A stretch of DNA of 64,000 nucleotides. It comes from an uncultured Planctomycetaceae bacterium (GTDB taxonomy: Bacteria > Planctomycetota > Planctomycetia > Planctomycetales > Planctomycetaceae). A program made the position numbers and the translations under genes. Under the pieces are notes generated by a model that ran no database searches, was not told where the DNA came from, and was given only the letters and a program-made list of their open reading frames with translations. The DNA lies in NCBI GenBank assembly GCA_963813715.1, contig CAWFAK010000012.1, positions 224,001-288,000 of the forward strand, given 5' to 3'. This document shows positions 1 to 64,000 of this stretch, piece after piece (position 1 is the first letter of the stretch; each line of letters opens with the position of its first letter).

Positions 1-394
1 CGGGCTGACGGAACGGCTGCTCGTGGCGACGGCGGCTTCCTACGTCGTTTCGCCGAGCGCCTTGGGCCCGGTCGCCGTTGATCCGAATCGGGAAGCCGAT
101 CGGCTGTCCGCGAGCTATCTCATTGCCCTGGGCGCACGGGTCGTCCGCGAAGTGGGTGACCTCGTTCGCCGTGCGAAAGAGGCGGGCAAACGTCTGGCGA
201 CCCTGGCGGTGGATACCGAAGTTCGCTTTCGGTCGGCGACGGACCGGGCGGCTTTCAGCAACGAACTCACCGAAGCCATCACGAAACTCGTCTCGAAGTA
301 TCACGACGAATCTGCCCCCGGCGGCCGCGCGCATCGCCTGGTGGTTGTGGCACACCCTCTCCCGCAGAAATCCAATCCCAAGGAACCATCATGA
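1..394 (+). CDS. ArsR-like/HTH transcriptional regulator, C-terminal part (truncated by window edge)
   Basis: C-terminal 'EVRFRSATDRAAF..ELT.AI..LV.KYH...HRLVVVAHP' is typical of HTH regulators that precede SRPBCC genes; overlaps the next start (ATGA). Confidence 0.65.
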   Translation, partial: GLTERLLVATAASYVVSPSALGPVAVDPNREADRLSASYLIALGARVVREVGDLVRRAKEAGKRLATLAVDTEVRFRSATDRAAFSNELTEAITKLVSKYHDESAPGGRAHRLVVVAHPLPQKSNPKEPS

Positions 395-544
395 GCGTTA
401 AGAAAGAAGCCTCCGGGCGCCGTTCAGTCCAGGTCGAAGTCGAGGTCCCCGGCACGCCGGAAGAAGTCGGGCAGACCATCGCTACCGGGCCGGGGATTTC
501 GTCCTGGTTCGTGCCGGCCGAGTTCGAGATGCGCGACGGAAAGC
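341..544 (+). repeat. ~205-bp direct repeat, copy 1 (regulator 3' end plus SRPBCC 5' end)
   Basis: Nearly identical to about 1105-1311 (GTGG..CACACCCTCTCCCGCAGAA...ATGAGCGT.AAGAAAGAAGCC...CGCGACGGAAAGC), about 10 substitutions and 2 single-base indels. Confidence 0.95.
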
Positions 545-1059
545 TCGCACTCTACCTTCGAGCGCTTACCGGCGTCGCCCTTCTGATCCTGCTGGCGTCG
601 GCGCGGGCTCAGGAACCGCCGAAGCCGGGAAAGGAACACGACCATTTGAAGCGGCTGGTGGGCACCTGGAATGCAGAGACGGAGAGCGGCAAGGGGACGA
701 TGACCTACAAGATGGGTCTGGGAGGGCTGTGGCTGATTGGAGACTTCGAAGGCGAATTCGGCGGCATGAAGTTCCAGGGCAAGTTCCTGGATACTTACGA
801 CCCGGCGACGAAGAAGTACCGGAGCATTAGCGTGGATTCCTTCTCCACAGCGCCCAGGATCATGGAAGGCAACTTGGACAAGGACAAGAAAGTCATGACC
901 ATGACGGGAGAAGGCCCCGGGCAAGAAGGCAAGACGGCCAAGTTCAAGTCGATCACCGAGATCAAAGACGCCGATACCGTCAACTTCAGCCTGTTCATGG
1001 TGGACGAGGACGGCAAGGAACAGCCGACGGTACGGATCACGTATAAGCGGAAGAACTGA
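391..1059 (+). CDS. Chimera: SRPBCC N-terminal ~51 aa fused to a DUF1579-like exported protein
   Basis: First 51 aa duplicate the downstream SRPBCC start, followed by a signal-peptide-like stretch (ALLILLASARAQ) and 'PGKEH..LKRLVGTW...GDFEG.FGG..FQG....YDP..KKY..VDS' DUF1579-like motifs. Confidence 0.75.
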   Translation: MSVKKEASGRRSVQVEVEVPGTPEEVGQTIATGPGISSWFVPAEFEMRDGKLALYLRALTGVALLILLASARAQEPPKPGKEHDHLKRLVGTWNAETESGKGTMTYKMGLGGLWLIGDFEGEFGGMKFQGKFLDTYDPATKKYRSISVDSFSTAPRIMEGNLDKDKKVMTMTGEGPGQEGKTAKFKSITEIKDADTVNFSLFMVDEDGKEQPTVRITYKRKN

Positions 1060-1104
1060 GACCGCGCGACGGCGTTCCACTCTCCCCGGTGTTCAGGGGA
1101 GACT

Positions 1105-1311
1105 GGTGGTTTGTGGCACACCCTCTCCCGCAGAACTCCGATCCCAAGGAACCATCATGAGCGTGAAGAAAGAAGCCTCCGGACGCCGTTCCGTCCAGGT
1201 CGAAGTCGAGGTCCCCGGCACGCCGGAGGAAGTCTGGCAGGCCATCGCCACCGGGCCGGGGATTTCGTCCTGGTTCGTGCCGGCTGAGTTCGAGGATGCG
1301 CGACGGAAAGC
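1105..1311 (+). repeat. ~205-bp direct repeat, copy 2
   Basis: Matches 341-544. Confidence 0.95.
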
Positions 1312-1984
1312 CCGTCGCGGTGAAATTGAACTTCGGTCCGGGCATGGAGACCAGCTTCCCCCGTGACGGGCTGGGATCCGCCGCGAAAGTGGGCTGCGGA
1401 GTCCGCTGGCTGGGTCCCTGGCTCGCCGCCGATCGCGGACGAGTGGACCGTTGAAGCGCGCGGAGGAGGCATCTGCGTCGTCCGCATTGTCCATAGCCTT
1501 TTCGCCAGCACGGACGACTGGGACAACCAGCTGGAAGGCACCGAATCCGGATGGCCTGCTTTTTTGCGTACCCTGCGGATCTATCTCACGCACTTCCGCG
1601 GCCAACGTTCGGCGACGATGAAGTGGATGGCCAACGTCGCGGGCACGGAAGCGGAGGCTTGGAAAACGTTCACTGCAGCATTGGGGGTGAAAGGCGTGAA
1701 CGTCGGGCAGCGTTGGGCGGCGCCCGCGGGTGTCCCGGCGCTCAGCGGCGTGGCGGAGTACGTCAGCCAGAGCCCGTACGACGTCCTGCTGCGGGTCGAC
1801 AAGCCGGGGCCGGGCGTAGCCGCCCTGGGCGCCTTCAGCATGGGCGGCCAGAGCATGGTTGCGCTGGGCTTCTACCTTTACGGCGATCAGGCGGCCGGCA
1901 ACCGTCGCCCACGAGACACCACTCTGGGAAGCGTGGATTCAGAAACACTTCCCGACGCCGACGGAGCCGGGCAAGAGCGAGTGA
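1157..1984 (+). CDS. SRPBCC/AHSA1 domain protein (apparent frameshifts near 1295 and 1900)
   Basis: 'VEVEVPGTPEEVWQAIATGPGISSWF' continues into 'TGWDPP...CVVRIVHS...GW..FL..LR.YL' in another frame; copy 2 has an extra G relative to repeat copy 1. Confidence 0.8.
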
Positions 1985-2152
1985 GCCGCGTGGTTCGTTT
2001 ACGGCGGTTTCTTGACGGCAGACCGAGTCGAGATCACTGTGGCCTGAACTGAATAGGTCTGAACTCAACAACAGTGTCGGCATCCCTAGAGTCAGCGGCT
2101 GGTGGCGGTCTGCGTTCGACCGCTTCCCTTCCGCCATTTCTCGGAGTCAATC

Positions 2153-2557
2153 ATGAAGGCGATCCTTTCAGTGGCGTTGGTGCTCGGAGGGGCGTTGGTA
2201 CTCGGAGTCGGCGGCCTCGCGCGGGCGGCGGACAAGGTCGAGCCGGTCGGGAAGTGGAAGTGCGAATATGAGATCGGCGATCAGAAGCGGACGTCCACTT
2301 TGATGATCAAGAAGGACGGGGACAAACTCGCCGGGACGATGAGCTGGCCGAACCAGAAGGAGACGACCCTCAAGGACGTGAAGCTGAAGGACGGTACTCT
2401 CACGTTCACCGCCGTGCGGAAGATCCAGGACAACGAGATCACCGTCGAGTACACGCTGACGATTGACGGGGACAAGCTCAAAGGGAAAGGCGCGGCGGAA
2501 TTCGGCGGCCAGAAGCAAGATTTTGATATCAGCGGGAAGCGGGAGAAAAAAGACTAG
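2153..2557 (+). CDS. Secreted beta-rich hypothetical protein
   Basis: GGAG RBS, signal peptide MKAILSVALVLGG...ARA, 'GKW...GDKLAGT...DGTLTF...IDGDKLKG' beta-strand pattern. Confidence 0.8.
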   Translation: MKAILSVALVLGGALVLGVGGLARAADKVEPVGKWKCEYEIGDQKRTSTLMIKKDGDKLAGTMSWPNQKETTLKDVKLKDGTLTFTAVRKIQDNEITVEYTLTIDGDKLKGKGAAEFGGQKQDFDISGKREKKD

Positions 2558-2664
2558 GGAGAAAAGGAGTCGCGTTCCCGTCGTTGCGTGCTCGCTGCCT
2601 GAGTTCCCTGCGCGGAACGTCTTGGCTTTTTTCGTTTACTCCACTGTTGAAAAACGTGGAGTCC

Positions 2665-2698
2665 TTGACGCGCCCGTTATATGCATTGTAGTGTATAT
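2665..2698 (+). promoter_or_regulatory. sigma70-like promoter with overlapping palindromic ArsR-type operator
   Basis: TTGACG (2665-2670)-N18-TAGTGT (2689-2694); inverted repeat ATATGCA-N6-TGTATAT (2679-2698); ATG lies 6 nt past the -10 (leaderless-like). Confidence 0.55.
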
Positions 2699-2700
2699 GC

Positions 2701-3051
2701 ATGATAACGCAAATAGACCCCTTCCAGGCCCTTGCTGACCCGACGCGCCGTTGCATTGTCGAGGCATTGCGGAATGGCGAACGGCAGGTCAACGACATCG
2801 TTGAGCAAGCGGGAATTCACCAATCTGGCGTCTCCCGTCATCTGCGCATCCTTCACGAAGCGGGCTTCGTTTCGATGCGACCAGAGGGACAGCGGCGTCT
2901 TTACTGTCTGCGGCCGGAGCCTTTCCGCGCACTCGATCAGTGGCTCGCGCAGTACCGCCGTGTGTGGGAAGCACGCCTCGATCGCCTGGGAGCGGCGCTC
3001 GAGAAGCAACAGTCACGTCGAAAACGCTCAAACAAGGAACAACACAGATGA
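2701..3051 (+). CDS. ArsR/SmtB family transcriptional regulator
   Basis: 'FQALADPTRR.I...L..GE..V..I......QS.VSRHLRIL.EAG.V....GQRRLY.L'. Confidence 0.95.
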   Translation: MITQIDPFQALADPTRRCIVEALRNGERQVNDIVEQAGIHQSGVSRHLRILHEAGFVSMRPEGQRRLYCLRPEPFRALDQWLAQYRRVWEARLDRLGAALEKQQSRRKRSNKEQHR

Positions 3052-3566
3052 TCGACAAGAGTCAGTCCGCACCCGCCAGCCACGCGACGCGGCCAAAGGT
3101 CGTCATCGAGCGCACGTACCGGGCAAAGGTCACGGACCTCTGGGAATTGTGGACCACGAAAGAGGGTTTTGAATCGTGGTGGGGACCCGACGGATTCCGC
3201 GTCGAAGTCCATGTTCTCGAAGCCCGCCCGGGCGGCGCACTGCACTACGACATGATCGCCGATTCACCCCAGATGATCGCGGCGATGAAGCAAATGGGCC
3301 GTCCCACTTCCCACGAGACGCGCGCGAAGTTCACCGAGATCAGGCCGCATGATCGGCTGGCAATTACGAGCGTGATCGACTTCGTGCCGGAGATGAAACC
3401 CTACGAGAGCACGATCGCGGCGGAGTTCTTCCCGTCGGGCGAGACTGTGCGGATGGTGGTCACGCTGGATCCCATGCACAACGAAGAGTTCACGAAGATG
3501 CTAACGGAGGGCTTCACGAGCCAACTCTCGAAGCTCGACAAACGGTACAGTGGAGAGAATCGATAA
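3048..3566 (+). CDS. SRPBCC/AHSA1 family protein
   Basis: 'VIERTY.A....LWELWTT.EG.ESWWGPDGF.......ARPGG'; coupled to arsR (ATGA overlap). Confidence 0.9.
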   Translation: MIDKSQSAPASHATRPKVVIERTYRAKVTDLWELWTTKEGFESWWGPDGFRVEVHVLEARPGGALHYDMIADSPQMIAAMKQMGRPTSHETRAKFTEIRPHDRLAITSVIDFVPEMKPYESTIAAEFFPSGETVRMVVTLDPMHNEEFTKMLTEGFTSQLSKLDKRYSGENR

Positions 3567-3638
3567 CGCCGCATCAATCGCAACCGCATCAAACTGACGG
3601 GAAGCCCCGACCATTAGTCCAATCTCGAAAGTAAACAC

Positions 3639-4196
3639 ATGGAACTCTTGATCCCCCTCTGGCTCCCCATTGTCCTGTCCACCGTCGTCGTCTGGATCAT
3701 CTCCGCGATTGTTTGGATGGCCCTGCCCCATCACAAGCGGGACTTCATCGCCCTGCCTGATGAAGACGGTTTCATGGACGCCGTCCGCAAGAGCGGCATC
3801 AAGCCCGGCAACTACATCTTTCCCGATTTCCGCGATCCCAAGGTGATGAAGTTAGAGACGACTCAGAAGGCCTTGAACGAAGGCCCGGTCGGCCACCTCA
3901 GCGTCTGGCCGACGCCGTTGACGATGGGGAGCAAGATGTTCGCCACCTTCATCGTCTACCTCGTTGTCAGCATCCTCATCGCCTACCTCACTCGCGTCGC
4001 CCTCCCTGGCCCGGCCCCGTTTGCCAAGGTCTTTCAGGTCGCGGCCACCGCCGGCATCCTCGCCTACTGCTTCTCATTCATCCCCAACGCCGTCTGGTTC
4101 GGCTCCTACAAGCGCACCATTGTCGCAAACGTTGTCGACGGCATCGTCTATGGCCTCATCACCGGAGCCCTCTTCGCGTGGCTTTGGCCGCACTGA
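3639..4196 (+). CDS. Hypothetical multi-pass membrane protein
   Basis: About four hydrophobic segments, 'WMALPHHK.DF..LPDED' motif, coding-like codon use. Confidence 0.8.
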   Translation: MELLIPLWLPIVLSTVVVWIISAIVWMALPHHKRDFIALPDEDGFMDAVRKSGIKPGNYIFPDFRDPKVMKLETTQKALNEGPVGHLSVWPTPLTMGSKMFATFIVYLVVSILIAYLTRVALPGPAPFAKVFQVAATAGILAYCFSFIPNAVWFGSYKRTIVANVVDGIVYGLITGALFAWLWPH

Positions 4197-4713
4197 GTGC
4201 GGCGGGCGTCGCGGTGCTCACCATTTCGTCCGGGTCCAATCGTCACTGTCGGTTGACTTTCACACCGCGCACGCCCAAACTGGGGCACGCTTGCTGAGGA
4301 CCAGCAAGGCCGTCTGCATGGACCGCCTGCTCTTCGCCTTGGTCTTTTGTCGTGGACTTGTCCACTCTCGAACCCTGCCCCGACGGCATGTCGCGCGGGC
4401 GGGCTGAACAACTCGTGACTTCGTAAGCCCCTTGCCTCCAATGCGCGGCAAAGGCTTTGTGCGATCGACGCGCGGAAGGTAATCCGCGCTTGTCATGCGG
4501 TCACGGTGGATCGAGACGTGGGAACTCTGCGCGATCGACGGGCCAACGCGTCCCATGACTTCGACCGATCGAACCGGTAGAGAAACGGATTTTGCAGGCT
4601 CGAATTAGCCTCTTAATTCCGGACCCCGGTTCCGATCGTTCTTCGCTTCACCGCATCCAACAGGTCATGGACTGCTTTCGATCGTCGATTCCCTGCGCCC
4701 GTCTCCTGCGGGC

Positions 4714-7700
4714 TTGGGGAAAACGAAGACTCAGCTCAGCAATTCTGATCGGGCCGCCGTGGATAAAAATCCAGTCGACGATAAATCACTGCCGGTTTTC
4801 TTCGATCCGTCGCGTGCCCGCTGGCCGCGGATCCGAAATGTCCTGTTGATCGTCGGCGCAATCGTGCTCGTTCTCGGCGGGGCGCTTGGCGTCAGCGTCG
4901 TCGTCCCTTCGATCCTCCCGGCCTTGAACCTGCAGCCGGTCGCGACCCTTCGAAACGGACCGCGATTGGCTCCCCGCACCGCATCGTCGGTCGCGAGCCG
5001 CGCGCCGCGTGCGGCAATTCCACCAAAGGGCCGGCCGGCTCACAAAGACGGTGCGGCGGTGGCCCCGCCGACAAAAGACGGACGCGTCACTTCTTTGCAG
5101 CCGCTGACGGTCGGCTATTTCGTGAATTGGGACGAATCGAGCTACAGCTCCTTGAAGGCCCACCTCGATGCGTTCGATCTCCTCGTGCCGGAGTGGCTCC
5201 ACATCCACGGCGCGGACGGCCAGGTCACCGAGGACGATCCCGAGTATCAAAAGGACGTTCTCACCTACATCCGTGAAGAGCGCCCGTCGCTACGAATCGT
5301 GCCGTTGGTCAACAACTGGCACGGGGAGTCGTTTGATTCCAACAACCTCGAGCGCGTTCTCGCCGACAAGGCCCTGCGTGCTGCGGCGATCGAGCGGTTG
5401 CTGAAGTACGTGAAAAACCATGGATTCGCGGGGTTGGCAATCGGCTTCGAGGGATTGAAGGACAGCCAACGGCCATTTCAAGAGTTCCTCAAGGAACTCG
5501 GGGCCCGGCTGCATGCGGACAAGCTTGTGCTCTTGATCAGTTTGCAGGCCGAGCAGTCCGATTTTCCATTCGCATCGATCGCCGAGTTGTGCGACCAGGT
5601 GATCGTGATGGCGTTCGACCAACATTGGCAGCAGGGTTCGGCCGGACCGCTGGCGGGCGCCGACTGGTTCGCACAAATCCTGGAGGAGCGTTGCAAGGAG
5701 ATTCCGCCTGAGAAGTTGCTGTGGGGAATTGGAAACTACGGTTACGACTGGGCGCCGGGCACAGAAACGGCGAGCAAAACTTTCGACGAGGTCATGCTGA
5801 CGGCCCGAGACAACAAGGCCAACCTCAAGTTCGACAAAGAGTCCTTGAACCCGACTTTCACGTACCAAGACGCCCAGCACCGAACGCACACCGTCTGGTT
5901 TCTGGACGCAGTCACCGCCTTCAACCAGCTGGCGCTGGCGAGCGCTTCGCCGCCGCGCGGCTTCGCCATCTGGAGACTGGGGAGCGAAGATCCGTCGGTT
6001 TGGAATCTACTCGGAAAGAAGGATCGGCTGGCGGCCGCCGCGGCCTCGACGCTTGCCAAGATGGCCTTTGAATATCGCGCGAATTTCATGGGCGAAGGCG
6101 AGATCTACAAAGTCGCCGCTGCACATCGGGACGGCACGCGGGACGTGTCCTACGATTCAAATCGCGAGTTGATCACGGAGGAACGCTACAAGGAGCTTCC
6201 CTTACCGTGCATGGTCCAACGGTTCGGAACCAATCAGCGGAAAATGGCCCTGACCTTCGACGACGGCCCCGATCCGCGATATACGCCGTTGATCCTCGAT
6301 ATTCTGCGTCGCAAGCACGTCCCTGCCACCTTCTTCATCGTGGGAAGCAACGGGGAGCGATACCCCGAGCTGGTCGCCCGCGAGGTGGAAGACAACCACG
6401 AAGTCGGCAACCACACCTACACGCACCCGCGAGTTTCCGCCGTCTCGGAGGCGCAACTCCGCCTGGAAGTTTCCGCGACCGAGCGCCTGCTCCAGGCCGC
6501 CACCGATCGCCAGGCGGTGCTGTTCCGCGCGCCTTTTGGCTCGGACCTCGACCCCGCGATGCTCGACGACATGAGGCCGCTCGAGGTTGTCACTGAGATG
6601 GGCTACATCTCGGTCGGCTGGAACATCGATCCCTCCGATTTTGACAAACCCGATGCCGACGAGATCGTGCGCCGAGTGGTGGATTCGGCCCGGAAAAACG
6701 AGGGGCACATTGTCCTGCTGCACGATGCCGGCGGGGATCGCAGTCAAACGGTCAAGGCGCTGCCGATTCTCATCGATCGGCTCCGCGAGCTGGGGTACGA
6801 GCTGGTGACCGTGTCGAACTTGATGGACCGGTCACGCGATGAGGTGATGCCCCTCCTGGCGGGCGAAAAGAAGGTGCAGGCCGTGATCAACCGACAGGCG
6901 TTTCGCCTGATGAACGTAGCTGGGAAGGTCCTTTCCCTGCTGTTCATTGCTGCCACCGTGCTGGGCATCGGGCGGCTGGCCTTCATCGCGGCGCTCGCCG
7001 TGGTCGACAAACGCAAAAACGGAAAGAAGCCGATCGTTCCCGGGTTTCTGCCGGACGTGGCGGTGATTGTTCCGGCCTACAACGAAGAGAAAGTGATCGT
7101 TCAAACTGTTGTTCTCGCTGTTGGCGTCCACGTACCGGGGGAAGTTGGAGATCCTGGTCGTGGACGACGGCTCGCGCGACAAAACGTATGAGTGCGCGCG
7201 GCGCGCCTTCGAGGACGAGCCGCGAATCCGCATCTTCCAGACGCCCAATCGGGGAAAACCTGCGGCACTGAATTTTGGTCTGCGGCACACCTCCGCGCCG
7301 ATCGTCGTGACGCTGGATGCCGACACGATCTTTCGCACCGACACCATCGGGAAGCTCGTGCGGCATTTCGCCGACGGACACATCGGCGCTGTCGCGGGCA
7401 ACGCCAAGGTCGGCAACCGCGTCAACCTGCTCACCAAATGGCAAGCTCTGGAGTACGTCACCAGCCAGAACCTCGATCGGCGGGCCTTTAACCTGCTCAA
7501 CTGCATCACGGTGGTCCCCGGCGCCGTCGGTGCATGGAAAAGAGACCTCGTCGAGGAATTGGGTGGCTTCAACCCCACGACGCTGGCCGAGGATGCCGAC
7601 CTGACAATCGCCATCGGCAAGGCAGGCTACAAGGTCGTCTATGACGAAGAGGCCATCGGCCTGACGGAAGCGCCCGACACCATCCGCAGCCTGGTCCGGC

Positions 7701-8287
7701 AGCGCTATCGCTGGATGTTTGGGACGGCGCAAGCGGCTTGGAGGCACCGCGACTGCCTGCTCCGGCCCAAGCACCGTGCGCTGGGGCTTGTCGGGCTGCC
7801 CAACATCGTGCTGTTTCAGGTGCTGTTCCCGTTTGTTTCGCCGATCCTCGACGCCACGCTGCTGTTCTCGTTAGGCACGACCTTGCTGCATGCCTGGCAG
7901 AATCCAGGCTCCGACGTCGCCGAGTCTCTGACGGAGATCTCGCTCTATTACTTGCTCTTCACCGCGATCGATTTCGGCACATCCGTATTGGCTTTCCGCA
8001 TGGAGCCGGCGGAGGACAAACGGCTCCTCGGGTGGCTCATTCCTCAGCGGTTCGTGTACCGGCAGTTGATGTACTACGTCGCGATCAAGTCGGTTCTCGC
8101 CGCGCTGCGAGGCTTCGAAGTCGGCTGGGGCAAGCTCGAGCGCAAGGCCACGGTCAGCCCGATGCCCGAAATGTCCGCGATCAGCATCGCATCCGTCGCG
8201 GTCGAGGATCGGGAGCCAGTGCTCTCGCGCCCGCACGTTCCCGCCCCGACCGCGTCAAATGGACGATCGATCCCGTCGTTCAGGTAG
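4714..8287 (+). CDS. Multidomain GH18-like / polysaccharide deacetylase (CE4) / GT2 glycosyltransferase (PgaC/IcaA-like); frameshift near 7110
   Basis: GH18-like N-domain ('LLVPEW', 'VMAFDQHW', 'NYGYDW', 'WRLGSED'), NodB motifs 'LTFDDGP', 'GNHTYTHP', 'FRAPF', 'LLHDAGG', GT2 motifs 'VPAYNEE', 'VDDGS', 'DADT', 'AED', 'QRYRW'. Confidence 0.9.
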
Positions 8288-8383
8288 AGCACCACAATGA
8301 CAAGCCCACCGTTTCCATGTAACCGGGGGCAATGGGGCCGCATGTTCGATCGCATTCCTAGCGCTTCGTCGAGAGGACGAGTC

Positions 8384-9526
8384 ATGACCAACAGGCGAAC
8401 GGGTTTTACGATGATCGAGCTCTTAGTGGCCGTCGCGATCATTGCGGTCTTGATCGCCTTGTTGCTACCGGCTGTGCAGGCGGCGCGGGAAGCAGCCCGC
8501 CGTTTGCAATGCCGCAACAATCTCAAGCAGGTGGCGCTGGCGGCGCACAACTACCACGATATCCACCAGCGATTCCCCATGTTGCTCAGCGTCGTGTATC
8601 AGAACGGATTCCCCTGCGGCCCCGATAAGGGAATTCCGGGCACGTACTTCGATTTCAACATGCACACGTGGGGCTCGGCGCTGTTGCCGTTTCTGGAAGC
8701 GGGTTCGGTCTCCAACCGCATCGATCAGAACGCGCCTCTGTTTTCTCCGTGGGACGCCCCCTGCGGCGACGACTACGAGGCGGAGAATTCCGGCTGCCTC
8801 GAGACCGATCCCTGTGCCGCGAAGCGTCCGTTGGCCGCAGTTGTTCCCACTTGGGTCTGCCCGTCAGCACCGCGAACGGTCAACCCATTTACCGAACAAA
8901 CGCAGGACTGGTCGGACGAATGGGAACCCTGCTCCTTCATTTTCACGCGACTCAGCGGCGCGAGCGACTACTTCCCGATCTGCGGGTTCGGGGAAAACCT
9001 CGCCGGCTATTACAACTATGTGACGACCGGCGATCCCTGCAAGTGCGCGTCGCGATCCACCGATGGGGTGATGGAGGACTCAACAGGCAGCCATTCGATC
9101 GCCGAGATCACCGATGGAGCCTCGATGACGATCTTCTGCACTGAAAATGCCGGCCGGCCCGATCTCTGGGTCCTGGGGAGGAAAGTCCCCCTGAGCTGCG
9201 GCACCCTCAATTGGCGCGAGTACACCGTCACCAACACGGGCGGCTGCTGGGGCTGCTTCGGCAACGCGGCCCTCAACAACTTCGAGGGATCGACCTTTAC
9301 CGGGGCCGAAACGACGAGCAAGACCGAGCCGGTCTGCTTCTTCAACTGCACCAATCTGGGGGGCGGCACGAATCTGGTCTACAGCTTCCATCCCGGAGCC
9401 GGCGGCGTCGCCATGTGCGACGGCTCGGCCCACATGCTCAACGACAAAATCGACATCCGCGCGATGCTGGGCATGGTGACATTCAACGGCCACGAGCCAA
9501 TCACCGACGCCGCCATCGGCAAGTAG
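8384..9526 (+). CDS. DUF1559 prepilin-type N-terminal cleavage/methylation protein (H-X9-DG C-terminal motif)
   Basis: '[48 protein letters not shown]', 'ITDG.S.T', '[15 protein letters not shown]'. Confidence 0.95.
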
Positions 9527-9677
9527 GGCGTGCCGCGAACGGGCCTCGGGAATCGTTTCTGCATCAGCGTATCTCGCTCAAAGCCCCACATGCCGGACCG
9601 CCTGCATGCGGACTTCGTCGCCCTTGTCGCCGCGGCGCGCACCCGAGACGCCATCGCGATCTCAGGGGGCCGGCATA

Positions 9678-10049
9678 TCAATCGCGAAGTGGGCGGCCTT
9701 CGATGATCTCGTAAAACTGGCGAACCTCGACCGGCGCCCGACAGGCGACTACGGCCTTGCGCCCCCACGCCAGCGCCTCGTCCAGGTTGGCGGCGTCCAG
9801 TATCCAAAAACCGCCAATGTGCTCCTTGGTCTCGAGGTACGGCCCGTCGGTGATGAGCACCGCACCATTCGACTGCGCCCGCAACGACTTCGCCCTGCCT
9901 GCCGGGTGCAGGCCGCCAGCGAAAAACCTGGCACCAGCAGCGATCATCTCTTCGTTGAGCACGTCGATATCGCGGCCCATCGCTTCGTCCTCTGCGACGA
10001 ACGGGTCGTAGTCGTCGGGATGGTGAATCGCAACCAAAAACTGAGTCAT
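9678..10049 (-). CDS. YciI/DGPF family protein
   Basis: 'ITDGPYLETKEHIGGFWI..A..LDEALAW......CRAPVEVR'. Confidence 0.92.
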   Translation of the reverse strand: MTQFLVAIHHPDDYDPFVAEDEAMGRDIDVLNEEMIAAGARFFAGGLHPAGRAKSLRAQSNGAVLITDGPYLETKEHIGGFWILDAANLDEALAWGRKAVVACRAPVEVRQFYEIIEGRPLRD

Positions 10050-10166
10050 GATCTCTCCTCTAAAGTTCTTCGGGCGAGCCGGTTGCCCTGCCTTCACCAT
10101 CTAGTCGAATGGCCGAAGCGGAATTCGACAATCTTCCCAAGAAAATTTCCGGCAGAGTTTGCCTTC

Positions 10167-10469
10167 ACCAACCCGAAGCGTGAGCGAGGGCTCTTATTTC
10201 CGGCGGGGAGTGATTTACCAACGAAGCATGAGCGAGGGCTCTTGGCTCACTTCGAATTTCCGGACGGTCGGGTGGCTGGGGTCGAAGCGCTTCGCTTCGC
10301 CGCCAGTCCTCGCTGCCACAACGAGAGCGGCGGGGTGCCATGCCCCACGGCTCGGCGTGGGCATGTCTGACCGCAGGCTGCATGCTCGCGTGAATGCGCT
10401 AAGATGACGCCTGCGACCGCCCGGGAATTCGATGTGGTCGAGGAGCCCTCGCTCACGCTTCGGGTTGGT
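10167..10469. repeat. Cluster of REP-like elements (ACCAACCCGAAGCGTGAGCGAGGG family)
   Basis: Copies at 10167-10195, 10217-10270 and inverted at 10414-10469; further copies at 61566-61576/62560-62576 and about 62591-62617. Confidence 0.85.
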
Positions 10470-10534
10470 GGTGTCGCGTGCGTTGACCCGATGCGTATCG
10501 CGAGGGCCTTGCAGTGGGGGTCGCGTGCCCGCTT

Positions 10535-11236
10535 CTATTTCACCGCTGCGTTGGTACGCGTCCATTGAGCAATGGGTCGTCCGTCGCGCCGCCACCACGA
10601 TCCGGCCCTGTCGTCCTGAGGCCAGCCGGCGGGTGAATCTTCCCACGACTCCTGCCGGCCATACGGAGTGAAGTCGAGCAACTGCAGGGTGGGCAACATG
10701 GCCTCGATCCCGCGCCACTTCGTTTCATACGTTTGAAACACCTGGTCGCCGACCCTCAGGTAGCAGCGAAGGTCGCCACCGTCTCGAGTGCCCATCACGT
10801 CTCCGGAGTCGGCGGTCGAGTACCACGGCGGCGTCCAGCCCATGAAGTCTCGGTAGGCGACGATCTCGGTCCACGGGCCACGGCTGAAGACGGCGTACTG
10901 CACGTCGCGCTCGGCCAGATAGGCGCAGACGGCGGCGTTCATCGCCGTCTGACTGTGAGTGCAGCCCTCACACTGCTTGGGGTGAGGCGCGCCCTTGTTC
11001 CACATGAAGTGATAGACGAGCAGCATCCGCCGACCTGCAAACACATCGTGCAGAGAGACGGGGCCATCCGCACCCACCACCATGACCGGCTCCATCCGCG
11101 TCATCGGCAGCCGCCGGCGAGCGGCAGCGAATTCGTCGCCGGCGTGCGTGTGCGCCTTCTCGCGGACCAGTAGCTCAGCTCGAGCCCGCTCCCACTCATC
11201 ACGGGAAACGACTTTGGGGGTTGCCGATTCTGCCAT
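10535..11236 (-). CDS. DUF899 family (thioredoxin-like) protein
   Basis: 'EW..AR..LL..EK..T...D..AA.RRRLP', 'L.VYHFM...CEGC', 'LLD.TPYGRQE.WEDSP.GWPQ'. Confidence 0.92.
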   Translation of the reverse strand: MAESATPKVVSRDEWERARAELLVREKAHTHAGDEFAAARRRLPMTRMEPVMVVGADGPVSLHDVFAGRRMLLVYHFMWNKGAPHPKQCEGCTHSQTAMNAAVCAYLAERDVQYAVFSRGPWTEIVAYRDFMGWTPPWYSTADSGDVMGTRDGGDLRCYLRVGDQVFQTYETKWRGIEAMLPTLQLLDFTPYGRQESWEDSPAGWPQDDRAGSWWRRDGRPIAQWTRTNAAVK

Positions 11237-11524
11237 GGCGTGCTCCCATGCCTTCGCGAGGCCCACAACAAGAATTTGTTAGCGCAGCCTACCACAACGT
11301 CAGCCACTTGTGATTCTCGGACGACAAGGCGGTGATCGTTAAGCGGCGAAAGGCGGCGTCCCCGACCCACCGGCCAACCTCTTTCCACCTCCGAATTCCC
11401 CGGCGTTTTTCCTCGGTGAAGACAACGTGTCCCGTCCCGCATCTTCGCCCCTCGCCAGACCCAGGCGAGCCGATCCGCCGCGGCGGATCAGCTGTCGGGT
11501 GCTTCGGCATCTCCCCCCGCTCTT

Positions 11525-11570
11525 CCCCCTCGCCCGTCCGCTTCGGATGGGAGAGAGTCGGGGTGAGGGG
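11525..11570. repeat. REP-like palindrome (CCCCCTCGCCC...GGGAGAGAGTCGGGGTGAGGGG type)
   Basis: Imperfect hairpin of the 'GGGAGAGGG.GGGGTGAGGG' type common in GC-rich genomes. Confidence 0.65.
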
Positions 11571-11619
11571 CAATTACTCGGGCGTTTCCCGGTGAAACAA
11601 CGTGTCCCGTCCCAGCGTC

Positions 11620-11703
11620 AGTCCAAAGCCCCGCGGTCCAAAGTCCAAAGTCAGGATTGCGAGCCGCTGAATTCTCGACTTTGGACTTTGGACCTTGGAC
11701 TCT
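11620..11703. repeat. Inverted heptamer arrays (GTCCAAA)n / (TTTGGAC)n
   Basis: AGTCCAAAG..GGTCCAAAGTCCAAAGTC followed by GACTTTGGACTTTGGACCTTGGACT. Confidence 0.75.
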
Positions 11704-12178
11704 TTGAATCGGTCCCGTCCCGTTCCAAATCAATCCCGTCCCGATTGCCGGGCCGGATCGCCACTCAACGGATCGACACTGACCGGTGGGACTCTCGTCG
11801 GTGGGTCCACCCCCCTTATATCAATTGTGAGAGTCCCGTCCCGGCGGGACCACTTCTGGCGGACCCGGCGGGTCAACTTGTCCCGTGCGCGGGGATCTTT
11901 TTCTCCCCCTATCCTCTGTGTGAAAAAAGGATCCCCACCCCGCCGGGGATCCTTTTTCGTCCCCGCGGGCGCCATCCGCGCACCAAACCGCTCGCGCCGA
12001 GATCCGCTCTCTCCATTCAGCCACAAAACCGAGATTCGTCCAAGATCAGTTTCCGCGGAATCCGGGATCTGACGCCGCGGATTGACTCACAGGAACGAAG
12101 CGAAGCTTCGAGGAGGTGCGGTCCCCAGCGGAGCTTGGGACCGAGAAAGCCGCTCGTCGCCTCATCCCGCCCCGCTCG

Positions 12179-12562
12179 CTAAACGCCGTGACTCGACGGC
12201 GGCAGCGGACAGACTTCCATGGCTTGGATCAAGCCGTCTTCGATGGTGAAACGGTGGCCAACGTGTTCATCGCCAAGAACGGCCCCGTCCAGGTCGCGCA
12301 CGACTTGATGCACATCGACCAGGATTCGCCCAGCACCCTCTGGATGGAAGGACACTGGCTCGACGTGCGGGTCGATCTCGGACCACTGCTCCGTCCAGTA
12401 AGCTCGGACCTCCTGATGCCCGCGAACGACGCCCCCCTTAAACGCCCGCGGCCATGCCACGTCCGGGGCCATGGTGGCGAAGGCGGCGTCGAAGTCCCGC
12501 GCGTTGAACGCAGCGTACGCCGCGCGGAGCAGTTCGACTTCCGGCGAAGACTGATCTGGCAT
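12179..12562 (-). CDS. SnoaL/NTF2-like family protein
   Basis: 'LRAAYAAFNARD.DAA.A.M.PDV.WP....GG...G..EVR.YW..QW..IDP.VEP...V.V.QVVRDL.G'. Confidence 0.9.
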   Translation of the reverse strand: MPDQSSPEVELLRAAYAAFNARDFDAAFATMAPDVAWPRAFKGGVVRGHQEVRAYWTEQWSEIDPHVEPVSFHPEGAGRILVDVHQVVRDLDGAVLGDEHVGHRFTIEDGLIQAMEVCPLPPSSHGV

Positions 12563-12960
12563 GAAGAACCCCGCTCAGAGGAAAGATTTAGGTTGCCGCA
12601 GGCGGAAGCTGAACCGTGGTTGCGACTGGACCTCCCTTGAGGATCATGTCCTCGAATTGCGCGTCGGGATGAGCGATCTATTTGATGATTGCTCGCCGCA
12701 CAAGCTCTGACGTTCGCTCAGGTCTGAGTCGTCTTTTTCGCCCTCTTTCTCCTGGATCATCTGCGATTCGTGACGATCGGCCGGTTCCCAAACGCCGTGA
12801 GCATGGCACCCGGCGTCATGCCAATCAAGAATGAGTGAGATCGGCGGATAATAAACGCAGGCAGGGGAGCCGCCGATCGCGTCGGAGTCGATTAAGATGA
12901 GTCACCGCCAGCTGAAGCGTCCAAAAACTGCGTGAAGAATCACGGGTTCGGGGGTTAAAA

Positions 12961-13385
12961 ATGACGACTCCGCGCGATGACATGGAACTTGTCTGCAGGA
13001 GTGCCAGCGATTTTGCCATCGAGCAAATCGCCAAACATGGTGACTTCATCCCCTTTGCCGTCGTCATTGACCATGTCGGGGGGGCTTCGTTTCGTGCAGT
13101 TAGGCGAGGATCAGGTCAAAGATGGCGGCGAGCGGAGCTTGACGAAGATTCGTGAATCCTCCGCACCAACGCAAGAAAGGGGCGTACACGGCTACTGCCG
13201 TTGCGTCTGACGTGCGCGTGCGGTTGAACGAAACCGGGAAATAACGGACGCCATTCGAGTCGAAGTCGAGCATGCCAGTGACGAACCGATCACCTGCATG
13301 CTTCCGTACTGCAAAACGGAGAAGGGCTTCGAGCAACGCATAGATCCCTATTTGGAACCAGGAGATCGTACTGTCTTCTCCTGAA
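12961..13385 (+). pseudogene. Fragmented hypothetical gene
   Basis: Protein-like start 'FAIEQIAKHGDFIPFAVVID' breaks into several frames; lower-GC region. Confidence 0.35.
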
Positions 13386-14198
13386 TCTGGAGGCCGCGGG
13401 GGGGCATGCCCCACTGCGCCTGCCATCCATCGCCCTACCACGGGCATGGCCTAGAGATTCAGTTGTATCTCTTGGCAGCTGGAAGGGAGGCGTACACTGG
13501 CCTTCCATCGCGGGCGAACCCCGGCTTCGCCCTCAGGTAGGCCGCGCCCAAGGAGGCGGCACGCGACCATTCCTCCACTGCGATTTGGGCTTTGCGAGCC
13601 TCGATCCGCGACAGGTCGTCCGACACGAACTCTGCAATGATTGGGTGGAACCCCACCCATCGCTCAATCCAGTTGGGTCCAAGAATGAGGTCGCGGCATC
13701 GTACGCCTTCCCGCGCTTGTAGGTGTTCACTGTTAGGAGTCGCGAGCCGCGAGCGAGGCCGTAGGTCGCATAAATTCATCCGGGAATGAGGAATACAGCG
13801 ACGCAGTCCAATTCGTCGGTGTAAGCCGCGATGAGCAGAGGCGAGGTGCTGACGACAACGGCAGCTCTGCTATCCCCACACTGGAGCTGTTCTCGAATGT
13901 AGGTCAATTGCGGAAACTTGGATGAGGACCGTAGCCGCCGGAGGGCAGCGCAGAATCCAACAAGTCCGGTCGTAGAAGCTTGAGCTTGGCACGCGATAGG
14001 TTGATCTGGCCGGGGTCCGTCGCCCGCGTCGTGTCGTCAAGCGTTCGCGTTCGTACTGGCTTAGGCATGCGTCTTCCGGTTGTCTCAGCCCGTCGTTTCG
14101 CCGACGGGGCTGGCGGCAAGTCACGTCCAATGCATAGCCAACGCGTAACGACGCGTGTTTCGCAATCTCGGGGCGGTGCCGGATCGCGTCGGCTCTGG

Positions 14199-14729
14199 CT
14201 ATGGCTGCACTCGCACGTGGAAACCGGCGGCGTTAAGCGACTTCACGAGTTCAGCTCCGTCGAAGTTGCCGGTCACCGTCACTGTTTCCGTGTGGGGTTT
14301 CGCGGTGTCGGCTGTGACGCCGTCGACTTTCTTGATCGCGTCCTCGATGGCCGCGTTGCAAGAGCCGCAGCAGTTGTGAATCCCCGTGAGCGTCAGGCTG
14401 GTGACTTTGCCGGCGGCGACTCCGCTGTCTTCCTTGATCTTCAGCGTGCTGTTGCCGGTGTCGCCGTGGAAGCCCTTGGCCGCCAACGCGTCGAGGGCCT
14501 TCTGGGCGGTGGCGTCGTCCGGAGCGTCAATGGTCACGGTGCCTTTCTTTTGATCGCACGTGGCTTTGGCTCCGTCGACCTTACGGACGGCCGACTTCGC
14601 CGCCGCGACACACTTCCCACAGCACAGGTGAACTCCCTTCAGCTCAATTTTCGTCTCGGCTCGCGCGCTCAGCGCGGGAACGAGTAGGACGCTCAGACTG
14701 GCGAACACGATTGCTCGTAAGCCTCGCAT
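14199..14729 (-). CDS. Exported tandem heavy-metal-associated (HMA) domain protein
   Basis: Signal peptide ending SARA; two repeats 'L.G.H.CCGxC..A...A..KVDG......TVT'. Confidence 0.85.
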   Translation of the reverse strand: MRGLRAIVFASLSVLLVPALSARAETKIELKGVHLCCGKCVAAAKSAVRKVDGAKATCDQKKGTVTIDAPDDATAQKALDALAAKGFHGDTGNSTLKIKEDSGVAAGKVTSLTLTGIHNCCGSCNAAIEDAIKKVDGVTADTAKPHTETVTVTGNFDGAELVKSLNAAGFHVRVQP

Positions 14730-14830
14730 GTGGATTCTCCCTGTTGCGAAAATGATGAAGGGCTGAAAAACTCGCGTCTCGGCGAATTGTCTCCGTTGAC
14801 GGGCCAAAATGCCAGGAGTGCTCACGCGGT

Positions 14831-14926
14831 GTGGCACGCCCTGCTCAGGGCGTGGCCGGGCCCCGACATCTCGCATCAATTCCGGAGAACGCCCACCACG
14901 CCGTTTCTATCGTCAGGGCGTGCCAC
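14831..14926. repeat. REP-like inverted pair GTGGCACGCCCTG / CAGGGCGTGCCAC
   Basis: 13-bp perfect inverted repeats at 14831-14843 and 14914-14926. Confidence 0.7.
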
Positions 14927-15164
14927 CCGACCGCTGACGGCTCGCCGGGCGTCGTGAGTAACGGCTTGAGATCTTCAAAACCCCTTGGCACGGCTGATCT
15001 TGCTGATTTTTGCCGTTGGCGGGTACCATTCAGAAATCGCGCGCCGCGGGTCGGCTCGTCCTTATATAAGGGCTTGGCCGCGGGCGGATTGCGTCGGGGC
15101 GGCGAAAGCCAACGGCCCGAACAAAGCTCCGCTGACTTCGTGCGCGCTTCTGGAGAGGTTTGGC

Positions 15165-18100
15165 ATGCTGGCAGGTCAGAGCGTGGGTGCTCGGCCCGGA
15201 TGGCTGGGACGCTTTTTTGGCGTGTCGACCTGCGCTGCGCTGGCCTTGCTCGTCGTCGCTCCGGCCGCCCGTTCGCAGGATCAGCCGCAGACGCAGGCTG
15301 GTTCCCAGAATCAGCCGACGACTGACAATGCGGGTCAGCCTGATAGGCCGAATGCCGGCGATGCCGCGCGGCCGTCCGAATCGAAAGCCGGCCCCGCCCA
15401 AAACGGCCAGTCGCAAACCGTCCCCGAAGAGTATCGCTTCGCGGCCGGGCTCTATCGGCAGCAGCGTTGGGACCTGGCGGCGGATGCGTTTCGCAAGTTC
15501 ATCAAGAATCATCCCGATCACGAACGCGTCCCCTACGCGCGGCTCTACTTGGGGCTGACGCTGGTCAATGCTGACAAGTATGCCGATGCTCGCGACGTGC
15601 TGCGGGCCTATGTTCGCGATTATCCGCAGAGCAAGAGTCTGCCCGACGCGCTCTATCGGGCCGGCGAGTGCAGTTACCTGCTCGATGATTTGAAATCGGC
15701 CGATCGCGAGCTGGGCCGCTTCGTGAAGGATTATCCGCGACACGAGCTGGTCGAGTGGGCCCTGCCCTACCTGGGCGACAGCAAGCTGCGATTGAAAGAG
15801 CCGGCGGCCGCCCGCGACTCGTTCAAAACGGCGCTCGAACAGTTTCCTCGCAGCCGGCTGGCCGACGATTCCAAGTTCGGCCTGGGGCGGGCGTATGAAG
15901 AGCTGCATCAGGATCGCTCGGCCGCCGAGATGTACGAGCAGCTGGCCGAAGACAAAAACGGCCCGCGGGCTCCGCAGGCGCTGATGAACCTGGCGACCAT
16001 TCGTTTCCGCGGCGGGAAATTTGAAGAGGCGTCGCAAACATTCCTGCGGTTGCCGGCGGATTTTCCCAAATCGTCGCTGGTCGGCGCGGCTCATCTGAAC
16101 GCGGGCTTCGCGCTCTACGAATTGGCGCGCTATCAGCGGGCGATGGAAGAATTCGACCTCGCGGGCGCGGACAAGCGGCACGCCGTCGCCGCCGGGTATT
16201 GGAAGGGGCTGAGCGAAAGGCGCTGGGCGATTATCCGCAGGCCCTCGGCCGGCTGAAGGCGACGTACGACGCCGACCCCAAGGGGCCGCTCGCCGAGGGA
16301 GCCCATTATTATTGGGCAGAATGCGAGCTACGCACCGGCCACTTCGACAAGGCCAAGCAACTCTTTCTGGAGGGCGTCGACAAATTTCCCAAGGGAGACC
16401 TGGCCGACGACGGGCTGCACTTTGCCGGCGAAGCGGCCATGCTCGCCGGTGCGATCGATGAAGCCAAGAAGATCGTCGCCCGCTTCGAGAAGGAGCATCC
16501 CCAGAGTCCGCTCCGCCTGCATGAGCAGATTCTCCGGGCTCGCGTGCTGAATGCCGAGGCGAGTGCGCTCCTCAAAGACGCGAATCGTCCCGATCGTCCG
16601 CTCAACGTCGCCAAGGCGGAGCAGGAACGCCGCGACGCCATCACGCTGCTCGAAAAGGTGATGGCCGAAAGCCATCTGCCGCGCACGGTGGCCCTCGCGC
16701 GATTCCATCTCGGTCGCACGCTGGAAGACGCCGGCGATTTTTCGAAAGCCGTCGATGTGCTGGCACCGCTGGCCAGTCAGGCCGACCAGCCGAAGGCGTC
16801 GTCCGAGGCGGTCGACGCGCTCGCGCTCTCGGGGCATGCGCTGGTGGCGGTCGGCAAGTTCGAGCCGGCTGTGGCGCCGCTGTCGAAGTATCTCACGATG
16901 CGACCCAAAGGCTCGCTGGCCGAACGCGCGCTGGCCGACCGAGCCGTCGCCCACACGCGACTGGGCAAACTCGACGACGCGAACGCCGACGTCACCCAGC
17001 TCGTTGGCACTTTTCCGCACAATCCGGCGACGGCCGAAACGCTCCGCCGGCTGGCCGAGCTGTCCTACGATGCCCGCGATTTCAAAACGTCCCGCGACCG
17101 TTTCGCCAGGCTGGCCGACCTGGGCGAGCCGAAGACCGAAGTGCGTCGCATGGGTTTGTCGGGAGTCGGCTGGTCGCAGTATGAGTTGAACGCCTTCGAT
17201 CAGTCGGCGGCCGCCTTCGGCGAAGTCTTTGACAAGTTTTCGCCCGAGATTCTGCAAGTGGCCGAGGCGGGCTTCATGCGCGGGCGAGCCCTGCAAAAGG
17301 CCGGCAAGCTGGCCGACGCGGCGCACGCTTACACGCAAGCGTTCGAGAAACTCGCGCCGGCCGGTGCGGCTCGGCCGGGCGAGGAATCGCACGGTCCGAC
17401 GCAGTATGGCTTTTTTGCCGGCATGCAGGCGGCCAACTTGCTCGCGCAGCTGAAGCGTTACGAGGACGCCGATGCCGCCTATCAGCGCGTCGCCGAGCAT
17501 TATCCCAAGGCCGACAAGCTGGCCGACGTGCTCTTCGACTGGGCCAACGTGCTGTACGTCGCCAAGAAGGACGCGCCGCAGAGGCAGCGAATCCGCGACC
17601 TGCTCTCCCGCATCGAACGTGAGTTTCCGGCGAGTGCCGCGCAGCCGAAGGCGCGGCTCTTTCTGGCCGAGCTCGACGCGCAGGGCGGGCAGGCGGCCTC
17701 CGCGGACAAGATGCTCCGCGGGCTGGTCTCCGACAACGCGGCCGACGCCAAGACGCGGGAAGACGCGCTGGCCCGGCTCGTCACGCTGGCTTCCGAGAAG
17801 CAACAGTGGAAGACGGTCCGCGAGCTGTCGCAGAAGTATCTCACCGAATTCCCAAAGGGGCCCGACGTGCGCGTCGTGCGACTGCAGGGGGCCTCGGCCG
17901 ATCTGCGTTTGAACGACGCGCCGGCCGCCGAAAAGACGCTCGCCGACTTGTTGCGCGAACTCAAGGCGGACGGCGGCCAGGCCGCGCCCTGGTGGCCCAA
18001 CGTCTGGATCCTGCTCGCCGAATCGCAGTATCAGCAGCGCAAGTACGACGAGGTCGAAGCCACCGTCCAGGATCTGCACAACTCGCATGCCCGATTCGCC

Positions 18101-18500
18101 CCTCATGCCGCAGGCGGACGAAGTGCTGGGCCGCAGCTTCAAGAACCGCACGCAATGGGACAAGGCGACCGCCGCATTTCAGAAGGCCATCGACGGCTCG
18201 CACGGCGAGCAGAACGACACGGCCGCCAAGAGCCAACTGATGATCGCCGAAATCCGCTTCCTGCAAAAGGACTTCCGGCACGCCAAGGAAGAGTATTTGA
18301 AGGTCAGCACGCTCTACGATCGGCTGCCCGAATGGGCGGCTCCGGCGCTGTTTCAGGTCGGTCAGTGCGAGGAAGAGTTGCAGCAGACGCGCGACGCGGA
18401 AAAGACCTATACTCAGCTCATCGCCAGCTTTCCCCGCAGCGATTTCGCCAAGGACGCCCGAAAGCGGTTGGACGAGCTTCACAAACGGCCGGCAGGTTGA
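15165..18500 (+). CDS. Large exported tetratricopeptide-repeat protein (CpoB/BamD-like TPRs); frameshifts near 16215 and 18085
   Basis: Signal peptide and repeated 'A.Y.LG....L.....A...F......P.S..A..A' units across three consecutive ORFs. Confidence 0.85.
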
Positions 18501-18509
18501 GGATCCCCG

Positions 18510-19645
18510 ATGGCCAATTTCACTCGCTTTCGCCGCACAGCCCCCGCGGGACGGATTGCCGGCGGTTCACCGCAACCGCCACGTCGCCGGCGCGGCAGCT
18601 GGCAGGTGATGGCGCTCGTCATGCGACTGGCCGTGGTCGTCTTCGCGGTGGTCGTCTGCCTGACGAAGTGGGGACCCGCGCAAGAACGCTCGCCTAAATC
18701 GGGCCCTGCGACTCCCGCTCCCGCCGTCGCCTCGCCGTCGTCTCCGGCAGCAGCATCGGCCAAGGCCCCGTCGACAACTCCGCTCCGATGCCCGCTCCGC
18801 CCGAAGCCAACGTGCCTGTCCGCACGGCCAGCGAGTCTGCGTCCGCCCCGGCACCGTTCGACGCGCCCGCAAAAGGCGAGACGCCGGCCGCCGGCGCGAC
18901 CGCGAAACCGGCCAAGGCCCATCGCAGCATTCCCACCCGACCGCTCGAAATCATCGAAGCGCTCGGCGTGCCGTTCATCCTCGCCTTCGGTATCTGCTCG
19001 GTGATCACCGTCTGGTTCTCGATCGAGCGGCTGGTCGTGCTCCGCCGCGGCCGCGTGATTCCCCGGCCGTTCGTCGAACGCTTCCTGCAAAACCTGGAAC
19101 AGGGCAATCTCGATCAGGAAGAGGCGCTGCGGCTGTGCGACGAAAACGGCAGCCCCATCGCCCAGATTTTCGCTCACGGCGTCCGCAAATGGGGTAAGTC
19201 GAGCGTCGAAGTCGAGCAGGCCATCATCGACGGCGGCGAGCGCCAAGTCAGCCAACTGCGGGCCCACCTCCGCGTACTCAACGCCGTCTCGACAATCACG
19301 CCCTTGATCGGACTGCTGGGCACCGTGATCGGCATGATCCAGTGCTTCAACGACATCGCCGCATCGCAGGGCATGGGCAAGGCCGACCAGCTGGCCGGCG
19401 GCATCGGCATCGCGCTCTTGGCGACGGCGGCCGGACTGGCCGTCGCGATCCCGTCGCTGACGATGTACCAATTCCTCTCAGGCCGCCTCGACTCGCTGAC
19501 GGTCGATCTCGACCTGCTCTCGCAAAACGTCGTCCATCTCGTCTCGGCCGAGGCACTTTCGGAAGGCGGCCACCTGGCCGCCCGCGCCAAGCCCCGCCGC
19601 CCGGCCGCAGCCGCCGCCGAGTCGAAGGAACGTAAGGCGGTTTGA
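18510..19645 (+). CDS. MotA/TolQ/ExbB proton-channel family protein with Pro/Ala-rich N-terminus; frameshift near 18785, start uncertain
   Basis: '[19 protein letters not shown].......LAGGI..AL.ATAAGL.VAIP'. Confidence 0.9.
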
Positions 19646-19662
19646 TCGCCGGCTTGCGCGAT

Positions 19663-19971
19663 TCACGAACTCCGGTCGAGCCAGTAGTTCGGCTCCCGAC
19701 TGGTATGAGTCACGGCGACGACGAGCACTTCGTCGCTGAAGATTTCAAACACGACCGCATAGCGAAAAAACGAGAGCAATGCGCGACGGTAGGGAGCATG
19801 ATCAGGCAGCGTTTCGACTTTAGAGAAGCTGTCCGGGCGCTCGGCGACCGTCTCTAGTGTCTCCTCGAGATCGGCGATAAAGCGATCGCCAAGATGAGAC
19901 GCTTTCTCGGTCAAATAGTGACGAGCCGATTCGATCTCGACTTCTGCCTCCGCCAGAATGCGGAGGTTCAC
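19663..19971 (-). CDS. Type II toxin, RelE/ParE family
   Basis: 'AE.EIESA..Y......LG.RF...L......A.RP......YRR..L..F.YAVVF......LVVAV.H.SREP.YW'. Confidence 0.88.
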   Translation of the reverse strand: MNLRILAEAEVEIESARHYLTEKASHLGDRFIADLEETLETVAERPDSFSKVETLPDHAPYRRALLSFFRYAVVFEIFSDEVLVVAVTHTSREPNYWLDRSS

Positions 19972-20210
19972 TTAGCTGCCCCGGCCGCTTGGCGTCGTCG
20001 CAGATCGGCTAGGACGTCGGCCGCCGGCCTGGCGCTGGTCGTTCCGGCGCGGCACGCGGCCGACCGTCGCTGAAGTTCGGCGAGAAGGGCTTCGCCCGAG
20101 ATCGCATCGCCAGCCTCGGAGAGGCTCTGCTCGAGCACGGTCGCGACGTAAGCGCGGTCGTCCGCCGGCAATGCCAACGCTTGTTGCAGGATCATCTCGC
20201 GATCGGACAT
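19968..20210 (-). CDS. Addiction-module antitoxin (putative)
   Basis: '[19 protein letters not shown]......EL.RR..A.R.G......A.DV'; 4-bp overlap upstream of the toxin. Confidence 0.85.
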
Positions 20211-20404
20211 TTACTCTCCTCAGGGCAGTTCACCCTATTCTCTCACGCGGGAAGCCATCCGTCGACTGGATTTCCGCGGAAGGAGCGTTTCATCACAGAT
20301 GGGGGGCGGACAGCGAAAAGTCCCGTTCTCAGAGGGGGCGGAACTTGCGAGAATTCGCCCGCGTGGCGGACAGTCGGTTCGCCGTGCTGGGAGAACCGGC
20401 TGCG

Positions 20405-21678
20405 ATGCAGGTTGATGTGTTGATCTTTGGCGGCGGGGCCGCGGGGCTGTGGTTGCTCGACGAGCTTGCGCGTCGCGGCGACCGGGTCTTGTTGTTGGAA
20501 GCCGCGCGGCTGGGAGCGGGGCAGACGATCGCCTCGCAGGGCATCATTCACGGCGGGCTCAAATACACACTGCAAGGTGCGCTCACGCCGTCGGCCGTGC
20601 AAATTCGCGAGATGCCCGGGCTCTGGCGGGACTGTTTGGCCGGCCGCCGGCTGCCCGATCTGCGCAACGTGCGGCTGCGGGCCGCCTGCTTGTCATTTGT
20701 GGCGGACCGATTCGCTCGGTTCGCGGCTGGGGATGATCGGGGCCCGCGTCGGCCTGCGGGTCGCCCCTCAAGTCGTCTCCGCTGACGAACGGCCAAGTGC
20801 TTTGGCCGGCTGCCCGGGCACCGTCGCGCGGCTCGATGAGCCGGTGCTGGCGCCCGAGTCGCTGCTGGCGGCGCTGGTCGCCGGGAACGCGCGGCGCGTG
20901 CTTCAGATCGATCAGTCGACGCTCGAGATCGATCGCGCGGCCGGCACCGTCCGTCGCGTGCAACTGACCGACCCCGCGACGGGTCGCCGGTTGCACATCG
21001 AGCCGCGGCACGTCGTGCTGACCGCCGGGCGGGGCAATGCCGACCTGCGAGCCCGCGCGGGCTTGCCGGCCACCGTGATGCAGACGCGGCCCTTGCACAT
21101 GGTGCTCGTGCGGGGGGACCTGCCGCACTTGAACGGACACTGCGTCGACGGTCGGACGACGCGGGTCACCATCACGTCCGACACCGAGAGATCGGACACG
21201 GCCGCAGCGATGCGCCGGCCGCACCGTCTGGCAAGTCGGCGGACAGATTGCCGAGATCGGCGTCGCGCTCGATCGAGCGCTCGCTCTTGCGCGGGCCGCG
21301 GACGAGCTGGCGGCCGTAATCCCCGGACTCGATTTCGAGCGCGTCGAATGGGCCAGCTATCGCGTCGATCGGGCCGAACAGACGGCTCCCGGCGGCAAGC
21401 GGCCGGAAACCGCCGGCATCCTCCGCGAGGGAAACGTCATCACCGCCTGGCCGACCAAGCTGGCTCTCGTGCCCTGCCTGGCCGAGCGGATCTTGGAGCT
21501 GCTGCCTGCCGCGGCGACGGGATCGGCAACTGCAGGCCCGGCGACCGAGGGCTCAGCGGACGACGCCGAGATCGGCGACGAGTGGCCTCGCGCGACGATT
21601 GCCGCGCTGCCCTGGGAAGTCTCTCGCACGTGGTATGCGACCCGCGACTTGCCGCGGGCGGCGCGTCACGCTGCCTAA
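20405..21678 (+). CDS. FAD-dependent oxidoreductase (DAO-like); frameshifts near 20690 and 21210
   Basis: '[13 protein letters not shown]', '[16 protein letters not shown]', 'MQTRPLHMV', 'WPTKLAL.P'. Confidence 0.85.
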
Positions 21679-21691
21679 GGAAGGCGCGCCG

Positions 21692-22471
21692 ATGACACTC
21701 GCCCTCCGCCCGCTCGGCCGCACCGGGTTTGCGGTCTCACCGATCGGCTTCGGCGCGTTCAAGATCGGCCGCAATCAGAAGACGAAGTACTCCACCGCGT
21801 ACGATCTGCCGAGCGATGACCAGGTGAGCGCGCTCCTCGACGGCCTGCTCGAGCTGGGGATCAACTACATCGACACCGCGCCAGCCTACGGCACGAGCGA
21901 GGAACGGATCGGCCGCGCGATTTCGCGGCGCCGCGCGGAATTCGTGCTGGCCACCAAGGTCGGCGAAACGTTCGAGGCGGGCGCCTCGGCCTACGACTTT
22001 TCCGGCCCGGCCGTGCGGCACAGCGTCGAGCGCAGCCTGAAGCGATTAAAGACCGACGTCATCGACGTCTTATTACTGCACTCCGACGGCCGCGACGCCT
22101 GGATTCAGACCGAAACCGACGCCGTCGCGACGCTACAGGATCTCAAGCGACAAGGGCTCGCGCGGGCGATCGGCCTCTCGGGAAAAACGGTCGAAGGCGC
22201 GCGGCAAGCGCTCGACTGGGCCGACGTATTGATGGTCGAGTACCACCTCCGCGACCGCTCGCACGAACCGCTGATCGTCGAAGCCGCGGCGCGGGGCGTC
22301 GGACTCGTCGTCAAGAAAGGCCTCGCCTCCGGCGAGCTGCCGGCCGACGAAGCGATTCGCTTTGTGGTCGCCAGCCCACACGTAGCCTCGCTGGTGATCG
22401 GTGGCCTGAGCCTCGAGCATTTCCGCGCGAATCTGGCAGCGGCTCAGGACGCGGCCAAGATCCGCGACTGA
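21692..22471 (+). CDS. Aldo/keto reductase
   Basis: 'RPLGRTG..VS.IGFG', '[14 protein letters not shown]', 'ATKVG', '[13 protein letters not shown]'. Confidence 0.95.
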
Positions 22472-22505
22472 GGCCGGCGTTGTTGCGGACGGTGCGGCCG
22501 ACGTC

Positions 22506-23300
22506 TCAGCGCGCCGCCCGGATGCTGCTGACCCACATCGCGACCACCAAGATCACCACACCCATCACGATGATTGGCAGAGCCATCATCAGCGGCAAAC
22601 CGGATAACATCCACAACGCGATCCCCAGGATCCACAGGTAGGCATAGTGCGGCGCCTGTCGGAGCGAGGAAGCGCGCATGAATAAATAAACAGGGATGGG
22701 GAGCAGCCACACCCAAAGTGGAATGGCGTGTCCCGCCCGGCGCACGCGGATGTAGTCCATCGCAAAGAACGCGAAGCTGAGAAAGAGGAAGAGAATCACC
22801 ACGATAGACATGTTCTCGAATGCTCTTTCCGTTGTTCGGGCATCCGCGATCGCCGAAAAAACTAGCGGCAAAAAGGCGAGCGGCAGCACAGACAGCACCC
22901 AAACCATGCCGTTGGGCACGCTCTGGCCGAGGAGGGGCGGCGGTGTGGCAGGACTCATCAGCACCGTTTGACCGGCTTCCTTCCATTCGTCCATGCCTTC
23001 GCACCAGACCAGCGTCTTCGGCTTCACCCGTCCCGTAGCGATTAGCGAAGACATTTCGGCAAAGCTGATCGGACCTTTGCGCGCCCCATCCGCGGCATAG
23101 TGCCACTGTTTCTCGGCCGCGAGGGGCGGAGGCGCGCTCGGGCGAGAGGGCGGCTCGACGGGCGCCAATTCGATCGCCGCGGCGGGTTGCCCGTCGATGA
23201 CGAACTTGTGGCCGCAGCCGCCACACTTAGCGGTCTTCCCCACATATTCTTCCGGCGCCCGCATCTTGCTGTCGCACTGCGGACACGAAACGGTCAGCAT
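22506..23300 (-). CDS. Zinc-ribbon + GYF_2 (DUF4339) membrane protein
   Basis: CPQC...CGGC; 'WHYA..G...GP.S..E...LI..G.V...TLVW.EGM.EW..A'; C-terminal TM helices. Confidence 0.85.
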   Translation of the reverse strand: MLTVSCPQCDSKMRAPEEYVGKTAKCGGCGHKFVIDGQPAAAIELAPVEPPSRPSAPPPLAAEKQWHYAADGARKGPISFAEMSSLIATGRVKPKTLVWCEGMDEWKEAGQTVLMSPATPPPLLGQSVPNGMVWVLSVLPLAFLPLVFSAIADARTTERAFENMSIVVILFLFLSFAFFAMDYIRVRRAGHAIPLWVWLLPIPVYLFMRASSLRQAPHYAYLWILGIALWMLSGLPLMMALPIIVMGVVILVVAMWVSSIRAAR

Positions 23301-23422
23301 CGGCGGCCCTCCCTCACGAATCGGAAAATCGCCACCAGCTTGCCGAATTCGACCGCCGGAAGCAAGAAGTTCTCGCCGCCGGATTCCCAAAATCTCGGCG
23401 GACGCGATCGCTCGTCGGGCCC

Positions 23423-23515
23423 CTATTTCAACGACTCGGTGCCGGCCGCACCCGGGGCGATTTGGCGCTTCTCCAGTCGGCGACCGCAGTCTCCGTACTG
23501 CTGGTCGTCGGCGGT
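23423..23515 (-). pseudogene. Relic copy of the 3' end of the SGNH/TPR gene at 25087
   Basis: Encodes DDQQYGDCGRRLEKRQIAPGAAGTESLK*, compared with DAQQYDEWSRRLERVQISPGQAGTESLK* at 25087-25175. Confidence 0.75.
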
Positions 23516-23597
23516 CTGAGCCTCGAACACTTCCGCGCGAATCTGGCCGTTGCTCAAGGCCGCGATTGAAACGGGCGCATCCGTTCCGGCAGCGGGC

Positions 23598-24887
23598 TCA
23601 CTCCACGTGATGGACGGTTCGACTCTCGCCGGTGCGCAGCTTGGCCCCGCAGGCGGGACATTCAAAGTGCCGGTCGGCGCCGTGCGGATCGAAGTCGACC
23701 GCGACGGACTTTCCGCACTTCGGGCACTTGTGGGCGACGTGCTCGAGATGCGGCTGCCGGGCCTCCAGCAAGGGAGCGTCCTCTGAGGCAGCCAACGGGT
23801 AGGTCGGTTCCTCCGCAGCAGCGGTCAGGGCCGGTTGTTGGCCGGGATTTGCCGGCGATTTATCAAACAGCGCCTCGAGAAACTTGGGGAAGCCGCCGAC
23901 ATAGGTCCCCTTGAACTCCTTCATCACCTCCTTGAGCGCGACGGCCTGGACGCCCAGGACGTTCGCGACGGCCTGCAGTTCGATCTGCCGCGCCTTCGCC
24001 TCCTGTTCGGACTGCGCGGGCAAGAGGTGCGAGCGGAAAAGACGGTCGAGCGCTTGCTGCAGCTCCGGCGGCAACCGAACTTCCTGGATCTCGACGCGAT
24101 CGATCTTCAGGCCATACTCGGCAACCTTCGGGTCGAGCATGTGCAAGATTGCGTGGGCGAGGTTCTCCGGGTTCGCTGCGTTGGGCCCGTCGGGCACAGC
24201 CTGGTGCTTGGACAGAGAGAGCGAAGAATGCGGGCCGTGCGCGTTCCCGTCCGACCCGTCGGCCCCACTGTGATCGATGCTGTGATCGATGTGGATGTAC
24301 TTCGCGGCGTTCTTGGAGACGACCATGGCCGTCGTCGACTGAGAGACGAGCTTGCGAATGCAACTCTCCGCGAGCGTCAACACCCAGCGTTCGGCCGCGT
24401 CTCTTGGCCCTTGAGGGCTCGCGGCCGCGTCGGCGGAAAGGTCGTCGTCCGCGCGATTGTTGTCGGCAACACGCACTTCCCGGTCGATGACGTAGTAGTA
24501 TTTTTCAAGATTGGCAATCCGCCACCAGAAGGCGACCTTGAGGTAGAGCTGAGTCGACTCCCGGGTGAGGACATTCGCGTCCTCAAACTGCGCGAGCCTG
24601 AGCGTCAGCGGCACGCGAATCCTCAGCTCCTCTCCAAAGAGCGGAAAAATGAACTGCGTCCCGCCGCCGGCCTGGGGGCCGTAGATGACATCGCTCACCT
24701 GCTTGTTCTTGAGCAGCACGATCCCTTCATTGGCTTCCCAAAGAATTAATTTGACCAGGCCGCCCAGCAGATCGACTTCCTTCTGCTTTCCCCGAATGGC
24801 GAAGGGCTTGGCCAGCAGGAGTTGGAGGGCGAAATAGACGACGGCGAGCACCAGCAGAGCAAGCACCAGGTAGAGAATTGTTGTCAT
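23598..24887 (-). CDS. SPFH/Band 7 domain protein with C-terminal zinc ribbon
   Basis: N-terminal TM; 'VLTRE...L...VAF.WRI', 'YGL.IDRVEIQEV.LPPELQQA'; C-terminal CPKC...CPAC. Confidence 0.85.
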   Translation of the reverse strand: MTTILYLVLALLVLAVVYFALQLLLAKPFAIRGKQKEVDLLGGLVKLILWEANEGIVLLKNKQVSDVIYGPQAGGGTQFIFPLFGEELRIRVPLTLRLAQFEDANVLTRESTQLYLKVAFWWRIANLEKYYYVIDREVRVADNNRADDDLSADAAASPQGPRDAAERWVLTLAESCIRKLVSQSTTAMVVSKNAAKYIHIDHSIDHSGADGSDGNAHGPHSSLSLSKHQAVPDGPNAANPENLAHAILHMLDPKVAEYGLKIDRVEIQEVRLPPELQQALDRLFRSHLLPAQSEQEAKARQIELQAVANVLGVQAVALKEVMKEFKGTYVGGFPKFLEALFDKSPANPGQQPALTAAAEEPTYPLAASEDAPLLEARQPHLEHVAHKCPKCGKSVAVDFDPHGADRHFECPACGAKLRTGESRTVHHVE

Positions 24888-25086
24888 GCTTCGAGCTTTC
24901 GGTCGCGCTGCTCAGCCTGCGGATCAGTTAGGGGCAAGTCGTTCGGGGCGATTCGACGGCCGGAATTAGGGGATTGGCTGGCCCGGTCCCCAATGTCGAG
25001 CGTACACCCCCCGGATTGCCGGAATCAATCGGCGAATTCGCAGCCCGTCCCCGATTCCAACGTATGCCGAACCCCGTCGGTTCACG

Positions 25087-27019
25087 CTATTTCAGGGATT
25101 CGGTGCCGGCTTGGCCCGGGCTGATTTGCACCCTCTCGAGCCGGCGGCTCCACTCGTCGTACTGCTGGGCGTCGCGCGTGAGTCGCCCGCTCTCGAAGCG
25201 GAGCCGCGTCATCCAGCGGTCGGCCTCGGCCGTGCGGTGATAGGCGAGTGCCAGGTCTTTCGCGAGTAAAGCCGGCTGAGGCGATCGCTGAGGCGAAATC
25301 GGTGTGGGCCGGGGCTTGCGGCGGGCCGACTTGTTGCAGCCAGGGCTTGTCGGATCCGAGCCGCTCGATGGCGGCCATCCCCAGGTGGTAGTACGCGCGG
25401 AGGTTCGGATGCACGTAATCCAAGAACACCGAGCGGTCGAGGATTCCGGCTTTGGTGTGCGGTCGCAGGACGTCATCGGCGTCGAGGAACGGGATCTCGT
25501 ATCGGCCGGCCACGGCGGCGACCATTTGCCGCCAGGGTGCGGTCATCCGCACCGGCAGGCCGTCGGATTCGAGGGCCCGGCTGTAGCAGAGCGCGGCTTC
25601 GGCCCGCTTCCCCTCATGCATCAAGCACTCGGCCAGTTGAAAGTCGAACTCGGCGAAACCGGGATAACGCAAGACGGCATCGCGATACTTGTCGACTGCT
25701 TCGTGCCAGCGGCCCGCGTCCTGGAGTGAACGGCCTTCCTGGGCCAGCGACTCGATCTGCGCCCGCTGAAACACAGTCGCCGGAGGGTTCAACCACGAAC
25801 GATTCGGAGCATAATCGGCTTCGCTGCCCGCCGGCACGAACCACAGCTCGTCGATTTTCAGCCGCTCGCACCAACTGGCAAGCTGCTCCAATTGCCCCCC
25901 GAAGCGCGCGAGCCGCTTTTCGCAGGCTTCGGGTGACGCGATCGGCCGATCGACCAGCGAGCGAGCGCCCTGGGCTTCGAGTTCCTGCACGCCAATGTGT
26001 CGCGAGATGCGTTGGTCGAGCATGCGAAAAAGGGGCGACCATTCGAGCAGCCCGTCAAATCGCTCCCACGGCGTGTCGAGATCGGTCGCCAGCTCTTCGA
26101 CGTCGTAAAAGAACTCGTTGTGGCCGCTGTAGAGCAGCAACAACTGGGGCCGCACGGTCAGCGTGTTGAGCCGCTTTAGGGCCGTGCGCAGATTCAGGCC
26201 GACCGCGGAAAGATCGTCGAGCACGACCTTGCGATTCGGGTACATCTGCTCGAGCTGCCAGCCGACGACTTTCGGAATGCCGAACTTCCTGTAGGGAAAG
26301 CCGGCCATCGTCGATTCGCCGACGAAGGCGACATGCAGCTCGTTCGGCGGCGGCAGCGGGAGATTGGCGGGCAGCGCCAACCGGTCGGGATTATCGAGCA
26401 CGCGCGCGAAGAGCGCGGCACTCGGCTCGGCCAGCAGGAGAAAGACGAGCGAGGAGAACCACAGCTTGCCGAGCGTCGATACCTGTGTCGCCGGCGCGCG
26501 CCGACGCGTCGACACGTGCCAAATGACGACCGGGATTCCGAGCAGCACGAACAGCCACATCGAAAGGATCGCGATCCGCAGCCCCAACACCAACCCGTGG
26601 ATCGCGGCCACATTGAGCAGATCTTCGGCCGAAAGGTACGCCAGTCCGGCCAGCTCAACGTTCGCCAGCGCGAACACCGACCAACCGCCGCGTGAGCGGG
26701 GCCGGCCTGCGAGGACGAGCAACAGCGGCATCGCGGCGAGCTGAGTGCCCAGCACGTAGAGGTACCAGTCCGCATGCACGAGCGAGCAATACGCCTGCAG
26801 GCGGAGGGGCGTCCAGATCAGGGGCAACGTCGCCAGCGTGACGGCGAGGGCCAGACCGACGCTGAGCCAAGCGGCCAGATCTTTGCCGCCCACCGGCTCA
26901 TCAGGTCGATCAGTCGAGCTGGGCGGCGGCTCTCCGCTTGTGGGAGTCGAGCCGACAAGCGGCTCTCCGGTTGGCGTGCTCGAGCCGACAAGCGGCTCTC
27001 GCTGTTGAGCCGAACTCAT
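25087..27019 (-). CDS. Membrane protein with SGNH/GDSL-hydrolase-like and TPR domains; frameshift near 25260
   Basis: About five TMs, 'FVGEST.AG.PY', 'LYSGHNEF', TPR, 'FLDYVHP'. Confidence 0.85.
26925..27003 (-). repeat. 33-bp coding tandem repeat (EPLVGS..)
   Basis: EPLVGSSTPTG/EPLVGSTPTSG/EPP; TCGAGCCGACAAGCGGCTCTC occurs twice. Confidence 0.8.
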
Positions 27020-27211
27020 GCGCGCGGACGCAAGCAGAGGATCGAAACGGGGCGCGGAAAAGGTCTGACCTCACTCTACTCCCGCGAGCGCGCGGCGGGC
27101 AAGCTGCGAGTCGAATCGCCGCCGTTCGAAAACGAAAACGGGGACGAATAATCGTCCCCGCCATTCGCTGTGCGGGAGCGGCCGCACAGAACGATCGAAG
27201 TCACGCCGAGA

Positions 27212-27382
27212 TTACGTCAAGGCGTTCTTGACGGCGTTGAACTTGTTGTTCGCGTTCGTACCGACCGCCTGGATGGCCGTCAGACAGACCACGACGATCA
27301 GAGCGAGCATGACAGCATACTCGACCGCGGTGGGACCATCTTCCGAAACCACGAACCGCTTCACGCTGTGCAAGAGACTCAT
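27212..27382 (-). CDS. flp: Flp/Fap family type IVb/IVc pilin (56 aa; not in ORF track)
   Basis: MSLLHSVKRFVVSEDG|PTAVEYAVMLALIVVVCLTAIQAVGTNANNKFNAVKNALT*: Flp motif G-x4-EY plus hydrophobic helix; AAAGGG RBS-like sequence. Confidence 0.92.
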   Translation of the reverse strand: MSLLHSVKRFVVSEDGPTAVEYAVMLALIVVVCLTAIQAVGTNANNKFNAVKNALT

Positions 27383-27816
27383 GAGTTGACCCTTTCTATA
27401 GAGATTTTTGTTGAATCCGTCCGTTGCGAAGTGTGTCGCACGACTCGCGTGCTGAACATGACAAACCTAGGTTCGTGGGTCGGCGAGTCAAACCGTTTTT
27501 GAAAAAAACGCAATGTTCTTGACCGTTGCCATTTGGCATCACCTCGGCACGATCGGACCTCACGCGAACAGCTAAAAACCAGCGGAAAACAGCCAAAACC
27601 GCGGGAAACGGGGAGCCGGGGCCGTGCGCACACGGGCGACGCGCTGGCCCGCGTTGACCGGGCGTCTCGAAGCAAGAAGAGCGGGCTGCGATCCTCGCGG
27701 GGCCGCTCCGTCGCCACCGCCGATCGAGCCGCCCGGCCGCAGAAATGATTGACCCCATCACAGCGGCTACAGATAATTGAAACCAAGGGGAGTTCTCGCA
27801 TCCGAAGGGGCACGGA

Positions 27817-29349
27817 ATGCAGCGCAAACTTCTGGGCATGTTTCTGGCCTGCGGTCTGTCGGCCGCGGCCTTTGTTTCCTCACCGGACACGTCGCGAGCC
27901 GACCACCGGCACTCCACGCGGGGCCCGGTCGCTCCGGTCCGCGCGCCGTATTACCGGCGCTACGCGGGACCGCCGCCGGCTCGGCACGGTTCGCCGTATT
28001 ACGCCGTGGCCAACAGCCGGATCTTCGGACCACCCGCGGCTTACGTGCCTTACGGAGCGCCGGTCGCCGGCGGCTACGCGTATCCGTACGTGAATGCGTC
28101 GGGCTACTACCCGGCCGCCTATCCCGGAATTTTCGCGGGCGAGCCGTTCGCCAGCTCCTGGCCGCCCGTCTGGGGAGATTGGAATCCGTATTCCAATCCG
28201 CTGCTGCAGGCCACGATGCTGGAGAACCAGCTTCGCTGGGGAACCGCGCTGCCGCCCGGCTATCCGGAGCAGCGGACGCGAACACGAGTGCACGTCTCGT
28301 CGCCCGAGCAACAGGCCAAGAGCCTCCGCGCGCAGGCCCAGGGCGACGTCTGGATGAAGAAGCTTCGCTTCCTCAACGCCTACGAGCGCTACAAGGTGGC
28401 CCAGTCGGCCGCCAGCGATCGTCCCGAACCGTATTTTCGCCTCGGCTTCTCGCTGGCCTCGGTCGGCAACTTCGACTCGGCCGTCAAGTACATCAAGCAA
28501 GGGCTCGATCTCGATCCCCGCTGGCCGGCCCACGGCGACAGGCTCGACACGCTCTTCGGCGAGGACAATCGCCTCTCTGTTTTGACGATGATCGAGCGCG
28601 TCGGCGGCTGGGTGCGCGAAGACATTCGCGATCCCGATCGTCTGTTCTTGATGGGCGTCATCCTGCACTTCGACGGCGATACCCGCGCCAGCGAATTCTT
28701 CGAGGCCGCCTTCCGCCTGGCCGGATATGGGGACCACCTGCTGGCGTTTCTGCACCCGGCCGCCGGGCCTGGACCGGCGGAGAATTCTCCCGGACCGGTT
28801 TGGAATGGACCGGGCGGACAGAATCCCAACGGGCCCGCCGGTCCTGACGGAGCGGGGATGGCCAACGGCAGCCCGCCTCCGGGACCGCGCGAACCACGCG
28901 AGATGGCACCGCCCCAAATGGTCGCGCCTCCTGATTTCGGACCGCCGGGCGAGCCGCAAGGCCTGTTCTCGCAGCCGCGACAAGTTCCCCGCGGACTGTA
29001 TCAACCGCTGCCGCAGTCACGTCGTCCGCGCAGCCCGTGGAACGGCAACGTGCCTCAGCCGCCGCAGGTTCCGCCGCCCGGAACCGCCCAGCCGAGCGGG
29101 CCGGCGCAGCCGACTGACCCGAACGTTCCGCCGCAAGTCGGACCGCCGTCGACGCCCGCGCCGAGTGCTCCGCGGCAGAACGCGCAGCCGACGACGCCCG
29201 CGCTGCCACTGCCGCCGTTGCCCGCCCCGGAAGATCCATCAGCGGAGGGGCAACCCGGTTCACCCGGCGCCCCGCCCAGCGACGGACCGGCCCTCGGCCC
29301 CCCGACAGCCGGCAGCGTCGGTGGCAGCACGACGGCGCAGTCGCCCTGA
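27817..29349 (+). CDS. Exported TPR-containing protein with Pro-rich C-terminus
   Basis: Signal peptide, Tyr/Pro-rich segment, TPR-like core, long Pro/Gly tail. Confidence 0.8.
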   Translation: MQRKLLGMFLACGLSAAAFVSSPDTSRADHRHSTRGPVAPVRAPYYRRYAGPPPARHGSPYYAVANSRIFGPPAAYVPYGAPVAGGYAYPYVNASGYYPAAYPGIFAGEPFASSWPPVWGDWNPYSNPLLQATMLENQLRWGTALPPGYPEQRTRTRVHVSSPEQQAKSLRAQAQGDVWMKKLRFLNAYERYKVAQSAASDRPEPYFRLGFSLASVGNFDSAVKYIKQGLDLDPRWPAHGDRLDTLFGEDNRLSVLTMIERVGGWVREDIRDPDRLFLMGVILHFDGDTRASEFFEAAFRLAGYGDHLLAFLHPAAGPGPAENSPGPVWNGPGGQNPNGPAGPDGAGMANGSPPPGPREPREMAPPQMVAPPDFGPPGEPQGLFSQPRQVPRGLYQPLPQSRRPRSPWNGNVPQPPQVPPPGTAQPSGPAQPTDPNVPPQVGPPSTPAPSAPRQNAQPTTPALPLPPLPAPEDPSAEGQPGSPGAPPSDGPALGPPTAGSVGGSTTAQSP

Positions 29350-29355
29350 CCGCGA

Positions 29356-30118
<763 letters not shown>

Positions 30119-30197
30119 CCGCTCGGATTTGGATACTGACGGGCTTCGAAATCGATCGGCGATCCTGTTGGCGAATCGCCGCCGCTAGAATGACGAC

Positions 30198-30452
30198 ATG
30201 AGCCACGAGCCGAAGAAGCGGGACTGGCCGAAGTGGATGCTGCCCGCGTGCTGGACCTTTGCAGTCTTAGCGGCGTATCAGGGATCGCATTACGCCACGG
30301 CCGCGACAGTTCACTATCCTCGCGCCTGCTGTGCCTGCTGCTCGCACAAGATCGGCGGCAAACAAGTCCCCGAATGGGTCGACAACTATTTCTTTTGGCC
30401 CGCCCAGTGCCTCGACGACCTGATTGGCGTCGATCCATGGAGATGGCATTAA
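30198..30452 (+). CDS. Small hypothetical membrane/exported protein with CCxCC motif
   Basis: 84-aa ORF, one hydrophobic segment, 'WVDNYFFWPA..LD'. Confidence 0.5.
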   Translation: MSHEPKKRDWPKWMLPACWTFAVLAAYQGSHYATAATVHYPRACCACCSHKIGGKQVPEWVDNYFFWPAQCLDDLIGVDPWRWH

Positions 30453-30482
30453 ACGTCCGCGTCCAACATCAAGAACCCGGTT

Positions 30483-31616
30483 TCAAATGACGTCGCTGCT
30501 CGATATCGATTGCACCTTCGCCCCCGCGTTGAGCGGACGGGCGATTCGCGTGGGACACTGCTGCCAGCGGGGCTCGGCGTGGAGCTGGTCGCGGAGTGTT
30601 TCGGCAGCCGACTGATCGGGGCAACAGACGGCGAGCGTCGGGCCCCACGAAGTTTGGGCGATGCCCCGGCGACCGTGGCCGCGAATCCATTCCACGAGCG
30701 CGCCGGCTTCCGGCGTGGAGTAGGTCCCTCCCTGCACGGGCCGGAAGTAGTCGCCGTTGATGCGGCCGAACTCGAAGATCGCGTCGGCGAATCGATCGCA
30801 GTCGGCACCCTGCAGGGCCGGCAGCATTTCCTCCAGGGCCAGCCGGCGGAGGCGATCGGTCATCTCGCGGGACGTTGCCGGCAAACGGCCGAGCGCCTCG
30901 GACTCGGCCTTGCCCGAAAGTCCGGCCGCTTGACCCGGCGGGTTGACGAGCAGAAACCGCCAGTCGGCCGGGACGGCGACGCGAGCTTCGAGCCGGCCGA
31001 TCAGCTCTTCGCGCTCTTTGCCGGCATCGACCAAAAAACCGCCCTGGCCGAAGCCGTGAATGCCGATGGCCGAGCGCGCTCCGCGCCCCACGCGGCGGGC
31101 GAGCGTCACCGGGTCGATGTCGGGCTCTTTCGCCAACATCGCGAGGGCGGTGGCGACGGCCATCCCCAGCTGCGTGCCACTCCCCAAACCGTGGTGCGCG
31201 GGGATGGCCGACCACAGCTCCATTTCGCAGTGCAGCGGCGGCCGATTTCCGCGCGAGGCCCGCGTGCGATATTCGCGGATGAAACGCAGCGCCCGCGCTC
31301 CCAGCTCGCTCCACTTGTCGACGGGGGGACCGGCGAACGGATCGCCTGCGCCGGACTGGGTGGTTCGCTTCATATTGCAGCGGACCTCGTCCAGTCCCGA
31401 TTCGATCTTCAGCCGGCCGGGCGTCCCGGAGGGGCGAGCGCGGGCCTCGGGGTCGTGTCCGGAGGCAGCAAGCACGAAGGAGGGCGCATCGATCATCAGG
31501 CCGACGCCGCCGTAATTGGTCTCTCCCGAAAACGAGCGAGCCCCGTCGTGGGCGAAAAAGCCGAAGTGCAAGCGGGCTCCGGTCGAGATCAGAATGGTCG
31601 CGGACATCGCGGACAC
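30483..31616 (-). CDS. mptG: Beta-ribofuranosylaminobenzene 5'-phosphate synthase (GHMP kinase family)
   Basis: 'ARLHFGF', 'GGVGLMI', 'IPAHHGLGSGTQL', 'GRG.RSAIG..GF..GGF.VD.G', 'QTSWGPT'; near fae/mtd. Confidence 0.85.
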   Translation of the reverse strand: MSAMSATILISTGARLHFGFFAHDGARSFSGETNYGGVGLMIDAPSFVLAASGHDPEARARPSGTPGRLKIESGLDEVRCNMKRTTQSGAGDPFAGPPVDKWSELGARALRFIREYRTRASRGNRPPLHCEMELWSAIPAHHGLGSGTQLGMAVATALAMLAKEPDIDPVTLARRVGRGARSAIGIHGFGQGGFLVDAGKEREELIGRLEARVAVPADWRFLLVNPPGQAAGLSGKAESEALGRLPATSREMTDRLRRLALEEMLPALQGADCDRFADAIFEFGRINGDYFRPVQGGTYSTPEAGALVEWIRGHGRRGIAQTSWGPTLAVCCPDQSAAETLRDQLHAEPRWQQCPTRIARPLNAGAKVQSISSSDVI

Positions 31617-31624
31617 CTCGCCGG

Positions 31625-32203
31625 TCAGCCGTCCGTCGGCGCGGCGGGCGCCTCGCGGACGAAGCGCTCGAAGAGCGCGAACGCGTCAGACTCCGCCGGG
31701 CCGCCCGTTTTGGCGACCGCCGGCCGCAGCCGCTCGAACTCGGACAGAATTTCCGCGCGAGAAATCAACTGCACGCGCGTCGCCAGGATGGCCGCCTCCA
31801 CGACTGCGTGCTTGGCCCGATTGAATCCAAAAAAATCGCGTCGACGGCCCGCGTGAACCACTTGCGCTGAGAGCTCGGCCCGGGGTTGCGAGTCGTCGCA
31901 TTCGCGGACCTCGAACTCGTACCAGCGGCAGCAGTCGGCCAGCACGGCCCCCGAGATTTTTTCGGCAGGCACAGTCGGCGGCGTCTCGGCAAGCAGTCCC
32001 ACCGCCGAGCGGGCCAAGAGCAGCACGTCATCGACGACGTGAAACACGCCGCACGCCGAGCGCTTGAGATTGGCGTATGTCTGCGACGTTTGAAACGGAC
32101 GCAGCCGGAGCTTCGTCAGAGACTCATCGACAATCGGCCCCATCGGGGCGACATGCACGGCTCCGCCCGGGTCGAGTGTGGTGACGAGGCCCTCGAGGAT
32201 CAT
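31625..32203 (-). CDS. DUF447 family protein (H4MPT-cluster associated)
   Basis: 'ILEGLVTT...G..H.APMG......LRPF.TSQT..NL', 'GFNRA..AVVEAAILATR'. Confidence 0.88.
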   Translation of the reverse strand: MILEGLVTTLDPGGAVHVAPMGPIVDESLTKLRLRPFQTSQTYANLKRSACGVFHVVDDVLLLARSAVGLLAETPPTVPAEKISGAVLADCCRWYEFEVRECDDSQPRAELSAQVVHAGRRRDFFGFNRAKHAVVEAAILATRVQLISRAEILSEFERLRPAVAKTGGPAESDAFALFERFVREAPAAPTDG

Positions 32204-32241
32204 GCCTGCAGTTTAGAGAGCCATTCCCAGCCCCAAAAGGC

Positions 32242-33160
32242 TTAGCGATCTTCCTTGATTCTGGACGGCAAGCTCCCGCTTCGGGGCTGGGCCTCGGTTG
32301 AGTTCCCGCCTGCTAGTCCCGTCAAAACTTCTTTCAACCCGATTCGCCCTTTTCGTCTCCTCGTTTCGTCCTGCTCGAATTCGATCCATGCCTGGTTGAA
32401 GCCGTCGAGCATTTGGATGCGCGGCCCCGGATATTTCATACCCTGCGACTTGAAAAGCTGTTCCCACGTTTGGCGAGGAACAGTCTTGGCCTGAACGGGG
32501 TGGCTGAAGATTTCGGCGAACGTCGCGGCAATCTGGTTCGGAGTCACGCGAGTCGCCCCTTCGAGTTCGACAATCCGCCGGCCGGTCCAGGTTTCCTGGA
32601 GCAGCTCCGCGGCAACACGTCCGACATCGGCCGTCGCAACCATTGGCACTGGTTTATCGAGCGGCTGCAAAAAGCTGGAGATCACACCGGTATCACGGGC
32701 CGGTGCGACGTCCCAGGACGCATTTTCCATGAACCAGGCAGGTCGTAGGAAACACACCGGCATCGGCAGGGCGCCCAGCGACTGCTCCATCAAACCGAGC
32801 TGACTGAGCAGATTCGGCTGCGTTGCCTGCGCCGATCGTCGAGAGACAGACGACTTTGGGTGGCTTCGCGGCCTCGATCGCCGTCGTCACGGTGGTGATG
32901 ATGGCTTTGGCCTCGGGGAAGCCCGGCGTCGGGTCGAAGTTCGAGGGGAGCAGCACGAACACTCCGCTCACGCCGGTGAAGGCGGCGGTCAGCGCTGGGG
33001 CGTCATTGATGTCGGCAACGGCAACCTCGCAGCCGCGCTGCTTCCAGGCGGCGCCCTTGGCGGCGTCGCGCACGACGGCGCGAACGGACAGGCCAGCATT
33101 TTGTAGAGTGCGTCCGGTGACGCCGCCGACCCGCCCGGTAATTCCAGTAACTGCATACAT
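32242..33160 (-). CDS. NmrA family NAD(P)-binding protein; frameshift near 32825
   Basis: 'AVTGITGRVGG', 'VRAVVRD..K', 'LSTIGA', 'LRPAWFMEN', 'MVATADVG'. Confidence 0.9.
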
Positions 33161-33492
33161 GTTCGGTCTCCATTACTAACCGATCAGAAGTGCAGGATGT
33201 TTCAGCAGATCGCCAGGTGCCCTTCGATCTTATCCGGTGGGCGGAGGGGCGCTCCGCCTTTCGGAAGCCTCCGATGGGAATCTTCGGCGACGAGGTTGGT
33301 TGCGTCGAGTGGCATTTTGAGTTCAAAGCCGCGTGTCCTTTCATGACTCTCGTGGCCATGAAAATTCCCCGGCTTCCGCGGGGCGGAGGGCCCCGGCCAC
33401 TCCGGCGAAGACCGCCGGCGCGGACGCAATGCGGGGCGCGAGAGGAAGAGCGGGACGGACGCGCGAACGGTTGCGAGCGCCGCGAGCGCGGG

Positions 33493-36423
33493 CTAGCGGT
33501 TCAAACCGACGTAAAAGCTGAAGACCTGCGTGATGTCGGTCTGCTGCTTGACGACGGGGACGGCGAAGTCGAACGCCAGGGGCACGGGGCCGAGCATCGG
33601 CAGGGCGACGCGGAAGCCGGCGCCCACGCTGCAGCGGAATCCGCCCAACGTCACGCCGTCTTCGACGGTGCCGAAGTCGCTGAACGTGACGAGAGAAACC
33701 ATGCTGTTGGCCAAGAGCGGCACCTGGTACTCGAGGGTGCCGACCGCCATGAATTGGCCGCCGATGTAGACGTTCTGGTTCGACTCGGCCACGGGGCTGA
33801 CGCCGCGGAAGGCGAAGCCGCGGAAGCTCTGGAAACCGCCGGCAAAGAACCGCTCGAAGATCGGCGTGTTGTCGCCGGTCCAGCCGAGCATGCCTCCGAC
33901 GGTGAGGATCTGGCGACCGCCGCCATCGGGCCGCTGATAGAGCGTGAAATACTGGCGGCCGTCGAGCTCAGCCCGGGGATAGTTGAAGTCGCCGAATCCT
34001 TGCTCGTAAGAGGCCTCGACCTTGTGCCCTTCGCCGGGCATGAAAGGCATGTCCCGCGTGTCGTAGATGAGCGAGCCGCGGACCGTACTCAGAAGGTTGT
34101 CGCCCACGACGGCTTGGAGGATGGAAGGCGTGGGGACGGTCACGTCCTCGATCCGCACGCCTTCGACCCGCAACGCCGAGGTAAACGACCACTCGGGGCT
34201 GAGCTGCCGGCCGATGTTGATGCGGCCGCCGACGCGGTCTTCGGTCCAGTTCAGATAGTAACGCTGGAAGTAGTAAACGCTCGTGCCCAGCGTCCAGTTC
34301 GAGTGAAACACGTACGGGTCGGACCAGCTGATCGTGTAACGGCTGACCTCGGTGCCGGGCATGGCCTCGATGCGGAACCGCTGGCCGGCGCCGCGCCAGG
34401 CCGTGCCGTCGATGAGGTCCTCCCAGCTTTGCGGAGGACGGAACAGGTCGAAGTTTTGCTCTTCGAAAACGATCGAGCCGACGAGACCCGAACTACTGTT
34501 GACGCCGACGCCGAACATCAGCCGGCCCGTGCGAGCTTCTTTCAAATAATAGTCGAGGTCGATCTGACCGCCCGGATTGAGCTGGACGTTGGTGGCGTAG
34601 GGATCGCCCTGCGGCGAGGGGGCAAACAGGGGATTGGCGGGCGAACCGAACGGATCGGCGCCCGTCTGTCCGCGGATCACGACCGTGTCGGCCGTCCACT
34701 CGTCCTCCGGCGGAGGACACAGGTACGGATCGTGGTCGAAGAAATGGTCTTCCTCATCCTCCGGAGCCGCGCTGCCGCGAGCGACCGGTTGCTGCTGTGG
34801 CGGCGGCGGCACGCGGGGCACCAGTGGCAGGTTGCCGCCGACGATGTTGTCGCCGATCGGCCCCGACGGGTTGACCCACGATGTGTCGTCATCGTTGCCG
34901 CTTTGGCCGCGGAGATTGCTTTCCATCCGCTCGTAGTCGGCGGTGACGGGCGTCATCTTGATGCGGACGCCTTCGCCTGTGCCGTCCTGCGCCACGTCGA
35001 ATACTTTGGCGCCGGTCAGCTTGCCCTTGCTCCTTTGAATCTTGGCGGGGTCGGCCAGTTCGCCGGGAGCCAGGCCAATGTAGTCATAGGCCACGGTCTT
35101 CCGCGTGCGGGAATGGTCCCCTTCGATGTGCACCGTGATCTTGCGAATCGTGTAAGTCCGGTCTTCGTCGACCCGCAACAACAGGTCGATGTTGCCCGGC
35201 TCGGGCAGATAGCGGGGGACGATCTCGACCTTGCAATACGTGTAGCCCAGCTCGCCGTACTTCTTCTTGATTTTGGCGATGTCTTTGTTGATGTGATAAG
35301 CGTTGTAGAACTCGCCCTCGTGGGTCTTGATGTCCTTTTGCAGGTCCGCCGTGGAGAACCGCGTGTTCCCCATGACGTTGATCGTGCGAATTCGGTAGTG
35401 CGGCCCCTCCTGCACGTGGAACAGGAGCTTGATCCACTTGTGGTCGGCTGAGTAGAGAACCTCGGGCGCGACCTTGGCGTCGAAATAGCCCAGGTTCTCG
35501 TAATACTTGCGGACCTTGGCACAGTCCTCGGGGAGCTTGGCCGGATCGAACTTGCCGCCGACGAAGCCGCCGTAAGCCGGCGTCGACACTAACTGCAGCG
35601 ACAAGAGTTCGCTCGAGAAGGCCTTGTTGCCCTCGAAGTCGCGCCACATGATCTTCTGCTTCACACCTTCGTGAATGCGGAAGAGGACGTCGCGATCGTC
35701 GCGTTTGCCGCCCTTTTCGAGGTCGACCGTCGCCTCCGAATAGCCCTGTTCCCGGTAGAAGCTCTCGATTTTCTTGGCCGCCTCGACGTTGGCGCTGGCG
35801 TCGAAGGGGCTGCCGACCTTGAGACCGGTGGCCTCTTCGAGCTTCTTGGTCTTGATCTCCAGGTTGCCCACGTACGCCACGCTGCGGACGATGGGCCGCT
35901 CGAAGACGACGAAGACGAGCACCTGCCCCTTCCCTTGTTTGGGCGGACGGTACCGGGTTTCGACGGTGTAAAACCAACCCGTCTTCCAAAGTGCGCGGAC
36001 GTCGTCCTGAATCGACTTGACCGAAGCTTTGCGGCCCGGAGCGACCTTCACCTTCTGCAAGATGGCCGGCGTGGGGATGGTTGCGTTTCCCTCGACCAGG
36101 ATCTCGCTGATGAATTCGCCTTCCTGCTCGGCCTGCCGCTTGGCGATGAGATCCCCGATCCGCCGATCTTCCTCGGCGGCGTTCGGGAGCGTCATCGAAT
36201 TCTTTTTACTGGCACCGTTGTTATTGCCCGGGGCCGCCTGCTGCCCGTTCTGCAGAAAGGCGCGATTGCTCATCGCGTCGGGGGGCGCCTGCGCATCGTC
36301 CTGAGCCTCGACCCTGGCCGACCCCGCCAGCAGCCCGACCAGCGCAAGCCCGGCCAGACACAGACCGCGGAATGCTCCGCGGACGGCCACGAGGCCGCAG
36401 GTGCCGGGTCGGACACCGGTCAT
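33493..36423 (-). CDS. bamA: BamA/Omp85 family outer-membrane assembly factor
   Basis: POTRA repeats ('I.VEGN', 'Y...GY..A.V'), 'E..TG.L.FGVG.NS..GL.G.I...EQNFD', 'RFFAGG..S.RGF', C-terminal 'FSFYVG'. Confidence 0.92.
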   Translation of the reverse strand: MTGVRPGTCGLVAVRGAFRGLCLAGLALVGLLAGSARVEAQDDAQAPPDAMSNRAFLQNGQQAAPGNNNGASKKNSMTLPNAAEEDRRIGDLIAKRQAEQEGEFISEILVEGNATIPTPAILQKVKVAPGRKASVKSIQDDVRALWKTGWFYTVETRYRPPKQGKGQVLVFVVFERPIVRSVAYVGNLEIKTKKLEEATGLKVGSPFDASANVEAAKKIESFYREQGYSEATVDLEKGGKRDDRDVLFRIHEGVKQKIMWRDFEGNKAFSSELLSLQLVSTPAYGGFVGGKFDPAKLPEDCAKVRKYYENLGYFDAKVAPEVLYSADHKWIKLLFHVQEGPHYRIRTINVMGNTRFSTADLQKDIKTHEGEFYNAYHINKDIAKIKKKYGELGYTYCKVEIVPRYLPEPGNIDLLLRVDEDRTYTIRKITVHIEGDHSRTRKTVAYDYIGLAPGELADPAKIQRSKGKLTGAKVFDVAQDGTGEGVRIKMTPVTADYERMESNLRGQSGNDDDTSWVNPSGPIGDNIVGGNLPLVPRVPPPPQQQPVARGSAAPEDEEDHFFDHDPYLCPPPEDEWTADTVVIRGQTGADPFGSPANPLFAPSPQGDPYATNVQLNPGGQIDLDYYLKEARTGRLMFGVGVNSSSGLVGSIVFEEQNFDLFRPPQSWEDLIDGTAWRGAGQRFRIEAMPGTEVSRYTISWSDPYVFHSNWTLGTSVYYFQRYYLNWTEDRVGGRINIGRQLSPEWSFTSALRVEGVRIEDVTVPTPSILQAVVGDNLLSTVRGSLIYDTRDMPFMPGEGHKVEASYEQGFGDFNYPRAELDGRQYFTLYQRPDGGGRQILTVGGMLGWTGDNTPIFERFFAGGFQSFRGFAFRGVSPVAESNQNVYIGGQFMAVGTLEYQVPLLANSMVSLVTFSDFGTVEDGVTLGGFRCSVGAGFRVALPMLGPVPLAFDFAVPVVKQQTDITQVFSFYVGLNR

Positions 36424-36699
36424 GCGAGGGTTGCTTTCGAGTAGGAGGATCACGAGGCCGAGACGTGCCTGTTTGCCTTTTGCGGTGTAACTTCCGGCGA
36501 AGAGCGGAGATGACTCTTCGAGACCGGCTCGAACACCGGGGAGACGGATCTATGGTGACATCGCACCGACTCCACCGGCCGCAGGGAGGCGGGGAAGAGA
36601 TATCGGATTCCCCCGATCCCAGCAAGACGAGTCTCGACTGCGGGAGCGGGGTGGAAGATGGGCGGGATGCGGCGCTGGGGAAACGAATTAATGACTAAG

Positions 36700-37569
36700 T
36701 CATTTCGTGCCCTGCAGCGCCTCCCCAGTCTGGTAGATGGCGACCGTGTCGAGCAGCTGGTCGTTGGCCTCGAACAGTTTGGCGAGACACGCTTTGTGGA
36801 TCTTCATCTTGGTGCCGCCGACCCCGATGGCGCCGTAGCAGATTGTGCCGTCGCGCTCGGCAGCTTTGTCGGTGACTTCGATCCCTTCGATGCCGGCCGG
36901 CGGAACCGCGTTGAGATCGATGGCCACTTTGAGCGCGGGGATCGCCCGCCGCTGTTCGGCCGTCAACAACCGGGCCCGCGTGGCGCCTGCCGCGATGATG
37001 AACTCCACGCCCGCGCAGGTCGCCACGACGTCGGACGGCGTGGCGGTCGACACGCCCGTGACGTGCGCGCCGGAGTGGGACGACGCCACCGAGGCGGCCG
37101 TCGCCTGCGCCCGTTCGAGCGAACGCGACGCCAAGCGCACTTTCGCCCCTTCGCGAACCAAGAGCTGCGCCGCGCGAACGCCCACCGGACCGGTGCCCCC
37201 CAGCACCAGGGCCGTGCGACCCTGCAGGCTGCCGTGCTTTCGCGCGGCCAACACGGCAGCGGCGGCCGTCGTGTTCGAGCCGTTCGAATCGATCATCACC
37301 GACACGCGGAGCGGCCCGAAGAAGGTGCCCGTCACCTTGTCGAAGAGTCGCTGGCCCGCCTCGACGTCGCTGCCGCCGATGTAGATCGCCGTGTGCTTCA
37401 AGTCGGCCGGGCCACGGGTGAAGATGGCCCCGTGCACGAGCGGCTCCACGCGGTCGGGCGTCATGCCGCCGTAGCTGAACAGCTCGTCGATCCCCGCGTC
37501 GACGGCGACGACGCGATCAAACACGCTCGGCACGGCGTCCGTGTCGAATTGAATCAGGATGCGGCGCAT
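36700..37569 (-). CDS. NAD(P)-dependent methylene-H4MPT/H4F dehydrogenase (Mtd family)
   Basis: 'PSVFD.VVA.DAG', 'GAIFTRGP', 'DSNGSNTTAAA', 'GGTGPVG', 'DLNAVPP.GIEG', 'GA.GVGG.KMKIH'. Confidence 0.92.
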   Translation of the reverse strand: MRRILIQFDTDAVPSVFDRVVAVDAGIDELFSYGGMTPDRVEPLVHGAIFTRGPADLKHTAIYIGGSDVEAGQRLFDKVTGTFFGPLRVSVMIDSNGSNTTAAAAVLAARKHGSLQGRTALVLGGTGPVGVRAAQLLVREGAKVRLASRSLERAQATAASVASSHSGAHVTGVSTATPSDVVATCAGVEFIIAAGATRARLLTAEQRRAIPALKVAIDLNAVPPAGIEGIEVTDKAAERDGTICYGAIGVGGTKMKIHKACLAKLFEANDQLLDTVAIYQTGEALQGTK

Positions 37570-37615
37570 GGAACGGGCTGCAGTGAGCCAGGAAGCGCTT
37601 CGAGCTTCGACGCCT

Positions 37616-38113
37616 TCAAACGCCCGAATACGGATGCTTGGCGGTTGCCTTCTTTTCCTGGATTTCCTTGGGCGTGGGCTCGTTCTTCATCGCGCGGGCG
37701 ATGGCCAGCTTCGTTGCCTCGTAATTGAATTGGAAGATCTTCTTGTTGTCGTCGGCTTCCCAGTGGATGAAGACGCCGCAGACGATCACCAGCGTGTCGC
37801 ACTGGTCCTTGGGAATCACGCCCGCCTCGACGCTGTCGGCCACGGCCTTGGCGACGGCATACTGGGCCGGTCCGAACATCTGCACCGCTTGCTTGGCGCC
37901 TTTGATCGTGACCTTGGTGATCATCACGGTGGCAGGCTTGACGAGCAGGTTGGGGGTGAGGACGGCCAGCAGGTTGCTGTGACCGGCACTTTGATTGGCC
38001 AGGGCATTGGCGAACGCGACGCCCACGGGGCCAGTCTTATCGCCGATCAACAGATCAATATGGGCGATCTCGTTGCCTTCGCCGCTGAGGGCTTCTCCGA
38101 TGTACATCGACAT
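37616..38113 (-). CDS. fae: Formaldehyde-activating enzyme
   Basis: 'IGEAL.GEGNEIAHIDL.IG', 'KP.TV...KVTIKG.KQAVQMFGPAQ.AVA.AV.DSV..G.IP', 'VFIHW.A.D'. Confidence 0.96.
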   Translation of the reverse strand: MSMYIGEALSGEGNEIAHIDLLIGDKTGPVGVAFANALANQSAGHSNLLAVLTPNLLVKPATVMITKVTIKGAKQAVQMFGPAQYAVAKAVADSVEAGVIPKDQCDTLVIVCGVFIHWEADDNKKIFQFNYEATKLAIARAMKNEPTPKEIQEKKATAKHPYSGV

Positions 38114-38335
38114 GCTGCCGTTCTCCTCAAATGGTGTTCTGCGAACTGTGGGCTGGGTTCCGACGAACCCGCACGCGGTCGAGCCGGCGGGATCGCAGTT
38201 CTCGAAACCGCGACCGGCAATCCGCAACCGCCTGTCCGGCTGGCACCGCATTGATAACGCGCCGGGTGGCCAAATTCCAGTTCGCTGTGCGCCGCCGCGG
38301 CTGCCGCGCATGATGCCCTCTGAAAGCGCGCACGC

Positions 38336-39610
38336 ATGACGACGCCACGCCTGATGATCCTGGGAGCCAGCACACGAGCCGCGGCCCAATCGGCCGTGCG
38401 AGCCGGTTTTCAGCCCGTCTGCGCCGATCACTTCGCCGACGAGGACTTGTTCGAGGTGGCTGAAGTCCTGCCGCTGTCCGACTATCCGCACGGTCTGCTC
38501 GCCTCGGCCGCTCACGAGCCCACGAACGCGGCCGGCGCGGTGACGCCTTGGATGTACACGGGCGCGCTCGAGAATCATCCCGGGCTGCTAAGAAAATTGG
38601 CCGCGCAGCGACCACTGTACGGCAATCCAGCCGACGTCGTCGCTCGCGTGCGGGATCCGTTCGCCGTCGCCGGTGTTTTGACGGAGGCTGGGCTTCCCGC
38701 GCTGGCAGTTCGACCGGCAGATCGACCGCCGCCGCGCGACGGCCGTTGGGTGATCAAGCCCCGACGCAGCGCGGGAGGACGGGGGATTTTTGTCTGGGAT
38801 GAATCGAGCTCCGACCCTGCGTCGCCGCCTCGCCGCGAGCCGGTTTATTTTCAGCAGCGCGCGGAGGGAACGCCGCACTCCGCCCTCTACCTCGCAACAT
38901 CCGGCGGAACGGTGCTCGTGGGCATCGCCCGCCAGCTGATCGGCGAGTCGCGGCTCTCCGCTCGCCCGTTTGCCTACTGCGGTTCGATTGGCCCGCTTGA
39001 GGTGGCCGAGCCGCTTTGGCAGGAAATGGCCGAGTGTGGGCGGCTCATCGGCCGGGCATTCGGGCTGCGGGGCCTGTTCGGCATCGACTTCATCCTCGAC
39101 GAAGCGGGCCGAGCGCGGCTGACGGAGGTCAATCCCCGCTATACGGCGTCGATCGAGGTCTTTGAAATGGCCCTCGGCTTGTCCCTGCTCACCGATCACG
39201 TGCGGGCGGCTGCCCAATTTACCAACGAAAACCGTTCATGCCAGCTTGCCGACGACCTGCAAGCGCGGCTCGAAACTGCCCGCCGGTCGAGCGGCGGCCG
39301 AATGTGCGGCAAGGCCATCGTCTACGCGCCGTTTACCCTGCGGGCCCCGAGCCTGGCCGACTTGAGCCGCACGCCCGCCTGGTCGGCCACCCGGGCTCGA
39401 CTCGCCGACCGGCCCTCTCCAGGGACGCTCGTGCCGGCCGGCGCCCCGTTTTGCACTGTCTTAATTACCTTAATCGAAACGGGCTTAATCGAAACAGGCG
39501 ACACGACGGCAAAACCGGCGGCCGCACCGCTGGCCCCGCTCGAACCGGCCCTGTCATGGTTAGAAGCCGAGTTGGAGCCGTGTCGGGAGACGTCGGTCGG
39601 TTCGTATTAG
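38336..39610 (+). CDS. ATP-grasp domain protein (H4MPT/methanofuran-cluster type)
   Basis: 'GAS.RAAA.SA.RAG......D.FAD.DL', 'IKP..SAGG.GI', 'GL.G.FGIDF', 'EVNPRY.AS'; divergent from fae. Confidence 0.88.
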   Translation: MTTPRLMILGASTRAAAQSAVRAGFQPVCADHFADEDLFEVAEVLPLSDYPHGLLASAAHEPTNAAGAVTPWMYTGALENHPGLLRKLAAQRPLYGNPADVVARVRDPFAVAGVLTEAGLPALAVRPADRPPPRDGRWVIKPRRSAGGRGIFVWDESSSDPASPPRREPVYFQQRAEGTPHSALYLATSGGTVLVGIARQLIGESRLSARPFAYCGSIGPLEVAEPLWQEMAECGRLIGRAFGLRGLFGIDFILDEAGRARLTEVNPRYTASIEVFEMALGLSLLTDHVRAAAQFTNENRSCQLADDLQARLETARRSSGGRMCGKAIVYAPFTLRAPSLADLSRTPAWSATRARLADRPSPGTLVPAGAPFCTVLITLIETGLIETGDTTAKPAAAPLAPLEPALSWLEAELEPCRETSVGSY

Positions 39611-39746
39611 AGGGCAATCTGAGCCGGGGATCGCCGTCCCAAGGGGCCGCTTGCGATTCTTCTTGATGGTATGGTGAGGGGCCGATAGAATCGCTTCAAA
39701 TTCAAGGGATCCCGCCCAAACTTCCGAGCCACAACCGCGCGAGGCC

Positions 39747-41099
39747 ATGTCGAAGCCGTCCGACATCCAGATCGTTGAAGCCGTTCTGAGCTTTGAATCG
39801 GTCCCCTATCGCACTCCGTTGAAGTTTGGCGGGCGGACCGTTGACCACGCGATTCTGGTCAACGTCGAAGTCTCCGCGGAAAGTCGCCGCGGCCACGGCG
39901 CCTCCGGTTTCGGCACCATGCCCCTGGGCAGCGCGTGGGCCTGGCCCAGCACCTCCCTCTCGGTCGAGCAGACCGAAGACGCGATGCAGAAGTTCGCGGA
40001 GGACGTGATCGAGCTGGCCAACGGCTATCCCGACTTCGGCCACCCGATCGAAATCGCCTATTCGCTCTCCGCCGAATACCCGCACGTGGCCAAAACGCTG
40101 GCGCAACGGCTCAAGCTGTCCGAAGAGATGCCGCTGTTGGCTCAACTCGTCGCCGCGAGCGCGTTCGACGCCGCCCTGCACGACGCCTTCGGCCGCGCCA
40201 ACGACATGAACTCGTACGACGGACTGTCGTCGAAGCACATGAACGACGATCTGTCGATCTACCTCGACGACCAGTTCAAGGGCGAGTATCTCGACAAGTA
40301 CACGCTGCGACAGCCGAAGCCGACCTTGCCGCTCTACCACCTGGTCGGGGCGCTCGATCCGCTCACCGCGGCCGAGGTGAAGCAGCCGCTCAAGGACGGA
40401 CTGCCCGAATCGTTAAGCGATTGGATCAAGGCCGACGGGCTGACGCATCTGAAGATCAAGCTGGCCGGCGACGATTTGAACTGGGACGTCGAGCGGACCC
40501 TGGCCGTCGATCGCGTCGCCACGGAGGCGGCCTCTGCCAAGGGCAAGTCGGCGCTCTCGTATTCGTGCGACTTCAACGAGAAGTGCCCGAACGCGGCCTA
40601 CGTGGTCGATTTCCTCAACCGCATCAAAAAGCAGAATGCGGCCGCCTTCGATCGCATCCAGTACCTCGAACAGCCGACGCACCGCAACCTGCGCGAGCAC
40701 CCGAACGATAAAATGCACGACGCGGCGAAGCTCAAGCCCGTCGTGATCGACGAATCGCTGGTCGACTACGAATCGCTGACATTGGCCCGCGACATGGGCT
40801 ATAGCGGCGTGGCCCTCAAAACGTGCAAGGGGCAGACCGATTCGTTGCTGCTGGCCGCCGCCGCGCAGAAGTTCGGCATGTTCGTCTGCGTGCAGGACCT
40901 CACCTGCCCAGGCGCGTCGTTCCTGCAGTCAGCCTCGCTCGCGGCCCGCATCCCCACGGTGGCCGCCGTCGAAGGCAACAGCCGGCAGTACTGCCCGCAA
41001 GCCAACAAGCTGTGGGCCAAAAAGTATCCCGGCCTCTTCAAAGTCACCGACGGCCAGGTGACCACCGGCGCGCTCAACAAGATCGGCCTGGGATTCTGA
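39747..41099 (+). CDS. Mandelate racemase/muconate lactonizing enzyme (enolase superfamily) protein
   Basis: 'RTPLKFGG', 'HLKIKL.G', 'DFNE', 'YLEQP', 'IDES', 'ALK.CKG'. Confidence 0.88.
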   Translation: MSKPSDIQIVEAVLSFESVPYRTPLKFGGRTVDHAILVNVEVSAESRRGHGASGFGTMPLGSAWAWPSTSLSVEQTEDAMQKFAEDVIELANGYPDFGHPIEIAYSLSAEYPHVAKTLAQRLKLSEEMPLLAQLVAASAFDAALHDAFGRANDMNSYDGLSSKHMNDDLSIYLDDQFKGEYLDKYTLRQPKPTLPLYHLVGALDPLTAAEVKQPLKDGLPESLSDWIKADGLTHLKIKLAGDDLNWDVERTLAVDRVATEAASAKGKSALSYSCDFNEKCPNAAYVVDFLNRIKKQNAAAFDRIQYLEQPTHRNLREHPNDKMHDAAKLKPVVIDESLVDYESLTLARDMGYSGVALKTCKGQTDSLLLAAAAQKFGMFVCVQDLTCPGASFLQSASLAARIPTVAAVEGNSRQYCPQANKLWAKKYPGLFKVTDGQVTTGALNKIGLGF

Positions 41100-41116
41100 G
41101 GTCTCTCGTCAGCTCG

Positions 41117-41199
41117 GGGTGGCACTGGCGGCTTGCCGCCAGTGCGCTTTCTCGAAAACCGCGAAGACAACACTGGCGGACAAGCCGCCAGTGCCACCC
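41117..41199. repeat. REP doublet GGGTGGCACTGGCGG...CCGCCAGTGCCACCC
   Basis: Two hairpins in inverted orientation between convergent genes; another copy at 45451-45485. Confidence 0.85.
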
Positions 41200-41251
41200 A
41201 TCGATTTGACCGGCCGATTCCACCCACCGCAATTGACGCGGCAGCTTGGCT

Positions 41252-41962
41252 CTACCAGGGTCCGCGCGTTTGCAGCGACTGGATGTTCGAGAACGCCAGC
41301 AGCGCGAACAAGAGCGCCGGATACATCCCGTACTGTTCGCGGTGCTGCCAGCCGTAAAAAGCCACACCGCCGGCGACAATCACACTCAGCATGGCGGCCA
41401 AGCGTGCACCGTCCCAAGGTCGAAAGCGTCTGAAGAGCGCTTCCGAGATGCGCCCGCCGTCAAGCGGCAGCACCGGCAGCAAGTTTACCAGACCCCACCA
41501 CAGGTTGATGAACTCCATGAAGTCGAAAAATGCCAGTAGCCGGATCTGCCAGAGGGGTTCGAGCGTCTGCGGCCATCCGGAGGCAATCAGGGCGGACGCG
41601 GCAACGTAGACCAACCCATATAAGAGGAATCCCGCGCCCGGCCCGGCAAACGAGATCAATACTGAGCGCCCCGTCGTGTGGCCGGACGTGGGACGGTAAA
41701 CGGCCAAGCCGCCGAAGCCATACAAGTAAACCTGGGGTGGCCAGCCGCAGGCGAGTGCCGTCAGCGCGTGACCCATCTCGTGCACGAGGATCGACACAAA
41801 CAGACAGCCGATCCAGATGAATAGCAGACTGATCCGGTCTTCGCTGTTCTCATGCCAGCCAGTGATCAGCCCGGCCAGCCAGAACCAGGGCGTCACGGCG
41901 ACGGGAATGCCGAACAGGCGAAATCGCAGGTCGTAGGGGGTCGTCCCGACCGATCCGAACAT
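41252..41962 (-). CDS. Site-2 protease (M50) family protein
   Basis: 'SILVHEMGHA', 'ISFAGP', 'NLLPVLPLDGG'. Confidence 0.95.
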   Translation of the reverse strand: MFGSVGTTPYDLRFRLFGIPVAVTPWFWLAGLITGWHENSEDRISLLFIWIGCLFVSILVHEMGHALTALACGWPPQVYLYGFGGLAVYRPTSGHTTGRSVLISFAGPGAGFLLYGLVYVAASALIASGWPQTLEPLWQIRLLAFFDFMEFINLWWGLVNLLPVLPLDGGRISEALFRRFRPWDGARLAAMLSVIVAGGVAFYGWQHREQYGMYPALLFALLAFSNIQSLQTRGPW

Positions 41963-42034
41963 GTCGCGTCAACTTCCTGCTCTGACCGCCTCAATTGGTC
42001 GCGTTTGCCGTGCGGGTCGGCCGGCGTTCGGGGA

Positions 42035-42062
42035 TTGACCCATTCGCCCGACCGACTAGGAT
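42035..42062 (+). promoter_or_regulatory. sigma70-like promoter for putative retron transcript
   Basis: TTGACC (42035-42040)-N16-TAGGAT (42057-42062), 8 nt before the 5' arm of the ncRNA stem. Confidence 0.6.
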
Positions 42063-42070
42063 ATGCACAA

Positions 42071-42247
42071 CGTGGCCGGCCGGTCGCACAAGCTCGGTTC
42101 GCTTCGCCTTAACCGGCGTTGCGAACGCTGCGGGGTTACCCCGTGGTCGCAACATTGTATCCATTTCGTGGCGTGAATGACCTCCTCGGCAGACCATACC
42201 GAGTAGGACATTCGGCACAGGACCCGTTGTGCAGCCCGCCGGCCATG
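42071..42247 (+). ncRNA. Putative retron msr-msd RNA
   Basis: Terminal inverted repeat CGTGGCCGGCCGGTCGCACAA (42071-42091) / TTGTGCAGCCCGCCGGCCATG (42227-42247), 17 Watson-Crick + 2 G-U of 21; G42092 in AGC context right after the 5' arm; hairpins 42095-42115 and 42118-42153; msd-like stem-loop about 42175-42213; ends 19 nt before the RT start. Confidence 0.72.
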
Positions 42248-42266
42248 CTCTTTGGATCCCCCCCGC

Positions 42267-43526
42267 ATGGGGCTCTTCGATTTCTTCTGGCGGCTGTTTT
42301 CCCCGCGTCCCTCTCGACCTGAGCCGCGTGCCCCCCGCGCGGCAAGCGCCGCCGCAAGCCCTGGCTGGTCCCGCTGCGTCGACAAGTCGGCAGCACGACC
42401 TGGGAACTCAATAGCACCGTTCGCACCGCCACGCCGCCCTATGCCTTCGCACGGCTCGGAGTCGGCACCGATCGTTACCTCGACCTGTCGCAGGACGGCA
42501 GCGACGAGCGTCTGGCTCGCCACGCGTTCCCCGTCTTTCGCACGCCCGAGCAATTGGCCGCGTGGCTCGAGCTGCCGATGGGCCGCCTCGCCTGGCTCGT
42601 GCACCGCTATGCGGAAGACTCGCGTCCGCAGAACGAGCGCGACGCGCACTACCACTATCGCTGGATCAGCAAGCGGCGCGGCGGCCGACGCCTGATCGAA
42701 TCGCCCAAGCTCACGCTGAAGACCGCCCAAAAGCGGATCCTCCGCGAGATTCTCAACAAGGTGCCCCCGCACGACGACGGCCCACGGCTTCGCGGCCGGC
42801 CGCTCGATCCTCACCAACGCGCAGCCCCACGTGAAGCAGGCCGTGCTGGTAAAGTTCGACCTGGAAAACTTTTACCCCAGCGTCACCCTCTCCCGCGTGA
42901 CGGCCATCTTTCGCAGCCTGGGCTACAGTCGTGAAGCGTCCATTTGGCTGGCGCGGCTCACGACGTCGGCCCTGCCGGCCAACATGCCCTTCGTGAAGCA
43001 AGAACCTTCGGCCGTGCTGCCCTACCTCAAACGACATCTGCCGCAAGGCGCGCCGACTTCGCCGGCGCTCGCGAACCTGTCGGCCTATTCGCTCGACGTG
43101 CGACTCTCCGGCCTGGCCCGCTCGTTCGGCGCGACCTATACCCGCTATGCCGACGATCTCACTTTTTCCGGACCGCCGCGGTTCGGCACGTCGCTCCGCG
43201 ATTTCATCCCGCTTGTGTCGCAAATCGTGCGGCAGGAGCGGTTCCGTCTGAACGGAGCCAAGCGGAAGGTGCTCCGCTCGAGCGGCCGGCTGGTCGTCAC
43301 GGGGGTCGTGGTCAACGAAAAGCTCAACGTCTCGCGTCGCGAGTTCGACCGGCTGAAGGCCGTGCTGACCAACTGCCTCCGCCAAGGCCCCTCGACGCAG
43401 AACAAAGCCGGCCATCCGCACTTTGCCGCCCATCTACGCGGACGCGTCGCCCAGATGACCCAGCTCAATTCGGCCCGCGGTGCCCGACTCCTGGCGATTT
43501 ACAATCAAATCGATTGGAATCGTTAG
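42267..43526 (+). CDS. Retron-type reverse transcriptase with N-terminal extension; apparent frameshifts near 42340 and 42778
   Basis: 'HY....I.KR.GG.R.IESPK..LK..Q..IL..IL', 'AHGF..GRSI.TNAQPH' (region X NAxxH), 'KFDLENFYPSV', 'LPQGAPTSP.LAN', 'YTRYADDLTFSG', 'VTGVVVN' (region Y VTG). Confidence 0.92.
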
Positions 43527-43544
43527 AAGCTAGGAACGCTTCGC

Positions 43545-44261
43545 ATGCTCCGCGAATTGCTGCTGATCTACATCACTCGTCCGATGGCGCGGCTGATCAT
43601 CCGCATGGGGGCCCTCCCCGCGCTGCGATTCTGCTTTCACCACGTGCGGGCGCTGGAACGACTCAACGACGAGTTGGAGAAGGATCTGGCCGAATGGATC
43701 CGCGGCTCGCTGTTGTTGCTCTTGATCACCGCCAACATGGAAGTGCTGCTCTGGCACAAGCTGATTCCTTACCCCGATTTGCTCGACGCCCACAAATGGT
43801 TCGGCGTCGGCCTGCGGATCATGCTGGCGATCGCCGTCATTCAAATGATGCCCGACCAGGAGCTGTTCACGGTCATTCACCCCGGCCCGCGAATCCCAAA
43901 GTTTCCCCCCTGCACCTCGCTGGCGGAAAAATTGCGGCTGTGCGCGAAGCCGGTGGGTCTCGGCATGTTCTGGCAGCACCTCAGCCGCTCTTCGCCCGTG
44001 TTCGCGATCCTGGCCGTGATCTTCACCGGCTGGATCGGCTGGTTCTGTTATGGCATGGCCTCCCTGCAATACTTGTTCATTGGCCTGGTCACGTCGCGCG
44101 ACCGGGCGATCGATGTGCTCTTGGTCTTCGACGAACAAATGGCCGCCCGCCGACACGAGCTCGTGCGGCAAGTGACCGTGCTCACGGAGTTCACCCGGAA
44201 CGAAGCCGCCTTCGATCAGTCGGAATTGCAGGTCCACAACGACTCGCACTGCGGCGATTAA
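43545..44261 (+). CDS. Uncharacterised multi-pass membrane protein (candidate retron partner)
   Basis: 238 aa, 3-4 hydrophobic segments, AGGA RBS, starts 18 bp after the RT stop. Confidence 0.8.
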   Translation: MLRELLLIYITRPMARLIIRMGALPALRFCFHHVRALERLNDELEKDLAEWIRGSLLLLLITANMEVLLWHKLIPYPDLLDAHKWFGVGLRIMLAIAVIQMMPDQELFTVIHPGPRIPKFPPCTSLAEKLRLCAKPVGLGMFWQHLSRSSPVFAILAVIFTGWIGWFCYGMASLQYLFIGLVTSRDRAIDVLLVFDEQMAARRHELVRQVTVLTEFTRNEAAFDQSELQVHNDSHCGD

Positions 44262-44326
44262 TCTTCACGCGGGCCACCTGCGTAAGCTGGCGGGTGCTTT
44301 CAGAAAGCAGAAAGGTTGTCGAGCGC

Positions 44327-44932
44327 ATGGAAATCGAAGTAGCGGGCTCGCAGCCGGTCGACATCTACCGTTTGCTGATTTCCTGCGTCACGCCACGGCC
44401 CATCGCCTGGGTGACCAGCATCGACCGGGAAGGGCGGGTGAATCTGGCGCCGTTCAGCTTCTTCAACGCGTTCGGCGCGGACCCGCCGGTGGTCGTCTTC
44501 GCTCCGAACCGACGGAGCGACGGCTCGAAAAAGGACACGCTGGCCAACGTCGAAGCGACCGGCGATTTCGTGGTCAATGCGGCCGTCGCCGAGCTGGCGG
44601 AGGAGGTCAATCTGTCGTCCAAGGACTTGCCGCACGGCGAGAGCGAAGTCGAGCTGACCGGCCTGTCGGTGACGCCGTCCCGCAAGGTGAAATCCCCGCG
44701 GCTCGCAGAATCACCTTTGCACATGGAGTGCGTGCTGCGGCAGGTGATCCCGATCGGCGACCGCCAGTTGTCGGCCAACCTGGTGATCGGCGAGATCGTG
44801 CTCTTTCACGTCGACGACCGCCTGCTCGACGCCAACGGCCGCATCGACCCGCGCAAGATCAAAACGTTCGCCCGCCTCGGCGGCAACTACTACTGCCACA
44901 CAAGCGATCTGTTCGAGATGAAACGGCCTTGA
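44327..44932 (+). CDS. Flavin reductase family (FMN-binding split barrel) protein
   Basis: 'Y.LL...V.PRPIAWVTS....G.VNLAPFSFFN', 'KDTL.NV..TG.FVVN', 'RLGG..Y'. Confidence 0.93.
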   Translation: MEIEVAGSQPVDIYRLLISCVTPRPIAWVTSIDREGRVNLAPFSFFNAFGADPPVVVFAPNRRSDGSKKDTLANVEATGDFVVNAAVAELAEEVNLSSKDLPHGESEVELTGLSVTPSRKVKSPRLAESPLHMECVLRQVIPIGDRQLSANLVIGEIVLFHVDDRLLDANGRIDPRKIKTFARLGGNYYCHTSDLFEMKRP

Positions 44933-44965
44933 CTGCAACTGGCCGTTCGCTCGCAGGCCCGCGGG

Positions 44966-45418
44966 TCATGACAGCCTGAGTTGCATCGTCTCGTTTTTGT
45001 GCGACGAGAATCCCAATCGCTCGTAGAGCTGTCTGGCTCGGGCGTTCCTGGGCGTCACCTCGAGTCGCACGGCGACGGCTTCGTTCCATTCGTTGTCGAT
45101 CAAGTGCCGGACAAAATCGGCGCCGATTCCTTGCCCGCGGCAGGGCGGAGCGACGTACAACTCATCGATGATGAGCACGTTGCCGCCGCACTCGTTGCTC
45201 CAGAAGTTGATGAGGACCGCGTAGCCGACGATCTGGCCATCCCGGTCGATTACTAAGATCGCACCCTTCTCGGGGTGTGCTGCGAGTTCATGCAGAGTGC
45301 GCGAGAAGTTCTCGTCCGGCACCGGCCGCTCCGCCGGATCTTCTTCGTAGAGTTGTCGCATGAGTCCCACGAGAGCCGCGTGATCGGTGTGAGCGACATT
45401 TCGATACTGAATCGGCAT
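44966..45418 (-). CDS. GNAT family N-acetyltransferase
   Basis: 'IDELYV.P..RGQGIG', 'LEV...N.RA..LYERLGF'. Confidence 0.92.
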   Translation of the reverse strand: MPIQYRNVAHTDHAALVGLMRQLYEEDPAERPVPDENFSRTLHELAAHPEKGAILVIDRDGQIVGYAVLINFWSNECGGNVLIIDELYVAPPCRGQGIGADFVRHLIDNEWNEAVAVRLEVTPRNARARQLYERLGFSSHKNETMQLRLS

Positions 45419-45450
45419 TTGCAGGTGCGAAACTCGCGGATTGAAGAAAA

Positions 45451-45485
45451 CGAAGACACTGGCGGACGAGCCGCCAGTGCCACCC
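45451..45485. repeat. REP copy CACTGGCGGACGAGCCGCCAGTGCCACCC
   Basis: Near-identical to 41171-41199. Confidence 0.85.
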
Positions 45486-45496
45486 GACGCCTGCCG

Positions 45497-46708
45497 CTAC
45501 GAGTTCTTCTTCGCGGGCGACTTAGCCTTGTCGCGGGCCAGCTTCAGTTTCTTCTGCGCTTGTTCATTCTGCGGATCGGCGGCCGCCCATTTCTCCAAGA
45601 GCGGCAGCGCCTTGTCGTATTCGCCTTTCTCGAAATAGGCATCGGCCAGGCCGACTGTGCCGGCGTGTACTCCGGGGATTTTCTCCACCATCTCTTTCCA
45701 GATCTTGATCGCGCCGTCGGTGTCGCCCTTGGCGGAGAGCACGCGGGCCAGGCCGTTCATCGCCCCGGCGGCGCCGGGTTCCGCGGCGATGGCTCGCTCA
45801 AAATACGGTTTGGCGCCGTCCAAGTCTCCCTCAGTCAGCAGGCACCAGCCCATGCCATTGAGAGCGTTGGCGTCTTTGGGATTCTTGGTCACCAGCGGGT
45901 TCAAGATGGCCTTCGCCTCGGCATGGCGTCCCTGGTTGATCAAGGCCCACGCGCGGCCGACCTCCGCCTGCGCGGGACTCGGCTCGATTTGCTCAAGCAG
46001 TTCCGCGGTAAGTTTCTTGGCTTGCGCCGCTTTCAGCATCTCCTGCACGGAAGGATCGGTCTCGCCTTCGGCCAGGATCTTTTTCGCGTACTTCTCGGCT
46101 TGATCGTACTTGCCGGTGAGCAGGTACAGCTTCGCCAAACCGTACCAGGCGGCCGAGGCCTGCGGCGCGGCTTTGAGCAGATATTCCTCGGCCTCGCGGT
46201 AGTTGCGTTGCGACAGCGCGATCTGCCCCAGGCCGTTCAGCGCGGCCGGATGCTTGGGCTCGAGGGCAATCACTTTCTTGAAAGCCGTTTGGGCCGCGTC
46301 CGCTTTGCCGCTGTTGAAACTGGCCCAGCCGAGGCCGTTCCACGCGGCGGCGTTCTTGGGATCGAGCTTGACCGCCGCCTCGAACTTTTCGATCGCCGGC
46401 TTGAGTTCTTGCTTTTGCCACAGCTGCCAGCCTTCGGCCGACAGTGCGGCGGCTTTCTCTTCGGAGTCGCCTGCAACGGCGGTCGAGTCGAGCCGCACCG
46501 CGACAGTCGACGAAACCACAATCGCCGCCACCACCAGGGCCAGGACGGCAAAACCGGCGCCGAGCAAAATCTTGCGACGTAAACGTCGGCGGTCTTCACT
46601 CTTGAGCGAAGAGACGAGCAGATCGTCGGCTCGCCGCACGGCATCGTCGAGACGCGCCTGTTCGAGGTTCGATTCCGAGTACGGAGGATTCGAGTTGTGT
46701 GCCGACAT
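45497..46708 (-). CDS. Membrane-anchored TPR protein
   Basis: Short cytoplasmic N-terminus, one TM, repeated 'A..LDP....A.NGLG' TPRs. Confidence 0.9.
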   Translation of the reverse strand: MSAHNSNPPYSESNLEQARLDDAVRRADDLLVSSLKSEDRRRLRRKILLGAGFAVLALVVAAIVVSSTVAVRLDSTAVAGDSEEKAAALSAEGWQLWQKQELKPAIEKFEAAVKLDPKNAAAWNGLGWASFNSGKADAAQTAFKKVIALEPKHPAALNGLGQIALSQRNYREAEEYLLKAAPQASAAWYGLAKLYLLTGKYDQAEKYAKKILAEGETDPSVQEMLKAAQAKKLTAELLEQIEPSPAQAEVGRAWALINQGRHAEAKAILNPLVTKNPKDANALNGMGWCLLTEGDLDGAKPYFERAIAAEPGAAGAMNGLARVLSAKGDTDGAIKIWKEMVEKIPGVHAGTVGLADAYFEKGEYDKALPLLEKWAAADPQNEQAQKKLKLARDKAKSPAKKNS

Positions 46709-46787
46709 GATTCTTCTTCCTTTGGACCACCGCGAAGAACGGCGATCGTCATTGCGAGAATCAGACGCGAGTGATTGGAACGGACTC

Positions 46788-47195
46788 TTAGATTCGTTTA
46801 ATCAGCCGGGCCGCGCTCTCGGCGGTGGTCTTTCCCGGTTCGATGGCGTCGAGCAGGTTGCCGCGGACGCGTTGTGTTTTCGCGATCTCGCCGCGAAGGG
46901 CCTCGATCACCTTGTCGAGCCGCGAACGAATCGTCGGATACGAAACGCCGACTTGCTCGGCAATCTCCTTGAGGTTGCCGCCGGCCAGCAAAAACATCTC
47001 GATGAATCGCTGGTGCTCGACCGGCAGGCCGGCAATGCGCGACATGGGAAACTCGGCCGTGATCGACACCCGGCACCCGCCGCAGGTCATCTGCGTCACC
47101 GCCATGGGCGTGCCGCAGTAAGGACATTCGTTGCTGACGCTGGAGTGGGGGAGGGATTCAGTCACGGCTTTGTTTCTCGCACCCAGATTATCCAA
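46788..47195 (-). CDS. DUF2089 family zinc-ribbon/HTH protein
   Basis: CPYC..C..C; 'FI..F....GNLKE.....GVSYPTIRSRLD..I'. Confidence 0.9.
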   Translation of the reverse strand: MDNLGARNKAVTESLPHSSVSNECPYCGTPMAVTQMTCGGCRVSITAEFPMSRIAGLPVEHQRFIEMFLLAGGNLKEIAEQVGVSYPTIRSRLDKVIEALRGEIAKTQRVRGNLLDAIEPGKTTAESAARLIKRI

Positions 47196-47370
47196 TAACT
47201 CAATAAAATCAATATTAAATCAGTAATTTTTTCGTTTTATCAACAACAGCCTCCGGCGCCGGGCGGTCACTGCCGACTTGACGCCGTCCTCCGAGCGACT
47301 TGAAATCAACTCTCCGTGATTACCCCCCGCCCCGGCCGCACGCAGCACGTTGCAATAAGGTCTCGCCTCC

Positions 47371-48471
47371 ATGAAAGCCGTTGCCGTTCGTCCCGGCAGA
47401 AAAAATAGCGTCCATCTCACCGACGTGCCGATGCCGCGGTTGGATGATGTGCCGGGCGGGCGCGGCGTGTTGGTCAAGGTGCTGAGGATCGGCGTGGACG
47501 CCACCGATCGCGAGATCAACGAGGCCCTCTACGGCAACGCGCCGCCGGGCGATGACTTTTTGGTGCTGGGGCACGAGTCGTTTGGCCGCGTCGAGGCGGT
47601 CGGCCCCAAGGTCACTCATGTAAAGCCGGGCGACTACGTCACCTGCACCGTGCGGCGGCCCGGCCATTCGATCTTCGACCAGATCGGCCGCTCCGACATT
47701 ACCAGCGAGGAGATTTACTACGAGCGGGGCATCAATCTGCTGCACGGTTTTATGACCGAGTATTACGTCGACGATTGCCAGTTCGTGGTGCGGATGCCCG
47801 TCGGGCTCAAGCATCTGCACATTCTGGCCGAGCCGATGAGCTGCGCCGCCAAGGCCGTGCAACAAGCGTACGAAGCCCAGCGCCGCCTGCAGGTGTGGGA
47901 GCCCAAGCGGGCCTTCGTCACCGGCGCCGGTCAGATCGGCCTGCTGTCGACGCTGATCCTGCGGCTGCGGGGGCTCGAGGTCTACACGGTCGCCCGCACG
48001 CCCCAGCCGTGCCGAAAGGCCGAAATTGCCGAGGGATTCGGCGCGCACTACATCAGCACGCGGGAGACGCCGCTCGCCCAGCTGGTGGAGCGCGTAGGCA
48101 AGCCCGACTTGATCATCGAGGCCACGGGCAGCAGCGCGGTCGCCTTCCAGGCGATGGAAATCATCGGGCACAACGGGGTCGTCGTTTGGACAAGCATCAC
48201 CGGCGGCCAGCGGTCGATCGAGATCCCGGCCGACAAGGTGAACCTGAACTGGGTCCTGGGCAACAAGCTGCTCGTCGGCTCGGTGAACGCGAATTTTCGC
48301 CACTTCGAGATGGGGATCGCCGACCTGGCACTGGGCGAAATGACCTATCCCGGCGTGATCGAGCGGATTTTGACGAACCCCGTCGACGGCCTCGAGAATT
48401 ACCACGAGATGATGCGGCTGCTGATGGAGGAGCAGGCGCTCAAGGTGTTCGTCAACGTGGCCGAAGCCTGA
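47371..48471 (+). CDS. Zn-dependent glucose 1-dehydrogenase-like MDR enzyme
   Basis: 'GVDATDREI....YG..P.G...LVLGHES.G', 'VRRP', 'ERGI...HGFM.EY', 'GAG.IGLL', 'GSVNA'. Confidence 0.88.
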
Positions 48472-48498
48472 CGCGAGCGCCGCAGCCGGGCACAAGCG

Positions 48499-48636
48499 TC
48501 ACTCGTCCTTGAAGTGCTCCTGCGCGTTTTTGGGAATCCGCGCCAGGCGAATTCGCCAGTAGATCCCGGCCGCCAGCAGCAAAACGACGATCGCGATCAT
48601 TCCCAGTTCGATGGGTCCCAAGTCTCCGATATGCAT
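48499..48636 (-). CDS. Small single-TM hypothetical protein
   Basis: GGAGG RBS; MHIGDLGPIELGMIAIVVLLLAAGIYWR... Confidence 0.6.
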   Translation of the reverse strand: MHIGDLGPIELGMIAIVVLLLAAGIYWRIRLARIPKNAQEHFKDE

Positions 48637-48711
48637 GGCCGCCTCCCTATAACCGAGTGAGCCAGTGCACGTTGGACCTGGCCCGCTCAGTATAACGCCG
48701 GGCACGCCGCG

Positions 48712-49503
48712 TTAGATCACAAAGTCGGTCCGGCGGCCGAGAATGCGGTCGATCAGGTCCTGCGAGAGGTCGATCGCGACGGCCGTGTCGCGGCTGAAAT
48801 CGGTCGGATTGATGCCGCAATAGACGGACCACGGGCCCAGATGTCTCCACCGGCCGGCGCGGTGGGGTTCGCTGGGCAGCACGGGGGTCGTGCAGCGGTT
48901 GCAACCGATGGTCGAGTACCCCTGAGCATGTAGCGGATTGACGATCACCCGGTGCCGGGCGACATATTCTTCCATCTGCGCGTCGGTCAGGTTGACGAGC
49001 GGATTGATCCGCAGGCAGTTCATCTCGGGATCGACGGCCAGAATGGGGCAGGCTTCGCGCTGGCCGCCTTCGCCACGCCGCAAGCCGCCCAACAGCGCGT
49101 CGAATTGGCCTTTGACCGTAAGTAGCGGCTCGTTCTTGCGCATGTGGCAGCATTGCTGCTGCCCCTCGGTCGACAGGTACAGCACGCCGTATTGCGCCGT
49201 CTGCTCGGCCATCGACTGGCGGGGCTTGAGCGTGACGACCTCCATGCCGTATTCCCGGGCGATGCGGTCCCGCGTCTCGAGGGTCTCCTCGAACATCACT
49301 CCCGTGTCGACAAACACGACCTTCATCGACGAGCCCAGCTCGTGCAGCATGTGGCACATGACGCTGCCCGCTTTTTGCATGGCCGACAGGGCGGCTACGC
49401 GGGTGCCGAAGACGTCGCAGGTCCAGCGGATCAATTCCTGCGGTGTGCGCTCCTCGAAGGTCTGGTTAATCTCAATGAGGTCCGCTTGCGTAAACCTCGC
49501 CAT
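48712..49503 (-). CDS. cysH: (P)APS reductase, Fe-S (APS-type) motif set
   Basis: 'VFVDTG..FEETL', 'CCHMRK.EPL', 'GLRR', 'NPL..QGY.TIGC..CT', 'RAGRW', 'CGI'. Confidence 0.88.
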
Positions 49504-49930
49504 CCGAACCTTTCCAAATTCACAAAAATCGACTGAACGGCCTACTGGCGGCCTCATTGTAGAACGTACGAGTTATTGCTGTCACCTCCGTTGCCGGAGA
49601 CTCATCGATTGCGGTGCGTCCCCAGCTGAGGGAGAAAGAATTTGGCACTAAGTGCCGTCTGCGATGAGAATTAGGAGCGGGCGGCGGCCCACGGCGGCGT
49701 GGGAAACCGGTGGCCGAGCGGGGAACGCGGGAACCGATCGACCAGGCCGCCGGCCGCCGGGTCGGCCCGCGGACGAACCGTTCGCACACGGATGACATTC
49801 AGCCGCGCGGGGGCCTAGAATAGCCGTTTCGCGGGGTGCACGTCCTCATCATCGCCGTTCATCCGCATTCGTTTGAGCCGTACCGAAACCAGTCAGCCGA
49901 ACGATCGGCACACACAATCGAGGTTGTCCG

Positions 49931-52114
49931 ATGAATCGCCCGCTTTGGGGGATTTTGTTGTTGCTCAGCATGCTGGCGGTCGTGTCGGGCTGCTCGTCCG
50001 ACTCGAAGTCGGAGCCGGGCGCGAAGACCGATCCTGCCTCTCCCGACGCTGCCACAGCCGCGGCCGGCGGCGCCCCTGCCGGCGGCAACCCGCTGGGGGC
50101 CGGTCGTTTGCTCTCCGACAACGTGAGCAAGAAACCGTCGCTTGAGGGCAAGTGGATCCTGTTGTTCTTCGAGCGGATGTCGGGCGTGGAAGTGCCGGCC
50201 GCCCTGTTGGACATCTCCAAGGGGTCCAACGGCAAGCTGAAGCCGATCGTCAAAGGTTACGGCAAGATGCTGACGAACCCGCGTTTGCGCCGGGCCGAGG
50301 CCACCGATAAAACGCTGCACATGGCGCTCGAGATGACCGTCGCCACGGTGGGGCCCAATCGCCAGCCGACGCATGATACGAAACTGCTCGACATCCAGAT
50401 CGATCTGCAGAACGGCTTGGCTCGCGGCAGCGCCCAGTTCGAGCCGATGGACGCCTTTGCCGTAATGCTCGTCCCGACCGAGCTCGACAACATTCAGAGC
50501 TTGACCCCGGTGCAGTTGCCCGAATCGGCCGATCTGCAGTCAAGCAAGGAGGCAACGCCCGAGCAGGCCATGGAGCAGCTCTACTCGTTCGTTCACGCGC
50601 ATCCCGACAGCCCGCTCACGCTCGAGATGTATCCCTACGTCTTCCGGGGCGCGCCGGCCAAGAAGCTGGACGAAGCCGCCATTAACGCCGAGGCCGACAA
50701 GTACGCGGAATTGGCGCAGCGCTGGTCGCCGCGGCTGGGCTTCAAGTCGCGGATCGACGTGGCCGCCGCGCTGATTCCCACCGGCTACATGCCCAAGGCC
50801 TCGCTCAAGCAGATCGAAATCGCCCAGAAAAATCTGACGGAGGAACGCATTCCGGTCTGGAAGCAGCTGCTGGGCGACATGAAGGACGCCGTCCTGTCCA
50901 ACCTGGCTCTCACCCAGATTCAAAACGGCACGCCGGAAGAAAAAACGAAGGCCGCCCAAACGCTCCGCGAGCGGCTCAAGCTGCAGCCGTTTAACCCCAT
51001 CGCCTTGTACGAGCTGGCCCGCTACGACGAACAGCAGGGCAAGAAGCAAGAGGCGCTCCGCGGGTATGCCGAAGTCGCGGTGCTGCCGATGTTCGACGTC
51101 ATGCTCGACACGATGTGGAAGCAGGACCAGTCGCAACACGATCCTCCCAAGCAGACGGCCGAAACGCTCTGGAAGGGGCTGCACGGCGGCAAGCTCGACG
51201 GCTTCGACGCCTACCTCGACAAGGTCTACGCGGAGGCGATGCCCAAGGGCAAAGGCAAGAAAGTCGAGCCTCGCTCGAAGCAGACCGACAACCGCGTCGT
51301 GTTGTGCGAGCTCTTCACGGGAGCCGATTGCGGCCCCTGCGTGGCGGCCGACGTCGCCTTCTCAGAATTGGTGAAGAACTACGCGCCCAGCGAAGTGGTC
51401 GCGCTGGAATATCACGAGCACATTCCCCACCCGGATGCGCTCGCCAACAGCGATACCGAGCAGCGGTTCCAGTTCTATTTCCCGGAACGCGGCGGCACGC
51501 CGACGTTCGTGATCTCGGGCAAGCCCGTGCAGGTGGGCGGCTATTTGCACCAAGCAGAGGAGGTCTACTCCACGCTCCACGGGCAGGTCGACCTGATGCT
51601 GCTGCGAAAGACCACCGTCCGCATCGACCTCAAGGCTCAGCCCAAGGACGGAGCGGTCGCCGTGACGGCCGAAGCGAACGGCTCCTTCGCCGCGACCGAC
51701 CCGGTTCGTCTGCGGCTCGTGCTGGCCGAGGAGCGCGTCGGTCTGCGGGGATCCAACGGCGTCCGCGAGCACGACATGGTGGTTCGCGCGATGCCGGGAG
51801 GCACCTCGGGCATCGAGCTCAAGGACGGCAAGCTCCGTTACGAGGGAAAGATCGACATCAGCAAGATCAAGCGCGAGCTCGACGATTACCTGCGGGCTTA
51901 CGAAGAGGCGAACAAGACCACATTCCCCCTCAAGCCGCTCGATCTGTCGCACCTGCGCCTCGTGGCCTTCGTGCAGAATGACCAGACGAAAGAGGTCTAC
52001 CAGGCCGCCTCGATCCCATTCCCGACCGGGTCGGCTCCCGCAGCGGGGAAGGCGCAGGCCTCGGCCGAAAAGACGAAAGGCGCGGCTCCCGCCGTCAGCA
52101 AGGCCTCACCGTGA
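49931..52114 (+). CDS. Lipoprotein with TPR-like region and thioredoxin-like CGPC domain
   Basis: Lipobox VSGC; 'VVLCELFTG.DCGPCVAAD.A', 'LEYH.HIP.PD.L', 'GTPT', 'LVAFVQ...TKEV.QA'. Confidence 0.82.
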   Translation: MNRPLWGILLLLSMLAVVSGCSSDSKSEPGAKTDPASPDAATAAAGGAPAGGNPLGAGRLLSDNVSKKPSLEGKWILLFFERMSGVEVPAALLDISKGSNGKLKPIVKGYGKMLTNPRLRRAEATDKTLHMALEMTVATVGPNRQPTHDTKLLDIQIDLQNGLARGSAQFEPMDAFAVMLVPTELDNIQSLTPVQLPESADLQSSKEATPEQAMEQLYSFVHAHPDSPLTLEMYPYVFRGAPAKKLDEAAINAEADKYAELAQRWSPRLGFKSRIDVAAALIPTGYMPKASLKQIEIAQKNLTEERIPVWKQLLGDMKDAVLSNLALTQIQNGTPEEKTKAAQTLRERLKLQPFNPIALYELARYDEQQGKKQEALRGYAEVAVLPMFDVMLDTMWKQDQSQHDPPKQTAETLWKGLHGGKLDGFDAYLDKVYAEAMPKGKGKKVEPRSKQTDNRVVLCELFTGADCGPCVAADVAFSELVKNYAPSEVVALEYHEHIPHPDALANSDTEQRFQFYFPERGGTPTFVISGKPVQVGGYLHQAEEVYSTLHGQVDLMLLRKTTVRIDLKAQPKDGAVAVTAEANGSFAATDPVRLRLVLAEERVGLRGSNGVREHDMVVRAMPGGTSGIELKDGKLRYEGKIDISKIKRELDDYLRAYEEANKTTFPLKPLDLSHLRLVAFVQNDQTKEVYQAASIPFPTGSAPAAGKAQASAEKTKGAAPAVSKASP

Positions 52115-55100
52115 GGCGGCCGGGAGCGCGGCGTCGGCTCTGGGCCGTGCGAATTGCGGTCGCGGGACTTGCGGCTGTCTTATTCGCGGCCGCTGTCCTG
52201 ACGAGCGCGGCCCTCGCAGCTGAGACGCCGTCCCCCGCGAAAGACGCCCCTCCCAAATCGCTCGACCCGCGGCTCAAGATCGAGCTGTTCGCCGAGCAGC
52301 CGCAGATCGTCACGCCGACCGACCTGGCCGTCGACTATCAGGGCCGCGTCTGGGCGATCGAGTGCAACACGCACTTCCGGCCGGCCGGCTACAAAGGCCA
52401 TCCCACCGACCGCATTCTGGTCTTCACGCCAAAGCCCGAGGGCGGCCGGGCCGGCACACCGCAGGTCTTTGCCGACGGCTTCACGCACGCGATGAGCATC
52501 GCCGTGCCCTACAAGGACGGCGTGTACGTCGCCACGCGGCGTGAAGTTTTCCATCTCGTCGACAAGGACGGCGACGGCAAGCCCGACGAACGCCGCTCGA
52601 TTTTGAAGCTGGAAACGAAGGGCGACTACCCGCACAACGGCCTGGCCGGCTTCGCCTCCGACGGCCTGGGCTACATGTACATCGGCCTGGGCGAAAACCT
52701 CGGGGCCGACTATCGGCTGGTCGGCACCGACGGCCGCGCGATTTCCGGCGGCGGCGAAGGAGGCAGCCTGTTCCGCTTCAAGCCGGATGGCACCGACCTC
52801 ACGCTCTGGGCGACCGGATTCTGGAATCCGCACGCCTCGTGCGTCGACGCCTTCGGCAACATGTTCACCGTCGACAACGACCCGGACGATCGCCCGCCCT
52901 GCCGCTTGCTGCACATCATTCCCGGCGGCGACTACGGCTACCGCTTCCGCAACGGCCGCCGCGGCATTCACCCCTTCACGGCCTGGGACGGCGAGCTGCC
53001 CGGCACGCTGCCGATGGTGTGCGGCACGGGCGAGGCTCCGTCGGGAATCATCGCTTACGAGTCCGACGCCTTCCCCGAGGAATATCGGGGCAGCCTGCTT
53101 GGCCTCGTCGTGGGGCGATCATCGGATCGATCGCTTCCGTCCCAAGCGCCAAGGGAACGTCATTCACGGCGAAGCTGAAGCCGATCATCGTCGGCGGCGA
53201 AAACTTTCGGCCAGTGGGAGTGGCCTCGGCCCCGGACGGCACGCGTCTACATCACCGATTGGGTGCTCAAGGATTACAACGTCCACGGCAAGGGCCGGAT
53301 TTGGCGAATCGCTGCCGAAGGAGCCGCAACAATAGACCCGTCGAGGATCTGGCGGCGCTGGACAAGCTTGCCTCTCGAGTCAGCTGCGGAAGAAACTCGA
53401 ATCGCCCCGAATGGACGTGCGTCGGCGGGCTGCGACGCTGCTGCTCAACCGCGAGCGACCTCTAGCCTGATGAACGGTTCAATGCAAAGACGCGTCTGTC
53501 CGCCAGCCACGCTCACTTCGAGGCCGTTTGGGCTCTCGGTCGCGTAGCAATGGCGAGCCGGTATTGCCGCATCGTTCGAGCCTCGAAAATCCGGAACTGA
53601 GCGTCTCTGGCCGACGAGCCTGCCGTCTCTAGCCTGCAAGAACTCTCAAGCTGGGGGCTCTATGGCCCGATGTACGACGCTCTGCGAATGACCGCGCCTC
53701 CGACGAGGCACGAGCTGTTCCGCGGCTCAACAGCCATGGTGGGATCAATCCCGTCGCGTGTGCTCATCGAACCTCGCTCGCCGGCGCCCGCCGCTTGCTG
53801 CGGACCTCGATCCGGACGGGCTCCCGAAGGTAGTCGCAACGGGCGATCGCTTCGTGTTCGCTGCCGTCGTCCAAGGCCCTCACCGACACGCTGAGGCCGC
53901 AGCGATGCTGCGCCGGCAGACTTCGTCTCGACGAATCACCGTCCGCGCCTGGTGCGGCTCGCGCTGCTTTTGGCGGCGCGGCAAAGCAACGGGCAGGCAT
54001 TGGGCCGAAAGGGTGTTGCCCATCGCGTTCGAGATCCCGATCCGCGCGTCCGGTTCGCCGCCATTCAATGGGTGGGCGAGGGCAGGCTCGCACAGTTTCG
54101 CAGCGAGATCGAGCGGCAACTCTCCGACTCGAAGACCACGGCCGACCTCTTTGAGGCCTCGCTGGCCTCGCTCGAAATGCTCGACGGCGTGAAGCGGAAG
54201 CCGGGGAACGAATTCTCGGGGGCCGATTACGCACTTCGCCTGGCGTGCGATGCGAAAGTCGCCGACAACGTCCGGGCGATGGCGCTCAAGATCGTGCCGC
54301 TCGATCACAAGAAGCTTTCGTTCGAGCAGCTCACGAGCCTGATGAAAGACGGCGGGCCGCAGTTGCGGTTCGAGGCGCTGCGGACGTTCCGCAATCTGCC
54401 CTTCCCGCAAGGCCCCAAAATCGAACGGGAGCTGGCGCTCGACGAGCACGCGGACAAAGCTCTGCGGCTCGAGGCGATTGCTGGTCTCGCCATCGCGCTC
54501 GAGCGTGACGAGCACGATGCCGCCACCATCGCCGCGCTCCGCCGGCTGTTGACCGGAGCCGACCCTGATCTCGCGGGCGAAGCCTTGCGAGCGCTGCGCC
54601 GCTCGGCTCGCAACCCCGACGTGCGCGCCGACCTCAAGGGCTTGTCGTCCCGCCTCGAAGCGCATCCGGCGCAGGGTGCAACGCACACGGTGGCTGACCA
54701 GGTCGCGGTGGCGCTGCGGTCCTCCGATCTGCTCGTGCCGAAAGAGCTCGCGGCGCTGACGACGCCGCGGCCGAATTCGGTCGACGACTGGATTCAGGTC
54801 GCGGCGGACGGCGGCGATCCCGAGGCGGGGCGGCGGCTGTTCGATTTCCCCAATTCGGTCGCCTGCTACCGCTGTCACACGGTGCACGGTCGCGGCGGCA
54901 AGATCGGGCCCGATCTCTCGATCATCGCCCGCGCTTCGGATCGCAAAAAACTGGCGGAGTCGATTCTGCGGCCGGCCAAGGAGATCGCGCCGCAATATGC
55001 CACCTGGTCGTTCGTCATGCACGACGGAAAAACACTTTCCGGCGTCCTCGTCTCCGAAGATCGCGAGGGGCACGTCCGCATCGGCAGCGCCGACGGGCAC

Positions 55101-55235
55101 ATCACCGAAGTCCAGGCGTCCGACATCGAAGAGCGTGTGGGGCAGAAAACGTCGATCATGCCTGAGCGACTGACCGACCTGCTGACCGTCGGCGAGTTCC
55201 GCGATCTGATTGCCTTCCTCGCGACTCTGAAATAA
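52111..55235 (+). CDS. PVC-type membrane-bound dehydrogenase-like / HEAT-repeat / cytochrome c (CxxCH) protein; multiple frameshifts 53100-53950
   Basis: 'IELFAEQP..VTP', 'G.WNP....D..G..F..DND', HEAT repeats, 'GD..AG..LF....CYRCH...G.GG.IGPDLS', 'S.MP..L...L...E..DL.AFL'. Confidence 0.88.
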
Positions 55236-55532
55236 TCGTAAGCTCGCTGTCTTTTTGTGCCTTCGCGTCTTTGCGGCCGCCCGCGCCCACCGCCTGACAG
55301 AACGCGCGTTCAGACATTGGCCAGCGGCTCGGTGCGGGCGGAATTTCCCCCCCATTCGGAACCGCTTGCCTGAGATCTTGGGCGAAATCTCGCGTCCGAT
55401 TTCCAAACGAGCACTATCGTTGTAGCGATGTCGCGTCGCAACGCGATGGGGCAGCCGTGCGGGAGCGTCCCGACGGCCCGCACCGGAAGTCCGCCGACGG
55501 GCCTTCGGGTTCGATTGAGCGCAGAGTAGACG

Positions 55533-56006
55533 ATGTTTGGATTTCTGTTTCATAAACGGCGCGACGAGGTCATGCGGGTGCTGCATGGCCGCGTGAACCG
55601 TGCGCACGCACGGGCCATCGCGGTGCAGAATATCCGCGGCGCGACCCGGCAGATCTTCAACGAGGTCGTCTGGGCCCTGCCCTGCGAATCGCCCGATAAG
55701 GCCGATTTCTCGCAGCTGTTCCCCGCCATCTGCCGCGACTTGTGCACGCAGGGAATCGGCATCTTTGTCACCACGCCGGTGACCGAGCCGCACATGATCA
55801 TCGGCCTGCGGGACGAATCGGAGCCGCGCTTCCTGTCCTGCACGGTGAAGCACATTTCGTCGCTGGGGTACGGCTTTTATCACGTCGGCCTCTTTCCCGA
55901 CGAAGTGATGAGCCTCAGCCGCGAGCAGATCAAGGCGATGTGCCAGGCGCTGGAGCGTTACACGGACGAGGAAGCCTGCTGCCAGGTTCCCGCCGCCGCG
56001 ACGTAA
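55533..56006 (+). CDS. Hypothetical protein, possibly PilZ-like
   Basis: 'R..TR' and 'RDL.TQGIG' resemble PilZ RxxxR / DxSxxG motifs; 'V.H...LG.GFY.VG..'. Confidence 0.55.
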   Translation: MFGFLFHKRRDEVMRVLHGRVNRAHARAIAVQNIRGATRQIFNEVVWALPCESPDKADFSQLFPAICRDLCTQGIGIFVTTPVTEPHMIIGLRDESEPRFLSCTVKHISSLGYGFYHVGLFPDEVMSLSREQIKAMCQALERYTDEEACCQVPAAAT

Positions 56007-56256
56007 GCGGACGCGCTGAGTACACCGCTGACGCGCGAGCCACTCTCACAGTGCCTCGGGGCGATACTGTCCGGTAATCCAAAGTGTGTACTTCTCTTCG
56101 ATCGCTTCGAATTTCCGGGACGCTCACACCGCCCCGGCGCGAGCGGACCGCGCGATGACTGATCGCACAACGCAGCGCAAACGAGGCGCGGCGAGAGATG
56201 CGAAGTAGCAGACGCTCAGGAAGAGGCGAGAGAGAACTGGGGGCCGCTGGCCGGTC

Positions 56257-56607
56257 CTACTTCTTCTCGTTCTCGGCCTTCTTCAACCCGGGCACTTTGA
56301 TCGCCGTCACGATCACCGACGTGTAGTGCTGGCGGTGGCCGGTGTGGCGCCGCGAATTCTTGCGCTTGCGGAACTTGCCGATCTCAAGCTTGGGCCCGTT
56401 GACCTTCGGTCGCACGACGGTCGCTTCGACGAGCGCGCCCGAGATGGCCGGGGTGCCGATCGAGCTGGGGCCGCCGCCGTTGGCCAAAAGCACCTGCTCG
56501 AACTTGATCGCGGCGCCGGCTTCGACCCCTTCGCGATAGTCGATCAGGAAAGTTTCCCCTTCCTGGATACGGAACTGACGGCCGCTTTCGGCAATGACTG
56601 CAAACAT
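56257..56607 (-). CDS. rplU: 50S ribosomal protein L21
   Basis: 'MFAVI...GRQF....G', 'IG.P...GA.V.A.V', 'KFRKRKNSRR.TGHRQ.YT'. Confidence 0.96.
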   Translation of the reverse strand: MFAVIAESGRQFRIQEGETFLIDYREGVEAGAAIKFEQVLLANGGGPSSIGTPAISGALVEATVVRPKVNGPKLEIGKFRKRKNSRRHTGHRQHYTSVIVTAIKVPGLKKAENEKK

Positions 56608-56863
56608 GGCTTTTCGATCGTTTCTGGTCGTCCGGAGAAAGTCGTCCGGCAGGGTCGTCCAGGAGGGAGAGATCCGGCAACGCTGGGCCGGCTCAACCGT
56701 CCTTACAGGGAGTCCCACATTGTAGCGGCTTCCCCGCGAGCTTCAATGCGACCCGACGGGGGGCGACGGGGCGCCGCCGGAGGTTCGGAGAGCCGACCGT
56801 CACAGCCTTATTATCACAGTTTCCCAGGGAGGCGGCGACGGAGCCGGGGCTCCGCAATCCGAC

Positions 56864-56909
56864 AAAAAAGAACGGGTTCGCTCGCCAGAAGTCTGCGAGC
56901 GAACCCGTT
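56864..56909 (-). terminator. Rho-independent terminator
   Basis: 15-bp perfect stem AACGGGTTCGCTCGC/GCGAGCGAACCCGTT followed by a U-run on the minus strand. Confidence 0.85.
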
Positions 56910-56962
56910 ATCGTTCCAGAACCAAGCGTCTGCACGGGGGCAGACACCGGGTCGCGACGGCA

Positions 56963-57427
56963 TTAGGCCTTCGGCTTCGGAGCCGGCTCTTCCGGGGGAG
57001 GAGCAGGAGCAGCCTGGACCGGGGCGTGTGACGGAGCCATGACGCCAGGAGCACCGCAAGACGGCGCGGCCGGAACCGCACAGCTCGGAGCATAGGAGGC
57101 ACCACAGCAGGTCGCAGCCGGAGCCGCACAGGTCGGCGCACAGCTGCTGCAGGCCATCGGGGCCGGAGCACCGCAGCTCGCCATCACCGGCGCACCGCAA
57201 CCGCCGCAGCCACCGCTGTAGCCGCAACCGCAGCCGTGGTGGTGCACGTGGCAGTGGTGGGCGTGGTGGTGGCAGCCACAGCCGCCGCCGCAACCGCCGT
57301 AGCTGGCGCCGCAGCCGCCGCCGCAGCCACCGTCGAACGAGAACAGGCTAGCAGACGCCGGGCTTGGTCCAGCGACCAAGAGCGCCGCTCCGGCCACGAT
57401 GGCCAGAAGCAAAGTCTTGCGAAGCAT
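56963..57427 (-). CDS. Secreted Cys/Gly/His-rich small protein
   Basis: GAGGAG RBS, signal peptide ending ASA, 18 Cys, HHHAHHCHVHHH tract, Pro/Ala tail, own terminator. Confidence 0.8.
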   Translation of the reverse strand: MLRKTLLLAIVAGAALLVAGPSPASASLFSFDGGCGGGCGASYGGCGGGCGCHHHAHHCHVHHHGCGCGYSGGCGGCGAPVMASCGAPAPMACSSCAPTCAAPAATCCGASYAPSCAVPAAPSCGAPGVMAPSHAPVQAAPAPPPEEPAPKPKA

Positions 57428-57912
57428 CAGCGATCTCCTCATCTTTTGAAGTTTTGAGACGCGTAAACTCGGTGGAACATCTTCTGCCCCAGGAAGCCCG
57501 ACGACTTGTGCCGCCGTGTTCCGGGCGTCTATCAAAAAGTCCGGCTCGGAACCGCAAATCGCGCGCCCGGCAATCGGCGTAATCTGCGATATCTATGCCG
57601 ATGGAGCGCTGTGAAAATGCGGAGTCTGTAAAAGCTTTGCCGACGACCGCATTCAAAATAACAATGCCCATCCGCTTGTCAAACCATAAAGACCCAAAAA
57701 TCCGAGGGTTTTCGCGCCTCGGTCAACTGCCAGCCAGATTGCCTATTTTAAACCCAGGCGACTTGTTTTGAGACCAAGCGGGCCCTCTCTTGCCCAGTTT
57801 GCAGGACTACGACTAAATGGAGAAACGATCGTCGCTCGCCGCGAGTGACCATGCGCCGCTCCCCGCGGCGATCATTCACTAACCAAGTTGGTCTTTCGAC
57901 AGCGACTTTCTG

Positions 57913-58838
57913 ATGCCCCTTGAGCCTGCTCTCCCTTCCTTCGCTCCGCTGGCATGGAGGTTCCGCGAGCAGACTTGGCAACTTGGGGGGTTTCCCAAGT
58001 TAATGGGCATTGTGAACGTCACGCCCGACAGCTTTTCGGACGGCGGCCAATTTCTCGACCCGGCCCGGGCCGTTTTCCAGTCATTGCAGCTCGTCGCCGA
58101 CGGCGCCGACCTATTGGACATCGGCGGCGAGTCGACCCGCCCCGGCGCGACGCCCGTGTCGGCCGACGAAGAAATCCGCCGCGTCGTCCCCGTCATTGCG
58201 GAGGTCGCACGGCGCAGCGCCGGTCCCTATTTCGATCGACACCACCAAGGCGGACGTCGCCCGGCGGGCGCTCGACGCCGGGGCCGCGATCGTCAACGAC
58301 ATCTCCGGGACTACGATTCGACCCGGAAATGGCACCGGTCTGCGCCGCCGCGCGGGCGGGCGTCGTCTGCATGCACATGCAGGGGACGCCGCAAACCATG
58401 CAGGACGACCCGCGCTACGCGGACGTCGTGGGCGAGATTTCCGATTATTTGGCCCAGCGTCTGGCCGCCTTGGCGGAGCGCGGAATCGAGCGGGAGCGAG
58501 TGGTGCTCGATCCGGGCATCGGCTTCGGCAAGACCCCCGCGCACAACTTGGCGATCCTCGAGCAGATCAGCCGTTTTCGCGCGCTGGGTCGCCCGATCTT
58601 AATCGGCCATTCGCGGAAGCGGTTTCTCTCGAAGATCGTCGGCCGCAAGCTCGACGAAGTCTCCGCCGCGACGATTGGCGTGGCCGTGGCGTCGGCCCTG
58701 AACGGCGCCGACTTGCTCCGCGTTCACGATGTGCGGGCCACGCGCGACGCGCTGACCGCCTGCTGGACGGTGCTCGGCCGCCCGCTCCCGGCAAGTGCGA
58801 CCGCCGTCCCGGAAGCTCCGTCGGCGCCGTCGCCCTAA
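57913..58838 (+). CDS. folP: Dihydropteroate synthase; frameshifts near 58220 and 58310
   Basis: 'MGIVNVTPDSFSDGG', 'DIGGESTRPGA', 'ISIDT.K', 'MHMQG.P.TMQ', 'DPGIGFGK', 'G.SRKRF', 'RVHDV'. Confidence 0.95.
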
Positions 58839-58899
58839 CAACCGCCGACACCCGCGCCGACGCGAACGACCTGAGATCGCGTCAGGAGCGTCCGGAACT

Positions 58900-60564
58900 T
58901 CAATTGGCGACGCAGGCCGCCGTGCCGTGCCGCGGCAGGACGGTGATCGGCCGCCGCATGATTTCTTCGTCGGCGATCTTGAGCACGAGCGAGTACTTGC
59001 CCGGCGCGATGCAGTCGCCCAGGCTGTAATAGAAGAGAGCCCGCAGCATTTCGCAGGAGAGGAACAGGCCGTTGGTCTCGACCACGCGGTTCTCCGAGTC
59101 GTGCAGGTTGCACTGAATCCACATGTTTTCGTGCGGCGGAATCAGTCCGCACTGCGCCCGTACGGTTTCTCCCTGGCGGAACGTGGTGCGGCGATCGAGC
59201 AGGCAGCCGCCGACGAAGACCGAGCCGATGTCGAAGTTCAGCACCTTGTCCTCATTCGCGATGCGGCGATCGGGCGCCAGGAGCTGGGCGGCCTCCTCCA
59301 TCGGGAGTTCTGGGAGCTGGTAGGGACCTTCGGGGCGATGCAGGCCGAAGCGATCGAGCTTGTACTCCAGCGCCACGCCGCTCACGCCCGTGGTGACCAG
59401 CGCAGCGGCGAAAATGCCTCGGCTCCAAGCCGGGTTCACTGTCGGCAGGGCTTCGCCGAAAGAGGCGGCCAGACCGCGCAGCGATGGCCCCAATCGGTTG
59501 GCAATCCAGTCCCGCAAGTCGGTCGCCTTACGGCCGAACCACTCGATCTGCCCGTCGGTGGCAAAGGCCGGGTAAGCCGACACGCAGATCATCGGGAAGA
59601 TGAACAGGCCGAGAGTCAGACAGGTCATCAGGTGGAAGAACGCCCCCAGCGCCAGCACGAAGCTGCGGAGCATCGGCTTCCAGACGATAAACAGGAACAG
59701 CAGCTCCCAGATCACCGTGAAGTAAGCGCCCACGACCAGCATCGCCGGGTGCAGCGCCAGCGAACCGCCAAGAAAATTCGGCGTGTGGATCGTGGAGAGC
59801 ATCCAGGTTTGCAGGTGCTCGCCAGTAAAGTAGCCGCGGACCTGAAGCTTGGTGACCGCCGCGCTAAAGTAGACCGTCGCCAGCACGAGCTGGATCAGCC
59901 GGCGGGGCCAGCGGGCGCCCAGGGGCGGAGCGGGCAGCTGATCGGGCGACACTCCCTGGCGGAGCAGCCGTCGCCGCGCGAGCCAGCTATCGATCGACCA
60001 GACCGACCCGCACTGCGTGAAGCAAAGCAAGATCAGAAAGTGGGAGGCAATGGCCGACGACTTGTTCAACGTCGAGAGGATGTCGAGCATGTTCAGGTAC
60101 GTGTAACCTGTCGCGGCCAGCACCAGCGACAGCCGCGTGCACCAGCCCAAGCACGTCGTGACGAGGGCCAGAATGACCACGCTGTGAATGGCGACGGCGG
60201 CCGTCCCGTTGGGCTCGAGCCACGGGCACGGATAGCCGTAGATGCTCCAGAGCGAGATGCCCGAGCCGTCGGTCGAAAAAATCTCGCGCGAATAGTACCA
60301 GCGGTAGGCGGTGGGAAAGAGGATTGCGAACGCCAGGCAGATGCGGACGAGCGCCAGGCGATAAGGCGTCTCGGTGCCGTGAAAGAAATCGCGAACCGCG
60401 GCGACAAACCCGGAACTGCTCGCGGTCGCGCCGTCCGCGACCGAGCGGTCAACAGTCGCATTGCGCATTGTCGAGCAGTCGACCGCGCTCGCGTCAGTCG
60501 GCTCGGCGAATTCTGCGACGGATGCCAGGGGAGCGGTTGGGATGGCGGTCATCGGTGGCTCCAC
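58900..60564 (-). CDS. HTTM-domain (vitamin K-dependent carboxylase / SdpB-like) membrane protein
   Basis: 'LAL.RI', 'LG..TR', 'WSID', 'WPRRLIQ.....VYF.AA.TKL', 'FH....L.LGL..FP'. Confidence 0.85.
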   Translation of the reverse strand: MEPPMTAIPTAPLASVAEFAEPTDASAVDCSTMRNATVDRSVADGATASSSGFVAAVRDFFHGTETPYRLALVRICLAFAILFPTAYRWYYSREIFSTDGSGISLWSIYGYPCPWLEPNGTAAVAIHSVVILALVTTCLGWCTRLSLVLAATGYTYLNMLDILSTLNKSSAIASHFLILLCFTQCGSVWSIDSWLARRRLLRQGVSPDQLPAPPLGARWPRRLIQLVLATVYFSAAVTKLQVRGYFTGEHLQTWMLSTIHTPNFLGGSLALHPAMLVVGAYFTVIWELLFLFIVWKPMLRSFVLALGAFFHLMTCLTLGLFIFPMICVSAYPAFATDGQIEWFGRKATDLRDWIANRLGPSLRGLAASFGEALPTVNPAWSRGIFAAALVTTGVSGVALEYKLDRFGLHRPEGPYQLPELPMEEAAQLLAPDRRIANEDKVLNFDIGSVFVGGCLLDRRTTFRQGETVRAQCGLIPPHENMWIQCNLHDSENRVVETNGLFLSCEMLRALFYYSLGDCIAPGKYSLVLKIADEEIMRRPITVLPRHGTAACVAN

Positions 60565-60656
60565 AGTCCAAAAACGTCAAAGGCTTGAGTGTCGAGCGAT
60601 AGAGCGCGGTGCTTGGGGCGATCGAACGAATGCGAGAACACTGTTCTGAACTGCTG

Positions 60657-61325
60657 TTATTCGGCGACGGGCGTGCCGACGCGTTGGAAGCTTGCCGCTG
60701 AGTAACCGTCGCCGCCATAGCCGCCCGCTCCGGGCCGTTGCACGGCCGACCAGACGAAGGGCCGGTTTTGAGTGGCGTCCTGGACCAATCGCGGGTTGTC
60801 GATGATCGACAAGTTTGCCTGGTACTGCAGCCAGGTCGGCGCCGCGGTGAGGATTTGCCCCCCGTCGGCGCTGAGGATCATGCGAGTGTGGGAGTAGATG
60901 CGGTCCGGCTTCGGTTTCAGGTAATAGGCCTCGTACTGGGCGTCGGGCAGGTTGAATTTCTTCGGGTACTCCTGCTCGATGGCGAAGATCCGCAGGATCG
61001 GCTCGTGCTGCGTGTGAATCAGGCCGGGCCGCGCCAGGAGGCGGCCGTACTCGAACATCTGGTCGTAGCATTGCCGTGAGAGGCGATCGCTATACGGATG
61101 AAATTCGCCCCACGGTCCGGGCGAAAGCTTGTAGTACCGGCCGCTCTCCCCTTCGCCGATCACCTGCATCTTGCAGTCGTAGCCCGACCAGCCGCCGTAC
61201 ATGTCGAACGTCAAGAAGTAGAGCGGCGGAAAGAAGAAGCGGACCTGCGTGGCGACGCACAAAAAGCCGACCGCCAGGGCGGCCAGATAGCCGCCGATGC
61301 CCGCATTGACGATCCATCGCTTCAT
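60657..61325 (-). CDS. Hypothetical partner of the HTTM protein (single N-terminal TM)
   Basis: GAGG RBS, N-terminal hydrophobic segment then 'YFLTFDMY.GW'; co-oriented directly upstream of the HTTM gene. Confidence 0.75.
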   Translation of the reverse strand: MKRWIVNAGIGGYLAALAVGFLCVATQVRFFFPPLYFLTFDMYGGWSGYDCKMQVIGEGESGRYYKLSPGPWGEFHPYSDRLSRQCYDQMFEYGRLLARPGLIHTQHEPILRIFAIEQEYPKKFNLPDAQYEAYYLKPKPDRIYSHTRMILSADGGQILTAAPTWLQYQANLSIIDNPRLVQDATQNRPFVWSAVQRPGAGGYGGDGYSAASFQRVGTPVAE

Positions 61326-61576
61326 GGGACGATCCTCCCTCGGCATGCACGAGGGCCCGAGTTGCGGCCGTAGAAGATGATCTGGAGCGCGTTTTAAACC
61401 GAGCCTGTGCTCGGCGATTGGGACGTGAGGAGCCGCATTTTGTCTTTGCGGCGGATCTGGTCAAGATCAATCGCGCGCGAAGCGTGCCGGGCCGTGCGCA
61501 CAGGGCGAGACGTCGGGAAAGTCGCTGCGATCGAGGACCGCTCGCTCCAGAATTCCCGCTCGGATCCCTCGCTCAC

Positions 61577-62559
61577 CAACTTTTTTCATCTCGTGACGTA
61601 AGTCGTTTTTTGGCATCGCCGTCGCAAGGCGGTAAAGATGAGCTTGCCTTGCACCCAGCGGTGGACGCGTCGGTGGCCGCGAACCCAAGCGGGCAGTGCC
61701 TGCAATCCGGCACTCCAAGTGCTCAAGTATCCGAAGTAGCGTTCGATCGCGTTACGTTCTTGATGGAGGGCACGGCCGAACGAGCTTTGCGGATTCGAGA
61801 GCAGTTCAAGAGATCGCAGCCGAGCGGGACTCTGACGCCGATGGCCACGGCGACGGCCAAATCCGTAACGCGGAGGTGCCACCAGTTGCACGCCGCGTTC
61901 GAGGCAGACGTCGTGTAACTGGTTCGAGTCGAAATTTGCATCGGCGAGCAAGTACCCTTGCACAGCCGCTTACTTCAACATCCGCCGCCCCATCGCCCGC
62001 TCATCCTTTTGCATGGGAGCCACGCGCCAGGCAGCGATCGAGCCATCGCTGCCGACCACCGCGTGTAGCTTGTACCCTTTGGCTTTGCAGCCCGCGGCGC
62101 GGCCGTACCCAGCTTGCCGGTCTTTCGAGCAACCGCCGATCGGCAGAGGCTTGCCATCGATCATCCAATACAGGGGCTTGTTCCCACGAGGAGCCAGTTC
62201 AGAACGTTCGATCTCTTGCAGCATTTGCTGGACCTCGGCACTCCGCAGTCGTCTCGACATGGTGCTCGACGATGGCAATTTGCGGCGACGCTCATGCAGC
62301 GGCCAGTTCCGAAGATCGCACGCCCAGGACACAGGCCGACCGTGCAGAACGGCCCACAGCCAAACCTGCACAATGTCGTCTGCCCCGTATCGTTCCCGCG
62401 TGCACCGACGAAGCTTGCTCGCCTGTTTGAGAAGGATCAAAATCGCCTTCCAGAGTTGGTGTTCCACATCCGTCTCCTTTCGTGTGGTTACGATTGAGAC
62501 TATGTGTAGCACCAACTTTTTATTGCGCAAGTCTTTATGACTCCTCGCGCAAAAAGCTG
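61577..62559 (-). mobile_element. 983-bp insertion sequence (DDE; IS5/IS982-like, family not resolved)
   Basis: Flanked by a TCAC direct repeat (61573-61576, 62560-62563); imperfect ends CAACTTTTT / CAGCTTTTT; contains a transposase gene. Confidence 0.88.
61586..62467 (-). pseudogene. DDE transposase with in-frame TAA at 61970-61972
   Basis: 'PSSSTMSRR', 'IDGKP', 'GYKLH', 'ADANFDS', 'R..IER.F'; both ORF pieces are in the same frame, separated by one stop; AAGGAG RBS before GTG. Confidence 0.85.
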
Positions 62560-62679
62560 TCACGCTTCGGGTTGGTAAATGCGACGGACGAACCCGAAGC
62601 GGTCAGCAAGGGCTCTTAGTCCGCAGCGAATTCGGTCGCAGGCGCAACGCGTGGCCGAGCCGAGCCGTCCTCAGCGCGC

Positions 62680-62717
62680 AAAAAAGCCGCCGTGGTACCC
62701 GCAATACCACGGCGGCT
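62680..62717 (-). terminator. Rho-independent terminator of the secretin gene
   Basis: 13-bp stem AGCCGCCGTGGTA/TACCACGGCGGCT plus U-run on the minus strand. Confidence 0.85.
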
Positions 62718-62817
62718 CAGGACCGAGAAACTGACCCGCACTCTGTAACGATCGACGAACCGATTGGCCGGCCAGCCGAGTCACCGGTCGCCCCGGAGAC
62801 TCGGCGGCCGTCCCGCA

Positions 62818-64000
62818 TTAATTGTTCCCGGAAGACTCCAGGAGTTCTTCCTCTTCTTCTTGGATGATGATTCGAGGCGTGACCATCATCATCAGGCTTT
62901 CCGCTTCACGACCGATGCCCGTGTTGCGGAACAGCCGGTTGATGTACGGCAGCTGGTTCAAGATGGGAACGCCGGCCTCGTTGCGGCCTTCCCGCAAGGT
63001 CTTGATGCCGCCCAAGAGGACCGTACCGCCGTCCGGCACGCTGACCGTCGTGATGACCGTCACCGTTTGGACGACCGGCTGTTGGACCGTGATGTTACCC
63101 ACGGACAACGAGTTGGAAGTCGATGTACTGCTGGTACTGCTGGTACTTGTGGTCGACGTCGTCGTGCTTCCGCCGATACCCCCGAAGCCCGACGAACCCG
63201 AAGTACCGCCGCCGAAGCCCGTCGAACCGGCCGACCCGGACGAGCCGCTGGCACCGGGGCCCGCGCCGGTCGAACCGCTCTGGCCGGGAGCAGAGACGAA
63301 GGTGAAGGTGAACACGTCCGAGATGACACTGAAGTTCGGGACCACAGAGAGCCGCACGAAGCGCCGGTCCGCTGAGACCACCGCGGCCACCCGCATCGAT
63401 ACTCCCGAGGGAATTTGCTCGATGACGGGCTGGAACCCAACAGCGAACACACCGACGGTCGGCGTCACGCTGACCACGAACGGACGTTCCGTCACGTTGG
63501 CCACCGTCGCCGCCTGACCGTTGAAGAGCGTTACCTTGGGAGCAAACATGACGTTCGTTCGCGTGTCGCCCTGGGCGGCACGGATGAAGAAGAACGTCTC
63601 GATGTCACTCAGGATGGCAAAGCCGATCTGCATACCGGCGTCCGGATTGAAGTTGCCGAACTGCGGCACGCCGATGTCGAACGAGCCCTGCCGGAACGGA
63701 ACCGTGAGGTCCTGCGAGAAGGTTGTCGGCGAATCCATACCGACCACCGTTCCCTGGCTGGGCCATTTCTGAGTGTTGACGATGTTCAGCGGGAAGGGAA
63801 ACGCGTTGAAGGGCGCGAATCCACCGATCGACGAGCTGGAGCTGGACGTGCTCGAGGTCGAAGAGCTGGACGTGCTCGAGGTGCTGCTCGTGCTCGAGGT
63901 GCTCGAGGTCGAGCTGGTGCTGGAGCTGGAGGTCGAACTCGTGCTCGACGAGCTCGTGCTCGAAGTGCTCGTGCTGGAGGTCGAGCTGAAGATCGGGGCA
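62818..64000 (-). CDS. Secretin (GspD/PilQ-like), C-terminal part, with Ser/Thr-rich inserts
   Basis: 'APKVTLFNGQ.A', 'VS.DRR.VRL...P', 'T.VSVPDGGTVLLGG', 'GVPIL..LPYI.RLF.N', 'LMMMVTPRII'; frame stays open to the window edge. Confidence 0.92.
   Translation of the reverse strand, partial: APIFSSTSSTSTSSTSSSSTSSTSSSSTSSTSSTSSTSSTSSTSSSSTSSTSSSSSSIGGFAPFNAFPFPLNIVNTQKWPSQGTVVGMDSPTTFSQDLTVPFRQGSFDIGVPQFGNFNPDAGMQIGFAILSDIETFFFIRAAQGDTRTNVMFAPKVTLFNGQAATVANVTERPFVVSVTPTVGVFAVGFQPVIEQIPSGVSMRVAAVVSADRRFVRLSVVPNFSVISDVFTFTFVSAPGQSGSTGAGPGASGSSGSAGSTGFGGGTSGSSGFGGIGGSTTTSTTSTSSTSSTSTSNSLSVGNITVQQPVVQTVTVITTVSVPDGGTVLLGGIKTLREGRNEAGVPILNQLPYINRLFRNTGIGREAESLMMMVTPRIIIQEEEEELLESSGNN

Follow-up and report, generated by a model that had tools for sequence, protein, structure and literature searches.

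A probable stand-alone retron cassette, inherited vertically across a planctomycete family

Most studied retrons are patchy, mobile defence modules that carry a linked toxic effector. The effector linked to Ec86 (Eco1; 7v9u/7xjg), which is located in a prophage, is nucleoside deoxyribosyltransferase-like, and that of type IV retrons (Ec48/Eco6) is a 2-TM protein. Type XIII (RT clade 10), which includes the myxobacterial Mx162, Mx65, Sa163 and Ne144, is defined by linked WH/SWIM and HEAT/ARM-repeat proteins. The reverse transcriptase (RT) of Mx162 is long.

Two papers, both used here in excerpt, bear on retrons of a simpler make-up. In clade 11, Mestre et al. 2020 described (msr-msd)-RT cassettes that stand alone, and they reported vertical inheritance for the type XIII retrons (PMC7736814). 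In the 2026 SPIRE survey, low-confidence clade11-B candidates were mostly from Planctomycetota, and the excerpted text lists no accessory module for clade11-B (PMC13712802). The same excerpts assign to clade11-A and clade11-B either a low novelty score or none, because of weak or inconsistent evidence (PMC13712802). A literature search for retrons in Pirellula returned no match.

The locus studied here (Table 1) lies in a window of 64,000 nucleotides, by which we mean the whole stretch of DNA analysed. It probably joins the known kind of stand-alone retrons, and is distinguished by its family-wide vertical inheritance. We consider it probable that the locus is a stand-alone cassette set between two older chromosomal neighbours, an M50-family peptidase gene (M50) and a gene for a helical protein (MEM), and that MEM is not its effector. 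The cassette would consist of a single promoter, a single msr-msd RNA and a single RT, with the divergent M50 and MEM as the ancestral flanking genes at its borders. Pfam assignments in the window gave Fae, ATP-grasp, enolase-like, M50, flavin reductase, GNAT, TPR, DUF2089 and dehydrogenase genes as the neighbours.

Table 1. Positions of the retron features and neighbouring genes, numbered from the first nucleotide of the window
Feature	Position	Strand	Basis or detail
M50-family intramembrane metallopeptidase gene	41252..41962	-	Pfam Peptidase_M50 7.8e-17
Sigma70-like promoter	42035..42062	+	TTGACC 42035-42040, 16-nt spacer, TAGGAT 42057-42062
Retron ncRNA (msr-msd), 173 nt	42073..42245	+	alignment, covariation, fold, covariance model
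RNA a1 arm	42073-42091	+	alignment A2
RNA invariant AAGC, candidate branching G 42092	42090-42093	+	alignment A2
RNA variable stem-loop	42097-42126	+	alignment A2
RNA conserved hairpin CUGCGGGGUUACCCCGUGG	42128-42146	+	alignment A2
RNA variable long hairpin (msd stem)	42174-42214	+	alignment A2
RNA a2 arm	42227-42245	+	alignment A2
Retron RT gene	42267..43526	+	ATG 42267, TAG 43524-43526; motifs, PADLOC, PDB
Clade-specific RT N-terminal motif	42267..42305	+	orthologue comparison
MEM, 238-aa helical, probably membrane, protein	43545..44261	+	ORF; AlphaFold2 model
Flavin reductase gene	44327-44929		Pfam Flavin_Reduct 1.7e-24
TPR gene	45497-46708		Pfam; weak ARM_TT21-type matches beneath TPR matches

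An earlier note on this DNA had called a promoter, an msr/msd RNA and an RT, with the sigma70-like promoter and the structured RNA upstream of the RT. All three were found in their places, and covariation and wide conservation now add support. Exactly one sigma70-like site (TTGACC-16-TAGGAT) was present on the + strand within 41900-44400, compared with an average of 0.3 in shuffled sequences. In other genera, the pattern TTGAC...TAnnAT was again present at this distance from the RNA.

The region 42072-42252 folded at -87.8 kcal/mol (z = -4.87), a value that none of 200 shuffles equalled. Alignment A2, which contained 18 sequences drawn from 17 genomes, was analysed with RNAalifold, and 26 of the 43 predicted pairs showed compensatory changes on both sides. 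The AAGC was invariant in 18/18 aligned sequences, and the a1/a2 helix ended at A42091. The branching G of a retron is expected to be unpaired where the a1/a2 helix ends on its inner side, in an AGC context. The usual retron anatomy would place the branch at G42092 and likewise predicts how far the msDNA would extend. The RNA displayed the hallmarks of a retron RNA, namely terminal inverted repeats (a1/a2), a long internal hairpin and an RT neighbour on the same strand. A search of Rfam over 41000-45000 at E<=10 gave five chance-level matches (E 0.16-4.5, far below gathering) and no retron family.

The RNA was on a contig other than that of the RT in four genomes of two genera (G014, G179, G129 and G110), and was tandemly duplicated in three others (G029, G101 and G090). 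The RNA is therefore an independent gene.

The RT motifs reported in the earlier note were located at 42813-42830 (region X, TNAQPH), 43146-43157 (YADD) and 43296-43316 (region Y, VTGVVVN). Alignment of 26 RT orthologues showed that YADD, NAxxH and VTGxxxN were invariant and the LPQGAPTSPALANL motif conserved, and revealed no extra C-terminal domain. The window RT matched Pfam RVT_1 at 3.7e-14. Its PADLOC matches were led by RT_other (7e-98), RT_outgroup (2e-93) and RT_XIII (1e-78), and all 25 RT matches listed for it and the orthologues were to retron RT models. For the intact orthologues, the best PADLOC scores were 421 bits for RT_other, 402 for RT_outgroup and 352 for RT_XIII. Sequence matches in the PDB at E<=1e-10 were retron RTs in 14/14 cases, the best being Ec86 (3.6e-44).

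The RT started with MGLFDFFWRLFSP here and with MGLFDFLRRLFFG in most orthologues, and a variable basic/proline-rich linker came next. Of the 89 orthologous RT ORFs, most began with this motif, and its pattern occurred only once in the window's own genome. In the three intact orthologues scanned, the PADLOC RT profiles did not cover the N-terminus, their matches beginning at residue 57-131. The conserved MGLFDF... motif sits within the N-terminal residues outside these matches. With a helical hydrophobic moment of 0.61, we interpreted it as a candidate amphipathic helix that may bind a membrane or a partner.

The RT was not read in a single frame in the window. Frame 0 applied from the ATG at 42267 up to about 42341, frame 2 onward to about 42775, and frame 0 once more as far as the stop. 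Compared with genome G002 (97% identical), in which the RT is uninterrupted and 419 aa long, one base was missing after 42341 and one was extra at 42775/6. If the assembly is taken as given, this 1-base deletion and 1-base insertion leave about 145 codons in the wrong frame. The two frameshifts might then be real mutations, the RT a pseudogene and the retron dead in this genome. We regard this as very unlikely. The out-of-frame stretch still coded conserved RT sequence in frame 2, and therefore no decay was visible. Contigs from public soil runs contained the extra C after 42341 in 3/3 covering runs, and the surplus base at 42775/6 was absent in 4/4. Three further 1-base indels relative to G002 were found in a non-coding stretch of 300 bp. 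The assembly had 18 contigs and yet was 82.6% complete, which appears typical of an indel-rich long-read assembly. Because G002 and the public-run contigs read through both sites, both breaks in the RT reading frame are probably assembly errors.

By its best PADLOC profiles, the cassette would belong with the effector-less 'outgroup' or clade-11-like retrons. For this comparison RT_other and RT_outgroup were equated with clade 11 of Mestre et al. through the 'OutgroupB' naming of a covariance model in the excerpted survey (PMC13712802). The likeness lies in the unclassified and outgroup models that scored best, the RNA upstream of the RT, the planctomycete host and the lack of a consistent gene. 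The locus differs from clade 11 in the N-terminal 57-131 residues, with their motif, that lie outside all PADLOC matches. Its family-wide vertical inheritance, its fixed site and its tandem or unlinked RNAs are features absent from the clade-11 descriptions in the excerpts used (PMC7736814, PMC13712802).

The third-best PADLOC model (352 bits) was that of type XIII, which resembles the present retron in its long RT with an N-terminal extension and in its apparently vertical inheritance. However, RT_other and RT_outgroup outscored RT_XIII by 50-70 bits, and the linked proteins that define type XIII do not accompany the window retron. Eight genes around the retron, within 37616-48471, were scanned with Pfam, and neither a SWIM nor a winged-helix partner of type XIII was detected. 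The product of the TPR gene, the sole repeat protein among them, was considered as a HEAT/ARM partner and set aside because its weak ARM_TT21-type matches lie under TPR matches.

A membrane protein gene beside the retron RT is reminiscent of type IV. On the other hand, MEM had no PADLOC match (the 2-TM effector included, if the library holds one), the RT_IV model was not among the 25 listed PADLOC RT matches, and across the family MEM was mostly not adjacent to the RT. Among RTs of solved structure, Ec86 gave the best sequence-profile match, and its RNA follows the same logic of an a1/a2 helix, a branching G and an msd hairpin. It differs from the window retron, which lacks a linked effector and occupies a fixed chromosomal site.

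The distribution of the retron was surveyed with a covariance model of the RNA (R1) across 150 genomes of the family. The RNA was present in 103/150 genomes and 64/92 genera (the window's own genome counted), almost always as a single locus. The distances between RTs correlated with those between MEM proteins (r = 0.48), a value reached in 0/999 permutations. On a tree of MEM with a midpoint root, the genomes without an orthologous RT fell into about 6 groups, compared with 20.8 on average and never fewer than 16 when the labels were shuffled; the losses were counted on a tree built from MEM itself. These three results indicate that the retron is vertically inherited across the planctomycete family and was cleanly lost several times. 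Roughly two in three of the family genomes sampled carry it, with a strongly conserved RT, a covarying RNA and no consistent partner gene.

MEM is encoded on the same strand as the RT and starts 18 bp past its stop, and the ORF agrees with the 238-aa protein predicted before. The '3-4 hydrophobic segments' ascribed to it were roughly right as a description and generous as a count. Two segments (residues 56-74 and 149-172) rose above the strict Kyte-Doolittle threshold of 1.6 in a 19-residue window. The AlphaFold2 model was all-helical (mean pLDDT 74.9). Searches of Pfam, PADLOC and NCBIfam gave no match, and Foldseek comparison of the model with the PDB gave nothing at E<=0.001 (best 0.25).

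In the ESM Atlas, MEM matched only hypothetical-protein clusters, from Planctomycetota and Verrucomicrobiota. A profile search found MEM in 15/15 family genomes and in 0/285 genomes from the other families of the phylum, and on this latter count the Verrucomicrobiota look-alikes were set aside. Within the family, MEM was present in 124/150 genomes.

No terminator was predicted between the RT and MEM, and with a gap of only 18 bp the two are therefore probably co-transcribed here. The earlier note proposed that the retron may be of an undescribed type, with MEM as its effector. The retron would then be tripartite, with MEM acting in trans where it is separated from the RT. Several observations agree with this proposal. 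MEM lay directly after the RT at 34/84 evaluable RT loci (about 41/93 evaluable genomes by hand tally). This adjacency, at about 40% of loci, persists across deep divergence in a phylum in which operons are poorly conserved. In the four genomes in which the RNA had moved away, the RT was still directly upstream of MEM. MEM is confined to the family in which this retron clade occurs, and the amphipathic motif of the RT would suit a membrane-associated partner. For the RT (alignment A5) paired with MEM (alignment A4), complex prediction gave 'no answer' and a score of 0.00, which is neutral on binding.

The wider counts argued against MEM as the effector. Adjacency to MEM was no better kept than adjacency to the divergent M50, which was upstream of the RT at 32/84 loci, and neither gene flanked the RT at 38/84. 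At the 50 RT loci without MEM, no recurrent downstream gene took its place, the largest cluster having 4 loci in 2 genera. Across the 84 loci, no consistently linked effector gene was found, and the 26 aligned RTs had no extra C-terminal domain.

In genomes without an orthologous RT, M50 abutted MEM at 15/22 evaluable MEM loci, with a gap of 205-429 bp. A search with filters off at 12 loci found no RNA remnant between M50 and MEM (best E = 0.097). The M50-MEM junction in these genomes is an empty site. In two of the RT-less genomes (G019 and G036), MEM retained every column that was invariant in the 20-sequence alignment A3, which ill fits a toxin restrained by a retron. The converse was seen in G071, G061 and G119, where mutL directly followed the RT. 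These three kept the RNA and an RT match and had no MEM match, and the two RTs that were aligned (G071 and G119) kept all motifs.

Adjacent RT-MEM pairs co-varied no more than separated ones (r = 0.48 and 0.66, respectively). By hand tally, the RNA and MEM were both present in 93 genomes, MEM only in 31, the RNA only in 10 and neither in 16. Relatedness and incomplete genomes alone can yield such a mild association. Together with the lack of a PADLOC model for MEM, these results make it distinctly unlikely that MEM is the effector. The co-occurrence check proposed with the effector claim was run, and MEM homologues mostly lacked an adjacent RT, an outcome named beforehand as speaking against it. 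The caveat attached to that claim was that MEM might simply be a conserved gene unrelated to the retron, and the adjacency and empty-site counts fit this reading better. MEM is most likely an ancestral flanking gene outside the retron.

The same counts bear on M50, which, alone or with MEM, could be imagined as the functional partner of the retron. It is divergently upstream of the RNA at the 32/84 loci given above, and in G023 and G029 it stays beside the retron where MEM is elsewhere. However, it is transcribed divergently, is missing from 52/84 RT loci and remains beside MEM without the retron (the 15/22 loci above), and M50 peptidases occur across all of life. We consider a partnership with M50 extremely unlikely. 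The locus also shows that a neighbouring gene, even one only 18 bp away, should not be named as a retron effector on the strength of its position alone.

The cassette could make msDNA in four steps. The promoter would drive transcription of the RNA, and the ends of the RNA would pair, a1 with a2, as the covariation supports. The RT may then bind the conserved hairpin, by analogy with Ec86. Finally, with the 2'-OH of G42092, the invariant G, as primer, it would reverse-transcribe the RNA from G42226 in the leftward direction and through the variable long hairpin, and the product would be a branched msDNA about 60-80 nt in length. The complex of RT and msDNA might be a sensor that feeds an unlinked effector, or might have a domesticated cellular role. 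One fuller version pictures a domesticated core-genome retron of the whole family, long kept at one site with no dedicated linked effector, its RT tethered by the N-terminal helix, possibly at the membrane, with MEM and/or M50 acting there in trans, and its role cellular or in a defence wired unlike that of the linked toxin-antitoxin retrons. We hold this version to be rather unlikely.

Together with the myxobacterial retrons, the present one makes a clear case for asking what effector-less, vertically inherited retrons do. The RNA model R1 and the natural variants, which include tandem RNAs, unlinked RNA and clean losses with an empty site, provide ready comparisons. Contigs from metatranscriptome runs (X10 and X12) spanned the RNA, the RT and MEM; contigs as such cannot show transcription, ends, strand or msDNA. 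In short-read assemblies, contig breaks were seen inside the RNA, and these may reflect reads from msDNA.

The promoter, RNA, RT gene and downstream ORF described in the earlier note were all confirmed, as four features on the forward strand at 42035-44261: a promoter-like site, a non-coding stretch, the RT gene and the ORF of MEM, a helical, probably membrane, protein. The promoter-like site was the only one on this strand in 41900-44400 (shuffle mean 0.3). The surrounding genes were those of Fae, ATP-grasp, enolase-like, Peptidase_M50-family (M50, divergent), flavin reductase, GNAT, TPR, DUF2089 and dehydrogenase proteins. None of these neighbours in the window resembled a defence gene.

Features of the retron locus and of variant loci in related genomes (G, genome; L, locus fetched from it)
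Feature	Position	Strand	Remark
Sigma70-like site	42035-42062	+	TTGACC-16-TAGGAT; promoter scan
GC-rich non-coding stretch	between promoter and RT gene	+	holds the RNA
Terminal helix	42073-42091 with 42227-42245	+	predicted pairing
Invariant AAGC	42090-42093	+	unpaired G 42092 at inner end of terminal helix
Stem-loop	42097-42126	+	length variable
Near-invariant hairpin	42128-42146	+
Long hairpin	42174-42214	+	sequence varies among genera, flanks conserved
RT gene	42267-43526	+	ATG to TAG
MEM ORF	43545-44261	+	238 codons; starts 18 bp past RT stop
Tandem RNAs, G029	L045:2447-2614, 2789-2954
Tandem RNAs, G101	L081:636-803, 877-1043
Tandem RNAs, G090	L120:3920-4085, 4239-4404
mutL straight after RT	L078 (G071), L108 (G061), L135 (G119)

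The RT contains TNAQPH (42813-42830), YADD (43146-43157) and VTGVVVN (43296-43316), and the catalytic and retron-specific motifs were invariant in an alignment of 26 orthologues. Pfam gave nothing besides RVT_1. Two in-frame pieces of the RT and three intact orthologues matched only retron RT models in PADLOC. The top scores were RT_other (421 bits, for the 419-aa protein of G002, a 97%-identical sister genome), RT_outgroup (402) and RT_XIII (352), and the typed clades with known effectors scored 260 bits or less. With the 26-orthologue profile, every PDB sequence matched at E<=1e-10 (14 in all) was a retron RT, Ec86 being the best (3.6e-44). Together with the covariation in the RNA, these results strengthened the retron call.

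In the three orthologues scanned, residues 1 to 57-131 lay outside all PADLOC profile matches. A conserved MGLFDFLRRLFFG-like peptide, with a helical hydrophobic moment of 0.61, opens most of 89 orthologue ORFs and is followed by a variable basic/proline-rich linker. The pattern occurred in the window's own genome in this RT only, and we regard this clade-specific motif as noteworthy.

The same genome contains, outside the window, a second, paralogous retron-type RT (G000:C7:22254-22969, reverse strand). It spans L055:5129-6585, is likewise split, over two frames, and is 37-52% identical to the window RT over two matched stretches. Its best PADLOC models were again RT_other/RT_outgroup. The RNA upstream (L055:6580-6767) showed a weak likeness, 22.8 bits, to R1, the covariance model of the retron RNA. 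RTs of this class were frequent in genomes of the planctomycete family (300-412 bits), and do not possess the N-terminal motif, since the matches began only near profile position 90.

As assembled, the RT reading is spread over three frames. Alignment with G002 placed one missing base after 42341 and one surplus base at 42775/6. In public metagenome and metatranscriptome runs from soil, the contigs had the G002 state at both places in every covering run (3/3 and 4/4, respectively). The out-of-frame stretch still encoded conserved RT sequence, the non-coding stretch held three more single-base indels relative to G002, and the genome, although in 18 contigs, was only 82.6% complete. The two breaks are therefore probably assembly errors, and a recent pseudogene with genuine frame breaks is unlikely. 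Within 41990-42780, five single-base indels separated the window from G002 in about 800 bases, some in short C or G runs, so artificial frameshifts are likely in further genes of this assembly.

Regions upstream of the RT in relatives gave an RNA alignment of 18 sequences from 17 genomes. RNAalifold predicted 43 pairs, with compensatory changes in 26, and the fold of the window RNA had an energy of -87.8 kcal/mol (z = -4.87). The unpaired G 42092 occupies the site that the branching G takes in canonical retrons, at the inner end of the terminal helix. The pattern of the long hairpin is as expected of an msd stem. We take the RNA to be genuine, with the anatomy of a retron RNA. Rfam gave only chance-level matches in this region. 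R1, built from the alignment, gave RNA hits in 103 of the 150 family genomes sampled and in 64 of 92 genera (the window's own genome included in the genus count), nearly always at a single locus. Weaker copies were found beside related RTs in two genomes from other families.

In four genomes (G014, G179, G129 and G110), the RNA and the RT were on different contigs, with the RT directly upstream of MEM. No RT was present within about 3-5 kb of the lone RNAs, and no RNA ahead of the displaced RT in G014, where this was checked. This suggested that RNA and RT may work in trans. The lone RNAs were full-scoring (102-112 bits; L129:2997-3181, L141:2997-3181, L143:5501-5686 and L132:3001-3188, in the same order). 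Three other genomes had a tandem RNA pair ahead of one RT, each copy scoring 112-143 bits; the copies differed in their hairpins, and those of G029 had distinct long-hairpin sequences. Its presence on other contigs and in tandem copies marks the retron RNA as an independent gene.

Short-read contigs of relatives broke inside the RNA (L025 start, G006:C160; L112, G108:C609:17-212). In G009, the end of C1 and the start of C158 (L156, L157) overlapped within it. Strong GC hairpins or msDNA-derived reads could have disturbed these assemblies.

The earlier note had proposed MEM as the retron effector, to be checked by its co-occurrence with this RT clade. About 8.7 kb was fetched around 100 RNA loci and added to five earlier loci, and neighbours were scored by script. 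The RT adjoined the RNA at 93 of 105 loci, 84 of which had at least 1,200 bp of downstream contig. Among these 84, MEM lay within 700 bp after the RT at 34 and divergent M50 lay upstream at 32; 20 loci had both genes and 38 had neither. Where MEM was missing (50 loci), no alternative downstream gene was shared by more than four loci (two genera). Adding eight genomes with RT-MEM adjacency but the RNA off that stretch, and two with an evaluable RT but no adjoining MEM, gave adjacency in about 41 of 93 evaluable genomes by hand tally. Adjacency to MEM was thus kept no better than that to the divergent peptidase gene.

In G071, G061 and G119, mutL came straight after the RNA and RT, and these genomes gave no MEM match at all. 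The RTs of G071 and G119 retained all motifs. mutL also came next after MEM in many genomes, including 12 of the 34 RT-MEM loci; we are aware of nothing but this position that would connect the retron with mismatch repair.

Sixty MEM loci away from any RT were fetched, making 67 with seven earlier ones. Where retron-bearing genomes had MEM elsewhere, M50 was beside it in 0/44 and mutL after it in 12/43. Of 22 evaluable loci in genomes without the orthologous RT, 15 had M50 and MEM abutting divergently across a gap of 205-429 bp, just as in the window but with the RNA-RT cassette absent. When 12 M50-MEM loci were searched with filters off, no RNA remnant appeared (best E = 0.097). The MEM proteins of two such genomes (G019 and G036) retained every invariant column of a 20-sequence alignment.

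On a midpoint-rooted FastTree tree of MEM, genomes without the orthologous RT fell into some six groups, nested within the retron-bearing genomes (6 parsimony changes; shuffled labels, mean 20.8, minimum 16). The empty sites, the mutL-after-RT loci and these nested groups fit an ancestral order M50 / RNA-RT-MEM-mutL, from which the cassette was repeatedly lost cleanly or relocated. RT and MEM distances were correlated (r = 0.48; 0/999 permutations as high). Adjacent pairs (0.48, n = 29) correlated no more strongly than separated ones (0.66, n = 40), so the signal is one of shared descent rather than special co-evolution.

The effector proposal was left unsupported, and we consider it unlikely. 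In its favour, MEM occurs in this family alone, no terminator is predicted in the 18 bp between RT and MEM, four genomes have kept the RT beside MEM after the RNA moved, and the RT N-terminus is amphipathic. RNA and MEM presence were also mildly associated (both 93, MEM only 31, RNA only 10, neither 16, by hand tally), but kinship and genome incompleteness can explain this. On the other hand, adjacency was no better kept than that of M50, MEM in two genomes without the orthologous RT retained all invariant columns, three genomes had RNA and RT but no MEM match, and the distance correlation was not raised in adjacent pairs.

The available text of Mestre et al. 2020 (PMC7736814) defines 13 retron types, with (msr-msd)-RT cassettes standing alone in clade 11 and in one clade 2 branch. 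Its type XIII comprises myxobacterial retrons that are vertically inherited and have WH/SWIM and HEAT/ARM proteins as partners; no such genes lie near the window RT. A 2026 SPIRE survey (PMC13712802), in its available text, divides clade 11 by 'OutgroupA/B' RNA models, gives clade11-A and B low or no novelty scores, and lists no accessory module for clade11-B, whose low-confidence candidates are mostly from Planctomycetota. The window RT was best on PADLOC's 'other' and 'outgroup' models and had no consistent partner gene, so on profile scores and partner absence we place the element with the known stand-alone kind, and it may belong to clade 11. No paper was found in the retron literature on Pirellula. 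Noteworthy here are the vertical inheritance of the element across the family, at a fixed site, and the natural variants, namely RNAs in tandem, RNAs unlinked from the RT, and empty sites.

MEM itself had no match in Pfam, PADLOC or NCBIfam. Its AlphaFold2 model was all-helical (pLDDT 74.9), with no fold match in the PDB. It was found in 124 of 150 family genomes and, in a phylum-wide sample, in 15/15 family genomes versus 0/285 from other families; it is well conserved and confined to the family. Named records at 40-48% identity came from Rubinisphaera and from Planctomycetaceae/Planctomycetota MAGs. Six public homologues of 235-271 aa (P0059, P0069, P0070, P0083, P0109 and P0116) were labelled "DNA topoisomerase I". 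This looks like a propagated misannotation, since Pfam, NCBIfam and the predicted fold give it no support.

Follow-up and report, generated by a model that had tools for sequence, protein, structure and literature searches.

The stretch flagged at 42071-42247 of the window (i.e., the whole 64,000-nt piece of DNA from an uncultured Planctomycetaceae bacterium that was analysed) is confirmed as a conserved, folded RNA of the retron kind, located ahead of its reverse transcriptase (RT) gene. The sequence-only reading of an msr/msd-like RNA is supported, with corrections: every sequence feature that it named lies where it was placed, and the anatomy of a retron is kept, with covariation, upstream of orthologous RTs of the retron clade. 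The element is very likely the msr-msd noncoding RNA (ncRNA) of a chromosomal retron, and as such a predicted maker of msDNA. The locus is an additional member of a known retron class and is otherwise ordinary; it is notable mainly for being kept by nearly a whole bacterial family and for having no partner toxin gene that travels with it.

A conserved, covarying RNA upstream of the RT gene

The ncRNA and the RT gene lie on the same strand, with the ATG of the latter 19 nt 3′ of the ncRNA end (Table 1). A covariance model (R1), derived from MAFFT alignments of 14 sequences (A1/A2), matched the + strand of the window at 193.7 bits vs 27.8 bits for the - strand, and recovered a single strong ncRNA copy in the genome. 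At two positions, U-G pairs are found in 41/57 and 49/57 sequences, for which the opposite strand would give C-A mismatches; together with the difference in bit score, these frequent U-G pairs assign the ncRNA to the + strand. When both strands of 40000-46000 were scanned against Rfam with E values of up to 10, no family overlapped 42069-42249, with all 8 matches located off the ncRNA and far under their gathering scores.

Table 1. Coordinates of the RNA element, its predicted promoter and the adjacent genes in the window
Feature	Position	Strand	Remarks
Sigma-70-type promoter (predicted)	42035..42062	+	TTGACC (42035-42040), 16-nt spacer, TAGGAT (42057-42062)
msr-msd-type ncRNA, whole	42069..42249	+	Extent as matched by the covariance model
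a1, 5′ arm of closing stem	42071..42091	+	Pairs with 42227-42247
Predicted priming (branching) G	42092	+	Unpaired, directly 3′ of a1
msr hairpin 1	42097..42126	+	GTTCGC (42097-42102)/GCGAAC (42121-42126) plus inner CGCC/GGCG
msr hairpin 2	42128..42146	+	CTGCGGGG, loop TTA, CCCCGTGG
msd hairpin, template for predicted msDNA stem	42175..42213	+	Window fold of 13 pairs, -14.8 kcal/mol
a2, 3′ arm of closing stem	42227..42247	+	Pairs with a1; covariation
Retron-type RT gene	42267..43526	+	419 aa when intact
orfD, 238-aa hydrophobic protein	43545..44261	+	Adjacent to RT; membership of the system doubtful

Folded alone, positions 42060-42260 yield a minimum free energy of -90.4 kcal/mol (z = -3.94), with 0/200 shuffles as stable. 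Pairing of the a1 and a2 arms was rejected as stand-alone evidence: the GC-rich window contains 34 inverted repeats of at least 18 nt within 250 nt, among which the a1/a2 pairing ranks 21st, and the pairing alone is thus not exceptional. A conserved and covarying fold was nonetheless found upstream of homologous RTs, as the initial interpretation would require, both by RNAalifold and by pair counts vs shuffles. The RNAalifold consensus of the 14 sequences contains 41 pairs, 13 of them with compensatory changes. In the corresponding MAFFT alignment (A2), 96.0% of cells were paired and 13/41 pairs had changed on both sides (0/500 shuffles; 37-46% when slid); in a larger MAFFT alignment of 26 sequences (A4), the values were 94.2% and 19/23 (0/500 shuffles; 41-50% when slid). 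For 57 distinct sequences (A5), 91.8% of cells were paired and 25/41 pairs had changed on both sides (0/500 shuffles; 38-45% when slid), in an alignment that was made by the model and is hence biased towards the structure. From these sequence comparisons, covariation supports the a1/a2 stem, the msd hairpin and an invariant GGGG-NYA-CCCC hairpin. In the extended msd helix, three modelled basal pairs fail in 28, 32 and 39 of the 57 sequences in A5; this part of the model is therefore wrong and is to be dropped.

Other repeats are present in the window. The longest inverted repeat (10222-10270/10414-10462) is 49 nt in length and 84% complementary, with its halves 143 nt apart, and a perfect 18-nt inverted repeat at 11635-11694 is built of a short tandem motif. 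Between the convergent genes 39747-41099 (+) and 41252-41962 (-) lies a perfect 19-nt inverted repeat (41117-41135/41181-41199), probably the transcription terminator of both; the sole Rfam match at this site, to a miRNA, is at chance level.

The arms of the closing stem pair as claimed from the letters, i.e., through 17 Watson-Crick and 2 G-U pairs with 2 mismatches (C42081/C42237 and C42085/A42233), and across 57 sequences 11/18 of the stem pairs have changed on both sides, with 95.2% of cells paired. At the inner end of the 5′ arm, A42090-A42091-G42092 is invariant in 57/57 sequences, as is the facing G42226, and G42092 is unpaired in the consensus structure. The G that had been singled out after this arm therefore stands, but not the AGC context in which it had been placed: C comes next in only 31/57 sequences, and the context that is kept is A-A-G. 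By analogy with the retron biology described in passages of PMC7736814, G42092 would be the primer.

Between the arms, two hairpins belong to the msr and a single one, of 13-18 pairs, to the msd, in keeping with the retron plan of one to three short msr hairpins and a long msd stem-loop. The CGGTT/AACCG pairing first suggested for the msr exists in the window and is not conserved; it gives way to the two-part stem of msr hairpin 1 (Table 1). The latter was present in all aligned relatives inspected, with a sequence, loop and length that vary between species (including GCAA tetraloops at loci L017, L022 and L024); since lengths differ, its conservation was read by eye from the alignments and carries no tool count. 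For msr hairpin 2, 99.3% of cells were paired over 8 pairs in 57 sequences, with four invariant G-C pairs, three outer pairs that covary (C-G to U-A in 17/57) and a loop of TTA, ATA or CTA in 56/57. This hairpin persists even in a paralogue clade of roughly 45% identity and is the probable RT recognition hairpin. A longer GTTGCGA..TCGCAAC pairing had been drawn around it, of which the inner GGGG-TTA-CCCC hairpin is conserved but the outer extension is not complementary in relatives.

The msd-like hairpin that had been noticed further 3′ exists at 42175-42213 and is backed by covariation. In homologues it measures 38-44 nt with 13-18 pairs, a size inside the 10-50 bp range that passages of PMC7736814 give for msd stem-loops, and its sequence is very variable, with four pair types at several positions (e.g., G-C 17, U-A 16, A-U 15 and C-G 9). 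An alternative fold between 42064-42072 and 42225-42233, thought to depend on where transcription starts, did not survive comparison: the pairing is present in the window and the two segments are not complementary in relatives, which, with a 5′ half mostly upstream of the predicted start, leaves such a start-dependent switch unsupported.

Scanning of 41900-42400 for promoters returned one site only (shuffle mean 0.1). Of 48 homologous upstream regions, most have a TTGAC-type box followed by a TAnnAT/ATAAT box at an equal distance, and 31 passed a strict promoter pattern. As the predicted -10 box ends at 42062, transcription would start at ~42068-42071, at the foot of the stem. Logan contigs from RNA libraries (X8, X16) cover the ncRNA and parts of the RT gene and reach upstream of the predicted promoter (from 41950 and 41987); given this extension they are no proof of the predicted transcript and may be of DNA origin. 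They were rejected as transcription evidence, as such contigs reveal neither starts, strand nor transcription, and stretches without contig cover were treated as uninformative. In one soil run (X1), a 196-nt contig spans exactly 42069-42262 at a depth of 26.5 vs 5.2 in the flanks. It was considered and rejected as a trace of msDNA; because it spans the msr and carries the hairpin-1 variant of a related lineage, it is attributed to a more abundant relative with a conserved ncRNA. In the same run, co-occurring relatives differ less in the ncRNA than in the coding DNA around it.

The RT, its distribution and its neighbours

The RT belongs to the retron clade by PADLOC, by NCBIfam and by its nearest solved chains, and also matches Pfam RVT_1. 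Its top PADLOC matches are all retron RT models, with the C-terminal RT piece of the window matching RT_other at 2.5e-98, RT_outgroup at 7e-94 and RT_XIII at 4e-79. Intact orthologues scored 410-439, 388-414 and 349-356 bits, respectively, against the same models (421, 402 and 352 bits for a single intact orthologue). Against NCBIfam, the retron families gave 1e-40 to 1e-43, values that lie under the curated cut-offs, and the DRT and group II models were far weaker than the retron ones (Drt2, 3.8e-8; Drt3a, 5.7e-5). The nearest solved chains are all retron RTs, with the Ec86 RT first (2.5e-27 over query residues 4-199). The translation contains ...TNAQPH..., ...YADD... and ...VVTGVV..., and hence both the NAXXH motif (region X) and the VTG triplet (region Y) listed as retron RT hallmarks in passages of PMC7736814. 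No extra C-terminal domain was found on the RT.

RT homologues were detected in 46/61 related genomes searched and in 34/36 of those in the same family; their upstream DNA could be aligned with the window at identities between 99.5% and about 69%. R1 matched upstream of the RT, on the RT strand, in 27/31 sources from relatives; of the misses, L008 and L028 have no upstream DNA and L023 has little, whereas in L016 none was detected. Among loci from public genomes, 47/79 had such a match, rising to 44/48 where RT identity was at least 58%, with too little upstream DNA at the remaining 4. These public loci come from Planctomycetaceae, Gimesia, Schlesneria and Planctomicrobium, and weak R1 matches precede RTs of roughly 45% identity in Isosphaeraceae and Acidobacteria. 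The gene order M50 protease - ncRNA - RT is common to several genera, and at all loci with both genes, RT identity to relatives is higher than that of the neighbouring M50 protease (e.g., 87% vs 70%; 64% vs 34%).

Variations in copy number were also encountered. At locus L018 of one relative (G029), two tandem ncRNA copies (393-549 and 736-889; 103.5 and 71.6 bits) precede one RT. The genome under study encodes a second retron-type RT (contig C7:22254-22981, - strand), which is ~52% identical over the core and split between two frames; this copy (loci L002, L003 and L112) is flanked by the housekeeping genes for a Bax-inhibitor-like protein and IMP dehydrogenase. Upstream of it, a weak R1 match (L002:2836-3012; 22.3 bits) contains the GGGG-TTA-CCCC hairpin.

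No consistently adjacent effector gene was identified across the loci, and the arrangement at the locus is not that of a tripartite system. PADLOC defence models gave no matches on the RT neighbours, and Pfam and PADLOC searches of the ORFs flanking both RT copies detected none of the winged-helix/SWIM or HEAT/ARM-repeat proteins of type XIII. The gene immediately downstream, orfD, is a real gene (GC3 0.84; identity to the sister-species locus L004 above that of the antisense frame), with no match in Pfam, PADLOC or NCBIfam. It was present in 31/36 family genomes and 0/24 genomes of other families among 60 relatives searched, is distant from the RT, or on a separate contig, in several genomes, and occurs in one genome in which no RT was found. 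Given its spread through the family and its frequent lack of linkage to the RT, it was rejected as an unproven retron effector. The M50 protease was likewise discarded as a retron partner; its adjacency in many but not all loci is treated as synteny. Other RT neighbours are housekeeping genes as well, encoding an enolase-like protein, MutL, topoisomerase I and an HslU-like ATPase. With no consistently adjacent effector and with housekeeping neighbours, the locus looks like a stand-alone, vertically inherited msr-msd-RT cassette, although the ncRNA-RT pair may have an unlinked effector.

The annotation of orfD itself is uneven. Several public records label it "DNA topoisomerase I" and others "hypothetical"; the topoisomerase label is possibly a mislabel, and in Gimesia-like loci orfD adjoins a real topoisomerase I gene.

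Predicted msDNA synthesis and competing explanations

In the mechanism that we propose, the conserved promoter would start transcription at ~42069 to give one RNA carrying both the ncRNA and the RT frame. Pairing of a1 with a2 would then place the invariant G42092 opposite the invariant G42226, and the RT would bind the msr hairpins, above all the GGGG-loop-CCCC hairpin. From the 2′-OH of G42092, the RT would be primed to copy the msd leftwards, from ~42225 through the 42175-42213 hairpin, and would stop within the conserved spacer at 42147-42174. This would yield single-stranded DNA of some 55-80 nt, linked to the RNA through a branch and containing a 13-bp stem. We infer the transcription start, priming at G42092, the production and extent of msDNA, and hairpin recognition by the RT, with the retron biology behind priming, msd copying and branched msDNA drawn from passages of PMC7736814.

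Whether the RT could carry out these steps depends on how its reading frame is interpreted. As assembled, the gene runs through three frames: relative to the intact 419-aa orthologue at L004 (from a sister species, 95% identical), a base is missing at 42341/42342 and an extra base is present at 42776, such that translation from the ATG at 42267 reaches a stop at 42695. Taken at face value, these breaks would describe a recently dead retron in the source genome, with real frameshifts and an ncRNA left as a relic without a working RT, for which the frame-split state of the second RT copy on contig C7 could also be cited; if the frameshifts are genuine in the source strain, then the retron is dead there. 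We consider this highly improbable in light of Logan contigs from two soil DNA runs and two metatranscriptome runs, compared over 41950-43600. The extra C after 42341 was present in 3/3 covering public assemblies, one base fewer was present at 42775/6 in 4/4, and at a third indel (42018) the window stands alone vs 3/3; the length of the C-run at 42260-42266 also differs from that in L004. Moreover, the stretch between the two indels still encodes conserved protein, and comparison of the window with L004 gives 13 non-synonymous vs 54 synonymous differences and a dN/dS of 0.077, within an RT range of 0.077-0.115 that signifies purifying selection. Within the genus, completeness estimates are lower and split RTs more numerous in few-contig than in many-contig assemblies, a pattern that fits indel errors of long-read assembly. 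Since the covering public assemblies lack both breaks and dN/dS is 0.077, comparison of sequences indicates an intact RT in the natural population, and the breaks in the window are probably assembly errors. The evidence points to indel errors throughout the source assembly, and annotators of this genome should treat the pseudogene-like appearance of the RT as most likely an artefact of assembly. The completeness estimate of the source assembly is low, at 82.6%.

Two further explanations accept a working RT and differ in the role given to the RNA. The element might be a structured 5′ leader with a role confined to binding the RT or regulating it (e.g., its translation or stability), without msDNA synthesis. 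Such a leader would suit a group without an effector, for which canonical retron logic is incomplete, and msDNA at this locus is itself deduced. We nevertheless regard it as unlikely, as a plain leader has no need of retron geometry (i.e., a long closing stem, an unpaired invariant G after the stem and an invariant G opposite), nor of a variable, covarying hairpin at the template position, and the RT retains the retron-specific NAXXH and VTG motifs. RT-associated ncRNAs with other types of product are known, and the RNA could instead be the template for one of these, such as the unbranched or repetitive cDNA of DRT-type defence RTs; no validated msDNA for the clade was found in the literature consulted. 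This would be a very unlikely outcome given the matches of the RT to Drt2 (3.8e-8) and Drt3a (5.7e-5) vs 1e-40 or better for retron families, and given that a1/a2 arms with an invariant G are hallmarks of retrons. The msr-msd ncRNA of a chromosomal retron hence remains our preferred reading.

What such a retron would do for its host is a separate matter. We put forward, tentatively and as the less probable option, that it is a domesticated retron: part of the Planctomycetaceae core genome, passed on vertically through the history of the family, evolving more slowly than its housekeeping neighbours, effector-free, and with an msDNA function other than abortive infection. This rests on the presence of the RT in 34/36 family genomes, the shared M50 - ncRNA - RT order, the higher identity of the RT than of M50, and a dN/dS of about 0.1. 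If true, the msDNA would serve a cellular role other than abortive-infection defence. Alternatively, the locus may act in defence, by a mechanism that needs no effector or together with an unlinked one.

Retrons are phage-defence systems as well as genome-editing tools, and to our knowledge almost all functional work has been carried out on proteobacterial, effector-carrying types. With its predicted promoter, arms, priming G, and recognition and template hairpins, the present locus offers a defined RNA model of a retron lineage that has no effector and is retained at a conserved chromosomal site by almost all members of the family. Culturable relatives (Gimesia, Schlesneria) will thus make both the production of msDNA and the purpose of toxin-free retrons testable.

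Comparison with known retron types

Beyond the surveys PMC7736814 and PMC13712802, literature searches on retrons in Planctomycetes returned a single review (PMC8867640). Ec86 (Eco1), whose RT is the closest with a solved structure, shares with the present locus the homology of the RT core (E = 2.5e-27, residues 4-199 of the query) and the plan of the ncRNA, i.e., a closing stem, an unpaired G, msr hairpins and an msd hairpin. It differs in that there is no sequence similarity between the two RNAs, in that the present RT is longer at its N terminus by about 85-120 residues, and in that Ec86 works with an effector, according to general statements on retrons in the source passages.

Parallels are also offered by type XIII retrons (RT clade 10; Mx162, Mx65, Sa163 and Ne144), with which the locus shares a long N-terminal extension of the RT, a long a1/a2 stem and evidence of vertical inheritance, and RT_XIII ranks third among the PADLOC models, with 352 bits. 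This score is about 50-70 bits under those of RT_outgroup and RT_other; moreover, no winged-helix/SWIM or HEAT/ARM-repeat protein is located beside either RT copy here, and the msd hairpin is short, at 13-18 pairs. Assignment to type XIII was accordingly rejected, with RT_XIII not the best model (352 vs 421 and 402 bits) and the accessory proteins absent from the flanks.

The locus resembles the stand-alone retrons of clade 11, or "outgroup" (ncRNA models A and B; Mestre et al. 2020, PMC7736814), and is provisionally filed with them on the basis of PADLOC model names and of passages from PMC7736814 and PMC13712802. Both combine a retron-clade RT with a neighbouring msr-msd-like RNA and lack an associated effector gene, and RT_outgroup scores 402 bits on the intact orthologue, near the top score of 421 bits for RT_other; stand-alone (msr-msd)-RT cassettes occur in clade 11 according to passages of PMC7736814. 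That the PADLOC "outgroup" equals clade 11 is our reading of the model name "OutgroupB" in part of the 2026 SPIRE survey (PMC13712802), where an RNA model of this name appears and where low-confidence clade11-B candidates come mostly from Planctomycetota. Clade 11 as published is essentially restricted to Actinobacteria in the passages of Mestre et al. 2020 (PMC7736814), whereas the locus described here is planctomycete, with an element that almost all members of one family carry at a conserved place in the chromosome.
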